A stretch of 64,000 nt of DNA. It comes from Escherichia phage LF82-41. The position numbers were made by a program, and so were the translations under genes. Under the pieces are notes generated by a model. It was not told the origin of the DNA, made no database searches, and worked only from the letters and a program-made list of their open reading frames with translations. Positions 1 through 64,000 of this stretch are shown piece by piece. Each line of letters starts with the position of its first letter. Within the stretch, counting starts at the first letter, position 1. The stretch lies in the sequence record PV660463; one strand, written 5' to 3'.

Positions 1-102
1 ATTAGCATACATACCATAATTTTCTTCCATCATAGCATTCAGGCGTTTGATATGATTAATGTGGGCTTCAATAGCATCAATCTGGAGTTGTTTAAGATTC
101 AT
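1..102 (-). CDS. hypothetical protein, partial (ATG at 100-102, C-terminus beyond window start)
   Basis: Open frame from ATG at 102 to position 1 (34 codons, [14 protein letters not shown]...); TAATG overlap with upstream ORF stop. Confidence 0.35.
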   Translation of the reverse strand, partial: MNLKQLQIDAIEAHINHIKRLNAMMEENYGMYAN

Positions 103-563
103 TAGTAAAGGTCCTCAGAGTAAAGTTCTTTTTCATTACCACCACGTTCAATACGTACTTGTCCAGCGTAAGTTGCAATAATCATTGCTTCTTCACGTGT
201 CCAATAATTACTATATTGGTCAATAAACCCTTGGTCATCATCACAAACTTGTTGAGTAACTAATTGAGGTTTAACTACATCTAAAACTTCTGCCATATCT
301 TTAGAATAATGACGAGCACCTGGAATAATAAGAGTTCGTCCATCTTTTAATTTAAAACGGTTGGCTGCGCAGACAATTCGTCGTTGATACTTTTGGTTTT
401 CATCCCAATACAGAGTCTGCCAACAGATTTCAGGAACTTCGTCTAAAACATTTTGTTCTGTATATTCACCACCGTAAGAAGCTAATTTAGCAGCCAGACT
501 TTCCGGAGTCTCACGCGACAAAGCTTTATCTAACAGAGCTAAACGTTCTTTAAAAGTTTTCAT
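102..563 (-). CDS. hypothetical protein (153 aa)
   Basis: ORF track; compact minus-strand packing; no motif recognised. Confidence 0.55.
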
Positions 564-889
564 TTAAACCATTCCTTAATACGTTGCCAAATAGATTTTT
601 GTGCTTGTTTATTTACACCAATCGAACGAATAACCGGTTGTGACTGCTGGTATTCTTTATAATCTTCTTTATAGATTTCGTAAGCTGCATCAACAAATGA
701 ACTGATCGCAGCCATGTAGTTTTTACGAAGGCCAAATGGCGCGTCATTATTTTCACGAATAACCGTATATTGGCCTGCTTTAATCTTTACAATTGTCCCT
801 AAATAAGCCCCGTGGTACCAAATATCCCATCCTTCCTGAGTAGGTTCTGCACATTTACGAAGTTCGTTAATAATATTCAGCTTATTCAT
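560..889 (-). CDS. hypothetical protein (109 aa), motA-adjacent
   Basis: ORF track; 4-nt overlap with downstream ORF; position equivalent to T4 motA.1/arn region. Confidence 0.55.
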
Positions 890-899
890 TATGTATTCC

Positions 900-1532
900 T
901 CACAGTACGTTAGTTACAAGGGTAATGATTTCTTTGGACACATTAGGGAAGTCAATGTAAGTATATTTACCACCGATCTTAATCTTAACATCATTTTCAA
1001 GAGAAGTAAACAGCTTTGATTCAGTTTCTGACATGTTGTATGCAAAGATTCTAAGAGCGCCATCTCGACGAATTTCGATCTGACGAATGCCTAGAACTCG
1101 TTTAGCGAATCGAACTTCTAAGTTACTACGGTTTTCACCAATTTCTTTAACTTCAACTTTATCTTTAATATTTTCAAAAACAAAGTTTGCTAATTCATGC
1201 ATTTCAGGAGTAACTCCACGTGCTTTTCTGGTGTTACGTTTCTGAAGAAGTTCTGGAGCATTTTCTTGGGCAAAGAGGTCTGCAGCTTTTTGGATAATAT
1301 CCATTGCTTCGCCGGTTGCCACAAGTCCATCACCGGATTTTTCGACTAAACCTTTCTTAATCAATACACCAATGTTAGAGTTAACAACTGATGCGCTGTA
1401 TTCTGCTTCCAGAGCTTCACGGACATTGGCAGCAGTGGTGAAGTTGTTCTTAATGATATAAACCATTATTGCAGCAGTTTTTTCATTCAGAGCGTTTTCA
1501 GAAGCTTTGATGATGTAAGTAACTTTAGACAT
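900..1532 (-). CDS. motA: MotA middle-transcription activator
   Basis: 210 aa; N-terminus MSKVTYIIKAS...NIGVLIKKGLVEKSGDGL matches remembered T4 MotA; followed by gene 52 as in T4. Confidence 0.85.
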   Translation of the reverse strand: MSKVTYIIKASENALNEKTAAIMVYIIKNNFTTAANVREALEAEYSASVVNSNIGVLIKKGLVEKSGDGLVATGEAMDIIQKAADLFAQENAPELLQKRNTRKARGVTPEMHELANFVFENIKDKVEVKEIGENRSNLEVRFAKRVLGIRQIEIRRDGALRIFAYNMSETESKLFTSLENDVKIKIGGKYTYIDFPNVSKEIITLVTNVL

Positions 1533-1566
1533 TTTATTTCTCCAAATTAGTATTTGTTTTGATAGG

Positions 1567-1598
1567 TCTATAATATCATGTTTGAAGCAAAAGTAAAC
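1567..1598 (-). promoter_or_regulatory. early-type sigma70 promoter (GTTTAC-N17-TGaTATTAT), family 1
   Basis: minus-strand GTTTAC at 1593-1598, TATTAT at 1570-1575, conserved AGACCTATC downstream; upstream of motA. Confidence 0.55.
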
Positions 1599-1635
1599 TT
1601 TATTTTGGGCTCTTTTTAAAAAGCCCTGGTAAAAT

Positions 1636-1851
1636 TTACAAACTCATTTCTTTAATAAGGCCAATAAGTTTTGCCTTTTTAGAACGAAGCTTTTCTAAAT
1701 GACGTCCATTTGAACCGCGAACCACTAAAGAATTGATTTCAACTTCTAAGAAATTTAATTCTTCAACAAGTGCTTTACGAGGAGCATTCATACCAGGTTT
1801 AACTTTACCGAAACGAGTAGTTGTGTTTTGGGTTAATTTCATTTTAGACAT
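1636..1851 (-). CDS. hypothetical small protein (71 aa)
   Basis: ORF track; own family-1 promoter upstream. Confidence 0.5.
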   Translation of the reverse strand: MSKMKLTQNTTTRFGKVKPGMNAPRKALVEELNFLEVEINSLVVRGSNGRHLEKLRSKKAKLIGLIKEMSL

Positions 1852-1887
1852 TTTATTTCTCCAATTTGGTTGTTTTGTTTTGATAGG

Positions 1888-1919
1888 TCTATAATATCAC
1901 GTTTGAAGCACATGTAAAC
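1888..1919 (-). promoter_or_regulatory. early-type promoter, family 1
   Basis: GTTTAC (1914-1919) - N17 - TATTAT (1891-1896), AGACCTATC downstream. Confidence 0.5.
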
Positions 1920-1930
1920 TGTTTTGTGAG

Positions 1931-1963
1931 AAAAAAAAAGCACAAAAGGGAGCTTCGGCTCCC
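1931..1963 (-). terminator. rho-independent terminator after gene 52
   Basis: GGGAGC-ttcg-GCTCCC hairpin (1948-1963) followed on minus strand by T-run (plus A-run 1931-1939). Confidence 0.6.
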
Positions 1964-2039
1964 TAATCATGTTTGTCCAACCAATACAGCCAAATCACTA
2001 GTGCAGCTATTGCACCGAGAAATCCTAAGGCTAGGGCAC

Positions 2040-3365
2040 TCAAAGTGCCTCCAAGTCTTTAGTGTACTCTGTCACAACATCAGTAGACTTCCAATACTCA
2101 TTTTCTTCTTTCTTAGCTTTAGCTTCTTCTGCTAGTTTACGTGCTTCGTCGGAAGTGATATGGAAGATGTTAAGACCTACCAGTTTATCGACATGTTCTT
2201 TATACATTTCGATTTGTGCTAGCTCTTCAGTCAAAGCTTTACGAGTCTTGCCCTGAATCACGATTTCACCGTTGATAACTTTTTTGATGAAGTGTGCCTT
2301 AGCAAAAGCAAGTTTAAATGCTTTTTCGGATTCAAGGATTTTGTTGTCAATACGTTTCTGAACGTAAGTCTTACGGACTTCAACAAAATCTTTGATTAAG
2401 TCCACTACGTTATCGTAGACAGCTAATTTACCCTTTTCATTAATCACTGTGATGTTTTGTGAACGACGTTCGATGAGACTAAAATCTTTCATGATTTTTT
2501 CATGACGTAGCTCTTCATCATCAGGAAGCGAGTATTCTTTGCGGAACTTCACCTTAAACCCAAAGCCGTGTTCACCGCAATCATCTTCCCATGAGATTAG
2601 ACCTTTGTCTTCCAACGGGTCAAGAACTTTACTCACATACGTTTCACGGTCGAATTTATATGGGATTTCAGTTATCTGCATTTGAGTACGAGATGTGAAC
2701 TTGTATGTTCCGTGAATCTCATAACGCCCATCAACTTCATGCACTTCACCATGGAATTCCGGGAATTCAACTTTTGGCTTAGTGACATTTTTACCTTGAA
2801 GAGCTTGTAATACAGCCTTTTTTACCGATTTAAAACTATGAGGCAGAATATTTGTTGCGTAACCGGTTGCAATACCAGATACACCATTCAAAAGAACTGT
2901 CGGAATAATAGGAAGATAGAATTTTGGTGGAATATGTTCTTTATCTTCATGAGCTGGAGCATATTCAGTATCTTTATATACGTTATAGAAATTTTTACTT
3001 ACACGAGCAAAAATATAACGAGATGCTGCAGCTTTTTGGACTGTTCTAGAACCAAAGTTGCCTTGACCATCTAACAGTGGATAGTTGTTGTTCCATGTGT
3101 TAGCCATTAATGCACCTGCATCTTGTGCAGAAGATTCACCATGGTGATAACCTAAATCTGCGACACCGCCTGCAATTGACGCAAGTTTATGAAATTTTTC
3201 TTTATTACCACGAGCTAAATCTAACGCACGATGAACCACAAAACGTTGAACCGGCTTAAATCCATCAATCATATTTGGGATTGCACGGTTTTCAACGGTG
3301 TACATCGCATATGCTAAGGCTTCGTTATCAATAATACTTTTTAGATTACGAGAATTCAATTGCAT
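2040..3365 (-). CDS. 52: DNA topoisomerase II medium subunit (GyrA-like)
   Basis: 441 aa; motif IPNMIDGFKPVQRFVVH typical of type IIA topo A-subunit; T4 gp52 size and position. Confidence 0.9.
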   Translation of the reverse strand: MQLNSRNLKSIIDNEALAYAMYTVENRAIPNMIDGFKPVQRFVVHRALDLARGNKEKFHKLASIAGGVADLGYHHGESSAQDAGALMANTWNNNYPLLDGQGNFGSRTVQKAAASRYIFARVSKNFYNVYKDTEYAPAHEDKEHIPPKFYLPIIPTVLLNGVSGIATGYATNILPHSFKSVKKAVLQALQGKNVTKPKVEFPEFHGEVHEVDGRYEIHGTYKFTSRTQMQITEIPYKFDRETYVSKVLDPLEDKGLISWEDDCGEHGFGFKVKFRKEYSLPDDEELRHEKIMKDFSLIERRSQNITVINEKGKLAVYDNVVDLIKDFVEVRKTYVQKRIDNKILESEKAFKLAFAKAHFIKKVINGEIVIQGKTRKALTEELAQIEMYKEHVDKLVGLNIFHITSDEARKLAEEAKAKKEENEYWKSTDVVTEYTKDLEAL

Positions 3366-3369
3366 ATTT

Positions 3370-3510
3370 TCACCATATTAATGAACGAATATCCATTATA
3401 ACATCTGAAATGAAAAGCACTACTTGGATTAGTCCAAACATCACACCGTAGTACAGAACCGTAAGCAACAACAAGAGCCCGAAGGCTCCTGCTAAGATTT
3501 TCTTAATCAT
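3370..3510 (-). CDS. small hydrophobic protein (46 aa)
   Basis: Manual translation MIKKILAGAFGLLLLLTVLYYGVMFGLIQVVLFISDVIMDIRSLIW; ATG overlaps stop of upstream small ORF; below ORF-track size cutoff. Confidence 0.35.
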   Translation of the reverse strand: MIKKILAGAFGLLLLLTVLYYGVMFGLIQVVLFISDVIMDIRSLIW

Positions 3511-3656
3511 TACTCGCCTTTTAACACGTTAATAAGAGCTAAGACCGCTAAGGTGCCTTGTGATACGGCCTGTTGAAATACTGTTGTTTCGCCTGTAACT
3601 AAAGTGTTAACGAATAAAAACGACCAACACAGCAATGCAATAATCCATGATACCAT
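3510..3656 (-). CDS. small membrane protein, possible ac (acriflavine sensitivity) homolog (48 aa)
   Basis: Manual translation MVSWIIALLCWSFLFVNTLVTGETTVFQQAVSQGTLAVLALINVLKGE; size and position between 52 and ndd match T4 ac. Confidence 0.4.
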   Translation of the reverse strand: MVSWIIALLCWSFLFVNTLVTGETTVFQQAVSQGTLAVLALINVLKGE

Positions 3657-3708
3657 TTTAATTACCTCAAAAATAAATTAAAGGCCCAACTTAATAGGCC
3701 CGTATAAA

Positions 3709-4155
3709 TTAGTAACTCTGTAGAATGAATTTGAAATTATCAGCCAGAAGACGGTTCATTTCAGTGAGTGTTTGATATTCTGATGTATGATTGCGAGTGA
3801 ATGCCAGAGCCAATTGTCCTTTACCATAACCGGTGGTCAGGGGTTTCATGTTCTTAGCTGCAACAAAGATTACATCATATTCAATATTGTTAGTACCCAT
3901 GGTACGGGCTAGTTGCGAACGGCCTTGACGAATGTGAGAAAGAATTGCATCCAACCCTTGTTTAGAACGTTGACGTCCTACAAAGAATCGTGCTGCTACT
4001 TGTCGCCAATCAGATGAACCTTTAACAAAGAAGTAAAAACCTTCACGAGAACGAAACTCTTTAGAAACTTCAGAACCGTATTCGCCATTACGAACTACTG
4101 CAACAACTTCACCGCCAACTGCCAGAAGGTCTTTACGAGTTAAATATTTGGACAT
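3709..4155 (-). CDS. ndd: nucleoid disruption protein Ndd
   Basis: 148 aa; C-terminal [39 protein letters not shown] matches remembered T4 Ndd. Confidence 0.8.
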
Positions 4156-4231
4156 GCTAATTTCCTCAATTGATTAATGTTTTTGTAATCCATGAGAGCA
4201 TTATACTCTGCTCTCAAGAGTTTGTACAATT

Positions 4232-4432
4232 TTATTCGGCTATATCAGAACGTTCAAAAAGCTCTTCAACAGTTAAACATTCAGTGTCATCTTCAATAAA
4301 GAATCGAGTCCAACACGTTGGGGCGATACAGTTATGAGTTTGTCCGGCGATAGAAGCTACACGAATAAGCTGCTGGCCGTTATCCAGAACAAATTTTTCA
4401 CCAATTTCAACATCTTTAAAAAGCTTAGCCAT
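4232..4432 (-). CDS. hypothetical protein (66 aa)
   Basis: ORF track. Confidence 0.45.
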   Translation of the reverse strand: MAKLFKDVEIGEKFVLDNGQQLIRVASIAGQTHNCIAPTCWTRFFIEDDTECLTVEELFERSDIAE

Positions 4433-4492
4433 TTTGTGTTCCTCATGTTTCAGTAAGACTACTATACCATAATCCTACCTTGTTGTAAACAA

Positions 4493-4603
4493 TTAAATTA
4501 CATTAAAATATGTTAAAGCCAACCATGTTCCAGTGAACGAACATGCAATGTAAAAAACCGTATCACAAATTGTTCTTAGTACAATAAGAAGTGCATTTTT
4601 CAT
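4493..4603 (-). CDS. micro-ORF, hydrophobic (36 aa)
   Basis: Manual translation MKNALLIVLRTICDTVFYIACSFTGTWLALTYFNVI; ATGA overlap with upstream micro-ORF. Confidence 0.25.
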   Translation of the reverse strand: MKNALLIVLRTICDTVFYIACSFTGTWLALTYFNVI

Positions 4604-4686
4604 AAGTACCTCAACACAATTGAAAATATTATACAAATCATTGGGATACTAAGCAACCATATTCCTATCCACATTTTAGAGCTCAT
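4600..4686 (-). CDS. micro-ORF, hydrophobic (28 aa)
   Basis: Manual translation MSSKMWIGIWLLSIPMICIIFSIVLRYL; ATGA overlap with stop of 4683..4946. Confidence 0.25.
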   Translation of the reverse strand: MSSKMWIGIWLLSIPMICIIFSIVLRYL

Positions 4687-4946
4687 ATCTCAACTTCCGC
4701 GAGTTCCATATATCCTTTGTTGATAACCTCTTTAAGGTCTTTAGAAAGAATAACATTAAAATGGTCGTTCATATGCCCGTTAACCAGACGAGTTATTTCG
4801 GCTTCAGATGACATATAAGGCACGTCCGAGTCCCAATGAGATAGACCTAAATGAGTATAAATCATCCCTTCGTCATCTGCGGTGTTGTACATTGAAACAA
4901 ACTCACCAGTCACTTTATGTTTTGCGTAGAAAAATTTAAATTTCAT
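4683..4946 (-). CDS. hypothetical protein (87 aa)
   Basis: ORF track. Confidence 0.5.
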   Translation of the reverse strand: MKFKFFYAKHKVTGEFVSMYNTADDEGMIYTHLGLSHWDSDVPYMSSEAEITRLVNGHMNDHFNVILSKDLKEVINKGYMELAEVEI

Positions 4947-5014
4947 GATGTTATCCTCTTTTAGATAGGACTACTATATCATAGTCCTACTTAGTTGTAA
5001 ACACTTTTATGAAA

Positions 5015-5572
5015 TTAGAGATGAAGATACCAGCCGTTGTAGTTGCTCTTGCGGACGATTTTCTTTAGGTCTTCATGGTCTCCCACGAACTTTATAGAAT
5101 AAGAGAAGACGTCAGGTGAGGTTTCTTTGACATTCAATATAATAATACAGTCAGCGACTCGATGATTAAGGAAGGGCCCTATGTTGATTCCGTTGCCGCC
5201 TGGATAATCACCACTGTATCCTGTGGTAACAGAAATCCATTTAGAATCCATCTGATGTGTCTTGACTTCTACACGAATTCCACAATATTTGGGATGAGCT
5301 AACACGTCCCATGCATACGTATACGGGTCTTCTACATCTTCAATACCTTTATTAACATATCCGTCTAGCCAATTTGCTACTACATACTCTGCAAAGACTG
5401 CAACCTTACAACGTCGAACTACGTCTTCTTTTATTTGACCTGGATCTTGTTTCAACGAGTACCGAGCAGTATCAGCGATCTTAACCTTCATTTCGCTAGT
5501 CAAAAACTCATTCGACAGGATAAATGTCGGAAGACTCTTCAGCCTCAACAGTCCCAAGTTCGTCTTTACCAT
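5015..5572 (-). CDS. possible endonuclease IV (DenB)-like protein; start set at internal Met with GAGG RBS (185 aa)
   Basis: Position immediately downstream of rIIB as T4 denB; length from Met-22 equals T4 DenB size; no sequence-level confirmation. Confidence 0.4.
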   Translation of the reverse strand: MVKTNLGLLRLKSLPTFILSNEFLTSEMKVKIADTARYSLKQDPGQIKEDVVRRCKVAVFAEYVVANWLDGYVNKGIEDVEDPYTYAWDVLAHPKYCGIRVEVKTHQMDSKWISVTTGYSGDYPGGNGINIGPFLNHRVADCIIILNVKETSPDVFSYSIKFVGDHEDLKKIVRKSNYNGWYLHL

Positions 5573-5795
5573 AGATACCTCTAATGTGTAGTTCGCCAAA
5601 ATAAATGCGGTCACCTTCTTCAAGATATTCTGCATCTACCGGTGGGATTTCAATAACAACTTCGTCACATTCTAACCAGCCGTAGTGTGCATCACCAGGA
5701 TGTTTTACCAATTTAGCACAATAAACTGATTTACACTTATGATGACCACGAAGATTAGCAATTTTGGATTCTGATACGTCAAATGGATGAATCAT
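5508..5795 (-). CDS. hypothetical protein (95 aa)
   Basis: ORF track; AGGGG RBS; overlaps proposed denB-like start. Confidence 0.4.
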   Translation of the reverse strand: MIHPFDVSESKIANLRGHHKCKSVYCAKLVKHPGDAHYGWLECDEVVIEIPPVDAEYLEEGDRIYFGELHIRGIYGKDELGTVEAEESSDIYPVE

Positions 5796-5805
5796 AATTA
5801 CCCCT

Positions 5806-5831
5806 AAAGAAAAAAGGGGACCGAAGTCCCC
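5806..5831 (-). terminator. rho-independent terminator after rIIB
   Basis: GGGGAC-ttcg-GTCCCC hairpin (5816-5831) followed by T-run on minus strand. Confidence 0.5.
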
Positions 5832-5836
5832 AATTA

Positions 5837-6784
5837 TTATTCTGCAAATAATTCAGTAACGTCTGAAATTACTTCATAACGACAAGTACGCATCTTAGCA
5901 TCACCGTAGTCAACCGGGATGGATACAACATCACGTGGATGAACTTTAACCTTAACAACTTTATCTGAGCTTGAACCAAAGTGGCGAATATAAGATTTAG
6001 CACAAACATGGAGACCGCGAGAACAGGTTTGAGTATCATCGTCGTTAACTCGAGTACGAGGCATTGAAACAACTTTACCTGGGGAGTTATCAAATGTACC
6101 ACTATAGCAGTCTAAATAGTCCTTACGAACTACTTTCCATGCATAGAAATACCCATCTTCAGTGATTTCAATATCGTTTGCAACCAAGAAGTCGAATAAA
6201 CGTTGTACAGCTTTTTCGCTTGGGTTTTCTAACAGGTTTTCAAGGAACGGCAGATAGAATTTAAAGTCTTCGCCTTTTTCCATAGAATCAATAATACGAT
6301 TAACCAGGCCAGAACGAATCTCTATACCTTGATAAAATAAACTACCACCTTCAATAACAACATTACCATCAACAAACTTACTAATAGCTTTCTTGATGTT
6401 AATAAGTTCGACAGCTTTACTAAGGTTTCCTGCGACCAGATTAGCTTTAATTTCTTCAAAATTTGCATGACTTGATGGGGTCGCATTGTATGCTACGCGT
6501 CCTTCAATAATTGAAATAAATTTAGATGACGCGTTCCATACGATTTCAGGACGATGTCCGCCGATAATAGGTTCATCATTTTCTGGAACTTCTTCGATTA
6601 CATAAGAGGCATCGTTTGATTCAGGGACAACGCCTTCTGCTTTAAAATTCTTAACAATCTTACGAAGAGTATCTGTTGAAATGTCGAAGTAATCGGCAAT
6701 TTCTTTACGAGTCCATTTGCCTGATTCAACCAGGCCGTAAGCTTCTAACTGTTCTTCTTGGGACAAGCATTTGATATTGTACAT
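5837..6784 (-). CDS. rIIB: rIIB rapid-lysis/membrane-integrity protein
   Basis: 315 aa; directly downstream of rIIA; N-terminal MYNIKCLSQEEQLEAYGLVESGKWTRKEIADYF consistent with rIIB. Confidence 0.8.
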   Translation of the reverse strand: MYNIKCLSQEEQLEAYGLVESGKWTRKEIADYFDISTDTLRKIVKNFKAEGVVPESNDASYVIEEVPENDEPIIGGHRPEIVWNASSKFISIIEGRVAYNATPSSHANFEEIKANLVAGNLSKAVELINIKKAISKFVDGNVVIEGGSLFYQGIEIRSGLVNRIIDSMEKGEDFKFYLPFLENLLENPSEKAVQRLFDFLVANDIEITEDGYFYAWKVVRKDYLDCYSGTFDNSPGKVVSMPRTRVNDDDTQTCSRGLHVCAKSYIRHFGSSSDKVVKVKVHPRDVVSIPVDYGDAKMRTCRYEVISDVTELFAE

Positions 6785-6793
6785 AATGTTTCC

Positions 6794-9007
6794 TTATTTA
6801 GCCGCTTCCACGGCCTTCATGAATTTAACGATTTGAGCGACCTGTTCTTTTGAAAGAGTACCACGTCGTCCCATGTATTCTGACACAATATGATAATTGG
6901 TTTCGAATTCAATAACCATTTTATCATCATTATCGTAAGCATTATCTTTAAGCTTATCGAAAATTTTAGCACACAATTCTAACTTCTTATTCAGGTCTGT
7001 ATTAGTAGCACCTGCGAATCGATTCCATCCCCAGCGATTATTTACTGTGGAGAGTTTTGCAAAGTCTTTACTGATTTCTTTGTTCTTAGAGCTAAAATAC
7101 TTACTAAGGAAGTTAAGCTCTTCATTACGAGTAATATGGTTTAGATAGGGCTGTGCTCTACGACTTGGTGATACATACTCATCATAATCCACTTTATCGA
7201 TTAGCGTAATATAGTCATTAATTGATTTTTCGAACAAGCATTCTACTTCACCAAGTTTACGAACTTTCTTAGCAATCTGTGGACGAACTACAGTGAACTC
7301 TTTAATACCTGACAAATCAGCAATACGAGTCAAGAAATTGGAGTCATAGTTCAACCAACCTTTATCTGCATCAAGACATTCAGCATTAGAACGATTACGA
7401 ACTATAGCATAACCTTGGATTTCATCTGCTTCACTTGCCGGAATAAAGAGGTCTTCTGATACCCAAACATCGTTTTCATTCTTAAAGAATCGATGAGCAC
7501 TTGGCGATTTAGGACGAGGCTCATTAGTTCGTTTCCTGACTTCAATCCATGGCTTAACGATTTGTAAAAGCTCTGAAGTCTTGTACATGTTAATGTTGTC
7601 GCCATCAAAGATAACTTTAAGGCGTTCCAGAAGTTTCATTGCATCTTCGTCTGTAGGGTCAACGAATAGTACGCTTTTACCAAAACCGCGTGGAACTTTA
7701 CCAGTTAATTTAACCTCGTCTTTAGACATTTCAATTGAATTAAGAGCTCGCATTAATGGAACGCGTCCCTTAACGTCGTCAATAACAATTTCAACGTTTT
7801 TAATGTTAATGCCAATCAGACTGTTAATTGAAATGGTTGATGATGAGCTACCACTTTCACGAATACGACGAAGACGAGGGGATTCAACGATATCGTATAC
7901 GACACCAAGATTACACCACTCAGGCCCCATTTTAAAACGTTTGTACAACTCAGAATAAGTTAGTTGTTCTTTAGAGTATTTCAGTGATTCAATATTAGAC
8001 CCAGCCTTTTCCATGTATTTACGAGCGGTATAGCCAAGAGAATCAATTTCACGGAACACATGACGCGGGTATTTACAATCAATCCATTTCTTAGAATCTT
8101 CAGCAAATAATTTTGCATCAATTTCTGCAACACGTTTATGGATATTTGCTACTGTACGTTTATCAAATGACAATGCTTCACGAGACGGGGCTACATCTAG
8201 TTCACCCATAGGGAATTTAATATAAGCTGTAGTGCATCGTGTCATCATCCATGTTTGTTCTTTAATAACACTTCCGATTGGATATACAATACCACCGTAA
8301 ACAGCCATGATATTACCGCGTTCACCCCATGGAGCTTCCTTGGCCAAATATACATCGTCAAATTCAGGAAAGTATTTAATATCTTTAACACCACGAACTT
8401 CTGCAATATCACCTAGAGGACGCATAACATAAGCAATTTCAGATGCGAACTTTTCAAAATCTTCCGGGTTAACCGGTACAACTACTTCTACACCCGTACG
8501 GTCATCAGGACCCATCTTATCTACAAAGGTCGGCTTAATCTGTGGACCTGTGTCATCTTGGTAGATTACGTAACCACGAACTTCACCGTTGTGATAAGAC
8601 GTAAGGTTAAACGTATCGGTATATGCTAATGGAGCTTTAGAGCCGAGTCCGAATCCACCAATGAAATCGTTACTCGATGTTTTAGTTGAAGCAAAATATG
8701 AGTTATAAATTCCTGGCTCTTCGTCATTACCTCGAATGGTGAAATCGCTCATACCAGGACCAAAGTCTCGAACTACAAAGCGCGGGTCTAACCGACCTGG
8801 AGCTTGAACAATAAACTTATCAGTGCAACCGTTAAGAATTTGTCCATCGATACAGTTTGTAATTAATTCACGTACACAAGCCAATTCTTTGTTTGTATAA
8901 AGGTCATTAGACAAAATCTTATAAACTTTGCTATTGCCTTGAATAGTGAATGCTGTGCTCTTACCACCTGAACCAATAATAGTTTCTTTAGCCGTTTCAA
9001 TAATCAT
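6794..9007 (-). CDS. rIIA: rIIA protein
   Basis: 737 aa; N-terminal GHKL-type ATPase-like region; T4 rIIA size and gene order. Confidence 0.85.
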   Translation of the reverse strand: MIIETAKETIIGSGGKSTAFTIQGNSKVYKILSNDLYTNKELACVRELITNCIDGQILNGCTDKFIVQAPGRLDPRFVVRDFGPGMSDFTIRGNDEEPGIYNSYFASTKTSSNDFIGGFGLGSKAPLAYTDTFNLTSYHNGEVRGYVIYQDDTGPQIKPTFVDKMGPDDRTGVEVVVPVNPEDFEKFASEIAYVMRPLGDIAEVRGVKDIKYFPEFDDVYLAKEAPWGERGNIMAVYGGIVYPIGSVIKEQTWMMTRCTTAYIKFPMGELDVAPSREALSFDKRTVANIHKRVAEIDAKLFAEDSKKWIDCKYPRHVFREIDSLGYTARKYMEKAGSNIESLKYSKEQLTYSELYKRFKMGPEWCNLGVVYDIVESPRLRRIRESGSSSSTISINSLIGINIKNVEIVIDDVKGRVPLMRALNSIEMSKDEVKLTGKVPRGFGKSVLFVDPTDEDAMKLLERLKVIFDGDNINMYKTSELLQIVKPWIEVRKRTNEPRPKSPSAHRFFKNENDVWVSEDLFIPASEADEIQGYAIVRNRSNAECLDADKGWLNYDSNFLTRIADLSGIKEFTVVRPQIAKKVRKLGEVECLFEKSINDYITLIDKVDYDEYVSPSRRAQPYLNHITRNEELNFLSKYFSSKNKEISKDFAKLSTVNNRWGWNRFAGATNTDLNKKLELCAKIFDKLKDNAYDNDDKMVIEFETNYHIVSEYMGRRGTLSKEQVAQIVKFMKAVEAAK

Positions 9008-9019
9008 ATTTTTCTCTCA

Positions 9020-9220
9020 TCACAAGTTACGTTTAAAAATTTCTGCTACTTCAAGAAGTTCTTCTTTAGTAGCTGTATCGGTTTGTATTTTATATCGAAT
9101 TTCTTTAAAGCGTTCTTTAAAGGACTCTGCTGACTCGATATCAAAAAATCTTTGGATAAGCCGGAATTCCCGGAGCACTGCTTTATCAAAAAGTTCCAAG
9201 TCCACGTTATATGTTCTCAT
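9020..9220 (-). CDS. hypothetical protein (66 aa), rIIA.1 position
   Basis: ORF track; synteny. Confidence 0.45.
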   Translation of the reverse strand: MRTYNVDLELFDKAVLREFRLIQRFFDIESAESFKERFKEIRYKIQTDTATKEELLEVAEIFKRNL

Positions 9221-9312
9221 AATATTCTCTTCAGTAGATTCCTAGGGCACTATTACTAAAGACCATATAATCTATCATCTTATGTGTAATAGTGCCTCAG
9301 GCTATTCAGGAT

Positions 9313-10413
9313 TTACGCTGTGAAGATTTTATCCCACATCGCAACAACTGCATCTCGGTTATACTTCTTCCATACTGCTTCAGCACGTTTAACTCGAGCT
9401 TCGTATGTGTCAGTGAATTCTAATACAGCTTTTGTGTAAAGCGCAACTACTTCTTTCTTAGGAGTAGAGGAATCAATTTCTACACGCACAGTATCTGGGT
9501 CGTATTCGAATGTCGCGTGCGGATAATCCTTAAAAACTAACTGAATCACAGGGACACCTTTAGAGATGGCTTCAATAGAACTATTCTCTACCGTACCCGT
9601 GTCAGGACACGTATTGATAAGTGCTTTAGCTGTTTTAAGACGTTCCATGATTTCACTGTGTGGAGCATCAATAATAACAGGATACTTAGCCGGCGGTGCC
9701 CATTTACTAGGACAGTATCCTGCACCATTTTCGCCTAGTGCTTTAATCGCTTCAAGAGCAACATCAGTACGACGCATTTTAGTGTCATAACGTTGTGCAC
9801 TAATAATCAGATCAGTCGCCGGAAGAACTTCAGGTTTATCATTCAAACAAATAACCGGATAATCTTCGGCTTCAAACAACGGATTTGCTCGCCAATAATC
9901 ATAATCAATTTTGCCAGTCAGACCTGAAGTCATATAACAATATTTGCGTTCAAATTCACGGAAGGCTTTAGTAGGAGCATAACTCTTACCACCGTTCTTA
10001 TGAATTTGAATAGTCTGGTCCCAAATTTGAACAATGCCACGAGATACCGGTTCAAATGGTGTTGCCATAAAATTCTTATGAACTTTAGAGAGACCTGCGT
10101 CTTTAATTGCCTGAACGGTTAGTTTGGTCGGTTCCATTGTAACAACGAAATCGTACTCATTAATGCCGGCTAGTTCAACAATCTTACGAGCCATAGTATA
10201 ACTCATACCTAGACTGAATTTAGTCAGATGACCAACAGGATGATGATTAACCTTCCAGTCACCAAACGTGTCATTATCAAAGCCGATATAATCAATATCA
10301 GCACCGATGGACACAAGATATTTCAATACATTTAAATGTACTGCTTCAAGACCACCTTGTACACGTTCTGGGTTAAATGGGACTGCGCGAGATGGGATAA
10401 ACATAACTTTCAT
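9313..10413 (-). CDS. GT-B fold glycosyltransferase (GT4-like), candidate DNA sugar transferase
   Basis: 366 aa; N-terminal MKVMFIPSRAVPFNPERVQGG.E resembles GT4 N-terminus; C-terminal TGTVENSSIEAISKGVPVI resembles EX7E donor-binding motif; occupies the T4 gene 60/mobA slot. Confidence 0.55.
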   Translation of the reverse strand: MKVMFIPSRAVPFNPERVQGGLEAVHLNVLKYLVSIGADIDYIGFDNDTFGDWKVNHHPVGHLTKFSLGMSYTMARKIVELAGINEYDFVVTMEPTKLTVQAIKDAGLSKVHKNFMATPFEPVSRGIVQIWDQTIQIHKNGGKSYAPTKAFREFERKYCYMTSGLTGKIDYDYWRANPLFEAEDYPVICLNDKPEVLPATDLIISAQRYDTKMRRTDVALEAIKALGENGAGYCPSKWAPPAKYPVIIDAPHSEIMERLKTAKALINTCPDTGTVENSSIEAISKGVPVIQLVFKDYPHATFEYDPDTVRVEIDSSTPKKEVVALYTKAVLEFTDTYEARVKRAEAVWKKYNRDAVVAMWDKIFTA

Positions 10414-10420
10414 AATTAAG

Positions 10421-10456
10421 CCTTATTAAAATTAAAATGAAGCTCCCGAAGGAGCT
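10421..10456 (-). terminator. rho-independent terminator after gene 39
   Basis: AGCTCC-cgaa-GGAGCT hairpin (10441-10456) followed by T-rich tract on minus strand. Confidence 0.45.
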
Positions 10457-12273
10457 TAGGACATCCATTCTTTACGAAGTTCTGAATCATCACCCATCAG
10501 CATTTCAAAGAGTTCTTTCCAATTTTCAGGAAGTTTAACTACGTCGTACACAGGGTTCTGAATCATTTCACGATACTCTGACTTTTCAAGGGAGCCTAAT
10601 CCCTTGATGTATCGAATACTATGCTTAGGCAGTGTATCTTTAACTTCTTCATACTCAGCTACAGTATAAAACCATTTTTGAGTTTTGCCAATTTGTGCAA
10701 TAATTACAGGTGTTTTAACAAAGCGAATACGTCCTTGTTCAAACAATTCAGGCCAATTACTAAAGAAAGCAAGCAAAGCAGGATAAATACTTCCAAGGCC
10801 GTCATGATCGGCATCGGTCATAATTGCAATATTACGATAGTTCGTATTCTCTGCCTTTTCACCAAGAATAAGACCTGTGATAGCACAGATATCAAAGAGC
10901 TCTTTGTTCTTCATCATATCAGCATATGACATACCCCAGCTATTCATCACCTTACCACGTAATGGGAATCCGCCGTGTAGTTCACGGTCACGAACATCAA
11001 TGAGATAACCAATTGCCGAATCACCTTCTGTTAAGAACAATGTCGTATCTGCATCTTTACCACATTGGTTAGCTTTAATATGTTTATGAACCTTAGCTTT
11101 AGTTGCCTTTTTAGCTGCTTTAGTTTCTGCTGCCTTTTCTGCTGCCAATTTACGAGCTAATGCTGCTTCAACAATAGGCATAATCAAGGCTTCATTTTTA
11201 AGAAGTGCCTGAGCAATTTTCTTAGCATCTAATTGGATATGATTACGAATATCACCATACGTTGACGTTAAACGTTCTTTAGTCTGAGAATCAAAACGCA
11301 TGTTGCTCATGTCTCTAATAAACATCAACATTGTGAGACATTCTTTAACACGAGCTTTAGTGACTTCAATACCCTTATATTTCTTTTTAATACCCGGCAA
11401 AAGATGTTCGCAGATATCGTCCATTACACATTCAACATGATGACCACCATTTTTAGTATGGATGTTATTCACATAAGTTAAATGACGGAAGCCATCTGGT
11501 GATGTTGTGAATGCTATAGAGACTTTATCATTTTCTTGAATGATATTATCTTCACCAAATTGTTTAGCAAATCGTTTAAAATTACCATCAACCTTTTTAC
11601 CATTAAATGTGAACTTGATATCAGGATAAACGACTGCCAATGTTTGAAGTCGGTCTAAAGTAATATCTAAATAAATTTGAGATAAATTATGCTCTTCAAA
11701 TGAAGTGAAATCAGGAGTGAATATTACTTTAGTGCCTTTACCTTTAGATTTCTTAGAAGACCATGATTTGTTTTCCATTCCGTTTGAACAGTTAACAGTG
11801 ATTTCATTTTCGCCATCTGACGTGATGCCTGTAAACAACGTAGAGAAGATATTAGTTAAACTACTCCCGACGCCGTTCATACCACCAGTCTTGCGTTCAG
11901 AGTCATCGCCAAAGTTACCACCGGCCTTTGGAATAGTCCAGGCTGCTACAGGCCCAGGAATTTGTTCACCTGTTTGGTCTGTAACTAAACCTTGAGGAAT
12001 ACCACGTCCGTTATCTTCCACTGAAACTTGATTATTTTTAATTTGCACATCAATTTTATTTGCAAACTTAAATGATGTACGAATAGCTTCATCAACCGAG
12101 TTGTCAATAATCTCATCGATTAATTTAACCAGACCAGGAACATATTCAACTTGTTGATATTTACCAAACAAAAAACGCTCATGGGCTTCTTTGGCCGAAG
12201 AACCAATATACATGCCACTACGTTTCTTAATATGTTCTACATCTGACAGTACCTTAATTTCATTTTTAATCAT
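10456..12273 (-). CDS. 39: DNA topoisomerase II large (ATPase, GyrB-like) subunit, contiguous 39+60 form
   Basis: 605 aa; GyrB-like ATPase N-terminus and TOPRIM-like C-terminal region in one ORF; T4 splits this into 39 and 60. Confidence 0.9.
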   Translation of the reverse strand: MIKNEIKVLSDVEHIKKRSGMYIGSSAKEAHERFLFGKYQQVEYVPGLVKLIDEIIDNSVDEAIRTSFKFANKIDVQIKNNQVSVEDNGRGIPQGLVTDQTGEQIPGPVAAWTIPKAGGNFGDDSERKTGGMNGVGSSLTNIFSTLFTGITSDGENEITVNCSNGMENKSWSSKKSKGKGTKVIFTPDFTSFEEHNLSQIYLDITLDRLQTLAVVYPDIKFTFNGKKVDGNFKRFAKQFGEDNIIQENDKVSIAFTTSPDGFRHLTYVNNIHTKNGGHHVECVMDDICEHLLPGIKKKYKGIEVTKARVKECLTMLMFIRDMSNMRFDSQTKERLTSTYGDIRNHIQLDAKKIAQALLKNEALIMPIVEAALARKLAAEKAAETKAAKKATKAKVHKHIKANQCGKDADTTLFLTEGDSAIGYLIDVRDRELHGGFPLRGKVMNSWGMSYADMMKNKELFDICAITGLILGEKAENTNYRNIAIMTDADHDGLGSIYPALLAFFSNWPELFEQGRIRFVKTPVIIAQIGKTQKWFYTVAEYEEVKDTLPKHSIRYIKGLGSLEKSEYREMIQNPVYDVVKLPENWKELFEMLMGDDSELRKEWMS

Positions 12274-12310
12274 GTTGTCTCCTCGTTATGAAGGTATTCT
12301 ATCATCCGAA

Positions 12311-12338
12311 ATCTAAAGCAAAAAGGGCCGAAGCCCTT
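12311..12338 (-). terminator. rho-independent terminator
   Basis: AAGGGC-cgaa-GCCCTT hairpin followed by T-run on minus strand. Confidence 0.45.
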
Positions 12339-12762
12339 ATTTAAATTTAATTTTCTGAAGTGCATCAATTGCAGCCAGTCGCCCTTGTTCACTTTTAACT
12401 GTAATGACCACATCGCCTGATACGATCACCGAACCATCAACAAATTCTATAGAGCCTTTTTTGAAATCAACAGATGTATCTGGTTCCGGAACTTCTTCAA
12501 AGAATTTAAATTCTGCACCATAAAGCAGAATATCACCTTGCATACTATGAATAGTTCGGCCATAATCGCCTACGGCTTCTACAGCAATCACTGAAACGCC
12601 GTAACCAATCATCTCTTCTACAATAAAATCTTTGGACAATAAAGTAGTATGCAGATTAGTATTAAGACGTTTACCAGTCGTATTAAGAATTCTCAAGAAA
12701 TTATCTTCCTGTCCTTTGATAATACGATATTTCTTACCAACTTCAAAACCTTTAAAAGCCAT
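12337..12762 (-). CDS. hypothetical protein (141 aa)
   Basis: ORF track. Confidence 0.5.
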   Translation of the reverse strand: MAFKGFEVGKKYRIIKGQEDNFLRILNTTGKRLNTNLHTTLLSKDFIVEEMIGYGVSVIAVEAVGDYGRTIHSMQGDILLYGAEFKFFEEVPEPDTSVDFKKGSIEFVDGSVIVSGDVVITVKSEQGRLAAIDALQKIKFK

Positions 12763-12764
12763 AA

Positions 12765-12944
12765 TTAACCCTTCTTAAGTAAGTCGTAAAAACCACCGTT
12801 CACATGTTTAGGAGCAGAAACCCGACGAGTAGACAGACGATGACATTCAGGGCAAACATCGTTTTCTCGTTCAGAAATCCTTTTAATTTTTTCATATTCA
12901 TGTCCACAATCTTCAGATTGACATTTATAGTCGTATAACGGCAT
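12765..12944 (-). CDS. FmdB-like zinc-ribbon protein (59 aa)
   Basis: Manual translation MPLYDYKCQSEDCGHEYEKIKRISERENDVCPECH...; two CxxC pairs; below track cutoff. Confidence 0.45.
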   Translation of the reverse strand: MPLYDYKCQSEDCGHEYEKIKRISERENDVCPECHRLSTRRVSAPKHVNGGFYDLLKKG

Positions 12945-12946
12945 TA

Positions 12947-13375
12947 TTATTCCTTAAAATGTGCTTTCAACATTTGATACAAAGACCATGCCTGGTCGTT
13001 ATTTTCGATAGTAATCGTCATCACAGGAAATTCAGACAATTCGTCAAGTTCGTCAGAATCTTGCTCTTCAGACTCTTGATATGGATTTCCAACTTCATCA
13101 AAAAACTCTGCTTCACTAGTAGAGAGCCAGATAAAGTTTTCATCAAGAATATCACCACCTGTCGCGTATCCAACCATGCCAGTAGATGTCACAATTTTAG
13201 TAGGACGTCCAAGATGGTCAACATCTAATACTTTAAATGGTTCCATGCCAAGACGTCGTGCATAAATCCCATTATCAGTATGGTCTTTAATAAACTCTTC
13301 TTGGGCACGTTTATCTTTAAATTGGTACCATGAGTTAACGCGGAATTTATTAGCCATTAGTAAGTTTCCTTCCAA
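12947..13375 (-). CDS. hypothetical acidic protein (142 aa)
   Basis: ORF track. Confidence 0.5.
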
Positions 13376-13584
13376 TAAGTTGTACCGTTTTCAGTGATTT
13401 CACGGAAGATACCATAGATAGGCATTTCATCACCGAGTTTTTCGTAAACGTAAACCACTTCGGTGTAGCATAAAAATTCGGTCCAGCTTTTCTGTACAAC
13501 AACTAAATCAGGATTAAACAGAACATCTTCAAACTCATCGATGTTTGAATCAGTAGTTACGTTTTTAATGATTTGACGTTTCAT
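13357..13584 (-). CDS. hypothetical protein (about 75 aa; start at internal Met with GAGGAG RBS)
   Basis: Track ORF N-terminus is read-through of promoter element; AGAGGAG RBS precedes Met at 13584. Confidence 0.45.
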
Positions 13585-13610
13585 AATATTCTCCTCTTGT
13601 TTTGATAGGT

Positions 13611-13642
13611 CTATAGTATCATAGACCATAGTTGTTGTACAT
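13611..13642 (-). promoter_or_regulatory. early-type promoter, family 1
   Basis: TGTACA - spacer - TGaTACTAT + AGACCTATC on minus strand. Confidence 0.45.
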
Positions 13643-14166
13643 CATTTTAGCAAAATAAAATCAACTTGTTCTGCCAATGAACGTCTAAACATTAATTGAC
13701 AACTTCCGAGGATGAAATCAGGTGCTTCATAGACCGCGATGTAGTATCCTTTAGCTTTCAAGAGTTCAACATCCACTTGGTCATCAAACCATGCATAAAC
13801 CGCGTCAACACTTTCAAATCCAAAATAGAACCCTTGAGCCCAATCTTCGTTCAATTCAAATGTGTGCTCAATTCTATAGTATCTTAAGATATTTTGTTCA
13901 AGGAGTTTGTCTTCATTTACTGTAGGACGATTAGGGACATTATAGTTGTCGCCGTGATGGTAGAAGTTACCTGAGAGTATTCCATGCTTATCAAGGAACT
14001 CCCATGTTTCTTCAGAGTTGTCGGTGCCCGACCAACCGTATGGCGAACGAGGTTCTTTATTCCAAGAGGTTTCCCAAATTCTGACGGCTTTACCATCTTC
14101 GATAGCAACTCCTGGTAAAGATTCACGTTGAGTGCAAAAACTACGTTCTACGCGGTAAACTAACAT
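13642..14166 (-). CDS. hypothetical protein (174 aa)
   Basis: ORF track. Confidence 0.5.
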   Translation of the reverse strand: MLVYRVERSFCTQRESLPGVAIEDGKAVRIWETSWNKEPRSPYGWSGTDNSEETWEFLDKHGILSGNFYHHGDNYNVPNRPTVNEDKLLEQNILRYYRIEHTFELNEDWAQGFYFGFESVDAVYAWFDDQVDVELLKAKGYYIAVYEAPDFILGSCQLMFRRSLAEQVDFILLK

Positions 14167-14225
14167 ATTATTCTCCTCTGGTTGATATGGTTATAATATC
14201 AAAAACAGAGGAGAAGTAAACAACT

Positions 14226-14645
14226 TTATGCAAAAGATGCTGGACAATATTTTTTGATTTGGAACTCAGGAACTACCATGAACTGTCCAGCGAAAACGAT
14301 GTTATAAAGCTTAACACCATCTTCTACCCAACGGTCGCTAATAAATCCGGCTATTTGCTTAGTTTTCCATGGCGTTCCATCAGTTGCAGCATCAATAGTA
14401 AATTCATGGTCTTTTACAACTAAAACAGACCTGCATAGTTTCCATTTGAACGCTTTTTCTTCTGGTTCAATGAATTGGCTTTTAACGTAACCAATGTTGC
14501 CATCAGCATCACGAACTTTAACTTCATTGCGACCAAAAACAGGATCACTTACATAAAGAACTTCAACCAACTTACCAGCAACTTTAGAGCGAGAAGCATC
14601 CGATACGTGTACGTAATCACCAATAGAGAGATTTACAATATTCAT
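14226..14645 (-). CDS. paralog family protein 1 (139 aa)
   Basis: Shares SASRSK.AG.LVEV and FISD.WVEDG.KLYNIVF blocks with 14655..15110. Confidence 0.55.
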   Translation of the reverse strand: MNIVNLSIGDYVHVSDASRSKVAGKLVEVLYVSDPVFGRNEVKVRDADGNIGYVKSQFIEPEEKAFKWKLCRSVLVVKDHEFTIDAATDGTPWKTKQIAGFISDRWVEDGVKLYNIVFAGQFMVVPEFQIKKYCPASFA

Positions 14646-14654
14646 AATAATTCC

Positions 14655-15110
14655 TTAAGCTTTACGAGGAGACACATAGCGAGTGATTTCAGATTCTTTA
14701 ACAACTCGGAAGTCACCTAAGAATACGATATTGTATAACTTTTCACCATCTTCAACCCATTGGTCACTAATGAAGCCACACATAATATCAGTTTTGTTTG
14801 GATAACCGTATTCATCGATGAAGTCAAATTCTTTATCAGTCTGGAATTCAACACCTTTGCAAAGGGCCCATTTGAACTGTACATTGGGTTCAGTAGAAGC
14901 AAAATGAGCGCTCACATGAGTTTCCAAGAATTTAGGACTTACGTAAGCGTACTGAGTTTCAGTTTTTCCAGAACTAGGAATGATTCGAACTTTAACTTCT
15001 TTAACACGACCAGTACCATTAGTACGAAGTCCTACCACTTCAACTAGACGACCTGCAGCTTTAGAACGAGATGCAGACGATACACGCTTAATTTCACCAA
15101 TAGTAATCAT
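14655..15110 (-). CDS. paralog family protein 2 (about 151 aa, start at internal Met)
   Basis: Paralog of 14226..14645; family-2 promoter overlaps the track ORF N-terminus. Confidence 0.55.
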   Translation of the reverse strand: MITIGEIKRVSSASRSKAAGRLVEVVGLRTNGTGRVKEVKVRIIPSSGKTETQYAYVSPKFLETHVSAHFASTEPNVQFKWALCKGVEFQTDKEFDFIDEYGYPNKTDIMCGFISDQWVEDGEKLYNIVFLGDFRVVKESEITRYVSPRKA

Positions 15111-15138
15111 AATTTCTCTCTCTTTGTTTAAGTTGAAT

Positions 15139-15170
15139 TCATTATACTCCATCCGTCCTTGGATGTACAA
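15139..15170 (-). promoter_or_regulatory. early-type promoter, family 2 (TTGTACA...GGAGTATAAT)
   Basis: minus-strand TATAAT at 15141-15146 with TTGTAC about 18 nt upstream. Confidence 0.5.
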
Positions 15171-15172
15171 CA

Positions 15173-15667
15173 TTAATTAAGGATATTAACCACAGCACTA
15201 CGTGGAACTACACTAAAATCACCTGCATGAACAACGTTCAGAAGTTCAACACCGTCTTCAATCCACTGATCAGTTACCCATCCATTTACTGGACCAGCGA
15301 ATGGTCGTCGAATTGAAACATATTTACACAACAAATCAGTAGGCTCAATAGGCTTAATCAGAGTACCATACATACAAGCGATATCCATATCAATACAGAT
15401 GTCTTTAACAGGTTCTACTTCTTCAATCAACAGTTCAAAGTCGGTGCTTGGAAGGGCGGTAGTAGAAATTGTACCATATGAATTTTTAATTTCTAAGAAT
15501 AACCAAGGGCCTTCAACTTGTTTGATGAAGTTAACAATAGTGAAACTATTACCTTGAGTGGCACCTAAAATTTCACAAAACTTTTCATAAGCTCGCACTG
15601 AAGCACCGTACCAGTTGATTTGTTTTTCATCTTTCAGGATGTAAGTAGCCGTGGTATTGATATTCAT
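15173..15667 (-). CDS. paralog family protein 3 (164 aa)
   Basis: C-terminus GWVTDQWIEDGVELLNVVHAGDFSVV aligns with the other two paralogs. Confidence 0.55.
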   Translation of the reverse strand: MNINTTATYILKDEKQINWYGASVRAYEKFCEILGATQGNSFTIVNFIKQVEGPWLFLEIKNSYGTISTTALPSTDFELLIEEVEPVKDICIDMDIACMYGTLIKPIEPTDLLCKYVSIRRPFAGPVNGWVTDQWIEDGVELLNVVHAGDFSVVPRSAVVNILN

Positions 15668-15693
15668 AATATTTTCCTCTCGTTAAGATAGGT

Positions 15694-15725
15694 TCATTAT
15701 ACTCCAACCATCCTTGGTTGTAAAC
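15694..15725 (-). promoter_or_regulatory. early-type promoter, family 2
   Basis: GTTTAC (15720-15725) - N18 - TATAAT (15696-15701) on minus strand. Confidence 0.5.
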
Positions 15726-15730
15726 TGGTT

Positions 15731-16408
15731 TTATCGCTGTTTTACACTTAACGGGTCAGGATTCTCAGGGACATCTTCAAGGCCAAGCGCATAACGCTGA
15801 GCATATTTTAACATCAAAATATCTTTAGCACAATCGTGAATACTATCATGGGCAACGAATCCTTTTAGCGTACCCATCGGTAATGGACACATACTTAATC
15901 CTCGTGTCAACGAGTAAGCTTCGATTGCCGTACGAATATCACGTTGAGCCCAGAATTTAACAGGTTCTAATTTATCGGTATCAATATCTGGTTCAAGAAC
16001 ACCTTCATCACGATAGAGGTCACGAATCAAATCGACCAAGATAGGGAAGTCAAAGCTCATACCACGGCACCACATCTGTGATTTCCATTGGTCAACTTTA
16101 TTAGCTCGACAATAATCTAAAAAGATTTTAATGCCTTCAAGCGTAGTGACATCGTCTTCAGACGGGGCCAGGTTTTTACGTGCTTCTGCTGATTGTTCTT
16201 TCCACCATTTCATAGTGGATTTAGCGAAAACTCGCTTCCCTTTTTGAGAAGCTAAATTAAATTTAATTCGCTTACCTCGTTGAACAAGTTCTTCAAATGT
16301 TTCAACAACATCAGGGTCCGAATTATATGCAATAACCGCAAGGTCAATAACAGCAGCTTTTGACGTATTGCCGAATGTTTCAAAATCTATAATAACATCA
16401 GTGCTCAT
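15731..16408 (-). CDS. dexA: exonuclease A (DnaQ-like 3'-5' exonuclease)
   Basis: 225 aa; N-terminal IIDFETFG exo I motif; T4 DexA size and position next to dda. Confidence 0.75.
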   Translation of the reverse strand: MSTDVIIDFETFGNTSKAAVIDLAVIAYNSDPDVVETFEELVQRGKRIKFNLASQKGKRVFAKSTMKWWKEQSAEARKNLAPSEDDVTTLEGIKIFLDYCRANKVDQWKSQMWCRGMSFDFPILVDLIRDLYRDEGVLEPDIDTDKLEPVKFWAQRDIRTAIEAYSLTRGLSMCPLPMGTLKGFVAHDSIHDCAKDILMLKYAQRYALGLEDVPENPDPLSVKQR

Positions 16409-16417
16409 AATTTTCTC

Positions 16418-17731
16418 TCAAATAAAATGGACGTCAAAACGACCACGAGTTGTGCCGACATACAATAACTGTTTAGCTAGTTCTGAATCGGCATAATGGA
16501 TACACGGTGTATAAACAAAGGCCGTGTCAACAGACATACCCTGGGCCTTATGGAAGGTTGATACTGGTAGTGCCTTCACCTTAGTGAACATGCGTTTAGC
16601 ATCCCAGAATTCGCTCCATGGAGCTTTACCACCTTTATTCCAGAATTTGTATGTTTCTGCAGTCTTAGCCAAAAACAAATTGAATTTATAAAGCTCTTCT
16701 TCAGAAGAAATAACCTTTATATCTTCGCGGACGTATTCTTCATCATCGCCATATGTTTCTACTGTAAGATTCCAGTATCGTATCATATATTCGCCTGAAA
16801 CACCACGTGCTTTAACAAATGTAGACGTTTCTACGGCATCTCGAATACGAACGAATTGCCCGTTATTGAAAAGCATTTCAGACATATTTTTGCCATCTAG
16901 CTTATACGTCTTGGTAAACGGCTCTTGTAGAACAATGACCTCGTCTTTAATAAATGGCTTTTCTGTTTCGAGAAGTTTTCGGCGAATAATTGAATTTAAC
17001 TTGTCCACCGACTTATTTGTGAATGCCATCATTCGATTTTCGAAAAGGTCTTCAGGAGTTTTAACGACATTAAAATAGTTCATCATATATGATTTAAGGT
17101 CTGTATATCCATGAACACCGTGCCCATCAACTACTTTATCATAAATCCATTTGCCATTACGAATATCAGTCGCAACATCAATAATTGGTGCATTGCTACG
17201 TTTAACTTCTGTAAGGTTGCATTGCACGAAGTCTTTGTGAGTGAAGAAAGGACTTAGATACGCAGTTGATTCGCCTGGGTCTACCGGTCGAATCTGGCAT
17301 CGGTCACCAATTCCAATTACTGTACACCATTTAGGGATACTAGCTAACATTATTTTAAACAGAGAACGGTCACACATTGACGCTTCATCAAATAACAGTA
17401 CACGACACAAGGCTAAGTCGGGAACCTTTTTCTGTTCAAACAATACGTTTTCTTCGTATGTGGTTGGGTTGATTTTAAGAATGCTATGAATGGTTGATGC
17501 TTCTTGACCCGCAAGTTTGCTTAGAACCTTTTTAGCAGCATGTGTAGGGGCTGCTAAAATAATACCTGATTCTCCAGAAGAAATAAGGGCTTCAACGATG
17601 AATCTAGTAAGGGTTGTTTTACCTGTACCGGCAGGTCCATTAATAGTTACATGATGTTTCTTTTCTTTAATAGCTTCCATAACAACGTTGAAGGCGTTTT
17701 TCTGGCCTTCAGTCAAATCATCAAATGTCAT
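16418..17731 (-). CDS. dda: Dda DNA helicase (SF1B)
   Basis: 437 aa; Walker A GPAGTGKTT; T4 Dda size and synteny. Confidence 0.9.
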   Translation of the reverse strand: MTFDDLTEGQKNAFNVVMEAIKEKKHHVTINGPAGTGKTTLTRFIVEALISSGESGIILAAPTHAAKKVLSKLAGQEASTIHSILKINPTTYEENVLFEQKKVPDLALCRVLLFDEASMCDRSLFKIMLASIPKWCTVIGIGDRCQIRPVDPGESTAYLSPFFTHKDFVQCNLTEVKRSNAPIIDVATDIRNGKWIYDKVVDGHGVHGYTDLKSYMMNYFNVVKTPEDLFENRMMAFTNKSVDKLNSIIRRKLLETEKPFIKDEVIVLQEPFTKTYKLDGKNMSEMLFNNGQFVRIRDAVETSTFVKARGVSGEYMIRYWNLTVETYGDDEEYVREDIKVISSEEELYKFNLFLAKTAETYKFWNKGGKAPWSEFWDAKRMFTKVKALPVSTFHKAQGMSVDTAFVYTPCIHYADSELAKQLLYVGTTRGRFDVHFI

Positions 17732-18039
17732 CGTAAAGTCCCTGCAATTGGAATACTAACAATACGGCCTGTGTCCAGGATTCGTTGATACAATCTTTGC
17801 GTCTCCGCATCTAGTTTAACGTGTTTCATTTCAAGCTTATTAAACCAGAACTTACGCGGAGTTTCGACCATTCTTAGAACTCCCATTTTTAAATCTGTTT
17901 TATACTGTGTTTTCAAAGTATCGAAAACTTTATCTGCAATATCCTTTCTAAAAAATACTGCAGGACGATGCTCATCAAGTGGAACCGGGACAGTAAATCC
18001 TTCCATATCTCGATAAACTATTGCATATACATAAACCAT
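17728..18039 (-). CDS. hypothetical protein (103 aa), dda.1 position
   Basis: ORF track; 4-nt overlap with dda. Confidence 0.5.
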   Translation of the reverse strand: MVYVYAIVYRDMEGFTVPVPLDEHRPAVFFRKDIADKVFDTLKTQYKTDLKMGVLRMVETPRKFWFNKLEMKHVKLDAETQRLYQRILDTGRIVSIPIAGTLR

Positions 18040-18041
18040 AA

Positions 18042-18788
18042 TTAACCTTTAATCAGTTGGAATAATGATGCGCTAAGTGGTAAGCCACGTTTCAATTTTA
18101 ATTTACCAATGAAACCAATCTTTTCAAAACGTTGCAGACCTTGGATAACTTTATCATATGTATCGAAAAGCGATTCAGCGTCAGTTAATTTAGTTTTAGT
18201 TTTCCAGTCAGAGCCTTTAAGAAGAACGTTGAGTTTAGTAAGTTCATGGCCTTCTGCTTGATGTGAGCCATTAATGCGTGCTTTCAAAGCAACAATTCTA
18301 AGTTTAGATTCGTTAGATAAAGGTTGATTTTTCATCATGTTCGCCATATGCTTAACACGATTTTCACGTTTTGCTCGGATTTTTAAAATAGTACCATAAA
18401 CCTTTTTAATTTGGGCCCATTTCTTCTCGTCGAGATTAAGTTTCTCTACTTTACGGGCAGAAGGATTAGCGATACGTCTTGCAATGGCGTCACGTTTCTC
18501 AATAAGTTCTTCTAATGTTAAATCAGAACGAGCCGTGTTATATTTTTTCTTAACCGGGATAACATTACCTTTAATGTAGCCTATATCATTATTAAAACGT
18601 TCTAAGGATAATTTCTCACCTTCAACAGAGTTATTAAAAGATTCACCTGAGTAAGCGCAGACCTTTTGATCAAGAATGTTTTTAAGGTAATTAAAGTCTA
18701 AGTTAAAATCCTTAGAGCGTCTCTTCGCAGAAGCTCTGGTGTGGTCAAGTCGACGATTGATTTTGTTAATTTTATTATTTGATAACAT
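18042..18788 (-). CDS. Srd-like protein (position-based); contains degenerate HNH-like segment
   Basis: 248 aa; between dda.1 and modA as T4 srd; segment CAYSG...LSLERFNNDIGYIKGNVIPV. Confidence 0.4.
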   Translation of the reverse strand: MLSNNKINKINRRLDHTRASAKRRSKDFNLDFNYLKNILDQKVCAYSGESFNNSVEGEKLSLERFNNDIGYIKGNVIPVKKKYNTARSDLTLEELIEKRDAIARRIANPSARKVEKLNLDEKKWAQIKKVYGTILKIRAKRENRVKHMANMMKNQPLSNESKLRIVALKARINGSHQAEGHELTKLNVLLKGSDWKTKTKLTDAESLFDTYDKVIQGLQRFEKIGFIGKLKLKRGLPLSASLFQLIKG

Positions 18789-18835
18789 AATATTTTCCTC
18801 TGTCTTACGGACGTTAGGTCATTTAGCTGATAGGT

Positions 18836-18868
18836 CTATAATATCATGCCCTCAGGTAGTGTACACTC
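18836..18868 (-). promoter_or_regulatory. early-type promoter, family 1
   Basis: TGaTATTAT + AGACCTATC element upstream of 18788 start. Confidence 0.45.
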
Positions 18869-18940
18869 TTTTTTCATAAAATGCTTTAATTTTTTATGTG
18901 TTATAATGGTTCTGAGTTCCATCCGGTTATTCCAATTCAG

Positions 18941-19549
18941 TCAGTAACTGACAATAGACAGATTCCAGATTGTATAACGTCCATCCTGAATAATAGAATC
19001 TACACGCAGTGTAGTCCCTATAGGGAGCATAAATTCACATTCGTCAGATATAAGTCTAGCATTAGACCGTCTTGTCGCTTCAGGAAAAGCTCCATTGAAC
19101 TCACAAGATGGCGCAGCCAGAATCATGTTAAGCATATGTTCACGGAAGTTGAAAGCAAATGGTGCATCTTTGATGCAGAACATATTAAATGTTCCGTAAA
19201 AATTATACGAAGCAAAGTTACGTGCTACACCGAACACTGGACTAAAGCTCATTACTCTATCAAATTTAATAATACTACCAATACCTTTATCATCGAGTGC
19301 GGCCATAGTTTTCTTAGAGATTCCACGATACATTGTCTCAGGAACAGAAGACGTCCAATTTCTACGAACGATTGAACTTAACTCCTGTTGAATACAGTCT
19401 GGCTTGTTTTCCATACACTGCCAAAGGATGCTTTGTTCAATGTCGCTGAATTGACTATCAATTTCGTACTGCAATACATCTTGATATTCGGGGTTTTGAG
19501 CACGACGAACCATTTCTTCAATTTCACACTCGTTATACGGCATAAACAT
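18941..19549 (-). CDS. modA: ADP-ribosyltransferase ModA-like
   Basis: 202 aa; paralogous to 19607..20188; T4 modA/modB tandem arrangement after srd. Confidence 0.55.
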   Translation of the reverse strand: MFMPYNECEIEEMVRRAQNPEYQDVLQYEIDSQFSDIEQSILWQCMENKPDCIQQELSSIVRRNWTSSVPETMYRGISKKTMAALDDKGIGSIIKFDRVMSFSPVFGVARNFASYNFYGTFNMFCIKDAPFAFNFREHMLNMILAAPSCEFNGAFPEATRRSNARLISDECEFMLPIGTTLRVDSIIQDGRYTIWNLSIVSY

Positions 19550-19606
19550 TTAGGTTTCTCCTGTGGTTGATAAAGGTATAGTATCATCATCGGAAGAGTT
19601 TGTACA

Positions 19607-20188
19607 CTAAAAATTCAACATTTTTAAATGAATGATTTTGTATAGTCGAGATAAAGGGTCATATTCTAAGTCTTCAATTTCCACAATCTCAAATCTAGAG
19701 ATACCTGAGACCATGTATTCTTGTTCAGATTCAATCATATCTAGGACGTCAACACGCGTTTCTTCCATAACATGCTTAGGATTCTTTCCGGCAAGTACAA
19801 TGTTAACCATGTTTTGGTAGTAATCAAAAATGAATGGAGCATTCCTGAGACTAAGAATAGTGTACGTCTGATATTCCCATCTCCCGGAGAATTGACGAGC
19901 TGTACCGAAATCAGTTGTGAACGATGTTACTCGTCCAGGAGACCATTGGCATCCAACAGAAAGAAGGGAAAGACGTTCTACTTCTTCTGGAGTTACACCA
20001 CGGTAGAGTTCTACTGGTACTGTAGAAGTCATATGCTTACGAACAAGATGGTCTAATTCATAGTGGAAATCCGGGTCTTCCTTAGAATCGGTGCAAGCCC
20101 AGAGAATGTTTTGTTCTTGGCGGGTGAATTTACTATCAATCAGATTTGTTAGGTATTCGCGTTCTTGAAGTTCAGATTGACATGTCAT
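19607..20188 (-). CDS. modB: ADP-ribosyltransferase ModB-like
   Basis: 193 aa; shared blocks ILW.C, TS.VP...YRG with the modA-like ORF. Confidence 0.55.
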   Translation of the reverse strand: MTCQSELQEREYLTNLIDSKFTRQEQNILWACTDSKEDPDFHYELDHLVRKHMTSTVPVELYRGVTPEEVERLSLLSVGCQWSPGRVTSFTTDFGTARQFSGRWEYQTYTILSLRNAPFIFDYYQNMVNIVLAGKNPKHVMEETRVDVLDMIESEQEYMVSGISRFEIVEIEDLEYDPLSRLYKIIHLKMLNF

Positions 20189-20404
20189 GATAGACCTCCA
20201 TTTAAAGATAAGCCTATCATAACACGAGAGGAGGGAATGTAAACTACTTTTTAAGCTTTCCTACTAAAGGACCATCTGGGCCAGGTTGTTCTAACATGAA
20301 TAAGGACGCTTTAAAAAGCAATGTCAACCCTTTCACCATTCGATACCATGTCTCAAAGTCTTTTTCCTTGATTTCTAGTAAGAATTTCTCTTTCAATTTA
20401 TCTT

Positions 20405-20593
20405 TCATTTCCAAGGACTCCATGGTGGAGGGTCGTCATAATAAGAGGCAAGGTCTTTCAGGGCTTCGACAGGTAAACTAAAGCCGTGTCGTTGTATAAT
20501 ACTATCTAGTTCATCAACAAGTTCACTACGATGCACTTTAGGAGCCTCAACTTCAGGCTCGTCAAACATACTCATAAGGTCCATATTATTCAC
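20405..20593 (-). CDS. hypothetical protein (62 aa)
   Basis: ORF track. Confidence 0.4.
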   Translation of the reverse strand: MNNMDLMSMFDEPEVEAPKVHRSELVDELDSIIQRHGFSLPVEALKDLASYYDDPPPWSPWK

Positions 20594-21050
20594 CGAGATA
20601 AAAACTAACAGGTTCAGAGAATGTTTCTAGCGCTACACCTTTTGTCTTAAAAAATTTCCAAATAGCTCGTTGCAAATGGACTAAATCTGCTAATGATGTA
20701 ATAAAGTATTTTTTGGCAAAATACTTATGGTCCCGCTTTTCAAACAGGTCTAAACGCTTTTCAGGATTCACATAAACAGCATTTTCTGTAGATTCGTACC
20801 CTAAATCCTTTATGCCTTCTTCAAGACTAAACGGAGAATTTTTAGAACGAGTAATAGCTCCAACTCGCTCTACACGAATTTTGTAACCTTTAGGAATCTG
20901 CAATTTGCAGAATTCTTCTACGATATATTGCGGATTATTTAGACTTTTGTTAATGAGAATAACTATTTCTAGTGGAGTCTTATCTTCCACTGGTATATGT
21001 TTAAATGACTTGGCTTCAAGCAAATACATTTTAAATAGCATAGCATCCAT
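20586..21050 (-). CDS. hypothetical protein (154 aa)
   Basis: ORF track. Confidence 0.5.
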   Translation of the reverse strand: MDAMLFKMYLLEAKSFKHIPVEDKTPLEIVILINKSLNNPQYIVEEFCKLQIPKGYKIRVERVGAITRSKNSPFSLEEGIKDLGYESTENAVYVNPEKRLDLFEKRDHKYFAKKYFITSLADLVHLQRAIWKFFKTKGVALETFSEPVSFYLGE

Positions 21051-21256
21051 TATAATTTCCTCGATGGTTCACCCATATAAAGTTTTACAATACGTTCGCC
21101 TTCATCTTCGACGAGCTTTTCTTCATGTTTCTGGAATTCTTTAGCCATATTCTCTTCAAGAACATCCAGCCAATCTTCTGGACCGACACCATCGTCCCAG
21201 CTTTTAAACCATTTAACTATCTTGTTCATTCGCAGCTCCCTGAGCTTGAACCACAA
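21050..21256 (-). CDS. hypothetical protein (68 aa)
   Basis: ORF track; abuts upstream ORF. Confidence 0.45.
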   Translation of the reverse strand: MWFKLRELRMNKIVKWFKSWDDGVGPEDWLDVLEENMAKEFQKHEEKLVEDEGERIVKLYMGEPSRKL

Positions 21257-21537
21257 TCAGAATAACTTGACCCGGAATCACCAGACCAAGACGATACGTA
21301 TGAATGATTATAACTTGATGAGTTTGAAGCAGACTTAGGACGAACAACTTCTTCCATCATGCCGTCACCGATATATTCCCAACCTTTTTCGTGTGTATCA
21401 GGAATAGGCATCATACCTTCGCCTGGTTTAACAGCAAAAAACTTCTTCAGCATCGTAAGCATTAATTGTTCCTCGAACAAAACGAACACCACCATCATCC
21501 CAACGGATTTCGGCATTAAATTTGACGTCTTCACCAT
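21226..21537 (-). CDS. hypothetical Ser/Cys-rich protein (start uncertain, probably internal Met)
   Basis: ORF track; C-terminal SGDSGSSYSDCGSSSGSCE. Confidence 0.35.
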   Translation of the reverse strand: MVKTSNLMPKSVGMMVVFVLFEEQLMLTMLKKFFAVKPGEGMMPIPDTHEKGWEYIGDGMMEEVVRPKSASNSSSYNHSYVSSWSGDSGSSYSDCGSSSGSCE

Positions 21538-21655
21538 CCATCATGAATGAGTGTACGACTACATCATCGTAATATCCAAGACCGTATTTCAACGAAACTT
21601 CTTGAGCAATCAAAGCACCTAATGTGTTATTAGGTTTAATCCAACGATTTAACAT
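21428..21655 (-). CDS. hypothetical protein (about 75 aa; start at Met with AGAGGAG RBS)
   Basis: Strong RBS before Met at 21655. Confidence 0.45.
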   Translation of the reverse strand: MLNRWIKPNNTLGALIAQEVSLKYGLGYYDDVVVHSFMMDGEDVKFNAEIRWDDGGVRFVRGTINAYDAEEVFCC

Positions 21656-21722
21656 ATTGTTCTCCTCTTGAGTAAGTAAGAATATCTTAACACAGTTTTT
21701 ATTGGTTGTAAACTGTAGAAAC

Positions 21723-21748
21723 AAAAAAAAGGAATCCCGAAGGATTCC
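21723..21748 (-). terminator. rho-independent terminator after soc
   Basis: GGAATCC-cgaa-GGATTCC hairpin (21731-21748) followed by 8-nt T-run on minus strand. Confidence 0.6.
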
Positions 21749-21757
21749 TTAAATTAT

Positions 21758-21994
21758 TTAACCACTTACTGGTGTAGGGGTAAACATTGCAGCGTTCTTA
21801 GTTTTCCAAGTTGCTGCATCAGAAACGACATCAGAATAAGCTGCCTTTTCTGATGGAAAGATTTGGTAATGGGAATCTGCAATCCGATGTTCGTTTGAAT
21901 AAATCTCAAACGGCACAGAAACTTCCATACCTTTAACTTCTTTGCCTTCACCAGCAGGATGCGTAAAGGTTTTGATGTTTACATAACCACCCAT
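21758..21994 (-). CDS. soc: small outer capsid protein Soc
   Basis: 78 aa; GYVNIKTF...HYQ.FPSEKAAYS matches remembered T4 Soc. Confidence 0.8.
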   Translation of the reverse strand: MGGYVNIKTFTHPAGEGKEVKGMEVSVPFEIYSNEHRIADSHYQIFPSEKAAYSDVVSDAATWKTKNAAMFTPTPVSG

Positions 21995-21996
21995 AA

Positions 21997-22317
21997 TTAA
22001 CTCCTTTGTTGTTTAATTACAGGTGTATTTATAATGAATTTCTTCGGGACAATAAAATATCCGAATTTAGCTAATATAACAACATCACCGTTAATTATTA
22101 CCGGAGAATAATCATCTGGAGTATTAAATTTCCAGTGGAGTCTAGTATTATATCCATCAGAGCCGAATGCTTTATTAGCCGGTCTCCCGGCTTTTTGCCA
22201 TGCATAAAAATCAAGTTTCATTTGCAACCCAATCAACCATATGTAGATGGTCTGATAATTGACTAACATGCTGAAGCTGATTAGACAGGAGCTTACAAAT
22301 AAGCTCACTGTTATCAT
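21997..22317 (-). CDS. hypothetical protein (start uncertain)
   Basis: ORF track; contains soc late promoter in its 3' part. Confidence 0.35.
   Translation of the reverse strand: MITVSLFVSSCLISFSMLVNYQTIYIWLIGLQMKLDFYAWQKAGRPANKAFGSDGYNTRLHWKFNTPDDYSPVIINGDVVILAKFGYFIVPKKFIINTPVIKQQRS
22027..22034 (-). promoter_or_regulatory. late promoter TATAAATA upstream of soc
   Basis: minus-strand TATAAATA about 30 nt upstream of soc ATG. Confidence 0.5.
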
Positions 22318-22383
22318 TTTTAAATAGCTGGTTAATACGTTTCTTGTGGGCTTTCTTAAGCTGGCGTTTATTTAAACGAGCCA

Positions 22384-22905
22384 TTAATAACCTCGGTCTT
22401 GACGTGCGAAGTTTTCAGCATTTTTCAGGTAATACAGTTTAAAGATTTCTTCTGCAGTAAGTCCAAGGCCTTGGAACATATTCAGAACAAAGTGGAGGAT
22501 ATCAATCATCTCAAATTTAATTTCAAGCTGGTCTTCAGGAGACAGTTCATCGATACGACGATTTCGATATTCAGCATGGTGTGCTTTCCATGGCTTCCAT
22601 ACAGAGCTAGCGGCTTTTTCACCGTTGGACATACCACCAAGTGAAGTCAGCAGTTCACGGAATTCATCATCAATATAATCTTTCTGATTACGCAGCCAAT
22701 CAACAACATCACCGGCAGTAGCCAATTCATCAGGATGTTTGTTATGTTCAGGCTTGTCATTTGCCAGACGAACCTGTAAAGATTTCTGCATATCAAGCAT
22801 TACCTGCAGTGGGTCTTTATCTTCGTGAATCAGAGCATTAAAATAAGCTTCTTCTGCTTTATCAACACCAGAAATAAGTTGTGAACATTCGTTAAAGTGT
22901 GCCAT
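22384..22905 (-). CDS. 56: dCTP pyrophosphatase (dCTPase, MazG-like)
   Basis: about 173 aa from Met at 22905; T4 gp56 size and position between soc and 61. Confidence 0.8.
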   Translation of the reverse strand: MAHFNECSQLISGVDKAEEAYFNALIHEDKDPLQVMLDMQKSLQVRLANDKPEHNKHPDELATAGDVVDWLRNQKDYIDDEFRELLTSLGGMSNGEKAASSVWKPWKAHHAEYRNRRIDELSPEDQLEIKFEMIDILHFVLNMFQGLGLTAEEIFKLYYLKNAENFARQDRGY

Positions 22906-22993
22906 TATTTTTCCTTTCAATTCAGTATAAGAGAGTTAATTCTAACATTAATTTTATAAAGCGTAATAAATAATAGGTAACTAAGGAGATATT

Positions 22994-23191
22994 ATGTTTA
23001 AACTTCCATCGTTAATCAACGCTATTAAAGGCAATAAAAAGAAAACTGCTATCGCTGCAATAGTTGTAGGTGGCATTATTTCATGGAACTTCGGGATTGC
23101 ACCATTGTTAGTTGCTAATGGTATTATAGTTCCTTCTGTTCCATTGGATACTGTAGTTGATTTGGCCTTTGCTATTATAGGGCTTGTTTAA
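22994..23191 (+). CDS. small hydrophobic protein on plus strand (65 aa)
   Basis: AAGGAG RBS 5 nt before ATG; hydrophobic IAAIVVGGIISWNFGIAPLLVANGIIV; sits in the 61-56 intergenic gap. Confidence 0.4.
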   Translation: MFKLPSLINAIKGNKKKTAIAAIVVGGIISWNFGIAPLLVANGIIVPSVPLDTVVDLAFAIIGLV

Positions 23192-24210
23192 ATCTTCGAA
23201 TAACGAGATAATCTCATTTTAGCATGCAACCCACTTGAAATATTCTGTTTCATATATTCTAAAATTTCTTGTGGTGTTGCATTTTCTTTCATTACCATAT
23301 CATTCACATCCTTTGATCTCCATGGACTTCGGTCCCAGAACATGACACGTTCGCCTGCATCAACTAATCGCTTCATGCGAGCTATAGTATCCGGATGCCT
23401 AGGTTCATTATCCATTACCCATACCCGACGTTCTTTAAATGGTACCACATCTAAATCTATTGAGCCGCCTGTAATAGCGATTGCATTGGGTATGAATAAA
23501 CTATCAATAGGGCCTTCCATTACCCAGACGTCCCCTTCCTTAACACGTTCAACACCATAAATTTTTGTTGCAGACTCAAACGCTTTAATAGTGATATATT
23601 TCTGAGGAGCATCTTTACGAAGTGCACGTCCTTGGAATGACTCGGCCTTCCCATCTTTATTAAAAATAGGAATCACTAAACGCGGTTCAGGAATCTCTTT
23701 CTTATACGTACCAGGTTGAATCTTGTTGACCAATTTAGGCCATTCTAATGTGAACCATAATCTGTTCCATGATTCTTTAGGAATACACCGAGACTTAACA
23801 TATTTCACAATAGGATGCTCTTCAGGCAGCTTGTCCAGACGAGAACAAGACGGCAAAGAATTTATAGTCTTTTTCTCTGGGGCAGGCTTAGCTTCAGGAA
23901 CCTTTTCAATCTTTGGTTCCATTCTAGCTTTTTCTTTACGAACTTCCATTAGATATTCGCGATAAAGCTCTTCATCATACTCTTTTAAGTATCCGGAAAT
24001 TGTATTATGATATTGACAGTTATAGCAATGCACATTACCTGGAGTACCGCCATAATACCATCCACGAGCTTTCATTGCATCTGTCTGGGAGTCGCCACAA
24101 ACTGGACATCGAAATGTTAATTTAAATGTGCTTGAATTATTGATTTGTCTAAAACGAGGTAGGTGAGAAAACGCACGATAAGCAAATTCATTATCTATCC
24201 ATTCAGCCAT
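23188..24210 (-). CDS. 61: DNA primase
   Basis: 340 aa; N-terminal zinc ribbon CPVCGDS...CYNC; T4 gp61 size and synteny. Confidence 0.9.
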   Translation of the reverse strand: MAEWIDNEFAYRAFSHLPRFRQINNSSTFKLTFRCPVCGDSQTDAMKARGWYYGGTPGNVHCYNCQYHNTISGYLKEYDEELYREYLMEVRKEKARMEPKIEKVPEAKPAPEKKTINSLPSCSRLDKLPEEHPIVKYVKSRCIPKESWNRLWFTLEWPKLVNKIQPGTYKKEIPEPRLVIPIFNKDGKAESFQGRALRKDAPQKYITIKAFESATKIYGVERVKEGDVWVMEGPIDSLFIPNAIAITGGSIDLDVVPFKERRVWVMDNEPRHPDTIARMKRLVDAGERVMFWDRSPWRSKDVNDMVMKENATPQEILEYMKQNISSGLHAKMRLSRYSKI

Positions 24211-24249
24211 AGTATTCTCCAGAGGCCTTAAATTAATAAGGCCATCATA

Positions 24250-24744
24250 TCACAACTTATTAATATTTACTTTAATTCGCTTTCTTTTCTTGGAAGGAAT
24301 TTGTTCTGGACCTTTATTTACGACTGCACCTGTAGTTGTTCCTGATGCAATAGCTTGAGGGCTGCCACCTGAATCACCAGCAACCATATCCTCAAATAAA
24401 GGGAGTTCTTTAAATATTTCTTTCTGCTGTTCTTCCGTAATGTTATAGCGGGATGCTACGGCACTCCAGGCAGACATCATTGAGGCCATTCCATTAAGAC
24501 CTGGAACAGTGCTCATCATTCGCTTCATTGAACGAACTGAAGCATGAAAAGGTGTATAAGCCGCTTTCTCTTCTGGAGTAGAAGGACGTTTAAGAACACT
24601 TCCACGTTCATCGATGATTTTGGCTTCGTATGCTTTCCATTCGGTAAAAGGTTTTTGCATTAGTCGAATAAACTTATATGCATAAACTGAATCTATTGCA
24701 GTGTTAATAATACCCATAGGTACCTCCTGAGTATATTTAATCAA
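24250..24744 (-). CDS. hypothetical protein (164 aa)
   Basis: ORF track. Confidence 0.5.
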   Translation of the reverse strand: MIKYTQEVPMGIINTAIDSVYAYKFIRLMQKPFTEWKAYEAKIIDERGSVLKRPSTPEEKAAYTPFHASVRSMKRMMSTVPGLNGMASMMSAWSAVASRYNITEEQQKEIFKELPLFEDMVAGDSGGSPQAIASGTTTGAVVNKGPEQIPSKKRKRIKVNINKL

Positions 24745-24934
24745 TCACAAAGATCGCTTTATCACCGTTTGCATCTGTGACTTCATATGTAGTGTCTTCA
24801 TAGTGTGGAATATTCCAAATTACACCATCATTAGCTTTTACGCTAATATGGCATTGGTGTTTTGAAACAACTTCATAATCTTCAAAACTTGTAAAAACAC
24901 TAATTTTAGAACCAGTGCAAATTGCAGTAGTCAT
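24737..24934 (-). CDS. hypothetical protein (65 aa)
   Basis: ORF track. Confidence 0.45.
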   Translation of the reverse strand: MTTAICTGSKISVFTSFEDYEVVSKHQCHISVKANDGVIWNIPHYEDTTYEVTDANGDKAIFVID

Positions 24935-24935
24935 T

Positions 24936-25595
24936 TTAACCTCGATTCATAAATGCATTAAATATTTGGTCATCAACAGAAATTTCTAATTCGACTTCAA
25001 TTGTTTCAGCCTTTTCTTCAGGTGGTAATTCGTATCCACACACTACAATTTTTTCATCGATATCAAAATATACAGAAGCAATACGGTTAATGTTACTTTC
25101 AGTTAAGTCTAAATCAACATCAACATCTTTTTGACCTACACTTAAAGGATAACTAATACGGGTTATTTTATTATCTTTAACAAAGAGTCCACCAACATAC
25201 TCTGTACTACGTTTGAAGTTTACACGTTTCCGAATTGAAAGATATGATACATCTTTACCGTGAGCTCGGCTCATAGGACATAATGAATAACTAGAATAAG
25301 AGATATCAAATCCTACGCCTTCAACATGTGCCAGAGTATCATGAGTAAACCAATTATAGTCGTATGCCAAATCCATTAAATTATAATATGTGAACGGAAC
25401 TGGATTAACGTCATACGTTGTACCTTTAAAATCTGCCCAGGCAACGATTTCGTTATCTTTAACAATTACAAAAATTACACCAATATGGTATCCGTTATTA
25501 TTTTCATTCGGCGTTATATTATAACATTGTGCATTAGGAAATTTACCATATTTAAATGGCGCATTTTTGTGCATATAATAAATCATATTATTCAC
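24936..25595 (-). CDS. hypothetical protein (219 aa)
   Basis: ORF track. Confidence 0.5.
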   Translation of the reverse strand: MNNMIYYMHKNAPFKYGKFPNAQCYNITPNENNNGYHIGVIFVIVKDNEIVAWADFKGTTYDVNPVPFTYYNLMDLAYDYNWFTHDTLAHVEGVGFDISYSSYSLCPMSRAHGKDVSYLSIRKRVNFKRSTEYVGGLFVKDNKITRISYPLSVGQKDVDVDLDLTESNINRIASVYFDIDEKIVVCGYELPPEEKAETIEVELEISVDDQIFNAFMNRG

Positions 25596-25881
25596 CTGTG
25601 ATTTCGGTTACGATATCTTTGTTATCGAAATTAGGGTCACAATACAAAACATAGTTGTACTGCATGATACCGCCAGACTTAAGTTGTTCAACAACTTTAT
25701 TAACCATATTAGGACGGTCTCGTTTAGTGATGTTCATGATATCAGAGAAGATTTGTTGTTCAACATCTTCTTGATTTGCAGTCATTGACCACTCACAGAG
25801 GTCTTTATCATAACCTGCTGTAACTGGAGCTGGTGCACATGATACTGCGAGTAAGATTGCTGCCAATGATAACTTTTTCAT
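25588..25881 (-). CDS. secreted protein with signal peptide, possible spackle (Sp)
   Basis: 97 aa; N-terminal MKKLSLAAILLAVSCAPAPVTA; size equals T4 Sp; located between 61 and 41. Confidence 0.45.
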   Translation of the reverse strand: MKKLSLAAILLAVSCAPAPVTAGYDKDLCEWSMTANQEDVEQQIFSDIMNITKRDRPNMVNKVVEQLKSGGIMQYNYVLYCDPNFDNKDIVTEITGE

Positions 25882-25944
25882 TTTAACTCCTTAGTTGATT
25901 TGATAGGACTACTATACTATAGTCCATCTATAATGTAAACAAGT

Positions 25945-26193
25945 TTATTCTTTTTCGCGAATAATAATTACTTGATGAGGCTGCTGAGCAGATTTCTTTT
26001 CGGCAACGATAGACCAAATTAAAGTTCCAATCCAACCAACCATCGTCCAGTTAAAGAGTAAAGATACAAAGAAGATTGCTGTTGTGCTTTTTGTGTCACG
26101 AATAAGTGCGATTACCCAAGGCAACATGTAAATGATGATTGAACCAATACCTGCGATTAAAACTGCTACTGAACTAGCCACGAATAATTCCAT
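25945..26193 (-). CDS. small integral membrane protein (82 aa)
   Basis: Two hydrophobic segments. Confidence 0.5.
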   Translation of the reverse strand: MELFVASSVAVLIAGIGSIIIYMLPWVIALIRDTKSTTAIFFVSLLFNWTMVGWIGTLIWSIVAEKKSAQQPHQVIIIREKE

Positions 26194-26254
26194 GTTAATT
26201 TCCTCTTGATTTGTTATGTTTATAGTATCTTGTTTTAACTTCGGTGTAAACCAA

Positions 26255-26623
26255 TTAATTAAATTTGTTTAAACGTTCAATACACTGGACGTAGTTATTC
26301 GCGATTTGTTTCTGGGTAGGCTCTTTACCAGTTGTTTCAACATAGCGAATAAATGCGATTTCAGTAGCCTGTAGACAATGTTCTTTAACGCGTTGTTCTT
26401 TTGACATAGCTACAGTATCAGAGTCACGATAACGTTGAGCATGAGCATCAGCTTGAATCATTCGATTACCTACAGTAACCGGGTCTTCCACTTCAACTTT
26501 AGGTTGGTTATACTGTTTAACATTCGGGTTATAAATCAATTGGCCAACGTTATTAGGGATAAAGCCATGAGCACCACATCCGGTTAATCCAAATACCATT
26601 GCTAAAGCGATTAATTTTTTCAT
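26255..26623 (-). CDS. lipoprotein (start at Met with lipobox LTGC)
   Basis: MKKLIALAMVFGLTGC signal peptide and lipobox; track N-terminal extension is read-through of promoter element. Confidence 0.55.
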   Translation of the reverse strand: MKKLIALAMVFGLTGCGAHGFIPNNVGQLIYNPNVKQYNQPKVEVEDPVTVGNRMIQADAHAQRYRDSDTVAMSKEQRVKEHCLQATEIAFIRYVETTGKEPTQKQIANNYVQCIERLNKFN

Positions 26624-26649
26624 TTCAATTTCCTCTATAGTTGATAGGT

Positions 26650-26681
26650 CTATAGTATCACTACCATAGACCCCTGTAAAC
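26650..26681 (-). promoter_or_regulatory. early-type promoter, family 1
   Basis: GTTTAC (26676-26681) - N18 - TACTAT + AGACCTATC. Confidence 0.45.
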
Positions 26682-26693
26682 AATTATTTTATT

Positions 26694-26897
26694 TTATTCC
26701 TCGTCTTCATGCTCGTAAGCATGTTCTTCAGATTCACGGTCGCAGTCTAAACAAGTCGCATTATCATATGCATCGAAAACAGCTTCGTCTTCATAGACGC
26801 TACAACCACACACTACACATTCTACTTCTTCCATTTTAGATTTCCTCTTTACGCCAATCGGATTCAAAAACTTTCTTATCATCAACAAATGCTTCAA
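26694..26897 (-). CDS. acidic Cys-rich small protein (67 aa)
   Basis: CVVCGC...CLDC pattern. Confidence 0.45.
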   Translation of the reverse strand: MKHLLMIRKFLNPIGVKRKSKMEEVECVVCGCSVYEDEAVFDAYDNATCLDCDRESEEHAYEHEDEE

Positions 26898-27039
26898 CTA
26901 AAGCTTTATTTACTTCAGCAAATTGAGAAGTGGCCCGTAGGATTTGGTCTTTATCAGACACGTCCATGGTAACTTCTTTGGTAAACATATTCCCATTTTC
27001 AAACCAACCAATAAACAACACTTTAGCCATATTTTTCAT
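26836..27039 (-). CDS. dmd: Dmd-like protein (discriminator of mRNA degradation)
   Basis: VLFIGWFENGNMFTKEVTM...AEVNKALVEAFVDDKKV matches remembered T4 Dmd; GAGGA RBS. Confidence 0.6.
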   Translation of the reverse strand: MKNMAKVLFIGWFENGNMFTKEVTMDVSDKDQILRATSQFAEVNKALVEAFVDDKKVFESDWRKEEI

Positions 27040-27040
27040 T

Positions 27041-27358
27041 TTAGATTTCCTCACAGAAGGCCCATTCAGCGTGATAAACTGTAGCACCTTTAGTATCATT
27101 CATTTGAACTACGTCTACCGGAGAAATTACTCGATAGAGACGTGGTTCACCTCCATAAGAGCGTGCTGCTCGTCCTGCATAAATCTTTGCTAAACCGATA
27201 TCTTCAGTAAAGAATACACGATCCAAGTTTTTCTTACGTCCAGTTTCAGACAGAACTCCTGTTTCTTCAGGAGGACAAAGCATGTTTTCGATGTTAGCTG
27301 AACTACTTGAACCGTGATAAAAAATCTTAAATTCTGCTTTACAATCGATGGTTTTCAT
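27041..27358 (-). CDS. hypothetical protein (105 aa)
   Basis: ORF track; family-1 promoter upstream. Confidence 0.5.
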   Translation of the reverse strand: MKTIDCKAEFKIFYHGSSSSANIENMLCPPEETGVLSETGRKKNLDRVFFTEDIGLAKIYAGRAARSYGGEPRLYRVISPVDVVQMNDTKGATVYHAEWAFCEEI

Positions 27359-27382
27359 TTTGTTCTCCAGTAGTTGATAGGT

Positions 27383-27413
27383 CTATAATAACACAACTAC
27401 TGGAGAAGTAAAC
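27383..27413 (-). promoter_or_regulatory. early-type promoter, family 1, flanked by 12-bp inverted repeat
   Basis: GTTTAC (27408-27413) - N17 - TATTAT (27385-27390); CTCCAGTAGTTG / CAACTACTGGAG arms flank. Confidence 0.45.
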
Positions 27414-27788
27414 TTAAAAACGTAATTTAGATATATCTGCGTTGATTTCGTTTTGGTTTGCGTCGTATGCAATTAAACGAACCGCTTTAGATGGGTCATT
27501 CAATGCATAGAAATGATGGAACATTGCTCGAACGATATCACCATTTACGAGTTCTACCTGGATAGGAGAACCTTTTTCGAGTTGGAAATGTTCATAAGCT
27601 TTGATGGTTCGTAGATAATCAAGTTTTTGATTTCCAGCTCCAACTATTTGTACGATACGTTTGCCCATGTTTTCCATACGAGATACAATAGTTTTAGGAG
27701 CAAGAATAACGTAGGTTGCCAGCGGAGAAACTACTTCAACAGTTGTGTTTTCGGTGATTGCAGTAAAAATTGCTTGAGACATATTCAT
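27414..27788 (-). CDS. hypothetical protein (124 aa)
   Basis: ORF track. Confidence 0.5.
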   Translation of the reverse strand: MNMSQAIFTAITENTTVEVVSPLATYVILAPKTIVSRMENMGKRIVQIVGAGNQKLDYLRTIKAYEHFQLEKGSPIQVELVNGDIVRAMFHHFYALNDPSKAVRLIAYDANQNEINADISKLRF

Positions 27789-27852
27789 AATGTTTTCCTC
27801 TTGGTTGGTGTAAGTTCATCATATCATGCCTAGAGGAAGATGTAAACCCCGA

Positions 27853-27880
27853 AAGGAGACCGAAGTCTCCTTTTTATTAA
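27853..27880. terminator. stem-loop with T-run (orientation ambiguous)
   Basis: AAAGGAGAC-cgaa-GTCTCCTTT then TTTTTATT on plus strand; lies just downstream of gene 41 stop. Confidence 0.4.
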
Positions 27881-29319
27881 AATTTTAACTCATTGGCTAA
27901 GCTATCTAGGTCAGCACGTGTTGCTTTGGCTTTACCTACGCGTTCCGTACGATTCACCTCTGCCTGACGCATCTGAGCACCTGCGTTTTCATTTACTGTG
28001 TTAGGTGTGTTCATGCCTTCTTGCTCAATCTCAATCCATTTCTGGTTGCCTTTACGTACACCCATCAAGAACTTGTTCCACTTATTCTTATCACCGTATC
28101 GTGATTTGATTTGTTTGATAAGTTGTTGTTCAGCTTGTGCAAGTTCTTCAGTTTCAATTACAGCCAACATGAAATCTGCTGTTGCTGGTAAACCTGCTGA
28201 TTCTGCAATATCACTCATGTTCATGTCTGAAGCATCCCATGCTGCACGTCCTACTTGAGCTGCAGTCCATAGAACTGTTTCAGATTCTACTGCTAATGCA
28301 CGAAGTTCTTCTGCGATAGCTTTAACTAATGTGTAGCTATTTTCAGTGTAAACTCTGATACGACAAGACCCACAAATACCTAAGTAATCAACCATGATTA
28401 CAGATGGCACAAAGTTCTTCTTGAGTTTCAATTCATTAAGCAATGCACGAAATGTATTAGCATTAGCTCCACCGGTAGGATACTGTTTAACTACTAAACG
28501 TCCTAATGTTGTTTTTGAACGCCATTTTTCCATCTTGGCTTTATATTCAGCATAAGATACGTTACCATCATCGATATCATCGAGTGATACGTCAAGCATG
28601 TTTGCATCTATACGCTTAGCACAAACTTCTTCAGCCATTTCCATGGAAATATAAAGAACATTATGTCCTGTTTGAAGATAATCTGCAGCAAGTGAACAAA
28701 GGCCTAAAGATTTGCCGACGTTAACACCGGCCATTAAAACATTCAGTGTACCGGTTTCAGCACCACCTTTAGTGATTTTATTCAAAATGTTTAATTTGAA
28801 CGGGACCTTACGTGCTTTATTTAGATAAGAAAGCCAGCGTGCTTCATAGTCTTCCATCCAGTCATGACCAACATAACTATCAAACGAAATTGAAAGTGCT
28901 TGACGCATAATATCAGGAATAGCTCCTACGTCAGGCATTTTCTTGTTACGTTGTTCTGGAGGTAGTTCAGCATTAGACTGAATCTCAATGATTTTGGATG
29001 TAGCATTATACATCGCTTTTTGCTGGACATATTTCTCAGTTTCTTTAACCAACCATTCGTGGTCTTCAGGAGTATCAGCCAATTTTTCAATTAGGTCTGA
29101 AGTTCCTTTATATTCGGCTTCAGTTAAAGAACTGTTATCTAAAGCCACCTTTAATGCGTTGATAGATGGCATTGCATTATATTCGTTAACGTGGCTCTTT
29201 ATAATTTTAAAGACATTTTTTGCCGGTCCACGCTCAAAGTAATCAGAATCCATATAAGGCCAGACCTTAGAAAAATAAGCCTGGTCGTATACGAGATGAG
29301 ACAAAATAATTTCTACCAC
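27877..29319 (-). CDS. 41: replicative DNA helicase (DnaB-like)
   Basis: 480 aa; Walker A GVNVGKS; T4 gp41 size and synteny. Confidence 0.9.
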   Translation of the reverse strand: MVEIILSHLVYDQAYFSKVWPYMDSDYFERGPAKNVFKIIKSHVNEYNAMPSINALKVALDNSSLTEAEYKGTSDLIEKLADTPEDHEWLVKETEKYVQQKAMYNATSKIIEIQSNAELPPEQRNKKMPDVGAIPDIMRQALSISFDSYVGHDWMEDYEARWLSYLNKARKVPFKLNILNKITKGGAETGTLNVLMAGVNVGKSLGLCSLAADYLQTGHNVLYISMEMAEEVCAKRIDANMLDVSLDDIDDGNVSYAEYKAKMEKWRSKTTLGRLVVKQYPTGGANANTFRALLNELKLKKNFVPSVIMVDYLGICGSCRIRVYTENSYTLVKAIAEELRALAVESETVLWTAAQVGRAAWDASDMNMSDIAESAGLPATADFMLAVIETEELAQAEQQLIKQIKSRYGDKNKWNKFLMGVRKGNQKWIEIEQEGMNTPNTVNENAGAQMRQAEVNRTERVGKAKATRADLDSLANELKF

Positions 29320-29328
29320 GATAACTCC

Positions 29329-29670
29329 TTAAAAGAATTTAAATTTTTTCTTGGTTCGTTCATTAAAAGCTTGTTGTACTTGCATTGTAACACATTTTTC
29401 AACATGTGGTGCAAGTTCTGCTTTTCTGTCCTGGTCAAGAACTGCAAAGTCCATTACGATTTTACCATCAACCCAGTCTAGTTTTGTAATATAGACTATA
29501 TGATGGGAACCGTCTTCAAGTGTAATCAGAATCTCTTGAATGACATTTTCCATTGCTGAACGGACAATTTTAAGAGATTCATTAAACACTCGTTCTTTGC
29601 GAATGTCCTCCCCTTCCGAAGAAGGGGATTCATCAACGATTTCTAGATTTAAATCATCGAGATTATTCAT
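29329..29670 (-). CDS. 40: gene 40-like protein (position-based; start at internal Met)
   Basis: about 113 aa between 41 and uvsX. Confidence 0.45.
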   Translation of the reverse strand: MNNLDDLNLEIVDESPSSEGEDIRKERVFNESLKIVRSAMENVIQEILITLEDGSHHIVYITKLDWVDGKIVMDFAVLDQDRKAELAPHVEKCVTMQVQQAFNERTKKKFKFF

Positions 29671-30835
29671 CGAAATCTTCCATTTCGTCAAGGTCGTTTT
29701 CAATATCTGCTGCAGACGGAGCATCAGAAGCTTTAACAGGAACTTTAGTTGTTGCTTTGCAATTAATAAGGTCGTTAACAGCGTCATCAACTTCTTTAAT
29801 AGAAGAGATAGCACCTAGTTTATATTTAGTTTCAATTGCATCTCGGAAAGGTTTGTGTTTAAACAACGGTCCCCAGAATTCTACACAATCAGTAGCTTTA
29901 GCACGCCACGATTTCTCTTCACGAATCATTTCGCCTGTTTCTTCGTCAAGGAATTCACGAGCATACCAACCGGCTTTAGGCTTAACAACAAATCCAATTT
30001 CAGTTGCCATTTCTAACAAGCCACTGAATGGGTCGATACCACCATCAAAATTAACTGTGATTGGGAAAGTAGATTTCTCTTTAACTGTACGAGATTTTTC
30101 TGCTTTCAACGTGAAGTCATAACCGGTCAATTCTGTACCTTCTTTAACCTGACGTTTAGAGATAAAGAATACAGTGTTAGCAGAATAAAGAATACCTGTA
30201 CCACCGCCCATAATCTCTTTAGGATACAATCCGCCAATTTCCATTGCGGTATGGTTAATTGCAACACACGGAATATCTTTAATAGTCAGATACGGGGTCA
30301 CAATACGGAAAAGAGATTTAAGTGCCTTAGCACGAGACATATCACCTACAACTTTCTCGTTCAATGCATCTTCAGTTTCTTTCTTAGATGCAGTATTACC
30401 GATTGAATCGATAAAGATAATAACTTTATCACCGCGTTCAATCGCGTCAAGCTGATTAGTCATATCAACTTTAAGTTGTTCGACTGACTGAATTGGTGTA
30501 TGAACTACACGGTCTAAATCAACACCCATTGAACGAAAATAAGATTCTGAAGCACCAAATTCTGAATCATAGAACAAACAGATTGCATCTTTATATTTCT
30601 TCATATACGCTGCAACCATAGTTAGTCCAAACAACGTTTTAAAGTGTTTAGAAGGAGCAGCAAAAATAGTCAAGCCTGATTGCAATCCTGCATTCAGAGC
30701 ACCACCTAGTGCAATATTCAACATCGGAATACGAGTAGGGACTTCATCACGATTATTAAACAGCTTAGACTTAGTCAAGTCTGCAGTCATTTTAGAAGTA
30801 GAAGCTTTAATCAGACGAGATTTTAAATCAGACAT
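29663..30835 (-). CDS. uvsX: UvsX recombinase (RecA-like)
   Basis: 390 aa; RecA fold features; T4 UvsX size and synteny. Confidence 0.9.
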   Translation of the reverse strand: MSDLKSRLIKASTSKMTADLTKSKLFNNRDEVPTRIPMLNIALGGALNAGLQSGLTIFAAPSKHFKTLFGLTMVAAYMKKYKDAICLFYDSEFGASESYFRSMGVDLDRVVHTPIQSVEQLKVDMTNQLDAIERGDKVIIFIDSIGNTASKKETEDALNEKVVGDMSRAKALKSLFRIVTPYLTIKDIPCVAINHTAMEIGGLYPKEIMGGGTGILYSANTVFFISKRQVKEGTELTGYDFTLKAEKSRTVKEKSTFPITVNFDGGIDPFSGLLEMATEIGFVVKPKAGWYAREFLDEETGEMIREEKSWRAKATDCVEFWGPLFKHKPFRDAIETKYKLGAISSIKEVDDAVNDLINCKATTKVPVKASDAPSAADIENDLDEMEDFDE

Positions 30836-30933
30836 TGTATTTTTCCATAGGCATCATTATATTTTACTCATGTTTAAAAGATAAAACGATTATATACTAA
30901 GGGTTATACAGCATTTAAAACTTTAAATGGCTC

Positions 30934-31482
30934 TTAACGAGCCCATTTAATGATTTCTGTAATCAAATTATTACGTTCGCTTGCATTAAATCCTATAACT
31001 TTGTTAGAACCATCATGATTAAGTAATTGATACGTTTGGATTTTGTTATGAATTGCAAACTCTTCAAAATGTGAAATGACTGTATTAAAACCGAATGAAG
31101 ACAAAGTAATAAGGTCGTCTTCAAAACTTTCAGTCATTTCGTTACGTGTTAAAATAATTGTGAACACATCATGGTTTTGGCAAAGACGAACATAATCCTG
31201 TTCATAAACGTCAAGAACCGAGTCCGCATCTTGTCGAATACGTCCATAAACCCAGTTACTAATATATCCACGGTCTAATAGATAAATCTTAGTAGGGTCT
31301 AAATAATTCAACATCGTTTCGAAACAGCCAACTTCATTTCGAGACTTAACATCGAAACGCCCATCAACTGTTCGTTTAGGGAAATCAATCTTTACATATC
31401 TTTCACTAATTTCCATTATGTCATTAATGAAAGTTGTTTTACCAGCATTATCCGGCCCGTCTACTAAAATAATTTTAGCCAT
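30934..31482 (-). CDS. P-loop kinase-like protein (182 aa)
   Basis: Walker A ILVDGPDNAGKTT at N-terminus; sits in T4 beta-gt slot. Confidence 0.55.
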   Translation of the reverse strand: MAKIILVDGPDNAGKTTFINDIMEISERYVKIDFPKRTVDGRFDVKSRNEVGCFETMLNYLDPTKIYLLDRGYISNWVYGRIRQDADSVLDVYEQDYVRLCQNHDVFTIILTRNEMTESFEDDLITLSSFGFNTVISHFEEFAIHNKIQTYQLLNHDGSNKVIGFNASERNNLITEIIKWAR

Positions 31483-31483
31483 T

Positions 31484-32383
31484 TTATTCCTCGATTACGA
31501 CATCTTCGTATTTAGGTATATTATACGGCGAAGAAATTAAAGCATTAAAGTAGATGAACTCACCAAGACCTGGATGGAATACTTCTTCAGGATTTTCGAA
31601 ATATTGAATCTTCGGACGTCCTTTAAGAATTTGATAGTACTCAGTTTTAGTTGGATTAAAAATTCGAATCAGCGCTTCTTCAGGATACTTATTTCTGTCG
31701 AAACTATTATTTGGATCAGTTATATAAAGCGGTTGACCTAATTGAATTGCGCATTCAACAACTTGTTCAAAACGATAGCATGGGTCACTAATTCGAAATG
31801 GATGAAAAATACCATCTAGATGAATAGGAGCCAAATCACCTACAAGACGCTGCATGACGGAAGGACGTATAACTTTCTGCGTTACGATAATCTTATTACC
31901 ATCTGCACCTGCGTTAACCAGCACTTCTTTTTGACGTTCATTCAACACAGTAGTTTGAAGTGAACGATTAACAGACAACATGTCGGTTTTTAAGAATTCA
32001 TCAATATAAAAACGTGGTTTATTAGGGTCTGCAGTGATATTGAAATTGAATTCTACATCAAAAGCGCCGTCATATCCAGTGATATCTGTGATTAGAAAAT
32101 CACAATCATAATAAGCAATTAATGAATCAACCACAAATTCATTTTCAGACCAAAAATATTTACGAGTATTATACGCGTTATCTTTATACCATAATGGAAC
32201 AAACTTAAATTCTGGGAAAAGACGTTCGCATTCTTTAATATCAGATGCATTACGTGGATATGTAATCACATCACCCGGATTAGCACGGTGCAAATGAAGT
32301 TGGAAGTTGCCATCCTTAAGGATAGCATACTGTCCAGTTTCATAAGACCGCATACTCAAGATAGGTACGCGGAAAATAGCCAT
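31484..32383 (-). CDS. hypothetical protein (299 aa), beta-gt slot
   Basis: ORF track; tight packing with neighbours; no motif recognised. Confidence 0.55.
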   Translation of the reverse strand: MAIFRVPILSMRSYETGQYAILKDGNFQLHLHRANPGDVITYPRNASDIKECERLFPEFKFVPLWYKDNAYNTRKYFWSENEFVVDSLIAYYDCDFLITDITGYDGAFDVEFNFNITADPNKPRFYIDEFLKTDMLSVNRSLQTTVLNERQKEVLVNAGADGNKIIVTQKVIRPSVMQRLVGDLAPIHLDGIFHPFRISDPCYRFEQVVECAIQLGQPLYITDPNNSFDRNKYPEEALIRIFNPTKTEYYQILKGRPKIQYFENPEEVFHPGLGEFIYFNALISSPYNIPKYEDVVIEE

Positions 32384-33099
32384 TAGTCAAGGAATCCTTT
32401 AACATAATCAAAATCACGTTCAAACACATGGGCACTTACCATGGTATGAGTATAATCACCAACTTCTACACCACATTCGTTAGCGATATAATGAAGTAAT
32501 TTTCCTTGGAGATAAAAATCCAACTGCATAACAACAGCACAGTTCTGGGAACGCATATGACAGTGGGTATAAAGCTTACCGTCACGAATATAATAAGTCA
32601 CTGAGTCAGTACATGGATATTCAAGCGTTTCGTCCGAATCAAGCAAAGCCTGATCAGAACTTTCTAAAATTTGGAACACAACTCTTCGAGAGTTAGGCTT
32701 CTCTTTAAGTTCTTTTAGAAGAGCCGGTAATTGGGCCGCAATGCGAGGACCATAGAAAGTGTTGAAGTTCGCCGGCAAAGCATCCGATTTTGGTTTAGAA
32801 ATAAATTTAGCGACATTAGGATATGCCTTAAACGCTTCTTCTGCATCAGTACCACCAGAAATCATAAACTTCCAGAAGTCTTCAGCATATTCATAAGAGA
32901 TGCGGTTAATACGTGGGTCGGTCATTTTGAATGATGATGGAGTGTCAACAACTACTGTCATAGACCCAATTTCATTACAACGTCCAATACGAGAATCAGT
33001 TACGAATTCTGGGTTTTCTAAAATTTCACGATTGACTGCTTTAAATGCGGATTGAAAATCTGCGGCTTTGATATATTTCATTGTGTTATGTTTTCCCAT
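32383..33099 (-). CDS. thymidylate synthase-family pyrimidine hydroxymethylase-like enzyme (divergent gp42-like)
   Basis: 238 aa; NSRRVVFQI and EYPCTDSVTYYIRDGKLYTHCHMRSQNCAVV align with T4 gp42 DSRRGIMIY / FMCTNTVQYLIRDKKINAVVNMRSND. Confidence 0.65.
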   Translation of the reverse strand: MGKHNTMKYIKAADFQSAFKAVNREILENPEFVTDSRIGRCNEIGSMTVVVDTPSSFKMTDPRINRISYEYAEDFWKFMISGGTDAEEAFKAYPNVAKFISKPKSDALPANFNTFYGPRIAAQLPALLKELKEKPNSRRVVFQILESSDQALLDSDETLEYPCTDSVTYYIRDGKLYTHCHMRSQNCAVVMQLDFYLQGKLLHYIANECGVEVGDYTHTMVSAHVFERDFDYVKGFLD

Positions 33100-33141
33100 G
33101 TTTACCTCAATACAATTTATTATATACTCGATTCGTAAAGC

Positions 33142-33381
33142 TTATTTGAATTTCTTGGCAATGTTGGTATACCGTAAAGCTTCAGCATCGATACTTCCAA
33201 GAACACTGTGAAGAAATGCATCAGCGTAGTATTCCAATCGAACAGGTTCTTTAATCATTTTAGCCGCTTTGGTTTCAAACAGGCCCATAAGGGCCTTTTT
33301 AAGAATTTGTTCGCTGCTGTTAATTTTTATAGTCAAAATCTCTTCGTTAAGTTGGTGGTTAAAAGTTTTTCTAGAAATCAT
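33142..33381 (-). CDS. hypothetical protein (79 aa)
   Basis: ORF track. Confidence 0.45.
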   Translation of the reverse strand: MISRKTFNHQLNEEILTIKINSSEQILKKALMGLFETKAAKMIKEPVRLEYYADAFLHSVLGSIDAEALRYTNIAKKFK

Positions 33382-34538
33382 TCTGGGTACCTCAAAGCGT
33401 CATCAGAGTTAGTTATATCAATAATAGATATAGAGTTTTCTGCTAACCCGTTTTTAGATAACTGACGTTTATAATATCTTTCACAATATGTACACGTCGT
33501 CCCACAGATTTCATTAGCACAATCGAAATCTGGATGTCTGAACCACCTTTTTTCTAAAAAGCCATCTAACAAAGAGGTTTCAATATTTACTGTATGTGAA
33601 AACTCAGTTTCATTTTCAAGAGTGAAAATAGTCTCTAAAGGCTTCCACAGTTCTAACAAATTACCTTCAAACTTTTCAGAAGCGTATGCTTCAAGAACTT
33701 TCAAAATGTAGTCTGTGCTACCTGTACGTCCTGAAACTTTGAATTGAGTGATACCAATATCATTATAAAGTTTCAAATCTTGAGGACGAACAAAACGAGT
33801 TCTCAACCAGTTAAATGGGTCTGTATCACGAGCTTTAATACAGTGCTGCATAGGATACCCATTTAAGGATTTAGCATCATCAGCGGTAACATCAGTACTA
33901 TGGAAAATATAGCAAGAGTCACGATAACTACAATGTGTTGTATACCCTTTACCAGCATTAGAACAGAACTCATTTACAAGAACTTCAAATATTATATTGT
34001 TCTTATTGCAAAACTCTGCTGCACGCTTCAGGAAAGAAACTGAACGGTTCTTATGAATTCCGCAACAGACCTTTTTGATGTTATATTGGTCGTGCAAGTA
34101 TTTGATTTGAGTTACAGCATCGACATGTAGAATTGTTGAAACTTCAATCTCAATATCTTTATTGACTTCACGAACAATTTCCATAACAACAGGGTTAGCG
34201 ATAGTAATACGCCATACGCCTATTGACCAAAGATACTGAACATAATCCTGAATAGCTTTCTTCTTCCACTCAACTAGTTCTCTTTTTGAACCAGGATTTA
34301 TCGTGTTGAGTGTATAGTTAAAGCAAATACCTAATTCGTTACAACGTTTAACGTAGTCTTCTAACATCTTTTTGTCAACGTCAGGAAGCCTAAAATCAGG
34401 TCTGGCTGCTACAAAAGCCATTTCTCTTGTAGAGCCATATACTTCGTTTATCAAGCTATTAGGATAAGTTTTATTGAGCTCTACGATTTTATCAAGAAGA
34501 GCTAAATCAAAATTCGTTCCGATTTTAAAAGTATTCAT
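33378..34538 (-). CDS. Cys-rich protein (386 aa), possible Fe-S/U32-like enzyme
   Basis: C-terminal C-x3-C-x3-C-x2-C (CANEICGTTCTYC); internal EFCSNAGKGYTTHCSY loosely resembles U32 signature; tentative. Confidence 0.5.
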   Translation of the reverse strand: MNTFKIGTNFDLALLDKIVELNKTYPNSLINEVYGSTREMAFVAARPDFRLPDVDKKMLEDYVKRCNELGICFNYTLNTINPGSKRELVEWKKKAIQDYVQYLWSIGVWRITIANPVVMEIVREVNKDIEIEVSTILHVDAVTQIKYLHDQYNIKKVCCGIHKNRSVSFLKRAAEFCNKNNIIFEVLVNEFCSNAGKGYTTHCSYRDSCYIFHSTDVTADDAKSLNGYPMQHCIKARDTDPFNWLRTRFVRPQDLKLYNDIGITQFKVSGRTGSTDYILKVLEAYASEKFEGNLLELWKPLETIFTLENETEFSHTVNIETSLLDGFLEKRWFRHPDFDCANEICGTTCTYCERYYKRQLSKNGLAENSISIIDITNSDDALRYPE

Positions 34539-34595
34539 TTTTTTTGCATCTCGCGTTAATTGATGCGATGGTTTTTGCAGGTCTTACTTAAATTA

Positions 34596-34997
34596 TTATA
34601 GATTCGGTTTATATGATTTAAATGTTTCGAATTCGCCTTTATTCATAAGAGCTTTGAATTCGTCAGGACGCATAGCTTTGTCGTCGATAATCCAATCATA
34701 TACTGGTTTATGTGTTAGCAAATTATGGTACTTCAAACCAATGTTTTCCAAGTTCTGAATCAGACTTGGGAGAATGTCAATTGCTATACGTCCAGGACCT
34801 ACTGACTTCATACCGCGAGCAGTGTAAAGCGTTATGGTATGCCCTGCATCATACAGGGCATTAATGGCGGTCACCATTTCGACGTCTGGTTTGAAGTTCA
34901 CGTAATCACGATTGTTATTCCACTCTGTTATACAATCATCGACATCAAAACAAAGATTAAGCATGTTTTCTACACGGTGCATTAGATTCGTTCCCAT
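34596..34997 (-). CDS. HAD-superfamily phosphatase-like protein (133 aa)
   Basis: N-terminal FDVDDCIT resembles HAD motif I. Confidence 0.5.
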   Translation of the reverse strand: MGTNLMHRVENMLNLCFDVDDCITEWNNNRDYVNFKPDVEMVTAINALYDAGHTITLYTARGMKSVGPGRIAIDILPSLIQNLENIGLKYHNLLTHKPVYDWIIDDKAMRPDEFKALMNKGEFETFKSYKPNL

Positions 34998-36667
34998 TGA
35001 TGAGTGATATCGCCACCGATTGGACGATAAGAAACACCAGTTTCTTTATCAGTTAGTACCCATTTACCAGGATTTTTTGTAATCAGAGTAGCCGTTACAG
35101 GTTCTGCTACGTCATAACTAATAGAGCCGTCTTGAAGTACACGGCCCATGTTATGTAATTGCTTAGTCAGAAGTTCCATACCTTTATAATATGCGGCTAC
35201 CGCTTTAAGTGGATTATTCTTGAAATAACCACCTAATGCAATCCAGATAATTGCTACAGCCAAATGATGATACTCGTTAAACGAACTCATCTTTCCATAT
35301 TTGTAAACTAATGGATTGATGTTAATAGTCACATTACAAGTTGTTTCATCAATAGTAAACTGTCCCCAGGTCGGATTAGCATTGAATTCATCATAACCTG
35401 AAACAGCATAAAGCACTTTAGCTTCATCATATAATTTTGGCCCGTAAATCTTGGTTTCACCAAAATATCCACGAGGGTCGATAAACTTGACTTCGCCGTT
35501 ATCAGTAATCATAGTATTACTGAAGTTTGGGTCGCCGTGAATAACAGAGTACTGTCCCTGAGAACGGTTATGATAACGAATAAGATGTTCTAAAGCTTGT
35601 TTCAACATTGGCTTCAGACGTCCAATCTTAGTGTAGTTCACGTGTGTGATTTTACCAAATGAATCAATCAATGGCTGAATGCTTTCACAACGATCAATAA
35701 CTTTCGTATAGAACTCTTTAGTGAAATCACGGCGAACAGTTTCAGGACTTACAAAATAAGTGTCTGTGCTGAATTTCAGTGCATCTAAAATTGCATCAAC
35801 AATTTGTGGACGAGCAAGACTTGATTTGGATTTAATATATTCAAATGCCGGCTTACCTTTAATACGTTCCATTTCAAAATTATTTTCATTTACCGAAACT
35901 AACTGTGGAACTGAATCTGATTTCACTTTCAAATACCACGAAATCTCATCTTTCTGAAGAGCCCGTCCCTGTTCGGTTAATGCGAATTTAGTTACAGTTT
36001 CTTCACCAATTTCAACTGCATTAAAACTACGATTAAGTTCACGAACTTCATGAGCTTTTTCAAGTTTAGGCATATCACCTAAATCAATTATATTCATAAG
36101 CTCTGATTTATTGAATGCGCCGCTGTAAAGGAATTCTACGAAATCACGTCCTTTGCAGTATTCATGAATTTCCTCATCAGTAGAACCCATATAGAATTCC
36201 CAGTCTTTGAACTGATAAATTCCTACAACATTACCACCTGTTGAACCTACGTTAGTGATATTTTCACCGTCGAAATTATATCGACATTCGTCACCCTTAA
36301 CATAGATTGCGTTAACATTCCAAGACCATGAACCAAAATCAGGAATAATATCGCACCAGTTAACAACTACGTTATGGCCGTCTAAATCTTTATGTAATTT
36401 AGCAAGAGCATAAGCAGAACCATACGCTTCATCAACTGTACGAATAGTCACATTGAACCCTTCTTGCTCACAATAAGCTCGAACGGTTTCAGCAAATTTT
36501 GAATGAACTACTACAATAATTTCATCTGCGCCAAGGTCAGAATAAATTGTATACAAATTGCTCAGAATAGTGTCTTGTTTATAGTTAACAAGCACCTTAG
36601 GAATATGGTGAGTAATTGGATATAAACGAGTTGCTAATCCAGCACCAAGAATAACAGCTTTTTTCAT
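34982..36667 (-). CDS. bifunctional sugar-phosphate nucleotidyltransferase / APH-like kinase
   Basis: 561 aa; N-terminal MKKAVILGAGLATRLYP...PKVLV NTP-transferase signature; C-terminal VIHGDPNFSNTMITDNGEVKFIDPRGYFG kinase motif. Confidence 0.65.
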   Translation of the reverse strand: MKKAVILGAGLATRLYPITHHIPKVLVNYKQDTILSNLYTIYSDLGADEIIVVVHSKFAETVRAYCEQEGFNVTIRTVDEAYGSAYALAKLHKDLDGHNVVVNWCDIIPDFGSWSWNVNAIYVKGDECRYNFDGENITNVGSTGGNVVGIYQFKDWEFYMGSTDEEIHEYCKGRDFVEFLYSGAFNKSELMNIIDLGDMPKLEKAHEVRELNRSFNAVEIGEETVTKFALTEQGRALQKDEISWYLKVKSDSVPQLVSVNENNFEMERIKGKPAFEYIKSKSSLARPQIVDAILDALKFSTDTYFVSPETVRRDFTKEFYTKVIDRCESIQPLIDSFGKITHVNYTKIGRLKPMLKQALEHLIRYHNRSQGQYSVIHGDPNFSNTMITDNGEVKFIDPRGYFGETKIYGPKLYDEAKVLYAVSGYDEFNANPTWGQFTIDETTCNVTININPLVYKYGKMSSFNEYHHLAVAIIWIALGGYFKNNPLKAVAAYYKGMELLTKQLHNMGRVLQDGSISYDVAEPVTATLITKNPGKWVLTDKETGVSYRPIGGDITHQWERI

Positions 36668-36708
36668 GTTGAAGTCCTCATCGGTAAGTAGGTGTATTGT
36701 ACACTATT

Positions 36709-36852
36709 CTAGTTAAAGCATTCATACTTTGCCTGTAGACCAATCATAATCCATCCAATTACAAGTGTTGGAATCATTACCGGAGCCGTTAAGCTCCAGT
36801 AGATAGTCATGACAAGCATCAATAGTAAAAGTCCTATTGTTATTGCTTTCAT
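36709..36852 (-). CDS. small membrane protein (47 aa)
   Basis: Manual translation MKAITIGLLLLMLVMTIYWSLTAPVMIPTLVIGWIMIGLQAKYECFN; ATGA overlap with SIS gene stop. Confidence 0.35.
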   Translation of the reverse strand: MKAITIGLLLLMLVMTIYWSLTAPVMIPTLVIGWIMIGLQAKYECFN

Positions 36853-37484
36853 TGCTCGCCTCGTAACATGGCACCTAGTGCACCGCCTGGATGGAACTTA
36901 AGGAAATCATTAGAGGTAAATCCACGTTCAGATGAAAGGTTGATAGCGAACGTATCGATAAGCGCTAACAACAATGTAGTAGACATCGTCGGAGCTAAAG
37001 AGTTCTCGTCAACTTCTACCGCGATACCGGTACAGAACGTATAATCAAAAAGAGCTTCGTATTCTTGTGGAATGTCAGGGTTACAATGTAACAGAATCTG
37101 TTTAACCTGAGGACGAATCATACGAAGATGTTTAGCAACACCTATCATTTCTTCAGTCTTACCGGAACGACTGATGTGAACTAATACATCATTAGGTGCA
37201 ATAAATCCTGCGTCACCATGAGAATAATGCCCAGTGTTCAAATACATGCTAGGAATACCTAGTGAAGCAAATGTCTCAGAAGCTTTAGTTGCAATATTAG
37301 CATTCTTACCAACACCTGTAATAATTACTCGGCTTTCATAATTACTCAGTCCAGGGCGTCGAAGAGTTTCTAGAATAGCATTATAACGAGCAGGGTTTTG
37401 ACTAATTACTTTGGCCATAGCGGCCAAAGAAGAAGCTTGTTTTATGATTGCGTCAATAGCGATAGTAATAGGAGTAGTTTTCAT
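36849..37484 (-). CDS. SIS-domain sugar-phosphate isomerase (arabinose-5-phosphate isomerase-like)
   Basis: 211 aa; SIS features; C-terminal FHPGGALG resembles KdsD/KpsF-type API motif. Confidence 0.6.
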   Translation of the reverse strand: MKTTPITIAIDAIIKQASSLAAMAKVISQNPARYNAILETLRRPGLSNYESRVIITGVGKNANIATKASETFASLGIPSMYLNTGHYSHGDAGFIAPNDVLVHISRSGKTEEMIGVAKHLRMIRPQVKQILLHCNPDIPQEYEALFDYTFCTGIAVEVDENSLAPTMSTTLLLALIDTFAINLSSERGFTSNDFLKFHPGGALGAMLRGEQ

Positions 37485-37524
37485 ATTTCTCTCATTTAAT
37501 TAGTTTACCGTCCATGGCATTATA

Positions 37525-40236
37525 TCAAAAATCAAACATATCGAACAGAGATGCTTTCTTCTCGTAATCGAGTTTCGCTGCTGATGTGAATCCTTCAAGT
37601 GGTTTAATAAATGTCTTCTCAAGGAGAACAGTGTAGTCCATCCAATGAAGTACGTCGTCTTTAATTAAATCTGTGATTTCAGTACCAGAAGGCCATGCGA
37701 TACATTTATCACCGAACGGGTTTCCTTCACGTAAAGGCAGAACATATACTTTTTCACCTTCTACAACTTGTGGAGCATCAATATTACCTTTGATAGCTCG
37801 GTTATATGTCAGAATTCCACGAATATGGAACGGGCATTTGGGACCAGGGAATCCACCTACATCATATTTAGCAATGTTATTCGCAGAAGATACCGACGCG
37901 ATGCTAATATAATTCAATTGACGGAATTCTTTTTCAAACTCTTTAAAATATTCTTGTAATGATTCTTCACCTTCCTGAAGCATACGACGAATACATTCCT
38001 TAAGAGCTTTCTGTACTGCTTTAGGAGTCGAAGATTTCTGAGTCTCTAGACCCATGATTTTGAGTTTAGGCTCAGCGTAACGAGTACCTTCCATATCCCA
38101 CACGTTTAATGCATAACGTTTCTTACCAGTCCAGAATCCGCCAATACCTTTAGAACCAAGCGGAGGACCAGCGATAGCTTCTCGGTCCATGAACATTAAG
38201 TGTTGTTTATTGTTCATGTATTCACACATTTCACGGAAACCTTTATCAATAGCTGGTTCCATACGTTCACGTGCGAACTTATCTAAGAAGTCTACCCAAT
38301 GGTTGGTATCACGGAATTTAGATTCACCAACCTTATCGATAATTTTATCAGCAGATACGTAAATAGAGTCTGTATCACCATAAAGAACGAAAGCTTCACC
38401 TTCTGTACCACAAACTTCATTCAGATATTCATTAACTTTACGTTCAATCCACTGTAAAGCCATTTGACCAAATGTTGTGATTGCAGTAGCATTACGCAAA
38501 TCATAATAACGGAACCAAACGTTACCAAGTGCACCATAAAGCGAGTTGATGAGCAATTTACGGTTAATTTGTGCAGTCATACCTGCAACTTCAGTACGTT
38601 GAGCTCTAAACAACATTTCATTAAGAGATTTAGCAGACAACTTTTTAATCTTTTCTTTAATCTCATCGCTGAAGTCGAAACGATAATCAACATCTAATGG
38701 TTCGTCAACAGAAAGATTAGGATTATGCAATGCCTCTTTAATTATTTCACCATTACGTTGAGCTGCAAGCATGTAACCTTTATGTTCTTTACGTTGATTA
38801 AAGACCTTAGTGATTTCAGTTGGAACTACACCATCACGGTCTTTATAATACATCATGCCGTTAGGAGAGCAACTGTACACATCTGAAGGACGTTCAGCGA
38901 TTGCGTTAATATAATCATGCAGTGGAGCTACTTTAAACGTTCCTGCTATTGTTTCCGGGCTAATATTCACTTGGCGAATAATACTTGGATACAGGGATGT
39001 AAGGTCGAAACTCATTACATATTTGTATCGATTTGGAATAGGTTCCTTAACAAAAGCACCTGGATAAGGTTGAACCGGGTGAGAACGACCTTGTGGAATC
39101 ACCTTGCTCTGCTCTTTAAGGCTATTAAAAATAATAGCATCCCATGTTTTAATTGGGCTAAACACAGATTGAATCTGTATCTTAGCATAATAACCCATGT
39201 CCAAACTCAAGTTGATGAACTGACGCTTAGCATCAATTTGCAATACACGATACACGTCGATAATGTTATAAGAAATATACCGTTGGTGATTGCTTTCACG
39301 AAGCTTAGAAATAGGGCCGTCATATTTCAGTTTACCAACATTCAATTCAAATTCTGAAATGTAATCCAGAGAATACGACGGTTGATTGGTAAAAGAGAAT
39401 TTTTTGTAAAGGTCAATGTAATCAAGAACAGAGATACCGAACATTGTAATGATTTCACGAGAACCATACATGTTTTCGATAACTTTAACACGAGTTTTAC
39501 GATGTGGTGATAAACGTTTCGCAGTAGATTCGCCAAAAATATTCTTGATTCGGTTATACACATATGGAATATCAAATGACTCAACGTTCCATCCAGTCAA
39601 AATGACAGGAGTTTTCTGTTGCCAGAAGTTGAGATATTCCATCAACAATTCTTTTTCGTTATCGAACGGCATATAAATGATTTTATCGATAATTTCAGAT
39701 GGAACTTCATCACCGCCTTGTTCTTGAAGCTTAGCCGCAATTTCGATAGACCATTCTTCTACATTACCATACGGAGAATTCAATAGATCAAATACGTAGA
39801 ACCTGTCGTCAATTGAGTCATAATGGGTGATAGCATCAATCGGATGTTTTGCTTGTGACGGCTCAGGGAACCCATCCGGAGATGTTACTTCGATGTCGAA
39901 GTTAGCCACACGAATTTTTGTATGGTCGTATTTGATTTCATAGTTATAAGTGTCAGACAAATACGCCAATTTGAAATCGTCCATGCCAAGTGCTTCAAGT
40001 CCGATATCTTCCATGCGTTTAATCCATTGGGAGGCATCACGCATATTAGCGAACAACTTACGAGTACACGGTTTACCGTAGATATCGAAATATTTCGTAG
40101 CCTGACTTTCTGGACAATGAGCAAACAGTGATGGTTTATATTCTACTTCACGAGTACGTTCACGGCCATTAGAATCGATGTAACGTTCAAAAATTGAATC
40201 ACCAATCTGTTCAACCGTTAAGTAAAATTCTTTCAT
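37525..40236 (-). CDS. 43: DNA polymerase (family B)
   Basis: 903 aa; exo motifs (FDIE), pol motifs (SLYPS, YGDTDS); T4 gp43 size and synteny. Confidence 0.95.
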   Translation of the reverse strand: MKEFYLTVEQIGDSIFERYIDSNGRERTREVEYKPSLFAHCPESQATKYFDIYGKPCTRKLFANMRDASQWIKRMEDIGLEALGMDDFKLAYLSDTYNYEIKYDHTKIRVANFDIEVTSPDGFPEPSQAKHPIDAITHYDSIDDRFYVFDLLNSPYGNVEEWSIEIAAKLQEQGGDEVPSEIIDKIIYMPFDNEKELLMEYLNFWQQKTPVILTGWNVESFDIPYVYNRIKNIFGESTAKRLSPHRKTRVKVIENMYGSREIITMFGISVLDYIDLYKKFSFTNQPSYSLDYISEFELNVGKLKYDGPISKLRESNHQRYISYNIIDVYRVLQIDAKRQFINLSLDMGYYAKIQIQSVFSPIKTWDAIIFNSLKEQSKVIPQGRSHPVQPYPGAFVKEPIPNRYKYVMSFDLTSLYPSIIRQVNISPETIAGTFKVAPLHDYINAIAERPSDVYSCSPNGMMYYKDRDGVVPTEITKVFNQRKEHKGYMLAAQRNGEIIKEALHNPNLSVDEPLDVDYRFDFSDEIKEKIKKLSAKSLNEMLFRAQRTEVAGMTAQINRKLLINSLYGALGNVWFRYYDLRNATAITTFGQMALQWIERKVNEYLNEVCGTEGEAFVLYGDTDSIYVSADKIIDKVGESKFRDTNHWVDFLDKFARERMEPAIDKGFREMCEYMNNKQHLMFMDREAIAGPPLGSKGIGGFWTGKKRYALNVWDMEGTRYAEPKLKIMGLETQKSSTPKAVQKALKECIRRMLQEGEESLQEYFKEFEKEFRQLNYISIASVSSANNIAKYDVGGFPGPKCPFHIRGILTYNRAIKGNIDAPQVVEGEKVYVLPLREGNPFGDKCIAWPSGTEITDLIKDDVLHWMDYTVLLEKTFIKPLEGFTSAAKLDYEKKASLFDMFDF

Positions 40237-40294
40237 TTAATTTCCTTTAGACGAGTTATTGTCTTTTGTTTGTTGATGAAATTATTATACTCCA

Positions 40295-40314
40295 AATGGG
40301 ACCGAAGTCCCATT
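40295..40314 (-). terminator. stem-loop after regA
   Basis: AATGGGAC-cgaa-GTCCCATT hairpin. Confidence 0.35.
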
Positions 40315-40317
40315 GCT

Positions 40318-40695
40318 TTAATTACCAATTGTATATTTTGCTTTCAAAGTCCAGTCATCTTTCTGTTTAAAAGAGATAACACGGAAGTTATTAGTCAGGC
40401 CAAACAGATCTTCACGAGCAGAGTCTTCAATAACAATTAATCCCCAGTCTTCAAGCAACTGAGCAATCGAATCACGTCGCTGATAGTCTTCACCATCGAT
40501 ATCAACTTGTCGCCCGTCCATACGCAGCATTTCTTTAAAGTGGACGATGTAATATTTACCTTGCTTTTGGAGGATATGACAGGACTGATAAAGAACTTTA
40601 TCCTTGTTATTAGCGATGCCCATACGGGTCAAAGTCTCTTTGACTTTCAGAAAATCTTCAGGGTTCTTCAATTTAATTTCAATCATTTTTACCAT
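40318..40695 (-). CDS. regA: translational repressor RegA
   Basis: [40 protein letters not shown] matches remembered T4 RegA. Confidence 0.85.
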
Positions 40696-41252
40696 TCCAA
40701 TGCTAATTTTTTAAATTGTTTTTGTTCTTTCACGTTTTTGGTAACTTCTTTGAGAAATTCATCAGTGACCATGGCCTTCAGTTCTTTAAGGACTATTGGC
40801 AACTTGTTATTTTTTTCAAGGAGCCGCTTATACTCGGTAGCATCGTTCATGTTGATTGTGTAATGTTTCATCAACAGTTTGATAACTAGTAACTCTGAAG
40901 TGTCTTCTACTAGTTTAGCCCATTTAGAGAATCGACGACCACGCGGAATTGCCGCCATCATATAGTTGAAGTGTGCTTCATCACTTAATTCAGAACCGAC
41001 TAAGTTCATCATGTAAACAGCTGGCATACATTCTGGGAACTGGGATAATGAGTTCTCAACCATAAATTTTGAGTAGTCGACCTGAGCAATTGACATCGAT
41101 TTCTTTTCATTAATAGCATTAATGATTTTAAAGAATTCATTCTCAGGTTTTTCTTTAAACATATCAGCACATTTTTGAATCGCATCAGCGTCATTAGACT
41201 TCCATGCAATTTGGTGCTCGTTAAGCTGGACGTCATCATCAAATAAGTTCAT
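40689..41252 (-). CDS. 62: clamp loader small subunit
   Basis: 187 aa; synteny regA-62-44-45. Confidence 0.8.
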
Positions 41253-41253
41253 A

Positions 41254-42216
41254 TTATTTCCAAGTCAGTTCACAGGTCAGTTGAAGAAGCATATACATAA
41301 CATGTAATTCAATATTACTTGCTAATCCGTGAAACTTATTATTTTCGCCTGCAATTTCATAAAGCGAAATAATACTTTTACCAGGTGCAACTTGGTCATA
41401 ACATTCTGAAACTAATTTATCGATGAACCATGAATAATCTGCGGCATATTTTGGAGCTAATGCACGAAGCTGTTTTATATCTTTGTTCTTCATTGCTTCG
41501 ATAACATCAGAGACTGTGCCACGGTCATTAGTTACGATAGACAAAATACCAGCATCAAGAACACCTTTAGACGAGTACTGGTCTAATTGACCAATTGTAC
41601 GACGAAAGTCCGGGAAGTTCTTTTTAACCAGAGCTGCAACAACTTTCATATCAGCGATTTCGATATTTTCGTTCTTACAGATTTCAACCATACGATGAAT
41701 CATTTTCTTCATCATCGAGATTTTATCTTCTTCGGTTGGACGTCCGAATTCGATAACTCGACAACGGCTACGTAATGGTTCAATAATTCCATCAATATTG
41801 TTAGCAGTGATAATAATAGAGCAGTTACTAGAGAATTCTTCCATGAATGTACGAAGGTGACGTTGTGATTCGGCGAGACCACTACGGTCGAATTCATCAA
41901 TAACAATAACTTTAGGCTTGCCTTCCATTGAGACTGAACGAGCGAATGCAGTTAACGGACCACGCACAAAATCAATCTTACAATCAGAGCCGTTGACGAA
42001 CATCATTTCGGCATTGATATCATTACATAATGCTTTTGCTACGGTTGTTTTACCTGTACCAGGAGAAGGAGAGTGCAAAATAATATGAGGAAGTTTTCCT
42101 TTAGATACTAAAGACTTGAATGTTTCATGGTCATACGCAGGCAGAATACATTCGTCAATGGAAGAAGGACGATATTTCTGTTCTAGAATGTGTTCTTTGG
42201 AATTGATAGTAATCAT
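41254..42216 (-). CDS. 44: clamp loader large subunit (AAA+)
   Basis: 320 aa; Walker [11 protein letters not shown]; synteny. Confidence 0.9.
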
Positions 42217-42291
42217 GTAATTTTCCTCATTATCATTAATCTGGAGGATTTCTCCTCCATAATCGTACTACATTAAACGTAAAGCTTTGAC

Positions 42292-42978
42292 TTAGAAGTC
42301 GTGAGTAGAATCGGCTTCCATTGCAATAACGTAACTTACTTGAGAGCTTTCAAACTTAGCTGCAACTTTATCACCAGCTCCCCACAACATTACTTTATAG
42401 TTACCTGGCTGGATTTTCATATTAGCCATATTGATTACGAAGTTAAAGTTATTAGAACCATCATAATCGGTAAGAGTCAAAGAATACTTAGGACGAGTCA
42501 AGCCAGAATCTTCAACTTTATTGTAACCATTGATAACAATTTTACCATCTTTATTTGTAATAGCAATTGTATCAATCTGGAGACCACGTGAAACTCGAAG
42601 CAATTGTTGAAGGTCTTCAGCTTTAATTTCAGTAATCACAGAAGCCACCGGGAATTGAATTGGCTTATTAGGAAAAACAATGGTGCTCTTGTCGGCAGCA
42701 GGCCAATAAACTGTGGAACGTGTATCTGCAATTTTAATATTGCCATCAGTGTGCATTGAAATTTCAGCATCGTCAGACACTAGACTCAAAATGCTTAAGA
42801 AGCTATTCAAATCATAAAGTGCTACGTCAAAATCAATTTCATCAGAGATATTTGCTTCCGCGTAAGTGGTGCCATTAACTGCACGGGTCATAATAAATTT
42901 ACCTTGACTCAGCAGAATACCGGAGTTAATAGAGGCAAAGTTTTTCAGAATAGCGATAGTATCTTTAGACAGTTTCAT
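42292..42978 (-). CDS. 45: sliding clamp
   Basis: MKLSKDTIAILKNFASINSGILL matches remembered T4 gp45 N-terminus; start at Met-6 of track ORF. Confidence 0.9.
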   Translation of the reverse strand: MKLSKDTIAILKNFASINSGILLSQGKFIMTRAVNGTTYAEANISDEIDFDVALYDLNSFLSILSLVSDDAEISMHTDGNIKIADTRSTVYWPAADKSTIVFPNKPIQFPVASVITEIKAEDLQQLLRVSRGLQIDTIAITNKDGKIVINGYNKVEDSGLTRPKYSLTLTDYDGSNNFNFVINMANMKIQPGNYKVMLWGAGDKVAAKFESSQVSYVIAMEADSTHDF

Positions 42979-43020
42979 TTTATTTCCTTTCAAGACAATT
43001 CAAAGTTTATAACAAATTTA

Positions 43021-43437
43021 TTATGCAGCAACCATCTGCTTTTTAATAGCTTCAGGCAGTGATTCAATATATTCTGGAATTTTAGAAGCAACAATTTCGC
43101 CAGCTGCAATTAGTTGTTCGTCGGCATCAACACAATAGAAATCTTCCAGGCGCTCAGAACCATCTTTATCAAGAACGATTTTTCCACCAGCTTCAATAGA
43201 ATCTTTATAGTGCTTACGCATCAGATGAATCCACATATCAGATACATCATTATCAATAAAACCATAAATCATAAAACGAGTTTCTTGCGGCAAAGATTGA
43301 AGCTTTTTAGCACTTGCGTCATCACAATGCAGGACCCATGCTTTACGAACACGATTATGGTTATGTGGGTTAGCGTCAGTACGGATAGAAGTAACTTTCA
43401 GATCAGCAGCAGTGAAACCTTTAGCAGTAGTAAACAT
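43021..43437 (-). CDS. RpbA-like (position-based) protein (138 aa)
   Basis: Between 45 and 46 as T4 rpbA. Confidence 0.4.
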   Translation of the reverse strand: MFTTAKGFTAADLKVTSIRTDANPHNHNRVRKAWVLHCDDASAKKLQSLPQETRFMIYGFIDNDVSDMWIHLMRKHYKDSIEAGGKIVLDKDGSERLEDFYCVDADEQLIAAGEIVASKIPEYIESLPEAIKKQMVAA

Positions 43438-43449
43438 ATTATTTCTCTC

Positions 43450-43650
43450 TTATTCGTAGAAGTCGGTAACTGTCCATGCGGAATTGCGATTAGACATTAT
43501 TTTATTATACTCATCTTTAAAAGCAGATTTGAGCATTTGTTCAGTAACAATATGTTCTTCACCTGAAAATGTATTGGTCAAAACATATTTTTTAATTTCA
43601 GGGACAACGAGAAGATGTTGTCCGGTTGAATACTCCATGTTGTTCTCCAT
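43450..43650 (-). CDS. hypothetical protein (66 aa)
   Basis: ORF track. Confidence 0.45.
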   Translation of the reverse strand: MENNMEYSTGQHLLVVPEIKKYVLTNTFSGEEHIVTEQMLKSAFKDEYNKIMSNRNSAWTVTDFYE

Positions 43651-43692
43651 TTAATTTGATGTGGTCATTATAACCACATCGTGTTAAAGCGT

Positions 43693-45381
43693 TTATGAAA
43701 CAGTCATTACCGTAAATCGTCCAACTTTGCTCATCTGAAGATGTTGTCCATAAGCTTGTGGGTCATGGTCTCTGTGACTAATTATAAACACGTTTGCATC
43801 GGTTAGAGAGTTAAGAATTGTTGAAATAGCTTTAATACCTTCAGAATCAGTCGCGGAATCCATGACTTCGTCCATAATTAATGTATTGATTCTAACACCA
43901 GAGACCTTTTCAGCAATATCTCGCCATGTAAACAACAATGCGATATCGATACGTGCCTTTTCACCTTGACTAAATGAAGCATAACTAAAATCTTCACGAC
44001 CACGTGATTTTATAGATTCATTGAATTCTTCATCAATAGAAAACACGTAATCGGCTTCCATGATTTTAAGATAATGGTTAATCTGCTTGTTGAACAGAGG
44101 CACATATTTTTTAATGATAGCACCTTTAATACCAGAATCTTTTAACATATCTGTGATAATACCACGATGGTATTTTTCAAGAACGATATCTGATTTTGTT
44201 TTAATGATTTTATCAAGTTCTTTTTGAAGCAAAGCTATCTCATCGGCATGGTCGATAAATTCCGCCGAGGCTTGCTCTATTGCAGCTTTAACTTTCTTAG
44301 CTTTATCAATAGTGGCAATCATTGCTTGTTTCTTGGTACGGATATCGGATGCAAGGTCCTGTTTAGTCTTAACATTAGCTCGATATTCGTCCACTAGGAC
44401 ACTCAGATTATCTCTGTGGCAGGTAAGTTGCTCGAATGAGTGATTACATTCATGAAGCTTATCGGTAATCTTAGAGACAATAGGGTCACCCTGGTGCAAC
44501 TGTGATGCGCAAGTAGGACATGTACCGCCATCATGATACATCTTAATAACTTTGTTATATGAGTCAATTTTAGATTTAATCAAGAATGCCTCTTGTCCGA
44601 TCTTGTTGAATGCCTCAGTAGGGTCTTCGTCAAGAACGATATTAAGTAGACGCTCGTTAGCTTCTTCAATTTCTGCTTTTAATGAACGAGCTTCTTTGGC
44701 TAGGTCGTCATACATATTCTGTAGACGCGCTACATTATCGCCAGATAATTTCTTTTGACGTTCGATATTCTCGTTATAAATCTTAATTTGTTGGATAATA
44801 CCATCTTTCTTGGCATCGAGAACTTGTCCCTGGGAATTAAGTTCTCGAACTTGAGACTTATTGATTTTATCCATTTCAGCTAGTGTTCCAACTTCTAATA
44901 AGTCTTCAACAAGCTTTCTGCGAGCAGGGGTGCTAAGAGCCATGAAAGGGGTATACCCTGCCGTCCCAAGCACAACGATCTGTTTAAAAGACGCGTATGA
45001 CATTCCGATGCTACGTTCAAATTCTTCTTGGAAGTCACGACTGCTGGCAGATTCATCAAGACGAACACCGTCAACGGAGATTTCGAAAATATTGGGCTTT
45101 TGGCCTCGTTTAATGAAGTATTTTTTATCATCGAATTCCATCCAAAGCTCAACTAAGAGCTCTTTCTTGTTCGTGCTATTAATGATTTGTCCTTTCTTAA
45201 CATCACGAAATGGTTTACCGAAAAGTCCGAAAGTAATGGCTTCTAACATCGTAGATTTACCACCACCATTTTTACCAGTGATTAATGTCTTTTGGACTTT
45301 ATCTAATTGGATATCAATAGGATTCCCACCTACCGACATGATGTTTTGATAACGAACACGATTTAATTTAAATGATTTCAT
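43693..45381 (-). CDS. 46: recombination endonuclease subunit (Rad50/SbcC-like ATPase)
   Basis: 562 aa; Walker A GKNGGGKST, coiled coil with CPTC zinc hook, C-terminal signature region. Confidence 0.9.
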   Translation of the reverse strand: MKSFKLNRVRYQNIMSVGGNPIDIQLDKVQKTLITGKNGGGKSTMLEAITFGLFGKPFRDVKKGQIINSTNKKELLVELWMEFDDKKYFIKRGQKPNIFEISVDGVRLDESASSRDFQEEFERSIGMSYASFKQIVVLGTAGYTPFMALSTPARRKLVEDLLEVGTLAEMDKINKSQVRELNSQGQVLDAKKDGIIQQIKIYNENIERQKKLSGDNVARLQNMYDDLAKEARSLKAEIEEANERLLNIVLDEDPTEAFNKIGQEAFLIKSKIDSYNKVIKMYHDGGTCPTCASQLHQGDPIVSKITDKLHECNHSFEQLTCHRDNLSVLVDEYRANVKTKQDLASDIRTKKQAMIATIDKAKKVKAAIEQASAEFIDHADEIALLQKELDKIIKTKSDIVLEKYHRGIITDMLKDSGIKGAIIKKYVPLFNKQINHYLKIMEADYVFSIDEEFNESIKSRGREDFSYASFSQGEKARIDIALLFTWRDIAEKVSGVRINTLIMDEVMDSATDSEGIKAISTILNSLTDANVFIISHRDHDPQAYGQHLQMSKVGRFTVMTVS

Positions 45382-45632
45382 ATGTATTCTCTTCGAATGA
45401 AGTCCTCTACATATTTTAACATGTCATCCCTATCAGCAAAATATTCATCTAGTTCTGCATACATAACAACACCTGGTGCGTACTCACAGGTAACATACAT
45501 TGTTCCAAAGAAACGAGGAGTTGATTCCTCGTAATTCTCAGTCCATTCAACGATACCAATATAACCGTCACCAATACTAAATTCGTGACGATGGATTTCA
45601 TAGTCAGTCTTCGTCATTATACGCATCCTCAA
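45378..45632 (-). CDS. hypothetical protein (84 aa)
   Basis: ORF track; T4 46.1 position. Confidence 0.45.
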   Translation of the reverse strand: MRMRIMTKTDYEIHRHEFSIGDGYIGIVEWTENYEESTPRFFGTMYVTCEYAPGVVMYAELDEYFADRDDMLKYVEDFIRREYI

Positions 45633-45861
45633 TACACGCTTCAGCCATTTTAAGAATAGAGCCAGGAGTATCGTTGTCCATTATATTAAAGCTAAATTCA
45701 ATAGCCCAGTCGGTACAGACATGAACGGCTTTAACTTCATTGCCTTCAACGCGTAATGGCTCAATCCAATACTTGATAGTGTTCTCGAATCCATCATCAT
45801 CTTTAACGTCTATTTCAACTTCAAGCCCAAGCCCAGCATTGTTAAATTCATCTAAAGTCAT
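45604..45861 (-). CDS. hypothetical protein (85 aa)
   Basis: ORF track; T4 46.2 position. Confidence 0.45.
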   Translation of the reverse strand: MTLDEFNNAGLGLEVEIDVKDDDGFENTIKYWIEPLRVEGNEVKAVHVCTDWAIEFSFNIMDNDTPGSILKMAEACIEDAYNDED

Positions 45862-46877
45862 TGTGTTGCCTCAATATAAAGTTCGTTGGAATATTTGACC
45901 AGCGCTTCTCTGTCTTCGTCTGAGATATCTGGAATCGCGTCAATATATTCTTTAATGATATCTTGAAGTGATTTAATCTCGATTTCCTGGTCGTCATCAG
46001 ATTCAACACTGTTATCAACTTTAGAAACCATACGAAGAGAGTGAACTACTTTTTCAAGTTCAGATTCAAACTTAGTCAACTCTGAATCAATTTCTGATAC
46101 TATAACACGTACGGCTAGATTAGTATAATCAGAATAATTGATTTTGCCTTTAAATGGATAAGTGATTCGTCGATGCCATGTCGTTTCATTAGGAATAAAT
46201 TCCATACGTTCAACATCAGTGTCAAATACCCAGAATCCACGTGGGTCGTTCTCGTCACCTGCAGTAAGGGTCCATGGTGTCCCAATATATTTGACGTTAG
46301 CAGCTTCAGAGATTGTGTGGAAGTGGCCGGACCAGACTTGTTTATAGGTCTTTAAGAAATCAGGTTCAAGCCCATGAGACTTCATTCCTTTATAGAAATA
46401 AAAGCCATTCAGTTCCCAGTGCCCAACACAATACGCAGCAGAAGAAGTCTTGATATGCTCTAAGATTTCACCTGTATTTTCTTCACACATCCATGGAACG
46501 ATATCAATCAGACATCCATCAAAATCTACAGTAGTTGGATGTTCGTAAATAGTAAAGTTTTCAAATTGAGTTAACAATTCAGAAACAGTGTTAGGTGTTA
46601 TTGTATTCTTAAACGCCATGTCATGGTTTCCTATCGTGACATGAACGTGAATGCCTGCTTTAGAAATCATATCAACGATTTCACGATTGAATTCCATTGT
46701 ACGATGTGTTATTGCTTTACGGACGTCGAACCAATCACCGTACTGAATCCAAGTTTTAATCCCGTGTTTCTTAGAGTATTCAATTGCTTGACGAATACCA
46801 TCACGTTGAATATCTTGAACCCATGGGTCATCTTGTTTGACTCCGATATGGAAGTCTCCTAAGTGCAAAATTTTCAT
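45858..46877 (-). CDS. 47: recombination endonuclease subunit (Mre11/SbcD-like)
   Basis: 339 aa; N-terminal LHLGDFHIG phosphoesterase motif; synteny. Confidence 0.9.
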   Translation of the reverse strand: MKILHLGDFHIGVKQDDPWVQDIQRDGIRQAIEYSKKHGIKTWIQYGDWFDVRKAITHRTMEFNREIVDMISKAGIHVHVTIGNHDMAFKNTITPNTVSELLTQFENFTIYEHPTTVDFDGCLIDIVPWMCEENTGEILEHIKTSSAAYCVGHWELNGFYFYKGMKSHGLEPDFLKTYKQVWSGHFHTISEAANVKYIGTPWTLTAGDENDPRGFWVFDTDVERMEFIPNETTWHRRITYPFKGKINYSDYTNLAVRVIVSEIDSELTKFESELEKVVHSLRMVSKVDNSVESDDDQEIEIKSLQDIIKEYIDAIPDISDEDREALVKYSNELYIEATQ

Positions 46878-46921
46878 ATTATTTCCTCATTAGTTAATTC
46901 ATTCTATCATCCGTTTATAAA

Positions 46922-46947
46922 GCAAAAAAGGAACTCCGAAGAGTTCC
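46922..46947 (-). terminator. rho-independent terminator
   Basis: GGAACTC-cgaa-GAGTTCC hairpin (46930-46947) followed by T-run on minus strand. Confidence 0.55.
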
Positions 46948-47120
46948 TATCCACATAGTACACCGTACAGAGGCTCATTTGGACTTTTAAATCGAATGGG
47001 CTTGTACGTAATAGTTCCTTCGGCTTTAGCTTTATCATAAGACTCTTTAAAACGTCTCATTCTTTCTGCTTTGCCTTTACGGATTTTATCGAAATTTTCA
47101 GAAGTCGGGATGTTCATCAT
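46947..47120 (-). CDS. small basic protein (57 aa)
   Basis: Manual translation MMNIPTSENFDKIRKGKAERMRRFKESYDKAKAEG...; below track cutoff. Confidence 0.35.
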   Translation of the reverse strand: MMNIPTSENFDKIRKGKAERMRRFKESYDKAKAEGTITYKPIRFKSPNEPLYGVLCG

Positions 47121-47159
47121 GCATAAGCACCTCTCGGAAAATGCCTAAATCGATTTCTC

Positions 47160-47381
47160 TCATCGTTTCCACCATTTCTTAACTTGAAATGAATCAACCC
47201 ACACGAGTTGTTTTGGGTCTGCCTTTACAATAGGCGGACAAATTTCTGTAATAGAACCGTCGTGATATTCCTTTTCAGAAATTTTAACACAAAGAGGACC
47301 ACCCAATTTAACGGTGAACCCTGCGTTCAGCTTCAGACGTTTAAACTTTGTTTGAACTAGCGCCATTAATGATGTCCTCAA
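47160..47381 (-). CDS. hypothetical protein (73 aa)
   Basis: ORF track. Confidence 0.45.
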   Translation of the reverse strand: MRTSLMALVQTKFKRLKLNAGFTVKLGGPLCVKISEKEYHDGSITEICPPIVKADPKQLVWVDSFQVKKWWKR

Positions 47382-47664
47382 TAGCCTGACGAGTAGTAAC
47401 CCACTGGATTTTAATTAACTTGTCATTATATGGTTGTCGTAGAATATCCCGAGATTTCTTAATAGCGTATTCGTAAGCTTCGAAGTTGTTTTGAATTGCT
47501 GCTTCTTGAGCATGAGCATAAAGACGGTTTAGTTCAAAACGATTCTTTTTAAGAATCTTTTCGGATTTTTTACGTGCTTCAGCTTCGTTTTTCTTTTGGA
47601 TTTCTTGTAGCATTTTAGCTACTGCATCTTCTGCTTCTTTATTTTCAATAATCTCGGTAGTCAT
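47341..47664 (-). CDS. hypothetical protein (107 aa)
   Basis: ORF track. Confidence 0.45.
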   Translation of the reverse strand: MTTEIIENKEAEDAVAKMLQEIQKKNEAEARKKSEKILKKNRFELNRLYAHAQEAAIQNNFEAYEYAIKKSRDILRQPYNDKLIKIQWVTTRQAIEDIINGASSNKV

Positions 47665-47665
47665 A

Positions 47666-47881
47666 TTATCTCATTAAATTAAAATAAAAACGTCCGTCCT
47701 CTTCAATACAGAACTCGTACTCAACTGGAGTCCCATTTATCGAAAATGACACGTCATGTGGGTTCAAAGGGTCGATGTCAAAATTAATTTTAAATTCTCG
47801 GCCCAACAGTTTTACCAAATAAGGGATTGCTTCGTCAAAAGGTTCTTCTAAGTAGTTAGAGATATCAATTGTCATCCTCAT
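47666..47881 (-). CDS. hypothetical protein (start trimmed to avoid overlap with gene 55)
   Basis: ORF track; internal Met after gp55 stop. Confidence 0.4.
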
Positions 47882-48440
47882 ATAAAAAATCCAAACTAGG
47901 CGAATCGCTAACAACTTCCTTCTTTTCAGCCCCAGGAGCTTTATAAGCGGATTCTTCATAATGCGTCATTTTATCGTAGATGTCTTGAATAAACGTTTCA
48001 TCTACCAACGCTACCATATCATCGTCATGACTGTCGTAGACGTTATGAACGAAGTAACTATATTTCTTTGCAACTTCCTTACGTTCTTTTTTGATACGTT
48101 GGACAAAAGCATTAAAACAAGCTCGAGTTATGTATGCATGTGGGTTATTGTACTTAGTTTCGTCGAAATTATGAAGTCCCTTAATAGAGGCTTCAATCCC
48201 ATCTGCAATCATCTCCTGCTTCCAAGACTGGGTATATCCTGAAAAGTTGAAACGTTTGGACAGGCCTTCGGCGATAAGCATAATTGCTAAACCGATGGTA
48301 TCATTCTGACGAATAATTTTGTTTGGGTCTTTATTATTTAAGAGCTCCTTTTTCCACTCGATTATAGCAGCGAGAAGCTCTTTATTATTCACATAGTTAT
48401 TTTTAGGTTTTTGTTCAGTCATAAGTACCTCTTGGCTCAA
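47865..48440 (-). CDS. 55: late-transcription sigma factor
   Basis: 191 aa; T4 gp55 size and position. Confidence 0.85.
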
Positions 48441-48494
48441 TTCATAGGTCTATTATATCATAATATTTAGAGACCTATCTTAAAGCACGAGATA

Positions 48495-48764
48495 CTATCG
48501 GAGCAAACAATACGCCTGGAATACTTTTTCCATTAAACGTTTGAACTCATGTATATCGATATAAAGCTCAGTAAGACCGACATTATAAAGAAAATCTAAA
48601 AAGTTCTCATGTGTTTCGTTATAGACGCCTTCGTTTAATTGAGATACATGAGTTTCCCAAAAACCGACACCTTTAACAAATGGAAAATACGTAACTTTCA
48701 TAAAGTTGTCGACGTAAAATTCGCCCAGCTTTTCTTCAGTTATACTGATTCGAGTTAATTTCAT
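48495..48764 (-). CDS. hypothetical protein (89 aa)
   Basis: ORF track. Confidence 0.45.
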   Translation of the reverse strand: MKLTRISITEEKLGEFYVDNFMKVTYFPFVKGVGFWETHVSQLNEGVYNETHENFLDFLYNVGLTELYIDIHEFKRLMEKVFQAYCLLR

Positions 48765-48988
48765 TCTAGTTCCTTTGCTGCAAATAAGGCAGCATCCAAT
48801 GAATCAAATTGGTCAACGAAATCAATATTCAACGCATCGTCAACCGTAGCATATAACCACCATTGTTTGAATTCGTATTCTAGAATAAATCCAGGACCTT
48901 CAATCTGAGGAAGACCTAGACTATTTGTACCAACTTCGTAACCAGCTAGACGCAGGTCATTAATCAAAGTTTCTGTTAATACGCTCAT
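48761..48988 (-). CDS. hypothetical protein (75 aa)
   Basis: ORF track. Confidence 0.45.
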   Translation of the reverse strand: MSVLTETLINDLRLAGYEVGTNSLGLPQIEGPGFILEYEFKQWWLYATVDDALNIDFVDQFDSLDAALFAAKELE

Positions 48989-49356
48989 TTTACCGCCTTA
49001 ACAATTTTAAGGTCAACGAATTTTTTCTTACGTTGATTTTTCATACGACGGATAGTCTTTTCAGAGATTTCATGTTTCTGATAAGCTTTAGATTCAACAC
49101 CAAATGCAGCAACGTCAAATTCAGAAAGAATATATTGTACTAGAATTTCACGAATAGAATTACGTCCAATTTTCTGGTCGTGTTTTTGCATGATTTCATA
49201 AAGACGGAATTCCCACGCGTCAAGAACTTGAGGAGTAACAATACCACCTTTTTCTAGAAGACTAACAACTTTATCGAAAGCGAAAGAGTTCACTACGTTT
49301 TTGATTTTAGTAGACATATTATTTTCCTCTGTTATTTTATTATCCAACGAGAGCAT
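48985..49356 (-). CDS. hypothetical protein (123 aa)
   Basis: ORF track. Confidence 0.45.
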   Translation of the reverse strand: MLSLDNKITEENNMSTKIKNVVNSFAFDKVVSLLEKGGIVTPQVLDAWEFRLYEIMQKHDQKIGRNSIREILVQYILSEFDVAAFGVESKAYQKHEISEKTIRRMKNQRKKKFVDLKIVKAVK

Positions 49357-49383
49357 TATACTCTGCTCTCAAGAGTTTGTGCG

Positions 49384-49623
49384 TTATTTCGTGATAAGAT
49401 AATGTAAATAGTTTGCTTGACGAACACTGATATCAACACCCATATCAAAGATACCTTTATAGAACGGGTATTTGTTTTCAGTAGAATCTAGACTAAAAGC
49501 CTTTCCGCCACAACTAACGGTAATAGCATCAGTTAAAGTGTCATATACAAACTTAATAGTTGAGCCGTTCACTACAACTTCAAGACGTTTTTTCGATGTA
49601 ATAATGTCTAATTCTTGTTCCAT
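49384..49623 (-). CDS. hypothetical protein (79 aa)
   Basis: ORF track. Confidence 0.45.
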   Translation of the reverse strand: MEQELDIITSKKRLEVVVNGSTIKFVYDTLTDAITVSCGGKAFSLDSTENKYPFYKGIFDMGVDISVRQANYLHYLITK

Positions 49624-49678
49624 GATATTCTCCTCAAATTGGTAGGAAGAAGTGTTATCTTCCTACCATCATAAACTA

Positions 49679-49891
49679 TTAACCGAACTTTTTAGCGCCT
49701 TTCCAGCCTTCGTACATAACTGCACAAGTCAATAGTACAGCATGTTGGCATTCTTTGTATTTGTAAATCCAGAACCAGCGTAAGAAGTCTTCATCCTCAA
49801 CGCCGTTGAGTTTCATATTGGCAAAGAATTCGGCACGTTCTTCACGAAGTTGCCATGACACAATATTTTCAGGATTCATTTTGTGTTCCAC
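49679..49891 (-). CDS. hypothetical protein (70 aa)
   Basis: ORF track. Confidence 0.45.
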   Translation of the reverse strand: MEHKMNPENIVSWQLREERAEFFANMKLNGVEDEDFLRWFWIYKYKECQHAVLLTCAVMYEGWKGAKKFG

Positions 49892-50103
49892 GCCCCATTT
49901 TCATCGATGAACTTAATCCAGTCATTTACAGACCATTTAGTTGTATCACCCTTTGGATTAACATTTAAAGTATATAATCCCTGCTTAAAAAGCATTCGTT
50001 TGATATTCATAATTTCCTCAACTGTAACGATAACATTCGTTAGCTTTACGTTTGGCTTCAGTATGAGAAGTATTATAATCATACTCTTCTTTACTGTAAA
50101 CAT
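49876..50103 (-). CDS. hypothetical protein (75 aa)
   Basis: ORF track. Confidence 0.4.
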   Translation of the reverse strand: MFTVKKSMIIILLILKPNVKLTNVIVTVEEIMNIKRMLFKQGLYTLNVNPKGDTTKWSVNDWIKFIDENGAWNTK

Positions 50104-50341
50104 CTTTTTTCAACTTACGAACTTCTTTGCGGAGTTGTCGATTCATTTCATTCTTGACTTCAGAATCAACTCCTTTCATACGTTTCCATTTATCTGAGCG
50201 GAAAATGTTTTCAACCATGTCTTTGTGGCTAACACCGTCAGGAGCTTTACGCTTACCAAAATAGTCATAATCGCGAACTTTCAAATCTTTACGACGATAT
50301 GTTTTACCCATAAGTACCTCAGAGGTTGATTGATACGACAC
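50018..50341 (-). CDS. hypothetical basic protein (107 aa)
   Basis: ORF track. Confidence 0.4.
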   Translation of the reverse strand: MSYQSTSEVLMGKTYRRKDLKVRDYDYFGKRKAPDGVSHKDMVENIFRSDKWKRMKGVDSEVKNEMNRQLRKEVRKLKKDVYSKEEYDYNTSHTEAKRKANECYRYS

Positions 50342-50567
50342 GTTTGATAAAATTCACTTCACTTACTGAAAGGTCTTTAAGACCGATTGATTCTAAACGC
50401 TGAGTAAGCGTCAACATCGGGATATAATCCCAATGAGTTTTATTTGCTTGATAAGTACGGACGCCATTAGCAATTTCAACATGTAAATCGGAAATGATAA
50501 TGAATACCAGTCGCTCGTCATTAACTTTAAGGGTTAGAACAACTTTCTTTGAGTCTAAACTAATCAT
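50319..50567 (-). CDS. hypothetical protein (82 aa)
   Basis: ORF track. Confidence 0.45.
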   Translation of the reverse strand: MISLDSKKVVLTLKVNDERLVFIIISDLHVEIANGVRTYQANKTHWDYIPMLTLTQRLESIGLKDLSVSEVNFIKRVVSINL

Positions 50568-50866
50568 GGTTTAATTTCCTTTGCAATTGAACAGAAGATA
50601 CCACGGTCACAAAGCATTTCACCAATTTCCGGATATTTGATTGAACGGTACCAAACATCCAGGCTTGAAACTCTGGTTATCTGTACTGCATTACCGTTGA
50701 CAGAATAGTACTGGTCAACCTTAATTTCTTTATCTTCAATTGTCATTTTATTTTCCTCTATAGTAGATGGTTTAATCTTAACACAACTATTGAGGATGTA
50801 AACTGTTTTATGAAAATATTTTTGGTTTGAGAGGGGCACAAGGAGATAGTGAAGTGAAGATTCCAA
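50564..50866 (-). CDS. hypothetical protein (start uncertain)
   Basis: ORF track. Confidence 0.4.
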   Translation of the reverse strand: MESSLHYLLVPLSNQKYFHKTVYILNSCVKIKPSTIEENKMTIEDKEIKVDQYYSVNGNAVQITRVSSLDVWYRSIKYPEIGEMLCDRGIFCSIAKEIKP

Positions 50867-50911
50867 TAGATTATATTGGAAATGGGATAAAGAAGACCAG
50901 GCGGCACCTGG

Positions 50912-51235
50912 TCAATCTTCTATGATATCAGAGTCATATCCTAATGAAATCAAGGACTTTTTAAACTCTGCAATATTCTTTTGTTTCTTATCATTTAAAA
51001 ATATGACAGGATAACGAATATTAAGTGAAGTGAATCCTGCACGTTTAGCAAGAGATACGATTAAAGGACGGTCATATTCAATCTTACCATTATTAGTGAG
51101 GACTTTATAAAATGTATAAGGAGCATTGAGCTCCTTTAAAAGTTTTGTAACAGTATAACATCCTGGACAACGTCCAACTTCTTCAGGGATGCCATAAATT
51201 TCAATCTTGTTCTTTAAGTTCGAGTTTTGTTCCAC
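50912..51235 (-). CDS. glutaredoxin/NrdH-like redoxin (CPGC), start codon uncertain (possibly GTG)
   Basis: KIEIYGIPEEVGRCPGCYTVTKLL redoxin motif; no in-frame ATG before the domain that avoids overlap. Confidence 0.5.
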   Translation of the reverse strand: MEQNSNLKNKIEIYGIPEEVGRCPGCYTVTKLLKELNAPYTFYKVLTNNGKIEYDRPLIVSLAKRAGFTSLNIRYPVIFLNDKKQKNIAEFKKSLISLGYDSDIIED

Positions 51236-51518
51236 GAGAAATAATTCCTTGGTAAGCCCAATAAGGAGGATTAACAGAATCCTCACCAGAGTTTTCTTCA
51301 GGAAAATAAACCTGGATAACGAAGCCGGATTCATCAAAGGTAAAATAAACCGTAGGCAGTTCACCTAACAAATCGGCACGAGCGTTGATTTCTTCGAGGT
51401 CTTGTTCACGTCCAGCCCAGAAGCTTGGGTTCAGACTACATTCATAGAAATAATAGTCATTACCGAACATATCAAAACCATTCCAACTCTCTACTACATA
51501 CCGCTCAAAACTAATCAT
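51201..51518 (-). CDS. hypothetical acidic protein (105 aa)
   Basis: ORF track. Confidence 0.45.
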   Translation of the reverse strand: MISFERYVVESWNGFDMFGNDYYFYECSLNPSFWAGREQDLEEINARADLLGELPTVYFTFDESGFVIQVYFPEENSGEDSVNPPYWAYQGIISRGTKLELKEQD

Positions 51519-51520
51519 AA

Positions 51521-51736
51521 TTAAGCCTTTTTATCAAGAACAGAATTCAGTTTATTAGTAATTTTGTCCAAACGTTCATTGAATTCGCTGGAGGATAAAC
51601 CCTTTTCTGGAGAAATTAAACTAATCACGAAAAATACACCAGTAAAAGGAATAAGAAAAATAGCTCCAACTGCCATAAACAAAAAGAACGTTACAGTTGT
51701 AAGAAAATCAGCTAAACCTTTACGAAATTTGTACAT
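51521..51736 (-). CDS. small membrane protein (71 aa)
   Basis: Hydrophobic core FLTTVTFFLFMAVGAIFLIPFTGVFFVISLI. Confidence 0.45.
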   Translation of the reverse strand: MYKFRKGLADFLTTVTFFLFMAVGAIFLIPFTGVFFVISLISPEKGLSSSEFNERLDKITNKLNSVLDKKA

Positions 51737-51846
51737 ATTTACCCTTAATTAACTAAGTATTGATAATCATTAAACTATATTGCGAATAAAATTCTGGACC
51801 AAAACGAAAAATCATATCATTTATAGTATCCATAATGTAATTCAAT

Positions 51847-52317
51847 TTAATCATGTTTCCACACCCCATCGGTATTTGACCAAAGCCGCTGATTATCTGA
51901 TCCTCGCCACAGCTTTTTAGTCGGAAGATTTTTCTCATACTTCCCATCAATAATAACATCAACATATTTAAGCATTTCTAGTTGTTTAATATCTTCAAAC
52001 TTATATCCTGTCCACAACCAAATGCTTTTATTGGGATAAAGATTTTTTACTGTTTGAGCAATGCAATGAATAACAACTCGGTTATCAGGATAGAGAGGGT
52101 CACCTCCGGTTATAGTTAATCCTTCTATATAATCATTATTCAAATATTCAATTAATTGTTCTAGTGTTTCACCAGTGAATGGAATACCATTTCTAGCATT
52201 CCATGTTGATTTATTATAACACCCTTCGCATTTATGCAAACAACCCGTAACGAAAAGAACGACCCTGCATCCCGGGCCATTCACAAAATCGCAAGGATAA
52301 AATCTATCATAATTCAT
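51847..52317 (-). CDS. nrdG: anaerobic ribonucleotide reductase activating protein (radical SAM)
   Basis: 156 aa; CxxxCxxC-like cluster CLHKCEGC; immediately upstream of nrdD. Confidence 0.85.
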   Translation of the reverse strand: MNYDRFYPCDFVNGPGCRVVLFVTGCLHKCEGCYNKSTWNARNGIPFTGETLEQLIEYLNNDYIEGLTITGGDPLYPDNRVVIHCIAQTVKNLYPNKSIWLWTGYKFEDIKQLEMLKYVDVIIDGKYEKNLPTKKLWRGSDNQRLWSNTDGVWKHD

Positions 52318-54131
52318 TGGTGTTTAACCCTATGCATGATTTCTTTATTTTTACCGAGATTAAATCCGCGTTCGTTCGGATTTCCTAAATAACCGCATGT
52401 TCTTCTTATGGTGTTCATCTTTTTAGGATCAGTTTCTCCGCAAACTGAACAAACAAATCCGTTTTCAGTAGGAGTCATTTCATGGGTACTTCCACATGTA
52501 AAACATTTATCCACTGGCATATTAACACCAAAATAATCTAAATGTTGTGCAGCATAATCCCAGACGGCCTCAAGTCCCTTTAAATTGTTTTTCATATCTG
52601 GAAGTTCAACATAAGAAATGTGACCACCTGTCGCAATGAAATGATATGGCGCTTCACGAGAAATCTTTTCAAACGGAGTAATATTTTCTTCTACTGAAAC
52701 GTGGAAACTGTTAGTGTACCAGCCTTTATCGGTAACATCTTTTACACTTCCATATTTTTCTGTATCGAGTTTACAGAAGCGATAACAAAGGTTTTCAGCA
52801 GGAGTAGAATACAAACTAAAAGCAAAACCAGTTCTTTCAGTCCACTGTTTAAGATGAGCATTCATTTTAGTTAAAATTTCTTGTCCAATATCACGACCAA
52901 CAAGAATATTCAATTCATGAATACCGATGTATCCTAAAGACACTGAACTTCTACCGTTTTTAAATAACTCAATTATATCGTCATCAGGTTTAAGACGAAC
53001 CCCGAATGCACCTTCTTGGTAAAGAATAGGAGCAACAGTCGCTTTAACTCCTTTTAAGGAACTAATTCTACATATCAAAGCTTCAAAACATAAATCCATT
53101 CGTTCATTGAATAATTCAACAAATTTCTGTTCATTGAACTGTGTTCCAATATAAGAATCTAATGCGATGCGAGGAAGATTCAGTGTTACAACACCGAGAT
53201 TATTACGTCCATCAAGAATTTCATTACCAGTCGAATCTTTCCATACGCTCAAGAAACTACGGCAGCCCATTGGAGAAACCGGAACTGAAGAACCAGTAAT
53301 AGCTTTATTATTCTTAACCGAAATAATGTCAGGATACATTCTTTTGCTTGCACATTCTAACGCAAGTTGTTTAATATCATAGTTCGGATCATCTTTATAA
53401 AGATTAACACCTTCTTCAACAAACATAACAAGTTTAGGAAAAATAGGAGTTATCCCATCACGACCAAGACCTTTAATGCGGTTTTTAAGAATTGCCTTCT
53501 GAATCATTCGTTCAGTCCAATCGGTTCCCGTACCAAATGTAATTGTTACAAAAGGCGTTTGTCCGTTTGAACTAAAGAGAGTATTTACTTCATATTCATA
53601 AGCTTGGAATGCATCGTATACGTCTTTTTCTGTTTTAGATTGAGCATAATTCAACGCATCAGCTATTTGCCATTTTTCTGCATCCTCAATATGTTTTGCA
53701 TAGGTGCGTTTAACATAAGGAGAAAGTACTTTATCTACATTAGCAAAAGTCGTTCCGCCGTATTGATGTGAAGCAACCTGTGCAGTAATTTGTGCCATAA
53801 TTGCAGTAGCAACACCAATCGATTTAGGCGTTTCAATTTGAGCATTGCCTAATTTAAATCCATTCTCAAGCATCCCCTTTAAATCGACTAAACAGCAATT
53901 AGTAAATGGAAGAGCAGGAGAATAATCAATATCATGCATATGAATGATTCCGCTTTCATGCGCATTCATAATAAAAGACGGGACCATATTTTTGGCAATG
54001 TGCTTAGACACAATACCAGCCATAAGGTCCCGTTGAGTTGGAAAAACACGAGAATCTTTATTAGCATTCTCGTTTAAAAGGTCTTTATTAGTTTTATGAA
54101 TTAATCCTTCAATTTCTTTTTCAATTTTCAT
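52314..54131 (-). CDS. nrdD: anaerobic ribonucleoside-triphosphate reductase
   Basis: 605 aa; C-terminal zinc ribbon CFTCGS...CSVCG and glycyl-radical region RRTCGYLG. Confidence 0.9.
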   Translation of the reverse strand: MKIEKEIEGLIHKTNKDLLNENANKDSRVFPTQRDLMAGIVSKHIAKNMVPSFIMNAHESGIIHMHDIDYSPALPFTNCCLVDLKGMLENGFKLGNAQIETPKSIGVATAIMAQITAQVASHQYGGTTFANVDKVLSPYVKRTYAKHIEDAEKWQIADALNYAQSKTEKDVYDAFQAYEYEVNTLFSSNGQTPFVTITFGTGTDWTERMIQKAILKNRIKGLGRDGITPIFPKLVMFVEEGVNLYKDDPNYDIKQLALECASKRMYPDIISVKNNKAITGSSVPVSPMGCRSFLSVWKDSTGNEILDGRNNLGVVTLNLPRIALDSYIGTQFNEQKFVELFNERMDLCFEALICRISSLKGVKATVAPILYQEGAFGVRLKPDDDIIELFKNGRSSVSLGYIGIHELNILVGRDIGQEILTKMNAHLKQWTERTGFAFSLYSTPAENLCYRFCKLDTEKYGSVKDVTDKGWYTNSFHVSVEENITPFEKISREAPYHFIATGGHISYVELPDMKNNLKGLEAVWDYAAQHLDYFGVNMPVDKCFTCGSTHEMTPTENGFVCSVCGETDPKKMNTIRRTCGYLGNPNERGFNLGKNKEIMHRVKHQ

Positions 54132-54601
54132 TTTAAACTCTTTCTAAGCTGCTTTTTGAATGAAGCTATTAATTGTGTTTTAGTATCAGATTCATTATAT
54201 TCAAATCCTCTTTGAAGCATCTCGGTCATCATTTCCTCTTTACCTAGTCTTGAGAACTCTTTAGTTTTGTCTGGAACAAAATTAGGATGGATATTATTAT
54301 CAGAATAATCTTGTTTCAAATAAGCAAGAAGAGCTTCAAGCCATTCGAGGTAATCAACGTTTTGACCTTTAAGACCAGAACGGTTGAACTTATGCTTCAT
54401 TTGACCTTCTGCTGCATTGCACAGGTTACATAGTAAACCACGAACCTTACCAGCTTTTGGCCCGTTTAATTCATGGTCGTGGTCAAGATGGTTACCTTGA
54501 ACATCAGGGTCTAATTCACGGTGGCAAATAGGACACTTACCGTTCTGTGCATCATAAAATTTTTGTTTTTCTTCTTTGTATAATTTGCCAGATAATAACA
54601 T
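54128..54601 (-). CDS. 49: endonuclease VII (Holliday junction resolvase)
   Basis: 157 aa; near-identical to remembered T4 gp49 (MLL.GKLYKEEKQKFYDAQNGKC...). Confidence 0.95.
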   Translation of the reverse strand: MLLSGKLYKEEKQKFYDAQNGKCPICHRELDPDVQGNHLDHDHELNGPKAGKVRGLLCNLCNAAEGQMKHKFNRSGLKGQNVDYLEWLEALLAYLKQDYSDNNIHPNFVPDKTKEFSRLGKEEMMTEMLQRGFEYNESDTKTQLIASFKKQLRKSLK

Positions 54602-54630
54602 AATAAACCCTTACCTTAAATAGATAAGGG

Positions 54631-54638
54631 TATTTATA
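54631..54638 (-). promoter_or_regulatory. late promoter TATAAATA upstream of gene 49
   Basis: minus-strand TATAAATA about 30 nt upstream of gene 49 ATG. Confidence 0.5.
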
Positions 54639-54640
54639 AT

Positions 54641-54820
54641 TTAGTAAACGTTATAAAAGCCTCGATGGAAACGCTTATACTGACGAATCATTCTTTTAGT
54701 AGGACGAGTTTCTGAAATAATTGAAGTCCTCATATTTGGATTGTTTGGGGCCCCAATCATAATAAATTTCCAAGATTTTTGCCCATTTTTTCTTTCACCA
54801 TAAAATAGTTCAGTTTTCAT
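54641..54820 (-). CDS. small basic protein, paralog A (59 aa)
   Basis: Manual translation MKTELFYGERKNGQKSWKFIMIGAPNNPNMRTSIISETRPTKRMIRQYKRFHRGFYNVY; paralog of 55245..55442. Confidence 0.4.
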   Translation of the reverse strand: MKTELFYGERKNGQKSWKFIMIGAPNNPNMRTSIISETRPTKRMIRQYKRFHRGFYNVY

Positions 54821-54829
54821 AATAAACCT

Positions 54830-55243
54830 TTAACTTAAACGTCTTTCTAAGTATTCAATGTATTCCGCTGCGGCTTGCATCAGATTACCTTCATAACCGT
54901 CATTATTTTCTTGACCAGCTAATTTAGCTAAAGCATAAGAAATACGTTCACCTTCGAATTCGCCAAGTCCACCATCACAAACTACTTGGTCAATTTCTTC
55001 GAGTTCATCTATTGAATGGGATTCCCAGAAGCACCAAAGAGAAGTATCACGGTCATAGATGCAAAGTTTCTCACCTGTGTTCAACATCACTTCGATAATG
55101 CCATGGTCGCCATAACCATCTTCGGTAGTAGTACCAATTACCTTGAGGATTGTTCCTTTCTTTAATTCAGGAAACTTGACTTGTAGTTCTTCGTCTTCTT
55201 TAACAATCTTGAACCATTTACCGCGAGTTTCAGAAATATTCAT
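54830..55243 (-). CDS. hypothetical acidic protein (about 137 aa from internal Met)
   Basis: ORF track; T4 pin position but no sequence confirmation. Confidence 0.4.
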   Translation of the reverse strand: MNISETRGKWFKIVKEDEELQVKFPELKKGTILKVIGTTTEDGYGDHGIIEVMLNTGEKLCIYDRDTSLWCFWESHSIDELEEIDQVVCDGGLGEFEGERISYALAKLAGQENNDGYEGNLMQAAAEYIEYLERRLS

Positions 55244-55244
55244 A

Positions 55245-55442
55245 TCAATATTCTCTATAAAAGTTACGATGAGAACGTTTAGCTTTGCGAAGCTGACGTT
55301 TAGTAGGACGAACTGTAAATGGTTGTCCAGAGAAAAAATTCGGATCGGTTTTAATAAGCAAATACCAATCATGCTTGCCATTTTTTAATAAACGGTACAA
55401 TAATTTAACTTGCATAATAATCTCTTCCCATTTCCATATCAA
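55245..55442 (-). CDS. small basic protein, paralog B
   Basis: KNGKHDW...RPTKRQLRKAKRSHRNFY aligns with paralog A. Confidence 0.4.
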   Translation of the reverse strand: MIWKWEEIIMQVKLLYRLLKNGKHDWYLLIKTDPNFFSGQPFTVRPTKRQLRKAKRSHRNFYREY

Positions 55443-55543
55443 TTAATTCATTTATTGAAGGTTCATCATAACATGGTTCTTCGTCGTTGTAAACCGTTTC
55501 GACGTCTGGCTCGACAGTCTCCCATCGAGCAGAATACCACAGT

Positions 55544-55900
55544 TTAACCCCGGAGTTTATTGAGCTCTTCATAATCAATCCAGGATTCTAGCCCTGACGG
55601 CAGGTCACATTCAATGTTCCACAGAAGCTCTTCAATGGCTTGCAGGCGATTATATTCTTCAACAGTAATAGTAACCATTGGTGCAACCGGTTCTGCCTTT
55701 TTAACAATCATATCGTTCATCAGGATGTAAAGGTCATCACGAACGACAGTGTCGTTCCATCCCCATGATTTGGCTTCGTAAGCTAATGTTGAAGGTAGCA
55801 CATTTAAAACTTCAATAATAGTTGGAGCATCAGGACCAAGTTCATTGGCACAAACTTCGTATACATCCTGGAAATCTTTAAGATTTAATGAATATGTCAT
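55544..55900 (-). CDS. hypothetical protein (118 aa)
   Basis: ORF track. Confidence 0.45.
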   Translation of the reverse strand: MTYSLNLKDFQDVYEVCANELGPDAPTIIEVLNVLPSTLAYEAKSWGWNDTVVRDDLYILMNDMIVKKAEPVAPMVTITVEEYNRLQAIEELLWNIECDLPSGLESWIDYEELNKLRG

Positions 55901-55918
55901 TTAAAATTTTCTCGCAGG

Positions 55919-56215
55919 TTATTGTTCTACCCATGAACAAGAGACTTCAAAATCAGGACCACCGTATTCCCAGTGATATTCACCAACAGGAATCCAGTCA
56001 CCGTGCTCGTTTTCTTCATAGTCCTCAGGCTCAAGGCCAACGAATCGCCATTGGACACCAATGATTCGATTACCCATCATTACTCGAAATTCGCCCCATG
56101 GATTATCGATAGCATACTGAATATCGTTCTTGGCACGAGAGCACATTTCTTGATATAATAAAGCTTCTAATTCACCCTGGTCATAAGGGCCAGGGAAAGT
56201 TAAATCAATACTCAT
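55919..56215 (-). CDS. hypothetical protein (98 aa)
   Basis: ORF track. Confidence 0.45.
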   Translation of the reverse strand: MSIDLTFPGPYDQGELEALLYQEMCSRAKNDIQYAIDNPWGEFRVMMGNRIIGVQWRFVGLEPEDYEENEHGDWIPVGEYHWEYGGPDFEVSCSWVEQ

Positions 56216-56475
56216 TTAAAATATTCTCGTAGTTGGTCAAATCCACCAATGTGACTTCCGTCAGGAGCAAACACTTGAGGCATAGTCAATCCAACTTGTG
56301 ATTCACGTCCAAGCTTAACCAGAAGCTCAGCAATTTTCTCATCGTCGAACACACCTTTTTCCGGCATAACATTAATGAATTCGAATGGCTGTTTCTTAAC
56401 AGTCAGCAATCGTTTCGCATTATCACAATAAATGCATTTATGAATAGTAGAGTCATACCCGTACACTTTAAACAT
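56212..56475 (-). CDS. nrdC: thioredoxin/glutaredoxin NrdC
   Basis: MFKVYGYDS.IHKC.YCDNAKRLLTVKKQPFEFIN.MPEKG matches remembered T4 NrdC. Confidence 0.9.
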   Translation of the reverse strand: MFKVYGYDSTIHKCIYCDNAKRLLTVKKQPFEFINVMPEKGVFDDEKIAELLVKLGRESQVGLTMPQVFAPDGSHIGGFDQLREYFK

Positions 56476-56881
56476 TATTTTTCCTTTCATCGATTAAATA
56501 TGCAATGCCAAATACAATACATGTAATAAAACCTGTGATACAGATAGAAACCAACAACACTGTACCAAAGAACCAAATCAAGTTATCTTTAGTAGTTTGT
56601 TTGATATCCATCTCACGAATTTCTATAGCTATCGTATCACCTTTATTCAGAAGCGTATAAAACGATGGCGATACACGTCTGTCAAAAACTCGTCCTTGCT
56701 CATCTTTATAGACTGCAATAAATTCTAATTTAGAATATTTTCCTGTAGATTGGCCTGAGATTAATTCCACTACCTCCACAGGAATTACTTTAGTTTCCAT
56801 GTAAGTATTCTGGCTGTTCCAAATGAATGGAATAATAGCAAAAACTAAAGCTGTGATAAAACAACGAAGGCTATATCTCAT
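56468..56881 (-). CDS. membrane protein (137 aa)
   Basis: N- and C-terminal hydrophobic segments. Confidence 0.45.
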   Translation of the reverse strand: MRYSLRCFITALVFAIIPFIWNSQNTYMETKVIPVEVVELISGQSTGKYSKLEFIAVYKDEQGRVFDRRVSPSFYTLLNKGDTIAIEIREMDIKQTTKDNLIWFFGTVLLVSICITGFITCIVFGIAYLIDERKNNV

Positions 56882-57186
56882 TATAATGTTCTCTCAAAAT
56901 TGTGGAAGCATTTACGGCATTTCAATTTCAAGTTATCAGTGGTCCAGTTAACCAGTTGGACTTGGATAGTTCCACATTCCGGACATGGGTGTTTTGCTGC
57001 CGATTTGGCAGCATTTTCACGTCGTTCAACCATTTTCATGATTTCGTTCCATGCCGGAGGAACGAACTCTTCTTCATCGTAGATATTATCTCGCTGAACA
57101 AATTCAATCTTTGAACTATCATCAATAAACTTAACTAAGCCATGATTAGTGCTCATATCAATATCCTCTAGAAGACGTAGTTTCAT
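56881..57186 (-). CDS. zinc-ribbon protein (101 aa)
   Basis: CPECG...CRKC. Confidence 0.45.
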   Translation of the reverse strand: MKLRLLEDIDMSTNHGLVKFIDDSSKIEFVQRDNIYDEEEFVPPAWNEIMKMVERRENAAKSAAKHPCPECGTIQVQLVNWTTDNLKLKCRKCFHNFERTL

Positions 57187-58136
57187 TATAAAACCTCAAT
57201 GGCATTTCGTAAACCGTCCGCTTTCGCATTCAGAGCTTTTAACGATTTAGTTTGTTCTGCAATCTGGGCTTCGACTTCTTTCAGACGAGATTTGAGGTAC
57301 TCGCGTTCTTCAGCCATGATATCAACCTTTTCTGCTTTAGGTTCTTTAATAGTCTTAAGTTTATACTCGTTAGGGTTCTTCAGCTTAATTCGGGTGCGAG
57401 AACTGTATAACATTGAACCGTTATCTTCGGATTCGTCGAACGTTTCAACAACATCCATAGTCTCTAACAATGTAATAAGTTTATAAGACAATGAACGAAC
57501 GGTTTTGTTATGCTTATTAATTTCTTCAGCTTTCATGGTACCGAGATTACGTGAGTAGTAATAAGGAACCTGGATATCAATTGATAATGATGCGTTACCA
57601 TTACCAGTCGGTTTGAATACTGCAGTAACCCAATCTTTAACATGAACTTTATTTGTACGACCATCACCGCCCGTGAATAATTTACGAGAATGTTTAAAAA
57701 GCATATTCACTTGGTTATTGAATTCACAAGCAAATTTATCAGCAAATTTAGTTTCAGGAATGGTAGATAACCAATCAGCCAAATGAGTCTTTTTAACATC
57801 ATTAACAATAGTGAATTCAACCAAATCAGTTTTAGATGTCACAGATTTAATAAAGCTAGGCTTCATAAAGTTTTTAATGTTATCGCGAGCTACAGTAGAA
57901 GATAATAAACGAGAACGTTTGAACCATTGAAGCAGTGTCCCTAATGAATGAGAATACGCATTCTGAGTATCTTTACAAATATGATTTTCTTGGCCTGTGT
58001 ATGTACCAAAATCGCGAAGAATACCACTTACTACATCTCGGTGTGGAACATCAAATCCTAGTGCACCAACAGCGCGCTGGGCATGAACGTTAGCGATAAG
58101 ACCGGCAAAGTATTCAATGTAATGTGAACGTGTCAT
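57186..58136 (-). CDS. hypothetical protein with C-terminal coiled coil (316 aa)
   Basis: ORF track; own family-2 promoter; heptad-like C-terminus. Confidence 0.55.
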   Translation of the reverse strand: MTRSHYIEYFAGLIANVHAQRAVGALGFDVPHRDVVSGILRDFGTYTGQENHICKDTQNAYSHSLGTLLQWFKRSRLLSSTVARDNIKNFMKPSFIKSVTSKTDLVEFTIVNDVKKTHLADWLSTIPETKFADKFACEFNNQVNMLFKHSRKLFTGGDGRTNKVHVKDWVTAVFKPTGNGNASLSIDIQVPYYYSRNLGTMKAEEINKHNKTVRSLSYKLITLLETMDVVETFDESEDNGSMLYSSRTRIKLKNPNEYKLKTIKEPKAEKVDIMAEEREYLKSRLKEVEAQIAEQTKSLKALNAKADGLRNAIEVL

Positions 58137-58162
58137 AATATTTTCCTCTCGTTAAGATAGAT

Positions 58163-58194
58163 TCATTATACTCCAACCATCCTTGGTTGTAAAC
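58163..58194 (-). promoter_or_regulatory. early-type promoter, family 2
   Basis: GTTTAC (58189-58194) - N18 - TATAAT (58165-58170). Confidence 0.5.
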
Positions 58195-58198
58195 TGAT

Positions 58199-59158
58199 TT
58201 ATGATTTTAATGCATTCATTGCGTTAAAAAGTTTAGAGTACTGCAACTGGAGATTCGTTACAACACTTTGAGCATCACGAAGCTTAGCTTGTGCTTTGTC
58301 AAGTTCAACGGACAGTTGGTCTACAGTAGCCTTGATTTGATTGTAATGGTAATCTTCGACCGGAAGAAGGTCATTAGAAACATTTAGTTTTACTGCAGAC
58401 AGTTTGCACACATTTGGCAAACCTTTAAACATTGATTTTCCCGAAGTAGAATATGAACCTAGAACTTCAGCATTACCAATCGGGGTTGCAGTAATTGACG
58501 CTTCAAATGTTGCATTTTCCTTTTTAAGATTTTGATAGTATTCAGAGTCTTTGTGCCACCACGGCGCAGGAACCTTTTTACCAATAGATACACGAGCCTG
58601 GATAGCGATATGGCCCTTATTCTTGATAGGGTAGATAATATTAAGCTCACGAGAATAAATTGCTTTAATCTGGTGGATATTATCACCTAAAACTTCCAAC
58701 GCTTGGTGGAATACACGAGCAACGTTATCATTCTTAGGTTTATACGTAAGAGTGAACTCGTTCTCACTGATAACCATGATTTCTAACTTATCGTAAGTAT
58801 ATTTCAAATGTTTCATGTTAATTGCTTGAGGACGAATACGAGAAGCAATGGCCATCAGATTGTTAAGGTTATTCCGGAACTGCTTAGCGAAATATTGACC
58901 TTCACCGCCAATACAAAAATTACGAAGTTTCTGTTTGGCCAATAAACGGCTGAACTCACCATTTTTAATGAACTCTTTAACGGGTGTGTTAGTAACGCAT
59001 TCAAATTGGGTAAACATACGAGAAGTAATCCCATAATATGAACAGATTTCCTCAATCTCTTCAGGAGTCTTTACAGGCATACGGATAGGATTAGGTCCTG
59101 GAGTGTATGCGTTCGAGGTAAATTCTTTGATAAGTTCTCTACGTGTAATAAAAGCCAT
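58199..59158 (-). CDS. hypothetical protein with C-terminal coiled coil (319 aa)
   Basis: ORF track; own family-2 promoter. Confidence 0.55.
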   Translation of the reverse strand: MAFITRRELIKEFTSNAYTPGPNPIRMPVKTPEEIEEICSYYGITSRMFTQFECVTNTPVKEFIKNGEFSRLLAKQKLRNFCIGGEGQYFAKQFRNNLNNLMAIASRIRPQAINMKHLKYTYDKLEIMVISENEFTLTYKPKNDNVARVFHQALEVLGDNIHQIKAIYSRELNIIYPIKNKGHIAIQARVSIGKKVPAPWWHKDSEYYQNLKKENATFEASITATPIGNAEVLGSYSTSGKSMFKGLPNVCKLSAVKLNVSNDLLPVEDYHYNQIKATVDQLSVELDKAQAKLRDAQSVVTNLQLQYSKLFNAMNALKS

Positions 59159-59182
59159 TTTATATTCCTCATGTTGAAAAAT

Positions 59183-59215
59183 TTATTATACTCCAACCAT
59201 CCTTGGTTGTACATC
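59183..59215 (-). promoter_or_regulatory. early-type promoter, family 2
   Basis: TTGTACA...GGAGTATAAT on minus strand. Confidence 0.5.
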
Positions 59216-60209
59216 ATTCCTTAAGAAGTTTTACTACTTGAATAAGATTAGCTCGTTCTGTTTTATTTTTACCGTTTAAGCCTGCTAATCGTGAGATTTC
59301 ATCGTCAGTCTGTTGAATAGTTACATTAAGTTCGTTAATCAAAGCTTCAAAGTATTTGATTTGCTCAGCATGTTTTGATTCAAATTTCTGAACAGGAATA
59401 ACATCTTGGTTCAGTTCATCAATAAGGTCTTTAAGAGCATCTTCTTGGTTGATATCATATTCAACTTCTTTTATTTCTTCAAAGAGCTCGTCTTTATATC
59501 TAACGTCTTTTAGTCCTGGAGCTGGTCCTGAAATCTCTTCTTTAAGAGTACAAACATACCCAATACGGTATCCAATGCAGTCTCGCTTGATATCAACTTC
59601 GTCGATAAATCCACAATGTTTAAGACCAGAGCCGATTATGTCAAAATATCCTTGACGTCGTCCTTCAAACGTTACACGAACTACTAAGACAGTTTTACCA
59701 CCAACCTTTTGAAGCTCACATTTATAAAAGTCTGTTGAACCTGAATAACGTGGATGAGTTTTAAAGTTCATCTGACGATCTAGGCCCATTTGTAAACGTG
59801 CTGTTACGGCCATAAAACGTGTTTGGTTCTCGTTAAGATGAGCAACAATCCATTTCAAAGGCATTTTACACTGTTCACGACCGAACAAATCAGTACGTCC
59901 TAGATTACGCAGGATGTTGTTAGAGTTAATCATCGACAGAACGTTAAGTTTATTCAGCGCGCTGAAGATTCCGTCAGCCATTGATTTCCCATAACCTTTA
60001 CACGCTTTAATAAGTGCTCGCGGCAGATTAGTATAGATTTCAGACGGCATATGAAAATCAAATTTACTAGTCAGTAATTGATGAACTTGGATAGCAATTT
60101 GCTCATAATTAAGTGCTCTGCGATCGTTATGGTCTTTAAACCACACTTTAATCTGTGAAGCACATAAACCGTTAATTTCATGTTTTACCGCATCAGATGT
60201 AATGCTCAT
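59214..60209 (-). CDS. hypothetical protein with C-terminal coiled coil (331 aa)
   Basis: ORF track. Confidence 0.55.
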   Translation of the reverse strand: MSITSDAVKHEINGLCASQIKVWFKDHNDRRALNYEQIAIQVHQLLTSKFDFHMPSEIYTNLPRALIKACKGYGKSMADGIFSALNKLNVLSMINSNNILRNLGRTDLFGREQCKMPLKWIVAHLNENQTRFMAVTARLQMGLDRQMNFKTHPRYSGSTDFYKCELQKVGGKTVLVVRVTFEGRRQGYFDIIGSGLKHCGFIDEVDIKRDCIGYRIGYVCTLKEEISGPAPGLKDVRYKDELFEEIKEVEYDINQEDALKDLIDELNQDVIPVQKFESKHAEQIKYFEALINELNVTIQQTDDEISRLAGLNGKNKTERANLIQVVKLLKE

Positions 60210-60271
60210 AACTATTTCCTCAGATTGAATTGGAACTCAAAACCATTATAACCCGTCCTTGGGTAAAGCGT

Positions 60272-60799
60272 TTATGCGTGAACCGTCTTTAAACGTTCTT
60301 CAAATTTCCGAAGAGTACTAATACGTTCTGCTTTCTGTTTTGTATAGTTTGCAATACGTTCTGAAGTGAGAGCGTATCGTTCGTTTACTGTTTCTTTCAT
60401 GAAGTCAGGGATTTCACGAGAAGCTTTAATTTCATCAAACTTATCGAGTACTGCCTGGTCTTCAGCGATTAAATTTTCATACATCTCGATATCTTTCTTG
60501 ATAAACTCGATATCTTCCTGAGTTACTTTGGATAAACGAGATGCTTTATCCTTTTTGTACTGCTCGTTAGTTTCACGAGACCAGAATAATGTACGTTTTT
60601 TGTTAGTGTTTTTGTAGACTTCCACAATTCCAACTGAATCGATGATAACAATCCAATTCCAGCGAGATTTGAAAATCTGACCTCCATCCACAGTAATCTC
60701 GTTACCATAAGCAACGTCATTAAAGAACTTGCTCTGTGCTTCAGATTTAAATTTACCGTCGTTATAATTTACCAGGTTGAAAATATCTTTAGCGTTCAT
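60272..60799 (-). CDS. hypothetical protein with C-terminal coiled coil (175 aa)
   Basis: ORF track; family-1 promoter upstream. Confidence 0.5.
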   Translation of the reverse strand: MNAKDIFNLVNYNDGKFKSEAQSKFFNDVAYGNEITVDGGQIFKSRWNWIVIIDSVGIVEVYKNTNKKRTLFWSRETNEQYKKDKASRLSKVTQEDIEFIKKDIEMYENLIAEDQAVLDKFDEIKASREIPDFMKETVNERYALTSERIANYTKQKAERISTLRKFEERLKTVHA

Positions 60800-60824
60800 G
60801 TTTTACCTCCAGTAGTTGATAGGT

Positions 60825-60855
60825 CTATAATAACATAACCATAGACCTTGTAAAC
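60825..60855 (-). promoter_or_regulatory. early-type promoter, family 1
   Basis: GTTTAC (60850-60855) - N17 - TATTAT (60827-60832) + AGACCTATC. Confidence 0.45.
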
Positions 60856-60857
60856 AA

Positions 60858-61145
60858 CTAAAAGAAACTTTTTTCGGTATTTTTTCCACTGAACCAAACA
60901 GACTTCGGGATTTTTTGTAATTTTTCAGATTTAAGTTTCTCTTCATGTTCTTTCTTATATACACTCTTGTCGTACTGGAGCATCTCTATGGCATTCTTTT
61001 GCAAATGATCTAAGGTAATTAAGGCTTTAGTTTTTCCTTTCAAGGAAGAGTCCTGGCGAACCTCCTCGCTATATTGCATTGTAGAACTAACCATACGATG
61101 TGCATAGAGTTCGACTGCGGCTTTAATTTTTTGCATAAAATCCAT
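60858..61145 (-). CDS. hypothetical protein (95 aa)
   Basis: ORF track. Confidence 0.4.
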   Translation of the reverse strand: MDFMQKIKAAVELYAHRMVSSTMQYSEEVRQDSSLKGKTKALITLDHLQKNAIEMLQYDKSVYKKEHEEKLKSEKLQKIPKSVWFSGKNTEKSFF

Positions 61146-61283
61146 AACATATCCTCTTTGATTTGTACATCATTATTTTTAAATATTTCTATGCCCTCAG
61201 TAGGTTCCTGGTGTCCTTCTTTGAGGTAAGCCATATGATTATTCATCTTTATGGCTTTTGTTACCTCAGAACTTCCTATAAGC

Positions 61284-62285
61284 TTATTTCAGTAAAGTAA
61301 CTTCCGAGATTTCTTCCCAACCATCTTTATCAGTTGAAATAAAATCTGCTACATAAAGAGCCGTACGTAATGATACATTGCGAAGACGAGATACGTTAGC
61401 CTTCATCCAGGACAATGCTTTGTACGTTTCAGCATCAGTCAAGCCACGTTTCTGCATCATGTCAGTAGATAATATTACATCTTCAACTCGAACCATAATC
61501 TCTTCATTAGAGTGTACTCCAAGGTCGAGATACACTGAACGAGATACTAAAGCTTGAAGGTGCGGAGCAAGTTTCGAACCGCGTTCTAACTCTTTATCAA
61601 TATCAACGTTTGTAATGAAAACGATAGTACCTTCAAACTCAAATTCTTTATCGATACCCTTATCATCAAGATAAGATGACGCAGTGCTCCAACAAACTTT
61701 GCGTTTATCGCCGGTATCTAATGCGGCTTTAAGAAGGTTCAGGATGTCCATATCTGAGAATACGTCAACGTCATCGATTAAGAGAACGCTGTCTGCATCA
61801 CGGTTGAGCCAAAGTTGTTCGTAAAGGCCAATACCAGAGATTTTACCATTAATGCTTTTGTATTTGATGAAACCATTATCATTAGCATTACTAAGTGCTT
61901 TATCCAGAGAATACGTCTTACCAATACCAGCTGCACCTGAAATAATGAGTGAACGAATTTTGCCATCGATAATGCCATTCGTCATCATGTTCATTACTTT
62001 AAAGCGTTTGTTGATACGAGTTTTCATATCTTCAGTGCTTTCAACAACTGCAACTGGTGATGTCTCAACTCCTTCCATTACGATGTCTGATTTGAAGACC
62101 CATACTCCACGTTCAGAACCATCAATCATAACGAAAATTTTACCGTCACCTAAGTGGGAACATTCAGGATTAAGCTTTGCCGGGAACCATGTCTTTGTGG
62201 CAACATAAGAACCAGAGATTTCGTTATTACGATAAATACCTTTTTTGATTTGAACGTTGAACATTTTATTCTCCAATTTACTCAT
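61284..62285 (-). CDS. P-loop ATPase (333 aa)
   Basis: Walker A ISGAAGIGKTYS and Walker B-like VLLIDDVDV. Confidence 0.55.
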   Translation of the reverse strand: MSKLENKMFNVQIKKGIYRNNEISGSYVATKTWFPAKLNPECSHLGDGKIFVMIDGSERGVWVFKSDIVMEGVETSPVAVVESTEDMKTRINKRFKVMNMMTNGIIDGKIRSLIISGAAGIGKTYSLDKALSNANDNGFIKYKSINGKISGIGLYEQLWLNRDADSVLLIDDVDVFSDMDILNLLKAALDTGDKRKVCWSTASSYLDDKGIDKEFEFEGTIVFITNVDIDKELERGSKLAPHLQALVSRSVYLDLGVHSNEEIMVRVEDVILSTDMMQKRGLTDAETYKALSWMKANVSRLRNVSLRTALYVADFISTDKDGWEEISEVTLLK

Positions 62286-62300
62286 TTCGTTTCGATAGGT

Positions 62301-62330
62301 CTATAGTATCATATCCTAAAAGCATGTACA
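62301..62330 (-). promoter_or_regulatory. early-type promoter, family 1
   Basis: TGTACA - N16 - TACTAT + AGACCTATC. Confidence 0.4.
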
Positions 62331-62340
62331 CTACTTTTTA

Positions 62341-62377
62341 AAAATATTTTAACCCCCTAAAGGGACCCGAAGGTCCC
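62341..62377 (-). terminator. rho-independent terminator
   Basis: GGGACC-cgaa-GGTCCC hairpin then T-rich tract on minus strand. Confidence 0.5.
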
Positions 62378-62382
62378 CACAT

Positions 62383-62649
62383 TTACTTATCGCACTTAGC
62401 AACATAATTAGGCATATCACAGAATACGGAGCGTGTAACTACTCGACCCTTTGACCATGCTTCAGTTGCTTGTCCTGCCGTGCTATTAATATAGCTTGAT
62501 TTAATGTTCTCAATACCCTGAGAATGTGATGCATTTACCGAACCATTTGAAGGCCCGGAAGACTGGCTACCACCAGCTCCTGCACCCGTGGTAGCACCAA
62601 CAGAGAACGCCATCATTACTGCGAATAAACCAATTACTAATTTTTTCAT
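62383..62649 (-). CDS. small secreted protein with signal peptide (88 aa)
   Basis: MKKLVIGLFAVMMAFSVGA signal peptide; Gly/Ser-rich linker; two Cys. Confidence 0.5.
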   Translation of the reverse strand: MKKLVIGLFAVMMAFSVGATTGAGAGGSQSSGPSNGSVNASHSQGIENIKSSYINSTAGQATEAWSKGRVVTRSVFCDMPNYVAKCDK

Positions 62650-62680
62650 ATTTACCTCAAGTGAATGGTTATTTATCTAT

Positions 62681-63670
62681 TTATTTATAGTAAGAATTAT
62701 GATTTTCGAGATAGACTTGCTCAAGGAAATCATCCCAGAAACTCATATCTACTTTTTGTTGCATACCGTTCTTAGCGGCTTGTTCTGATGCTTGTTCAAC
62801 TTGGTCAACGATATCTTCTAGGAATTCTTGTACAGTTTTAAATGTATGTTTACCAAGCTTGACATCGAGAATAAATGGAGCATCCTGAAGCGGGTAAACC
62901 AGGTCGCCAGTTTTGTAAATTTCCAATAATTGAAGTCCACCACGACATGCATGACTCAATGCTTTCCAGTCAATACCTTCGTTAGCTTCTGCCTTACGAG
63001 CACGTTCACCATAGTTCTCTTCCAGTTTAACCAGGATGGCATTGAACTCTTTATTGGTTAACGTATCTTGGAATTTACGGTCCAACAGATTATAGAATGT
63101 TTGCTTACCTGTTTTCTCGTTTTCGGTTTCAACCCATGAAGCAAATTCACCTACAGGCAGAACATTCTTCATATGTGATAAACGAATTACTGCACCATTA
63201 TCAAAGTATTGTCCCCATTCATTAGAACGTTTAAGGGCTTGACGAAGAACAGCCAGTCGAGAACCCTTGACACCGTATTTAGAAGCTTGCTTACGGACAT
63301 ACCCTAAATAAGATTTCATGTTAGTGGTATAGAAACGAGACCTATTATCTTGAATATATTTCCATACATCAGGCAAATCAGATTTAACTACTAGACTTTG
63401 TGGAGTGTGAAGCATATCTAATGCGACGGTTTCACCATCCGCAGCTAGTTTAAAGAAATATTTGAGACTATACAACTCATGGTCTACGTCGTCTTTTGTG
63501 TTCTTAGAAGATGTGTTATTCGTGTTCTTGCTCATGTGTTCTTTAACGTTACCGGTCAAGATATCACGAGCATGAGGGACATAAATTTCTTTAAAATCGA
63601 CGTCAGATTCAGGAGTAGACGTTCCATAAAGGTGGCTACCAAAGTAGCTTTTCATAATTGTTTTCATCAT
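62681..63670 (-). CDS. Pol-beta-type nucleotidyltransferase-like protein (329 aa)
   Basis: N-terminal GSHLYGTSTPESDVDF fits the GS...DxD minimal NTase motif. Confidence 0.5.
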   Translation of the reverse strand: MMKTIMKSYFGSHLYGTSTPESDVDFKEIYVPHARDILTGNVKEHMSKNTNNTSSKNTKDDVDHELYSLKYFFKLAADGETVALDMLHTPQSLVVKSDLPDVWKYIQDNRSRFYTTNMKSYLGYVRKQASKYGVKGSRLAVLRQALKRSNEWGQYFDNGAVIRLSHMKNVLPVGEFASWVETENEKTGKQTFYNLLDRKFQDTLTNKEFNAILVKLEENYGERARKAEANEGIDWKALSHACRGGLQLLEIYKTGDLVYPLQDAPFILDVKLGKHTFKTVQEFLEDIVDQVEQASEQAAKNGMQQKVDMSFWDDFLEQVYLENHNSYYK

Positions 63671-64000
63671 TTAGCCTTATATTCAAGAGTAGGACAGACT
63701 TTTTCTTTACGAGCTTTAAGGTATTCACCTATTAATGATTTCTTACGTTCAATAGGCTCAAGTCCATTTTTAATTCGTTCTTGGTTTTGCGCAATGAGCT
63801 CAATTTCTTTATAATATTTTCTGTCGTTATATTTGTCTAACAACCAAGACGGACCAATTACCAACCCGGTAGCAATAAAAGCCATGACTGCTACAATTAA
63901 AATGCCTACACCAATTGAGGCTGGAACTAATGTCCATAGACTGCTAAAAACAAAGAATTTAGTTAAAATTTCGTGGCCAAAGATTGTGACTGCTGCTAAA
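63667..64000 (-). CDS. membrane protein, partial (N-terminus beyond window end)
   Basis: Frame stays open from 63885 to window end; hydrophobic N-terminal region. Confidence 0.4.
   Translation of the reverse strand, partial: LAAVTIFGHEILTKFFVFSSLWTLVPASIGVGILIVAVMAFIATGLVIGPSWLLDKYNDRKYYKEIELIAQNQERIKNGLEPIERKKSLIGEYLKARKEKVCPTLEYKAK

Follow-up and report, generated by a model that had tools for sequence, protein, structure and literature searches.

A predicted GT-B-fold transferase and a divergent thymidylate kinase-fold protein in the putative arabinosyl-5-hydroxycytosine module of Escherichia phage LF82-41

Two adjacent genes of Escherichia phage LF82-41, encoding proteins of 182 and 299 amino acids (ORF182 and ORF299), are probably the downstream two genes of a coupled core that acts in the hypermodification of DNA with arabinosyl-5-hydroxycytosine, in the roles proposed below. 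Both lie in the 64,000-nucleotide stretch of sequence record PV660463 that was analysed here (the window), and had been singled out by a reading of the letters alone (the sequence-only reading) as a P-loop kinase-like gene and a gene of unrecognised function in the place of beta-glucosyltransferase. The observation is accurate and its interpretation is essentially right, and the feature has already been described, between 2018 and 2026, for near-identical phages. As the identities to RB69, the D169N and N177D substitutions in the neighbouring ThyA homologue and the match to HY126 proteins reproduce the literature almost number for number, the sequence-only reading amounts to a correct rediscovery of published genes.

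In the proposed pathway, the ThyA homologue would make 5-hydroxy-dCMP, a synthase activity shown elsewhere for the RB69 orthologue, while the neighbouring SIS, nucleotidyltransferase/kinase and HAD genes would provide UDP-arabinofuranose, as has also been shown elsewhere. ORF182 would be the module's own pyrimidine dNMP kinase, converting 5-hydroxy-dCMP or a derivative to the diphosphate and feeding it into the dNTP pool, a role suggested by its fold, motifs and linkage. Fold, distribution and the case of Thanatos suggest that ORF299 may act on the 5-hydroxyl of 5-hydroxycytosine, where it would place the first arabinofuranose in alpha linkage, with UDP-arabinofuranose as the donor and most probably with DNA that has just been replicated as the acceptor. 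ORF299 would thus be the functional and positional counterpart of the T4 beta-glucosyltransferase, with which it shares no sequence homology. A 366-aa transferase would then add a second arabinose, on DNA.

The window comes from a T4-like phage of the genus Mosigvirus that is ~98% identical to RB69 and Bas47. The 6.8 kb between uvsX and gene 43 carry genes on the minus strand only and are 97.5-98.0% identical to numerous phages of Escherichia and Shigella, among them Bas47 (AlbertHofmann), phiC120 and Shf125875. From gene 43 to uvsX, the order is SIS, a 47-aa ORF, the 561-aa protein, the 133-aa HAD-like protein, the 386-aa U32 protein, the 79-aa ORF, the 238-aa ThyA homologue, ORF299 and ORF182 (Table 1). 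The coupling of ORF299 and ORF182 across a 1-nt gap was read correctly and extends further than had been noticed, as it includes the ThyA homologue. The junction between the two ORFs reads ...GAGGAATAA-A-ATGGCT..., that is, the ORF299 stop, one base and the ORF182 start, and the GAGGAA Shine-Dalgarno sequence for ORF182 sits within the 3' end of ORF299. The stop codon of the ThyA homologue and the start codon of ORF299 overlap (TAATG), hence three genes rather than two are translationally coupled. A promoter and terminator scan returned sites no more often than in shuffled sequence.

Table 1. Genes of the module and the distant transferase gene, with positions in the window
Feature	Position	Strand	Assignment and matches
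ORF182, 182 aa	30934-31482	minus	Tmk-fold P-loop nucleotide kinase (predicted); RB69 gp45 orthologue
ORF299, 299 aa	31484-32383	minus	GT-B-fold putative first (base-proximal) 5-hydroxycytosine arabinosyltransferase; orthologue of RB69 gp46:47, DLP3 gp79 and Thanatos TH1_063
ThyA homologue, 238 aa	32383-33099	minus	5-hydroxy-dCMP synthase; Pfam Thymidylat_synt 2.4e-15
79-aa ORF inside the module	33142-33381	minus	PHROG 8601 2.9e-48; homologues in some related loci
U32-family protein, 386 aa	33378-34538	minus	RB69 gp50 orthologue; Pfam Peptidase_U32 7e-11
HAD-like phosphatase, 133 aa	34596-34997	minus	AfhF / RB69 gp51 orthologue; PHROG 1238 5e-43
Bifunctional sugar-1-phosphate nucleotidyltransferase and kinase, 561 aa	34982-36667	minus	AfhE / RB69 gp52:53 orthologue; Pfam NTP_transferase 7.5e-10; APH-like kinase matches; PHROG 4098
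SIS-domain arabinose-5-phosphate isomerase	36849-37484	minus	RB69 gp55 orthologue; Pfam SIS 9.6e-10; PHROG 5670 'arabinose 5-phosphate isomerase' 2.6e-116
GT4-like second arabinosyltransferase, 366 aa	9313-10413	minus	RB69 gp3 / ORF003c orthologue; ~21 kb away from the module

Arabinose was found in the DNA of RB69 together with an eight-gene module that lacks T4 homologues (Thomas et al., 2018; PMC6024577), and the arabinosyl-5-hydroxycytosine pathway has since been laid out with RB69 gp45 as 'nucleotide kinase' and gp46:47 as 'arabinosyltransferase 1', both in putative roles (Lee et al., NAR 2026; PMC13326640). For the sugar branch, the same study cites an arabinose-1,5-bisphosphate 5-phosphatase role for the HAD phosphatase and the making of UDP-arabinofuranose by the 561-aa nucleotidyltransferase/kinase (PMC13326640). 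The module lets RB69-like phages swap all cytosine for arabinosylated 5-hydroxycytosine, which is relevant to phage therapy and engineering; the modification blocks many restriction enzymes and reportedly protects against type I CRISPR-Cas (PMC13216743).

The base that is decorated can be read from the ThyA homologue, which departs from E. coli ThyA by the substitutions D169N and N177D; in T4 gp42, D169 is kept. D169N is the signature of 5-hydroxy-dCMP synthases, and ORF299 lies immediately downstream of such a gene. The window protein is near-identical to PDB entries 9iqc, 9ir2 and 9iqu, of which 9iqc is the solved HY126 enzyme, and 5-hydroxy-dCMP synthase activity has been shown experimentally for its RB69 orthologue gp48 (PMC13326640). 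In view of D169N in the adjacent gene, the modified base has to be taken as 5-hydroxycytosine and not as hydroxymethylcytosine (PMC13326640).

ORF299 matches two RB69 ORFs taken together, ORF047c and ORF046c, which a single additional T (codon ~182) separates in the GenBank record, with 97.9% DNA identity over the block. It is 47.5% identical to Thanatos TH1_063 and ~46% identical to its counterparts in Acinetobacter phages, and apart from being intact where the RB69 record is split, the window copy differs in nothing substantive from RB69 gp46:47, DLP3 gp79 and TH1_063. That the protein has no recognisable motif was borne out, as Pfam, NCBIfam, a phmmer search of the PDB and a PDB profile search all came back empty, and its sole sequence match is PHROG 3891, 'unknown function' (1.1e-155, residues 1-298). 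Comparison by hhalign gave a probability of <1% with both E. coli WaaG and the 366-aa GT4-like protein of the window, and no identification with the T4 alpha- and beta-glucosyltransferases. Thus, fold comparison alone was informative for ORF299 and sequence methods were not. The lack of a sequence link to a CAZy-type family counts against the proposed role.

An AlphaFold2 model built on 59 homologues reached a pLDDT of 94.7 and is predicted to have two Rossmann-like domains with an inter-domain cleft, i.e., a GT-B fold. Neither sequence membership in CAZy GT4 (Glycos_transf_1) nor an EX7E-type donor motif was found, and none of the invariant motifs of the family (FPFRISD, TDPN and HPG) could be mapped onto GT4 motifs. 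The GT-A-like fold and the N-terminal G-x-G-x-R-L type motif of sugar-1-phosphate nucleotidyltransferases are likewise absent from ORF299. Of the earlier suggestion that ORF299 might be a second transferase or a modification-associated factor, the transferase part is thus supported by the predicted GT-B fold, whereas 'second' is not, as ORF299 is most likely the first, base-proximal enzyme.

By Foldseek E-value, the ORF299 model comes closest to UDP-GlcNAc 2-epimerases, likewise proteins of GT-B fold, and TH1_063 has been reported to form UDP-xylose from UTP and xylose-1-phosphate and not to glycosylate DNA (PMC12838424). Both observations favor ORF299 being an enzyme that processes UDP-pentoses, either a UDP-sugar pyrophosphorylase or an epimerase-like GT-B protein, instead of a transferase onto the base, which we consider quite improbable. 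A pyrophosphorylase was rejected for ORF299, as the predicted GT-B fold is the wrong one. The pyrophosphorylase activity of TH1_063 fits a GT-B fold poorly, and a genuine nucleotidyltransferase is already encoded in the module. The DNA acceptors offered to TH1_063 were without a 5-hydroxyl (PMC12838424). Together with the negative result for DLP3 gp79 on 5hoC-DNA discussed below, the UDP-xylose report nonetheless weighs against the role proposed here for ORF299.

In T4, the corresponding genes are arranged as uvsX-segA-beta-gt-42-imm-imm.1-43, so that ORF182 and ORF299 occupy the segA/beta-gt position beside the gene 42 homologue, in agreement with the uvsX-proximal slot that had been assigned to them. 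No similarity was detected between either ORF and the two T4 stretches that were covered, which include the slot between uvsX and gene 43, or between either ORF and the T4 alpha- and beta-glucosyltransferases, and the BLASTP E-value of ORF299 against the latter (7.8) does not indicate homology. ORF299 is hence an analogue of the T4 beta-glucosyltransferase by position and fold class only. With 299 aa it is smaller than the T4 beta- and alpha-glucosyltransferases (351 and 400 aa) and more acidic, and whereas the T4 enzymes transfer glucose to hydroxymethylcytosine, the pathway to which ORF299 is putatively assigned uses 5-hydroxycytosine and arabinofuranose (PMC13326640). Two observations that would have spoken against a modification role had been named in advance, namely homology to unrelated host-takeover proteins and presence in phages with only glucosyl-hydroxymethylcytosine; no such homology was found for either ORF, and the two T4 stretches contain no homologues.

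Support for ORF299 as the base-proximal transferase comes from the distribution of the 366-aa protein, which matches PDB entries 9iqz/9ir0, 'phage HY126 glycosyltransferase', with a phmmer E-value of 5.4e-247 and is near-identical to 9iqz. It is present in only 211 phage records, essentially from Mosigvirus and Acinetobacter phages, for which di- or tri-arabinosylation has been reported. ORF299 and ORF182 also occur without it, in Klebsiella, Serratia, Enterobacter, Proteus, Yersinia, Shewanella and Dhakavirus-type phages. Thanatos, whose gene row consists of the ThyA homologue TH1_062, TH1_063 (ORF299), TH1_064 (ORF182, 44% identity, 4-nt overlap) and a U32-like gene, is reported to be mono-arabinosylated with a single transferase (PMC13326640). 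Phages that carry ORF299 and no 366-aa gene, together with mono-arabinosylated Thanatos, are what would be expected if ORF299 adds the first sugar, and the 366-aa second transferase is accessory to the three-gene core.

The extent of this core was traced by tblastn in 50,697 phage records, 348 of which contain ORF299 and 343 ORF182, with counts per host genus that nearly coincide for the two genes (Escherichia 176/176, Acinetobacter 57/57, Klebsiella 26/25, Shigella 15/15). Among 46 viral loci with a close relative of ORF299, 45 have an ORF182 homologue, and the one kinase-less locus is a contig that ends at the stop codon of the transferase gene. The kinase gene lies directly downstream of the transferase gene in 34 loci, with gaps of -26 to +19 nt, and upstream within the same cluster in 11 (Dhakavirus, Klebsiella and Proteus types). 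The ThyA homologues in ORF299 loci all carry D169N. An environmental clade with ~38% identity to ORF299, on contigs of up to 135 kb, retains synthase, transferase and kinase, and no SIS, nucleotidyltransferase or HAD gene was found within 8 kb. On environmental phage contigs of 122 kb and 355 kb, the order synthase-transferase-kinase is kept at 28-38% identity (kinase 28-30%). As far as gene content and order can tell, the D169N synthase, the ORF299-type transferase and the kinase are a conserved, sugar-independent three-gene core. A search anchored on the D169N synthase further revealed eight loci that lack an ORF299-family gene and in which a Tmk-like kinase follows the synthase at a distance of one or two genes, in the layout synthase, unannotatable protein of 430-448 aa, Tmk-like kinase and NAD-dependent sugar epimerase/dehydratase. 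The kinase therefore tracks the synthase at least as faithfully as it tracks the ORF299-type transferase.

ORF182 is a direct orthologue of RB69ORF045c (98.4% identity) and belongs, with RB69 gp45, DLP3 gp78 and RL38J1 gp214, to PHROG 761; it differs in nothing from these 'nucleotide kinase' proteins of 5hoC clusters. The Walker A motif GPDNAGKTT noticed near its N-terminus (MAKIILVDGPDNAGKTT) spans residues 9-17, and six of these residues (G9, D11, N12, G14, K15 and T16) do not vary among 24 homologues, whose identity goes as low as 42%. Judged from this conservation, the P-loop is more than a chance match. D70-R71 and R113 are also invariant in the 24 homologues. In the model, ORF182 has a P-loop NMP-kinase core with Tmk-type topology, and its structural neighbours are thymidylate kinases, the same as for the orthologues in 5hoC clusters. 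The LID-like segment is acidic, with F120, D122 and D123 invariant and R113 as the sole invariant arginine nearby, and residues 121-130 of this segment were modelled with low confidence (pLDDT 61).

The sequence profiles of thymidylate kinases are not matched to the same degree. ORF182 has no match to PF02223 at E <= 0.1 in Pfam, its orthologues stay below the threshold (up to 24.3 bits vs. 27), its score against the dTMP-kinase equivalog TIGR00041 of NCBIfam is 16.9 bits against a cutoff of 83.25, and in an hhalign comparison of the ORF182 family with E. coli Tmk only the P-loop aligns. ORF182 is hence best described as a divergent Tmk-fold kinase and not as a bona fide Tmk, and its distance from the dTMP-kinase thresholds is a point against the role proposed for it. 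Cellular and poxviral Tmk proteins (PF02223, TIGR00041) share the fold, but the genomic context of ORF182 points to a cytosine derivative instead of thymidylate; the neighbouring cytosine-specific D169N/N177D synthase in particular argues for such a derivative as the probable substrate. No homology to the dNMP kinase gp1 of T4 (1dek) was detected; the T4 gp1-type kinase, represented by RB69 gp159, and ORF182 are both phage P-loop proteins, with the dNMP-kinase role of ORF182 being a putative one.

It is very improbable that ORF182 is unrelated to the modification, be it as an ordinary dTMP kinase, a housekeeping or host-takeover P-loop protein or a sugar kinase. Its co-occurrence and synteny with the D169N synthase and the transferase are nearly perfect across phage groups down to 28% identity, a homologue is missing from the T4 regions examined, and the low score against the dTMP-kinase equivalog speaks against ordinary thymidylate kinase activity. 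A sugar kinase was rejected, as the 561-aa protein has already been given the arabinose-phosphate kinase step (PMC13326640). The initial proposal of a nucleotide or sugar kinase is thereby narrowed to the former, in line with the Tmk fold and the linkage.

A further question is the acceptor of the first sugar, for which Lee et al. state that they could not distinguish the mononucleotide from post-replicative DNA (PMC13326640). ORF299 could arabinosylate free 5-hydroxy-dCMP, after which ORF182 would phosphorylate arabinosyl-5-hydroxy-dCMP, the polymerase would incorporate arabinosyl-5-hydroxy-dCTP and only the second sugar would be added on DNA; a general dNMP kinase would be unable to handle the bulky arabinosyl-5-hydroxy-dCMP, hence the need for a dedicated enzyme. 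The gene order synthase-transferase-kinase, with its overlapping or 1-nt junctions, mirrors the order of these reactions, and 5hoC-DNA was not arabinosylated by DLP3 transferases taken singly, among them gp79, the orthologue of ORF299 (data not shown in PMC13326640). Moreover, RB69 gp159, a T4-type dNMP kinase, phosphorylates 5-hydroxy-dCMP and suffices for its incorporation in E. coli (PMC13326640), which leaves ORF182 without an assigned role; that the need for ORF182 is then unexplained also counts against the pathway preferred here.

Precursor-level transfer is nevertheless unlikely. Expression of only the synthase and gp159 already brings 5-hydroxy-dC into DNA (PMC13326640), so that unglycosylated 5hoC would be present in DNA anyway and a DNA-level transferase would be needed. 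The kinase follows the D169N synthase also where an ORF299-type transferase is absent, and Dhakavirus-type loci have the kinase gene first, then the synthase and the transferase. An acidic, minimal GT-B protein of 299 aa might seem suited to a nucleotide acceptor, as the ORF299 family has a median pI of 5.1 and a net charge of -11, compared with a pI of 9.05 for the T4 beta-glucosyltransferase; however, the T4 alpha-glucosyltransferase is mildly acidic too (pI 6.1), and charge thus does not discriminate between DNA and a nucleotide as the acceptor. To our knowledge, all characterised phage DNA glycosylations are post-replicative. Transfer to the nucleotide, if true, would be the first DNA glycosylation at the precursor level that we know of, and would account for the conservation of a second kinase, of Tmk fold, beside the transferase in very diverse phages.

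As the pathway was published in 2025-2026, finding these genes in another Mosigvirus is routine annotation, and what remains of interest is why a second Tmk-like kinase is kept so tightly linked to the transferase, and which of the nucleotide and DNA receives the first sugar. A sugar-independent core that is kept down to ~30% identity sharpens the kinase and acceptor questions and points out the genes to test. Near the core, the U32-family protein has a weak NCBIfam match to UbiU (9e-4); its gene is missing in Acinetobacter-type and Dhakavirus-type loci and is kept in enterobacterial-type loci.

The U32 family includes O2-independent hydroxylases, such as RlhA (5-hydroxycytidine in rRNA), TrhP and UbiU/UbiV, and one of its members is encoded within the arabinosyl-5-hydroxycytosine module of the window phage. 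Among the module loci compared, the U32 gene was found in Thanatos and in loci typical of phages with enterobacterial hosts, and was missing in the Acinetobacter-type, Pseudomonas-type and Dhakavirus-type loci. In two loci (L050 and L052), a U32 homologue directly adjoins a distant relative of ORF299, the putative first arabinosyltransferase, and no ThyA homologue is located within 8 kb. The U32 protein might be an O2-independent source of 5-hydroxycytosine, serving as a backup for the O2-dependent flavin synthase. Lee et al. (2026) labeled it a 'sugar or heterocycle reductase'. Near the D169N ThyA homologue, i.e. the 5-hydroxy-dCMP synthase, two distant environmental phage contigs carry a Flavodoxin_2 gene, which fits the reported flavin dependence of these synthases; the module of the window phage has no Flavodoxin_2 gene.

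An environmental clade of IMG/VR contigs (L031-L044) retains genes for the synthase, for an ORF299-like protein and for the kinase. The arabinose-5-phosphate isomerase, the nucleotidyltransferase/kinase and the HAD phosphatase are all missing within 8 kb, and this clade may use a host nucleotide-sugar in place of arabinose. In four further loci (L090, L094, L096 and L106), the D169N synthase is followed by an unannotatable protein of 430-448 aa, then by a Tmk-like kinase and finally by an NAD-dependent sugar epimerase/dehydratase. The unannotatable protein of L090 contains a '...FGNRISD...' motif that resembles the FPFRISD invariant in ORF299, and its relationship to ORF299 was not significant in hhalign. 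This variant module probably decorates 5-hydroxycytosine with another sugar, by means of a different or extremely diverged transferase.

Two ORF299 orthologues bear on published statements. The split of the RB69 orthologue into ORF047c and ORF046c is artificial, because the GenBank record has one extra T at codon ~182 compared with the window, which confirms the statement of Lee et al. (2026) that the split is a sequencing error. For the Thanatos orthologue TH1_063, a 'UDP-xylose pyrophosphorylase' activity was published (PMC12838424), which is at odds both with the protein's GT-B fold and with the fact that its gene cluster encodes a genuine nucleotidyltransferase (TH1_060); a side reaction or contamination with a host enzyme is a possible source of this activity and is to be excluded.

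Coordinates of features in the window and in the compared phage loci
Feature	Coordinates	Strand	Remark
U32-family protein, 386 aa	window 33378-34538	-	NCBIfam best match UbiU, weak
U32 homologue, Thanatos	L058:8462-9598
Flavodoxin_2 (NAD(P)H-dependent flavin reductase-like) gene	L002:1-523		~6 kb upstream of D169N ThyA homologue
Flavodoxin_2 (NAD(P)H-dependent flavin reductase-like) gene	L003:6739-7293		adjoins D169N ThyA homologue
Variant module locus	L090:5494-9300
Variant module locus	L094:9995-13744
Variant module locus	L096:9995-14724
Variant module locus	L106:9989-12605
ORF299 orthologue, RB69	L111:1099-1999 (AY303349.1, 24597-25497)
TH1_063, Thanatos ORF299 orthologue	L058:6995-7897
47-aa ORF	window 36709-36852	-	strongly hydrophobic
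79-aa ORF	window 33142-33381	-	PHROG 8601 match

The module of the window additionally contains two small ORFs, both of which are listed as genes in the Bas47 annotation. The 47-aa ORF looks like a membrane peptide, and the 79-aa ORF overlaps the stop of the U32 gene by 4 nt.

Follow-up and report, generated by a model that had tools for sequence, protein, structure and literature searches.

The window, by which we mean the whole stretch of 64,000 nucleotides analysed from Escherichia phage LF82-41 (PV660463), belongs to a T4-type phage of the RB69 group (Mosigvirus), and the 6.6 kb around its U32 open reading frame displayed 97.5-98% nucleotide identity to many Escherichia and Shigella phage (Mosigvirus) genomes. 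Between uvsX (29663-30835) and the DNA polymerase gene (37525-40236), every gene from 30.9 to 37.5 kb is encoded on the minus strand. Transcription runs from an arabinose-5-phosphate isomerase (gp55; 36849..37484; Pfam SIS, phrog_5670) through a 47-aa hydrophobic ORF to an AfhE-like bifunctional nucleotidyltransferase/kinase for UDP-arabinose (gp52:53; 34982..36667; Pfam NTP_transferase and kinase-like matches; PMC13326640), an AfhF-like HAD phosphatase (gp51; 34596..34997; phrog_1238; PMC13326640), the U32-family gene (33378..34538), the small ORF gp49 (33142..33381), a thymidylate-synthase (TS) homolog orthologous to RB69 gp48, the flavin/O2-dependent 5-hydroxy-dCMP synthase (32383..33099; Pfam Thymidylat_synt; PMC13326640), a candidate arabinosyltransferase 1 orthologous to RB69 gp46:47 and here a single ORF (31484..32383; phrog_3891; Table 1 of PMC13326640) and a thymidylate-kinase-like nucleotide kinase, the gp45 ortholog (30934..31482; phrog_761; Table 1 of PMC13326640). 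Read from the other end, this is the RB69-like order uvsX - kinase - glycosyltransferase (GT) - TS homolog - gp49 - U32 - HAD - AfhE-like - SIS - DNA polymerase. A dCTP pyrophosphatase homolog is encoded elsewhere on the minus strand (22384..22920; tblastn with a Thanatos-1 dCTPase fragment, 66% identity, E = 1e-44). A promoter and terminator scan of 30.8-37.6 kb gave nothing above shuffled expectation, and no tRNA genes were found in the window. According to PMC13326640, the cluster makes arabinosylated 5-hydroxycytosine DNA in RB69, DNA from which unmodified dC is absent; RB69 gp48 synthesizes 5-hydroxy-dCMP with flavin and O2, as followed by 18O2 labelling, and UDP-arabinose is explained by the isomerase together with the AfhE-like and AfhF-like proteins.

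The U32 gene was present exactly as first described, a 386-aa ORF with an ATG start on the minus strand, and its product is 99.5% identical to RB69 gp50 (RB69p050, NP_861740.1) and 99.5-100% identical to the Mosigvirus orthologs. The original prediction had given the protein a possible U32-like character, and this was borne out by a match to PF01136 (Peptidase_U32) over residues 94-286 (E = 7.3e-11; 42.2 bits against a gathering cutoff of 22.4) and by the fold. The structural check suggested at the time returned a (beta/alpha)8 barrel like that of 5D88, the only solved member of the U32 family to our knowledge. Among homologs listed with a precomputed Pfam match, all carry PF01136. A profile search of 1.84 billion representatives found 494 proteins at E <= 1e-30 and 1714 at E <= 1e-3, and the majority of the matches listed cover almost the full length of the protein, which, judged by sequence, is thus a member of a distinct, moderately large U32 subfamily. 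A PDB sequence search with the protein or its profile gave no relevant match, and hhalign comparison of the family profile with individual E. coli U32 proteins yielded weak matches (probability 6-19%) to the N-terminal half only, so that family membership rests on Pfam and fold. The UbiU equivalog model NF047963 scored the protein at 18.5 bits (cutoff 440). The extended architecture of RlhA and TrhP (a U32 domain plus C-terminal regions, 453-653 aa) was absent from this 386-aa protein, which matched PF01136 only, and neither a second U32 gene nor an SCP2 protein, as in the ubiT pairing, was found among eight neighbouring genes. The gene is under strong purifying selection, since all codons differing from two Mosigvirus relatives were synonymous (17/17 and 16/16). 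Given the PF01136 family name, the 'peptidase' annotation of phrog_5757 and many GenBank records (labels include peptidase and collagenase-like protease), the protein could be read as a true collagenase-type peptidase; however, those characterised members that have conserved Cys motifs act as Fe-S hydroxylases (PMC6747719, PMC11574389), neither protease substrate nor morphogenesis genes occur in the neighbourhood, and we regard this reading as extremely improbable.

The protein is also as rich in cysteine as predicted, with 13 Cys (3.4%) against a window mean of 1.26%, the highest count and the third highest fraction among the 68 ORFs of at least 100 aa in the window. Nine of these (C158, C192, C203, C209, C233, C340, C345, C349 and C352) were invariant in 111 homologs of 47-87% identity. 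Four lie in the barrel (C192-x10-C203-x5-C209-x23-C233; 33840..33965, minus strand) and presumably form a [4Fe-4S] site. An internal Cys segment had been likened to the U32 signature, and E185..C192..C203..C209 is a diverged counterpart of that signature region. In an alignment that included distant relatives, C192, C203 and C233 aligned with UbiU C169, C176 and C232, which belong to the four [4Fe-4S] ligands established there by experiment (PMC6747719), and the fourth, C193, aligned with D221 of the phage protein. C209, which is a His in relatives of 27-30% identity, is a candidate replacement fourth ligand. A first MAFFT alignment had placed C203/C209 on the first two canonical Cys and was set aside, as the alignment with more distant relatives placed C192/C203 there. 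Compared with the canonical CX6CX15CX3/4C motif (CX6CX16CX38C in UbiU), the phage motif CX10CX5CX23C retains four invariant Cys at a different spacing. Among 132 distant representatives differing from each other by >50%, C192 and C233 were kept in 98-100%, the position of C209 was Cys or His in 83%, and the four C-terminal Cys were kept in 83-88%.

A C-terminal cluster of four Cys exists, as had been claimed, but not with the C-x3-C-x3-C-x2-C spacing given for it; the actual arrangement is C340-x4-C345-x3-C349-x2-C352 (33483..33521, minus strand). This cluster is specific to this U32 subfamily: it was present in relatives of 27-30% identity and absent, by alignment, from E. coli UbiU, UbiV, RlhA and TrhP. 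In these alignments the conservation of the four residues is far beyond chance, and the cluster may form a second metal or Fe-S site. C345-x3-C349-x2-C352 has the same spacing as the radical SAM CX3CX2C motif. Membership of the radical SAM family was rejected, with no PF04055 match at E up to 0.1 and a Cys motif that is C-terminal and outside the barrel. The reading of the protein as Fe-S or U32-like as a whole was upheld, and from its conserved residues we infer that it carries one or two iron-sulfur clusters.

Immediately downstream, gp49 is a 79-aa helical ORF on the minus strand whose ATG overlaps the U32 stop codon (ATGA) and which occupies the slot of a chorismate mutase (CM) gene in related phages. 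We considered gp49 as a degenerate chorismate mutase and rejected this: no Pfam/NCBIfam (CM_2) match was found at E up to 10, BLASTP returned no matches, hhalign against a phage CM gave a probability of 0.3%, and gp49 and CM coexist in PM2, TG1 and fHe-Yen9 (Yersinia phages among them) and in contig L034. Its AF2 model consisted of three helices only (pLDDT 63), too weak for a fold search. gp49 is fast evolving, with 6/8 and 8/14 codon changes nonsynonymous against two Mosigvirus relatives, and it is truncated in some phages.

Outside Mosigvirus, most related phages carry a CM gene as the next gene downstream of U32. The 79-aa ORF overlapping the U32 stop codon of Enterobacter phage Entb_45 is a CM (Pfam CM_2, 40.9 bits against a GA of 27; many NCBIfam CM models match too), and by alignment it keeps the equivalents of R11, R28, K39, E52, S84 and Q88, which we take to be the relevant residues of E. 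coli CM (1ECM). tblastn found a CM of this type in 51 phage records, with hosts in Klebsiella, Serratia, Yersinia, Enterobacter, Edwardsiella, Erwinia, Pectobacterium, Kosakonia, Morganella, Providencia, Shewanella and E. coli (phage EcS1), and HMM searches identified diverged copies in Proteus phages. Among the matches listed for both genes (15 phages), CM was always within about 350 nt downstream of U32, and the rearranged cluster of Thanatos-1 (TS - GT - kinase - U32 - CM) keeps the pair intact. The association extends beyond T4-like phages. Across 33 non-T4 viral contigs with a U32 protein of 40-55% identity, CM adjoined U32 in 11, in four or possibly five of these as a DAHP synthase-CM fusion; a DAHP synthase-type gene follows U32 in viral contigs L033 and L059 and in metagenome contig L014, the possible fifth fusion being the L059 copy with its weak C-terminal CM match. 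DAHP synthase models matched the DAHP synthase-type genes near U32 at 1e-38 to 1e-70, compared with 1e-12 to 1e-19 for KDO8P synthase. In a Pfam census of the 85 genes within two positions of U32, the top families included Thymidylate_kin (6), DAHP_synth_1 (5) and CM_2 (4), and CM was found beside U32 in 4/23 bacterial genome loci.

Chorismate mutase forms prephenate, which serves UbiU/V as oxygen donor and which, by genetic evidence, TrhP and RlhA require (PMC10990095, PMC11574389). As the CM neighbours would make prephenate and known U32 hydroxylases use it, the simplest reading, by analogy, is that the phage U32 enzyme also consumes prephenate. No CM was found elsewhere in the window (best HMM match E = 0.004, two fragments near 18.8 kb), so prephenate would have to come from PheA and TyrA of the host. 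The U32 gene is not dealt with by Thomas et al. 2018 or in the Thanatos paper, and full-text searches gave no paper linking U32 or chorismate mutase to these phages; the adjacent CM (or DAHP synthase-CM) genes are new contextual evidence for U32 function.

The TS homolog was found beside U32 in 15/15 T4-like loci, with U32 just upstream and either adjacent or separated only by CM and/or gp49. Searches with an HMM that included E. coli ThyA over 6-10 kb found the TS homolog in 1/33 non-T4 viral, 0/5 metagenome and 0/23 genome loci. The close linkage in T4-like phages, together with the 4-nt overlaps between successive Entb_45 genes and the two conserved Cys clusters, would suit an accessory redox protein for gp48, not itself a hydroxylase, which by Fe-S electron transfer or as a flavin reductase would keep the flavin of the TS-like hydroxylase reduced. 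This is nevertheless improbable in our judgement: according to PMC13326640, RB69 gp48 and the kinase alone yield 5hodC in E. coli, most non-T4 loci have U32 with no TS homolog nearby, and the CM linkage would be left unexplained.

Many non-T4 loci carry parts for base glycosylation near U32, and the majority of the viral ones combine U32 with a DNA glycosyltransferase, a kinase or NDP-arabinose genes. In L017 the order is gp45-like kinase - gp46-like GT - U32 - TAGT - dUTPase, followed further downstream by DNA polymerase, a second GT and UDP-galactopyranose mutase, and in L014 it is GT - SIS - AfhE-like - U32 - DAHP synthase. A gp46-like GT lies immediately upstream of U32 in L036, L040, L046, L050 and L063; on the ORF maps of these five, a 168-183-aa gene precedes the GT-U32 region. 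Since a glycosyltransferase of this kind needs a base hydroxyl and no other candidate was seen, U32 is the only candidate seen to supply that hydroxyl in the non-T4 glycosylation loci, as far as gene content can suggest.

About 14/33 non-T4 viral loci have SIS and AfhE-like genes within 5 kb of U32, and this is a contextual argument for a role in the sugar branch, with U32 as an oxidoreductase on arabinose phosphate or NDP-arabinose. The position of U32 between the HAD phosphatase and the TS homolog fits such a role, as do the GenBank label 'putative enzyme involved in UDP-arabinose biosynthesis' and the entry for RB69p050 in Table 1 of PMC13326640, 'sugar or heterocycle reductase'; this structure-based label, derived from a match to 5D88, is the sole functional label found in print for RB69 gp50, and that paper does not discuss the protein. 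Against this, the steps from Ru5P to UDP-Araf are accounted for by the isomerase, AfhE and AfhF, the pathway runs without U32 in DLP3, Maestro and JS98, and the sugar on RB69 DNA is plain arabinose, for which the accessible part of PMC13326640 mentions no redox change. U32 also occurs without sugar genes, beside dCMP deaminase or dNK/NT5C, and the CM and DAHP synthase linkage would go unexplained. We know of no characterised U32 member that acts on a sugar, which also counts against this alternative, and on balance we consider it unlikely.

The loci free of sugar genes point to deoxynucleotides. In megaphage-like contigs U32 follows a dCMP deaminase, near thymidylate kinase and UDG, and a Bacillota contig has U32 with NT5C, dNK, a PnuC-type transporter and a deoxyribosyltransferase. 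Deoxynucleotide metabolism recurs around U32 more consistently than arabinose does. Because the dCTPase encoded in the window removes dCTP and RB69 DNA lacks unmodified dC, modification of cytosine should precede its incorporation into DNA; from this and the deoxynucleotide context, dCMP is our preferred candidate substrate for U32. The same observations bear on a post-replicative route, in which U32 would hydroxylate cytosine in DNA, like TET/JBP, and not the free nucleotide. In L017 and L041, U32 is followed by TAGT (PF20691) and holds the usual gene place of TET/JBP, and RlhA and TrhP both act on polynucleotides. However, with a dCTPase in the window and dC-free DNA in RB69 (PMC13326640) little cytosine should reach DNA, many loci pair U32 with a dedicated thymidylate-kinase-like kinase, and the U32 protein has no nucleic-acid-binding extension, all of which make this route rather improbable. 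Hydroxylation of RNA, giving ho5U in tRNA as TrhP does or ho5C in rRNA as RlhA does and so tuning translation during infection, seems more doubtful still, very unlikely in our estimation. It draws on RNA being the substrate of the only pyrimidine C5 hydroxylations assigned to U32 so far (PMC10990095, PMC11574389) and on the annotation of RlhA as making 5-hydroxycytidine, but the phage protein matches RlhA (653 aa) and TrhP (453 aa) in the U32 domain only and has none of their C-terminal regions, the window has no tRNA genes, and the gene is consistently found within DNA-modification or deoxynucleotide gene sets.

The alternatives weighed above are less well supported than a prephenate-dependent hydroxylase acting on dCMP. 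We propose, at about an even chance of being right, that the U32 protein is an O2-independent, prephenate-dependent cytosine C5 hydroxylase on dCMP, the anaerobic counterpart of gp48. It would be a U32 'oxidase', the same kind of enzyme as RlhA, TrhP and UbiU/UbiV, with one or two iron-sulfur clusters, and it would hydroxylate C5 of a cytosine nucleotide, most likely dCMP, with prephenate and not O2 as oxygen donor. The resulting 5-hydroxy-dCMP would then be phosphorylated, built into DNA and arabinosylated. The phage would thus have two routes to one base, gp48 (flavin/O2) under oxic conditions and U32 under anoxic ones, for example in the gut, and this dual route would mirror the host pairs TrhO/TrhP and UbiI,H,F/UbiU,V. 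Counted against a hydroxylase are the loss of the canonical CX6CX15CX3/4C motif with an Asp at the position of the fourth UbiU ligand, the lack of a CM in the window phage and of both U32 and CM in JS98, and the co-occurrence of U32 with the arabinose genes SIS and AfhE, a context compatible with a sugar role.

The distribution of the gene was compared with host oxygen lifestyle. The AfhE-like arabinose enzyme was found in 366 phage records, 57 of them Acinetobacter, and U32 in 221 phage records, none from Acinetobacter phages. Acinetobacter is a strict aerobe. Beyond the enterobacterial and Shewanella phages, the U32 genome matches with placeable taxa were from gut or sediment anaerobes (Erysipelotrichales, Oscillospiraceae, Romboutsia, Lachnospiraceae, Phocaeicola, Tannerella, Gastranaerophilaceae, Ruminiclostridium, Cellulosilyticum and Desulfobacteraceae), and the remaining matches were uncultured MAGs (Planctomycetota, BRC1, Woesearchaeota). 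A strict correlation with host lifestyle holds in part: Acinetobacter phages lack U32, but so do E. coli Dhakaviruses such as JS98, which have the TS homolog and neither U32 nor CM. The E. coli host of JS98-type phages is a gut facultative anaerobe, yet these phages do without U32. As JS98-type Dhakaviruses manage without it, the U32 gene is not required for the modification as such and is an accessory of the pathway and not part of its core; this status fits a conditional, anoxic role.

The 5-hydroxycytosine route of these phages was recently found to need O2. Yet their hosts are gut bacteria and they destroy dCTP, so anoxia would leave them with no cytosine nucleotide for DNA. A prephenate-dependent U32 enzyme would, if true, resolve this problem, explain the viral chorismate mutase and DAHP synthase genes, and widen U32 'oxidase' chemistry, beyond RNA and quinones, to DNA precursors. 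The field would gain a U32 enzyme that is small, soluble and single-chain and has a simple substrate; as of the 2024 literature, no U32 hydroxylase activity is known to have been reconstituted in vitro. For phage therapy and engineering, the oxygen dependence of DNA modification, and hence sensitivity to host defences, would differ between phages with and without the gene. A broader proposal, to which we give a little under an even chance, is that this subfamily represents the first O2-independent, prephenate-dependent DNA-precursor hydroxylase. Viruses of strict anaerobes would use U32 as their only route to a pyrimidine hydroxyl before glycosylation, in place of the TS-like flavin enzyme or TET/JBP, some with a DAHP synthase-CM making the oxygen donor, and enterobacterial T4-like phages would keep both routes for oxic and anoxic niches.

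Among known systems, RB69 gp50 is the same protein (99.5% identical) in the same place in the gp45-gp55 cluster, with no sequence-level difference of note. E. coli RlhA (YdcP), the 23S rRNA 5-hydroxycytidine C2501 synthase, shares the U32 domain, and the chemistry proposed here, O2-independent and prephenate-linked cytosine C5 hydroxylation, is identical. RlhA differs in its length (653 aa with C-terminal extensions), its canonical CX6CX15CX3C motif and its RNA substrate, whereas the phage protein has 386 aa, CX10CX5CX23C and the extra C-terminal four-Cys cluster; against either RlhA or TrhP, the phage protein aligns over the barrel alone. In its discussion, PMC13326640 refers to the pathways of these two enzymes as unrelated to the phage system. 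E. coli TrhP (YegQ) and TrhO likewise provide two routes to one hydroxylated pyrimidine (ho5U34), one of them through a prephenate-dependent U32 protein, but on tRNA, and with a rhodanese-type aerobic partner (TrhO) where the phage has a flavin-dependent TS homolog. UbiU/UbiV, the anaerobic ubiquinone hydroxylases, are U32 Fe-S proteins that depend on prephenate, and 3/4 of the UbiU ligands align with phage Cys. As a heterodimer UbiU/UbiV has two clusters, a number that the phage protein may hold on one chain; UbiU/UbiV differ in acting on a quinone precursor, and the phage cluster has no partner U32 or UbiT-like gene. In TET/JBP and TAGT modules an oxidising enzyme also makes a pyrimidine hydroxyl that an adjacent glycosyltransferase decorates, as might U32 beside TAGT in L017 and L041, although TET/JBP need O2 and 2-oxoglutarate, act on 5mC in DNA and are unrelated to U32. 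A further known system is the phage 5hodCMP synthase (RB69 gp48, DLP3 gp80), for which the product is the one proposed for U32 and whose gene lies close to U32 and in the same orientation in T4-like phages; the two enzymes differ in fold and cofactors, which are unrelated, and in the O2 requirement of the synthase, established by 18O2 labelling in PMC13326640.

Two genes of the arabinosyl-5-hydroxycytosine cluster that are split in the RB69 reference were found as single unbroken ORFs in the window, the glycosyltransferase gp46/47 at 31484-32383 (299 aa) and the AfhE-like gp52/53 at 34982-36667 (561 aa). Published statements attribute both splits in NC_004928 to sequencing errors, and the intact ORFs are consistent with this view. 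A strongly hydrophobic 47-aa ORF (36709-36852), a putative membrane peptide within the nucleotide-sugar cluster, lies between the isomerase and AfhE-like genes. A counterpart occupies the same position in RB69 (orf054c), Bas47 and Serratia phage LC53 and is annotated there as transmembrane.

The small ORF gp49 (79 aa; 33142-33381, minus strand) evolves far more quickly than the adjacent genes, with an amino-acid difference of 7.5-10% compared to 0% for the U32-family protein (386 aa; 33378-34538, minus strand), and its changes are mostly nonsynonymous. Homologs were observed only immediately 3' of U32, in Mosigvirus, PM2, Yersinia phages and locus L034, and in some relatives gp49 is cut to approximately 50 aa. 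The gene may encode an accessory subunit or be decaying.

The sequence 5' of the U32 start (34539-34625) contains a -10/-35-like pair (TTTAAA-16-TATAAT; 34622-34595), a hairpin with a 7-bp stem (34551-34568) and a run of eight A directly 5' of the ATG. Overall, the promoter scan gave no excess over chance. Some GenBank records place the start of the U32 coding sequence 9-12 nt farther upstream. A phage chorismate-mutase HMM gave a weak match in two fragments (E 0.004) at approximately 18.8 kb of the window on the minus strand, which is probably a chance similarity to a helical protein.

A third cluster layout was observed in Klebsiella phage Clarke_MM3 (L018) and locus L020, in which U32 is followed directly by the thymidylate-synthase homolog, with neither chorismate mutase nor gp49 between them, and the kinase is relocated 5' of U32. 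The genes flanking U32 in two non-T4 viral contigs (L017, L041) encode a TET-associated glycosyltransferase (TAGT), additional glycosyltransferases, a dUTPase and a UDP-galactopyranose mutase. This gene set, together with the absence of TET/JBP or a thymidylate-synthase homolog within the locus, suggests O2-independent synthesis of a galactofuranosylated hydroxypyrimidine.

Three Bacillota MAG contigs (L002, L003, L070) carry a gene cluster (at approximately 7-17 kb of L002) in which U32 and a second U32 paralog (22% identical) are accompanied by NT5C, a deoxynucleoside kinase, a nucleoside deoxyribosyltransferase, a PnuC-type transporter, a methyltransferase, a radical SAM/SPASM protein and an AlaRS-like protein. 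This combination looks like a pathway by which a cellulolytic anaerobe would produce or salvage a modified deoxynucleoside. U32 relatives with 27-30% identity were also found in Clostridia genomes (L082, L083, L084, L087), with a conserved His in place of C209. These often occur as two paralogs in tandem, an arrangement that recalls the UbiU-UbiV and TrhP1-TrhP2 heterodimers.

What the first reader, a model, noticed from the sequence alone, without database searches (positions are those of the whole stretch)
34982..36667. Nucleotidyltransferase fused to an APH/choline-kinase-like kinase
The N-terminus carries the sugar-phosphate nucleotidyltransferase signature (GAGLATRL...PK.LV) and the C-terminus the kinase Brenner-type motif (HGDPNFSN...FIDPRGYFG). 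Such fusions typically carry out anomeric phosphorylation followed by nucleotidyl activation of a sugar or alcohol. It is unusual in a T4-type core replication module.
Basis: inference. Interest (0 to 1): 0.7.

Follow-up and report, generated by a model that had tools for sequence, protein, structure and literature searches.

The report
Phage UDP-arabinose kinase/uridylyltransferase (AfhE ortholog)
This gene encodes a two-domain enzyme that an RB69-like phage uses to make activated arabinose for decorating its DNA; a 96%-identical protein from phage HY126 has reportedly already been characterised, so the finding is real but already known.

Summary
Window 34982-36667 (minus strand) is one 561-aa ORF. 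It has an N-terminal sugar-1-phosphate nucleotidyltransferase domain (residues 1-205) and a C-terminal APH/choline-kinase-fold kinase (216-507). Both quoted motifs sit at the stated places. The window is a Mosigvirus (RB69-like) genome. The protein is 98.8% identical to frameshift-corrected RB69 ORF53_52c and 96% identical to the phage HY126 protein at the same position. Lee et al. 2026 (NAR), citing He et al. [quoted passage not shown] The reported pathway is: ribulose-5-P to arabinose-5-P (SIS isomerase, 36849-37484); then arabinose-1,5-bisphosphate (this kinase); then arabinose-1-P (HAD phosphatase, 34596-34982, start overlapping this gene's stop); then UDP-arabinofuranose (this nucleotidyltransferase). 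The product feeds glycosyltransferases that arabinosylate 5-hydroxycytosine in phage DNA. The gene is standard in this phage clade. Novelty: already known. Side leads: the same isomerase/kinase-transferase/phosphatase module is widespread in bacteria and archaea and is fused into one protein in giant-virus-like contigs. The neighbouring U32 gene may be an oxygen-independent hydroxylase.

The parts
34982..36667 (-). Whole ORF, 561 aa plus stop: bifunctional nucleotidyltransferase/kinase, ortholog of RB69 ORF53_52c (gp52:53) and HY126 AfhE
   Evidence: ORF. It is 98.8% aa identical to frameshift-corrected RB69 and 96% identical to HY126 XAN60479.1. Full-length match to phrog_4098.
36053..36667 (-). 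N-terminal sugar-1-phosphate nucleotidyltransferase domain (residues 1-205). Carries G8-x-G10-x-x-x-R14-L, K24, G83, D106 and D195/D198.
35147..36022 (-). C-terminal APH/choline-kinase-fold (eukaryotic-like) kinase domain (residues 216-507). Carries K227, E241, the Brenner motif H377-G-D379-x4-N384, and the metal-binding D397 in IDPRG.
34985..35146 (-). C-terminal extension of about 54 aa (residues 508-561), beta-rich. Present in phage homologs but absent from cellular ones. Function unknown.
   Evidence: AF2 secondary structure and pLDDT of 80-90. Cellular matches end at query residues ~497-507. Distant database homologs cover only ~89% of the query.
34596..34982 (-). HAD-type small phosphatase (128 aa from the ATG at 34982), ortholog of RB69 gp51 and HY126 AfhF. 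Its start overlaps the stop of the fusion gene (TAATG).
   Evidence: Sequence. NCBIfam TIGR01689 capsule biosynthesis phosphatase, E 2e-13. 98% identical to HY126 XAN60478.1. A profile of the small HAD genes that follow cellular homologs hits it at 7e-15.
36849..37484 (-). SIS-domain D-arabinose-5-phosphate isomerase (211 aa), ortholog of RB69 gp55. It supplies the kinase substrate.
   Evidence: Pfam SIS. NCBIfam KpsF/GutQ 9e-32 and KdsD 4e-30. 99% identical to the HY126 protein annotated as D-arabinose-5-phosphate isomerase.
31484..32383 (-). Putative first DNA arabinosyltransferase (299 aa), ortholog of RB69 gp46:47. It would consume the UDP-arabinofuranose.
   Evidence: ORF. Collinear at 97.5% nt identity with RB69 24.1-34.1 kb. 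Role as proposed in PMC13326640. No Pfam hit.
32383..33099 (-). Thymidylate-synthase homolog (238 aa), ortholog of RB69 gp48 5-hydroxy-dCMP synthase. It makes the acceptor base.
   Evidence: Pfam Thymidylat_synt. By eye, the 'RSQN' sequence carries Asn where E. coli ThyA has D169; this is the signature given in PMC13326640 and the placement was not checked by alignment.

Best explanation
The ORF encodes the Mosigvirus ortholog of AfhE (RB69 gp52:53), a bifunctional enzyme of the phage pathway that makes UDP-D-arabinofuranose. The proposed steps are as follows. (1) The SIS isomerase encoded two genes upstream converts host ribulose-5-phosphate to D-arabinose-5-phosphate. (2) The C-terminal APH/choline-kinase-fold domain uses ATP to phosphorylate C1, giving arabinofuranose-1,5-bisphosphate. 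Catalytic base D379, N384 and D397 would bind Mg-ATP and K227/E241 the phosphates. (3) The small HAD phosphatase, encoded immediately downstream and translationally coupled, removes the 5-phosphate. (4) The N-terminal nucleotidyltransferase domain (G-x-G-x-x-x-R14, K24, D106, D195) condenses arabinofuranose-1-phosphate with UTP to give UDP-arabinofuranose and pyrophosphate. (5) Phage glycosyltransferases transfer the arabinose to 5-hydroxycytosine in phage DNA, which shields the DNA from host nucleases. Shown here: the domain folds, the catalytic residues, orthology and gene context. Taken from the literature: the substrates, the order of steps and the use of UTP. Inferred: the roles assigned to individual residues.
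Against: I could not read He et al. 2026 or Mahler et al. 2025. The substrate, the step order and the UTP preference are therefore second-hand, via PMC13326640. Equating 'AfhE' with HY126 XAN60479.1 is inferred from position and architecture. Table 1 of PMC13326640 still lists the older order (phosphatase first, then kinase on free arabinose). The 54%-identical Thanatos homolog TH1_060 showed no pyrophosphorylase activity with xylose-1-P and five NTPs (PMC12838424), although that was not the proposed substrate. The window protein's kinase domain does not reach any Pfam kinase cutoff on its own.
Confidence: 0.88

Rival explanations
1. Salvage-type order. The HAD phosphatase first dephosphorylates arabinose-5-P to free D-arabinose. 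The kinase domain then phosphorylates the anomeric hydroxyl of the free sugar, and the nucleotidyltransferase acts directly on that product. The two domains would then catalyse consecutive steps, as in AmgK/MurU or LicA/LicC.
For: This is the order shown in Table 1 of PMC13326640 ('dephosphorylates Araf5p to Ara'; 'phosphorylates Ara to Araf1p'). The closest structural relatives (choline kinase, LicA, glucosamine kinase, APH) act on non-phosphorylated substrates.
Against: The text of the same paper adopts the order kinase, then phosphatase, then transferase, based on the HY126 biochemistry. Five invariant basic residues beyond the ATP-binding lysine line the kinase domain family-wide. The phosphatase gene lies downstream of the kinase gene and is translationally coupled to it. 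The logic parallels GmhA / HldE or HddA / GmhB / HddC. Free D-arabinose would be lost to host metabolism.
Confidence: 0.07
2. The enzyme activates a different sugar or uses a different nucleotide than UDP-arabinofuranose, for example a CDP- or GDP-pentose, xylose or a deoxypentose.
For: The nucleotide specificity was not tested here. The best sequence and fold matches of the N-terminal domain include CTP- and GTP-dependent enzymes (LicC, HddC, GDP-mannose pyrophosphorylases). The Thanatos authors proposed a deoxypentose.
Against: RB69 and Mosigvirus NP DNA contain arabinose on 5-hydroxycytosine. An arabinose-5-P isomerase is encoded alongside. UDP-Araf, but not UDP-Arap, supported arabinosyl transfer in vitro. 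AfhE is reported as a UDP-D-arabinose pyrophosphorylase.
Confidence: 0.03
3. The N-terminal GT-A-like domain is itself a glycosyltransferase that puts the sugar on cytosine or DNA. This was the original idea for RB69 ORF053c and was suggested again for Thanatos TH1_060.
For: CDD called the domain 'glycosyltransferase family A' (PMC6024577; PMC12838424).
Confidence: 0.02

Closest known systems
AfhE of Escherichia phage HY126 / RB69 gp52:53 (ORF53_52c)
   Same: Same length, same two-domain architecture and same position between the SIS isomerase and the HAD phosphatase. 96% aa identity to HY126 and 98.8% to corrected RB69. This is the same protein in a sister phage.
   Different: Seven substitutions relative to RB69. 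About 20 substitutions relative to HY126, concentrated in residues 241-264 of the kinase N-lobe. None touches a catalytic residue.
HldE (RfaE), and the GmhA / HddA / GmhB / HddC nucleotide-heptose pathways
   Same: Identical pathway logic, from established knowledge of these pathways. A SIS isomerase makes an aldose phosphate, a kinase phosphorylates C1 to give a bisphosphate, a HAD phosphatase removes the distal phosphate, and a nucleotidyltransferase forms the NDP-sugar. HldE likewise carries the kinase and the transferase on one polypeptide although they catalyse non-consecutive steps. The N-terminal domain's best profile hit in the PDB is HddC.
   Different: The sugar is a pentose, not a heptose. 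The kinase here has the APH/choline-kinase fold, whereas HddA is a GHMP kinase and the HldE kinase is ribokinase-like. The HldE transferase domain is a cytidylyltransferase-like fold, not the RmlA/GalU-type fold. The domain order is reversed.
AmgK/MurU and LicA/LicC
   Different: Those are separate proteins acting consecutively on a non-phosphorylated substrate (MurNAc, choline), with no phosphatase step. Sequence identity is only 12-21%.
Bifunctional L-fucokinase/GDP-fucose pyrophosphorylase (FKP) and the Leishmania arabino/fucokinase-pyrophosphorylases
   Same: A nucleotidyltransferase fused to an anomeric sugar kinase that yields an NDP-sugar. This comparison is recalled from my own knowledge and was not tested here.
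   Different: Those kinases are GHMP-type, act on free sugars in salvage, and make GDP-pyranoses.

Membership tests
Sugar-1-phosphate nucleotidyltransferase (Pfam PF00483, RmlA/GalU/LicC/MurU-type) | Score above the curated family threshold | tested here: met
   39.2 bits against a cutoff of 21.2, residues 3-99.
Sugar-1-phosphate nucleotidyltransferase (Pfam PF00483, RmlA/GalU/LicC/MurU-type) | N-terminal G-x-G-x-x-x-R-L loop and the following catalytic Lys | tested here: met
   G8-A-G10-L-A-T-R14-L and P23-K24. G10, R14 and K24 are conserved in at least 93% of 72 homologs.
Sugar-1-phosphate nucleotidyltransferase (Pfam PF00483, RmlA/GalU/LicC/MurU-type) | Rossmann-like alpha/beta fold of the family | tested here: met
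Sugar-1-phosphate nucleotidyltransferase (Pfam PF00483, RmlA/GalU/LicC/MurU-type) | NTP + sugar-1-P to NDP-sugar + PPi activity | not testable with these tools
   Reported for the HY126 ortholog, second-hand via PMC13326640.
APH / choline-kinase (eukaryotic-like kinase) fold | Brenner motif H-x-D-x4-N and the downstream metal-binding Asp | tested here: met
   H377-G-D379-P-N-F-S-N384 and D397 in IDPRG. Conserved in 99-100% of 72 homologs.
APH / choline-kinase (eukaryotic-like kinase) fold | N-lobe Lys / alpha-C Glu pair | tested here: met
   K227 and E241 are invariant in all 72 sequences. They lie on strand 224-229 and helix 232-247 of the model. Assignment of these roles is by inference.
APH / choline-kinase (eukaryotic-like kinase) fold | Score above the curated Pfam threshold (PF01636 or related families) | tested here: not met
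   The window protein scores only 17.1 (Fructosamin_kin, cutoff 22.4) and 16.2 (EcKL, cutoff 22). Its homologs P0056 (25.6) and P0082 (28.6) pass the PF01636 cutoff of 23.2. Fold membership therefore rests on structure, not on the sequence model.
APH / choline-kinase (eukaryotic-like kinase) fold | Bilobal kinase fold | tested here: met
AfhE / RB69 gp52:53 orthologous group | Near-identity over the full length and conserved gene order (SIS - small ORF - fusion - HAD - U32 - small ORF - ThyA homolog - GT - TMK-like) | tested here: met
AfhE / RB69 gp52:53 orthologous group | The name AfhE refers to HY126 XAN60479.1 | not testable with these tools
   He et al. 2026 is not held. The mapping is inferred because XAN60479.1 is the only nucleotidyltransferase-kinase fusion in the HY126 cluster, and PMC13326640 equates AfhE with RB69 gp52:53.
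HddA/HddC and HldE heptose-activation enzymes | GHMP-type or ribokinase-type kinase domain | tested here: not met
   The kinase domain has the APH/choline-kinase fold. The protein works like these enzymes but is not a member. Only the N-terminal domain is homologous to HddC.

The most novel reading that the evidence does not exclude
The phage enzyme may be one branch of a largely unannotated module found across domains of life. Homologs at 24-35% identity keep every catalytic residue and occur in many bacteria (Sutterella, Dakarella, Massilia, Polynucleobacter, Trichodesmium, Helicobacter/Campylobacter, Prochlorococcus, Clostridia) and archaea (Micrarchaeota, Thermoplasmata, Methanobrevibacter). 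They are usually followed by the same small HAD phosphatase and often sit next to a SIS isomerase. In giant-virus-like contigs the module is fused into single HAD-SIS-transferase-kinase proteins. On this reading, synthesis of NDP-D-arabinofuranose (or a related NDP-pentose) from ribulose-5-P would be a widespread route for glycan building in cells and giant viruses, not a phage speciality. The phage-only 54-residue tail might tether the enzyme to the phosphatase or the glycosyltransferases. He et al. 2026 may already cover part of this; I could not read that paper.
Probability: 0.45. Interest if true: 0.45.

Novelty: already known. Interest (0 to 1): 0.15.

Why it matters
The enzyme supplies the activated sugar for arabinosylated 5-hydroxycytosine. 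This DNA hypermodification lets RB69-like phages, which are common phage-therapy candidates, escape restriction enzymes and shapes their sensitivity to type IV and other defence systems. For this gene the biology is already published, so the value here is confirmation. A raw-sequence reader correctly recognised the architecture and even the sugar. The added comparative results (a conserved cellular isomerase/kinase-transferase/phosphatase module, four-domain fusions in giant-virus-like contigs, and a possible anaerobic hydroxylase next door) point to where open questions remain.

Tried and rejected
- **Single-sequence PDB search of the kinase domain:** it returned only noise (antibody chains). 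The domain is too divergent for phmmer.
- **Search for a solved AfhE structure:** sequence searches and fold searches found no close homolog in the PDB copy.
- **Reading the primary papers:** He et al. 2026 and Mahler et al. 2025 are not held, and no preprint was found.
- **Promoter and terminator scan of 32-40.5 kb:** no more sites than in shuffled sequence, so it is uninformative.
- **Searching cellular loci with the phage HAD protein directly (tblastn, phmmer/HMM):** only mis-binned phage contigs were found. The link appeared only when the profile was built from the cellular small ORFs and run against the phage protein.
- **Glycosyltransferase reading of the N-terminal domain:** rejected; see the rival explanations.
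- **Model coordinates:** these were not available to scripts. I could not test whether the invariant basic residues line the kinase active site.

Full report
**1. The observation**

Window 34982-36667 holds one minus-strand ORF of 561 codons. A GAGGA ribosome-binding site lies 8 nt before the ATG. The base composition of the region (36-38% G+C) matches the rest of the window. The ORF is conserved at full length in 363 of 373 matching phage records, so it is a real gene.

**2. What the window is**

Megablast places the gene at 97.6-98.2% nucleotide identity in Mosigvirus genomes such as phiC120 and mobillu. Ten kilobases around it are collinear with RB69 at 97.5% identity. The minus-strand gene order is as follows:

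| Gene | Window coordinates |
|---|---|
| DNA polymerase gp43 | 37525-40236 |
| SIS-domain arabinose-5-P isomerase | 36849-37484 |
| 47-aa hydrophobic ORF | 36709-36852 |
| The fusion gene | 34982-36667 |
| 128-aa HAD phosphatase | 34596-34982 |
| U32-family protein | 33378-34538 |
| 79-aa ORF | 33142-33381 |
| Thymidylate-synthase homolog | 32383-33099 |
| 299-aa protein (RB69 gp46:47, a glycosyltransferase by literature) | 31484-32383 |
| 182-aa protein (RB69 gp45; 'thymidylate kinase' in the RB69 record) | 30934-31482 |
| UvsX | 29663-30835 |

The fusion's stop codon and the phosphatase's start codon overlap (TAATG), which suggests translational coupling.

**3. Domain assignments, tested independently**

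The N-terminal ~100 residues pass Pfam's NTP_transferase threshold. They give weak partial NCBIfam hits to GlmU, AglF, RmlA, MurU and HddC. The best single-sequence PDB match is LicC.

Sequence libraries barely see the C-terminal half. There are sub-threshold hits to Fructosamin_kin and EcKL centred on the Brenner motif, and nothing in the PDB by phmmer.

I collected 309 homologs, aligned 47 of them and predicted the structure. The model has mean pLDDT 93.7 and pTM 0.91, with no disordered segment.

More distant homologs pass the Pfam APH cutoff themselves (P0056, P0082).

I also aligned the window protein with 71 homologs, nearly all bacterial or archaeal:
- **Transferase residues** G10, R14, K24, G83 and D106 are at least 93% conserved.
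- **Kinase residues** K227, E241, H377, D379, N384 and D397 are 99-100% conserved.
- **Five further basic residues** (R213, K322, R326, R399, K417) are invariant. I take this as a hint of an anionic substrate, but it is inference.

Residues 508-561 form a beta-rich tail that cellular homologs lack.

**4. What is already published**

- Thomas et al. 2018 (PMC6024577) showed that RB69 ORF053c and ORF052c are one 561-residue gene split by a sequencing error. They expressed a ~64 kDa product and linked it, with the SIS protein ORF055c, to UDP-arabinose synthesis. My alignment finds that single extra base in the RB69 record. After removing it, the window protein is 554/561 identical.
- Lee et al. 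2026 (PMC13326640) showed that the modified base in RB69 and DLP3 is arabinosylated 5-hydroxycytosine, not hydroxymethylcytosine. They modelled gp52:53 as an N-terminal nucleotidyltransferase plus a C-terminal kinase. They report that He et al. [quoted passage not shown]
- HY126 is in the phage collection (PP658200.1). Its protein at the same position is 96% identical to the window protein. The flanking phosphatase and isomerase are 98% and 99% identical.
- The 54%-identical Thanatos homolog TH1_060 is essential for phage propagation (PMC12838424).

I could not read He et al. or Mahler et al. 2025 directly. The substrate order and the UTP preference are therefore second-hand.

**5. Mechanism**

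The best-supported scheme is: ribulose-5-P to arabinose-5-P (SIS isomerase); then arabinofuranose-1,5-bisphosphate (the kinase domain); then arabinofuranose-1-P (HAD phosphatase); then UDP-arabinofuranose (the transferase domain); then transfer to 5-hydroxycytosine by glycosyltransferases.

This is the pentose counterpart of the GmhA / HldE or HddA / GmhB / HddC heptose pathways (established knowledge), built with a different kinase fold. The family profile's best PDB hit is HddC.

The main rival is phosphatase first, then a kinase acting on free arabinose. That order appears in Table 1 of Lee et al. but is superseded in their text.

**6. Independent comparative support found here**

A scan of one genome per species found 80 loci with homologs at 24-35% identity over residues ~1-505. 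They come from diverse bacteria and archaea.
- A SIS gene is adjacent in 41 of those 80 loci.
- A ~125-aa HAD protein with a DxDGT motif follows the fusion gene, usually overlapping its end, in 63 of the 81 loci searched. A profile of these small proteins matches the window's phosphatase at E 7e-15.
- Other homologs are 890-955-aa proteins with HAD, SIS, nucleotidyltransferase and kinase domains in a single chain.
- One such protein, P0084, lies between a MutS-HNH gene, Rpb10 and Rpb2 on a 103-kb contig. That gene set looks like a giant virus.

These gene fusions and the conserved neighbourhood support the functional link between the three phage genes without relying on the literature.

**7. 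Verdict on the finding**

The gene is already known, as a near-identical ortholog of an enzyme that a citing paper reports as experimentally characterised. It is not anomalous in its genomic position. It is fixed there in Mosigvirus and related Straboviridae. From my own knowledge of the T4 map, gene 42 and beta-gt occupy the equivalent locus in T4.

**8. Side lead: the U32 gene**

The adjacent U32 gene (33378-34538, RB69 gp50) appears in Lee et al. only as a table entry, 'sugar or heterocycle reductase'.

U32-family proteins include several oxygen-independent hydroxylases: RlhA (23S rRNA 5-hydroxycytidine synthase), TrhP and UbiU/UbiV. UbiU/UbiV use prephenate as the oxygen donor, and TrhP and RlhA are prephenate-dependent (PMC5727448, PMC6599085, PMC10990095).

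The evidence gathered here is:
- The phage protein's C203, C209 and C233 align with cysteines of UbiU and RlhA. From my own knowledge, these correspond to the Fe-S ligand cysteines of UbiU.
- It has an extra C-terminal CX4CX3CX2C cluster.
- It is at least 80% identical across all 221 phage records that carry it. The fusion protein falls to 43-72% identity in the same kinds of phage.
- The listed hosts are Enterobacterales and Shewanella. Acinetobacter and Vibrio, which account for 57 and 17 of the fusion-gene records, are not among the host genera listed for U32.
- In a gut-metagenome contig (L009), a 51%-identical U32 gene sits in the same module next to a DAHP-synthase/chorismate-mutase fusion, which is a prephenate-producing enzyme.

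This suggests an anaerobic, prephenate-dependent route to 5-hydroxycytosine. It would complement the O2- and flavin-dependent thymidylate-synthase homolog. The idea is untested and may be addressed in the papers I could not read.

Noticed in passing
window 33378-34538 (minus strand); L009:9827-10930; L010:8308-9453: The U32-family gene next to the finding (RB69 gp50) may be an O2-independent, prephenate-dependent cytosine 5-hydroxylase. Its C203, C209 and C233 align with UbiU/RlhA cysteines, and it has an extra C-terminal CX4CX3CX2C cluster. It is at least 80% identical in all 221 phage records, and Acinetobacter and Vibrio are not among the host genera listed, although both appear for the fusion gene. 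In L009 a 51%-identical homolog lies beside a DAHP-synthase/chorismate-mutase gene. Lee et al. 2026 list it only in a table.
   Followed up: partly
L003:8001-10781 (P0084); also P0088, P0089, P0091, P0092, P0096, P0108: There are proteins of 890-955 aa with HAD, SIS, nucleotidyltransferase and kinase domains in one chain. That is the whole ribulose-5-P to NDP-arabinose route in a single polypeptide. P0084 lies between MutS-HNH, Rpb10 and Rpb2 genes on a 103-kb contig that looks like a giant virus. P0091 comes from a eukaryote transcriptome set. Separately, TetV-1, a giant virus of a green alga, has a gene annotated as arabinose-5-P isomerase (PMC12126595); I did not check whether it is related to these fusions.
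   Followed up: partly
L008-L085 (e.g. L071 Trichodesmium erythraeum IMS101 4798-7856; L021 Dakarella massiliensis 5307-7898): The isomerase / transferase-kinase / small-HAD module is conserved in many bacteria and archaea. The small HAD gene follows in 63 of 81 loci searched, and a SIS gene is adjacent in 41 of 80. Neighbours include ribulose-phosphate 3-epimerase, a TylF-type methyltransferase and a TauD dioxygenase. The cellular product and its glycan are unknown to me.
   Followed up: partly
L006 (CAVJPU010000002.1, 167 kb), L007 ('Candidatus Izemoplasma' MAG contig, 120 kb), L010 (Oscillospiraceae MAG contig, 36 kb), L009: Some contigs filed under bacterial MAGs look like T4-like phage contigs. 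L006 and L007 carry the full arabinosylation cluster, including the ThyA homolog, glycosyltransferase and TMK-like gene. L010 carries T4-type topoisomerase II genes next to the module. These are probably binning errors.
   Followed up: no
window 36709-36852 (minus strand): A 47-aa strongly hydrophobic ORF (MKAITIGLLLLMLVMTIYWSLTAPVMIPTLVIGWIMIGLQAKYECFN) lies between the isomerase and the fusion gene. Its ATG overlaps the isomerase stop codon (ATGA). It is annotated as hypothetical in mobillu and HY126. It looks like a small membrane protein of unknown role.
   Followed up: no
window 35874-35945 (residues 241-264 of the fusion protein): Most of the ~20 differences from HY126, including a one-residue indel, are packed into the kinase N-lobe strands at residues 241-264, while the rest of the protein is nearly identical. 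This could be a small recombination patch or a locally relaxed surface.
   Followed up: no
window 34985-35146 (residues 508-561): A beta-rich C-terminal tail is conserved among phage homologs but absent from cellular ones. It has no assigned function and could be an interaction module.
   Followed up: no
L002:4095-5781 (RB69 NC_004928 28094-29780): The RefSeq RB69 record still carries the single extra base that splits this gene into ORF052c and ORF053c. The window sequence lacks it. This agrees with the correction published in 2018.
   Followed up: yes

Follow-up and report, generated by a model that had tools for sequence, protein, structure and literature searches.

Heptose is activated in the order isomerase, anomeric kinase, distal phosphatase GmhB and nucleotidyltransferase. 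For arabinose, the closest described system is that of phages with arabosylated DNA. In the DNA of RB69 and of Acinetobacter phage DLP3, the modified base is arabosylated 5-hydroxycytosine, not hydroxymethylcytosine, and RB69 gp51 and DLP3 gp81 were equated with AfhF (Lee et al. 2026, PMC13326640). According to the summary of He et al. (Nat Chem Biol 2026) given in PMC13326640, AfhE converts Araf-5-P to Araf-1,5-P2, AfhF is a Mg2+-dependent phosphatase yielding Araf-1-P, and UDP-arabinose is subsequently formed by AfhE through its nucleotidyltransferase domain. The structure of AfhF from Escherichia phage HY126 (PDB 9IQW), released on 2025-07-16, names arabinose 1,5-diphosphate as the substrate in its title, and the substrate assignment used in our study was taken from that title together with the summary of He et al. 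Literature text searches on 9IQW and on arabinose 1,5-bisphosphate returned nothing relevant, and the BASEL paper did not discuss the phosphatase.

The window analyzed here is a stretch of 64,000 nucleotides from Escherichia phage LF82-41 (PV660463). By its sequence, it belongs to Mosigvirus (RB69-like T4-type coliphages); the 4.5 kb around the phosphatase gene were 97-98% identical to Mosigvirus phages, e.g., phiC120 and AlbertHofmann/Bas47. From M6 onward, the protein encoded in the window matched PDB 9IQW at 126 of 128 positions (98%), with T43S and E84A as the only substitutions, and it shared with HY126 AfhF its length, its HAD motifs and its operon place downstream of an AfhE-like gene. 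The enzyme is already known, as the 98%-identical AfhF was crystallized and characterized biochemically. We consider the gene very probably to be the Mosigvirus orthologue of HY126 AfhF, a capless, Mg2+-dependent HAD D-arabinofuranose-1,5-bisphosphate 5-phosphatase that produces D-arabinofuranose-1-phosphate. Within this reading, the open reading frame, motifs, fold, identity to AfhF, synteny and co-occurrence were computed here, the substrate, product and metal dependence were drawn from the literature, and the roles of individual residues are those that we infer. An earlier note on this DNA had proposed a compact HAD-like sugar-phosphate phosphatase, and the proposal was borne out by the four HAD motifs, the HAD fold and the match to 9IQW. 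The value of the present analysis is mainly corrective, as it concerns the strand, the probable start codon, the placement of the step after the kinase, and outdated labels in the cluster.

Reading frame and probable start codon

The longest open reading frame of the AfhF orthologue begins with ATG, has 133 codons and lies on the minus strand at 34596..34997. It matched PDB chain 9iqw_A at E = 1e-86, 1xpj at 1.9e-10 and phrog_1238 at 5e-43; homologues of the phosphatase formed 48 protein clusters, and tblastn gave matches in 383 phage records. The frame is real, with a match strength far above chance.

The first five residues, MGTNL, were seen only in the longest-frame reading. M6 is the first residue in the closest relatives, which comprise 128 amino acids (cluster P0001, 106 member sequences), and more distant relatives start at the position of M12, with about 121 amino acids. 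The ATG of M6 (34982..34980) overlaps the stop codon of the AfhE-like gene as TAATG (34980..34984, minus strand), a stop-start overlap that suggests translational coupling of the two genes, and a start at 34997, as annotated for the 133-residue frame, would fall within the upstream AfhE-like gene by 16 nt. In the 9iqw chain, the residues before M6 differed from those of the window protein, which suggests that the crystallized construct starts at M6. The true coding sequence is probably 34596..34982, encoding 128 amino acids from M6, and the start at 34997 is probably not used. The 133-residue protein described in the earlier note, which gave no strand, stands as the longest open reading frame of the minus strand, and its length gives way to 128 residues in the probable coding sequence.

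In Serratia phage LC53, a homing or seg-type endonuclease gene is inserted beside the phosphatase gene (L020 3852..4490), and an endonuclease of this type is annotated under the phosphatase match of two further phages, phiR1-RT of Yersinia and a20 of Escherichia. The match begins at about residue 11-13 in these three phages, and the window frame could therefore apparently dispense with its first 10-12 residues.

HAD motifs, fold and inherited labels

Residues 17-24 of the 133-residue frame read F-D-V-D-D-C-I-T, and the DVDD-type motif I noticed earlier near the N-terminus is present as D18-V-D20-D21-C22 (34932..34946, minus strand). Both the four HAD catalytic motifs and the T-A-R-G-M-x-S loop were invariant across an alignment of 21 homologues whose identity went as low as 35%. 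D18 and D20 of motif I were invariant in the 21 sequences, and the fifth position of this motif was Cys in the window protein and Thr in most relatives. Motif II is Thr59 (34821..34823, minus strand) within the T-A-R-G-M-x-S loop, of which T59, R61, G62, M63 and S65 were invariant; motif III is Lys97 of H-K-P (34707..34709, minus strand), with K97 and P98 invariant, and motif IV is the invariant pair Asp105-Asp106 (34680..34685, minus strand). T59, K97 and D105-D106 aligned with identical residues of 1xpj. Asp18 would form the aspartyl-phosphate intermediate of the standard HAD mechanism, with Asp20 as the presumed general acid/base; Thr59 and Lys97 would bind the phosphate, and Asp105 and Asp106 would hold Mg2+ as its putative ligands.

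The fold was predicted to be that of a capless (C0-type) HAD phosphatase, and in the predicted model the motif I nucleophile Asp lay at the end of strand E14-18. The Rossmann-like alpha/beta core fold that marks HAD membership was present in the model of the phosphatase. HAD phosphatases matching the fold included Pnkp1 (10.4), class C acid phosphatase (9.7) and the phosphatase domain of T4 Pnkp (9.6), and the heptose-1,7-bisphosphate phosphatase GmhB was also among the fold matches (8.6 and 7.2). Foldseek likewise returned HAD phosphatases; the lack of an HAD fold, which the earlier note had named as evidence against its proposal, was thus not what the prediction gave.

No Pfam model matched the phosphatase, even at E <= 1, and there was no SIS match. 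NCBIfam TIGR01689 (EcbF-BcbF capsule biosynthesis phosphatase) scored 50.4 bits (E = 2e-13) and did not reach its cut-off of 162 bits; judged by these profile scores, it is a related subfamily of which the phosphatase is not a member. The HAD-IIIA model TIGR01662 scored 14.1 bits (E = 0.037), also short of its cut-off of 44.6. The label "phosphoheptose isomerase", carried by phrog_1238 and many GenBank records, was rejected, as the protein has an HAD fold and no SIS domain, and the label is a propagated annotation error. The phosphoheptose isomerase GmhA is a SIS-domain isomerase, with which the phosphatase shares only the label and the context of a nucleotide-sugar pathway. We likewise set aside "polynucleotide kinase", a weak label from phrog_415 and some records, as only the HAD core is shared, and the label "capsule biosynthesis protein" in the cluster is outdated.

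The arabinosylation cluster and its distribution

Transcription on the minus strand runs from DNA polymerase (37525..40236) through the SIS isomerase, a 47-aa ORF (36709..36852) and the AfhE-like gene to the phosphatase gene, and continues through a U32 gene, a 79-aa ORF (33142..33381), a ThyA-like gene, a glycosyltransferase gene and a thymidylate-kinase-like gene to UvsX. The isomerase (36849..37484) is a SIS-only, KdsD/KpsF-like arabinose-5-phosphate isomerase without CBS domains (TIGR00393 8.9e-32, KdsD 3.9e-30, Pfam SIS 9.6e-10). The AfhE-like bifunctional enzyme (34982..36667, 561 aa) combines an N-terminal sugar-1-P nucleotidyltransferase domain with a C-terminal APH/choline-kinase-like kinase domain, as seen from Pfam NTP_transferase (7.5e-10), weak matches to kinase families and NCBIfam nucleotidyltransferases; its role was taken from PMC13326640. 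Both small ORFs are annotated in related phages and had no Pfam match, and in LC53 an ORF of the size and slot of the window's small cluster ORF is annotated with transmembrane segment(s).

Downstream, the product of the ThyA-like gene (32383..33099, minus strand) was nearly identical to PDB 9iqc/9ir2 (E = 1.8e-162) and matched Pfam Thymidylat_synt, and the enzyme was described as a flavin-dependent 5-hydroxy-dCMP synthase that uses O2 and flavin (PMC13326640). Many records, older ones among them, call this gene dCMP hydroxymethylase or thymidylate synthase; the "dCMP hydroxymethylase" label and the "hydroxymethyl-arabinosyl" description of Mosigvirus DNA are outdated. The glycosyltransferase gene (31484..32383, minus strand), which had no Pfam or PDB sequence match, is by its position and 99% identity to bas47_0146 the orthologue of RB69 gp46:47, putative DNA arabinosyltransferase 1, a role given in Table 1 of PMC13326640. 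The same table lists the nucleotide kinase RB69 gp45, of which the thymidylate-kinase-like gene (30934..31482, minus strand; weak dTMP kinase match) is the orthologue. In AlbertHofmann, the counterpart of this kinase is labeled "putative thymidylate kinase", the phosphatase gene "putative phosphatase", and both genes flanking it "putative enzyme involved in UDP-arabinose biosynthesis". The AfhE-like and U32-like neighbours had no PDB sequence match. Promoter and terminator sites in 30800..37700 were no more numerous than in shuffled sequence, and nothing is therefore claimed here about regulation.

Acinetobacter phage Maestro and contig L004, with protein identities of 51-71%, retained the order isomerase, AfhE-like, phosphatase, ThyA-like, glycosyltransferase, kinase, and Serratia phage LC53 had the same cluster order with the inserted homing endonuclease in addition. 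Contig L004 (CAVJPU010000002.1, 167,038 bp) was deposited as a "bacterium" metagenome bin and holds a complete arabinosylation cluster whose genes follow the T4-like order; the contig is evidently a mis-binned Straboviridae phage genome. Co-occurrence was compared as per-genus record counts and not as record-by-record matches, and on that basis records with the phosphatase and with the AfhE-like gene were equal in number in Escherichia (176/176), Acinetobacter (57/57), Klebsiella (25/25), Shigella (15/15), Serratia (9/9), Enterobacter (9/9), Proteus (7/7) and Yersinia (6/6).

The U32 gene (33378..34538, minus strand; Pfam Peptidase_U32 7.3e-11, phrog_5757), an orthologue of RB69 gp50, was distributed in its own way. 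The 221 phage records carrying it all showed 80% identity or more, with hosts in Enterobacterales and Shewanella. Acinetobacter was not among the ten most frequent genera of U32 records, so that at most 3 Acinetobacter phage records can carry it, compared with 57 that carry the phosphatase, and about 40 Escherichia phage records held the phosphatase without the U32 gene (176 vs. 136). The U32 proteins RlhA, TrhP and UbiU/V are O2-independent, prephenate-dependent hydroxylases, acting in the formation of ho5C in rRNA (RlhA), ho5U in tRNA (TrhP) and ubiquinone (UbiU/V) (PMC5727448, PMC6599085, PMC10990095). As the ThyA-like synthase needs O2 and flavin and U32 hydroxylases are O2-independent, the U32 protein could provide an anaerobic route to 5-hydroxycytosine as a backup. 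In LC53, the U32 gene is followed by a type II chorismate mutase gene with a 4-nt overlap (L020 4492..6002; Pfam CM_2 1.7e-11). The 79-aa ORF of the window was considered as a chorismate mutase and rejected, as it had neither a Pfam match nor BLASTP similarity to the LC53 enzyme.

Order of the steps and relatives of the phosphatase

In the proposed pathway, the SIS isomerase would convert ribulose-5-P to arabinose-5-P, and the kinase domain of the AfhE-like protein would phosphorylate C1 to give arabinose-1,5-bisphosphate. The phosphatase would then strip the distal (5-) phosphate, leaving D-arabinofuranose-1-phosphate, from which the AfhE-like protein, now through its nucleotidyltransferase domain, would make UDP-arabinofuranose, and glycosyltransferases would join arabinose to the 5-hydroxycytosine of phage DNA, which would protect it from host nucleases. 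The enzyme would supply one step toward UDP-arabinose, the donor for this arabinosylation, by which RB69-like phages resist many restriction enzymes and by which their response to other defences is also affected. The earlier note had put the phosphatase between the isomerase and the kinase, a placement that did not survive, as the published assignment is after the kinase, on the bisphosphate.

The order that follows from the earlier placement, in which arabinose-5-phosphate first loses its phosphate and the resulting free D-arabinose is phosphorylated at C1 by the kinase domain, seems improbable to us. Small capless HAD phosphatases are generally known to be promiscuous in many cases, which leaves room for such a reaction, but the heptose pathway likewise runs via a bisphosphate intermediate, with its distal phosphatase acting after the kinase as in the arabinose order proposed here. 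The published sources pull in both directions: Table 1 of PMC13326640 states that RB69 gp51 and DLP3 gp81 "dephosphorylates Araf5p to Ara" and that the kinase domain "phosphorylates Ara to Araf1p", whereas the main text of that article, where it cites He et al., has the kinase first and the phosphatase second, and the PDB title of the 98%-identical protein gives the 1,5-diphosphate as the substrate.

The fold matches also bring to mind an enzyme that dephosphorylates nucleotides or nucleic acids (a 5'(3')-deoxyribonucleotidase or a Pnkp-like 3'-phosphatase), with DNA ends or the nucleotide pool as its target instead of a sugar phosphate. These matches, at 11-14% identity, reflect the shared capless HAD core, and with a coupled partner that is a sugar kinase/nucleotidyltransferase, per-genus counts that match between the two, and a near-identical solved protein assigned to a sugar bisphosphate, we regard such an activity as very unlikely. 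We would give even less credence to a phosphomutase-like HAD enzyme (cf. beta-phosphoglucomutase) interconverting arabinose-5-P and arabinose-1-P, for which the bisphosphate would be only an intermediate or activator. An Asp at the +2 position of motif I is found in HAD phosphatases and mutases alike, and the 1,5-bisphosphate might be exactly what such a mutase would use; HAD mutases, however, need a large mobile cap to reorient the substrate, and the phosphatase is capless, with about 128 residues. Phosphatase activity, moreover, is what the account in PMC13326640 reports.

GmhB (D-glycero-D-manno-heptose-1,7-bisphosphate 7-phosphatase, HAD-IIIA) resembled the phosphatase in structure only, at 11-12% identity; GmhB is about 180 aa long (155-182 residues in solved chains) and acts on a heptose, compared with a pentofuranose for the phosphatase. 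The Kdo-8-phosphate phosphatase KdsC, an HAD sugar-acid phosphate phosphatase, was matched by Foldseek at 15-19% identity (1k1e, 3n07), but the phage lacks the KdsA of the KdsC setting and the assigned substrate is different. The Vibrio cholerae structural-genomics protein 1XPJ and the TIGR01689 EcbF-BcbF type were about 30% identical to the phosphatase, and the bacterial loci of this type that were examined yielded no AfhE-like partner. Sixteen related loci were drawn from the bacterial and archaeal genome collection, of which one was the phage contig L004; the phosphatase relatives in the other 15 were 31-40% identical, and none of these 15 non-phage loci had an AfhE-like gene beside the relative. 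The idea that bacterial capsule loci share the arabinose-activation module was consequently unsupported.

In three Chitinophagaceae genomes, the phosphatase relative (37-40% identical) was followed directly by a SIS isomerase (36-37% identical to that of the phage) and KdsA (DAHP_synth_1 3.4e-63), at L005 1270..3048, L006 6001..7710 and L007 6001..7660, an order that suggests a KdsC-like role there. It is possible, though we hold it to be rather doubtful, that the phage phosphatase and SIS-only isomerase were recruited together from a bacterial Kdo-type operon. If so, phage arabinosylation would be a re-wired Kdo pathway, with an added kinase/nucleotidyltransferase in place of KdsA and KdsB, and the capless HAD proteins of about 110-130 aa that go under "capsule biosynthesis protein" or "phosphoheptose isomerase" would form a so far unrecognised family that removes the distal phosphate in nucleotide-sugar pathways, with KdsC analogues among its members. 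Relatives in cyanomyophages, 31-39% identical, adjoin cytidylyltransferase-like or "ADP-heptose synthase" genes, and relatives in cyanomyophages/Prochlorococcus overlap or abut such nucleotide-sugar genes (L002 4337..5306, L011 6001..6689), which suggests that small phosphatases of this type also serve in other nucleotide-sugar pathways.
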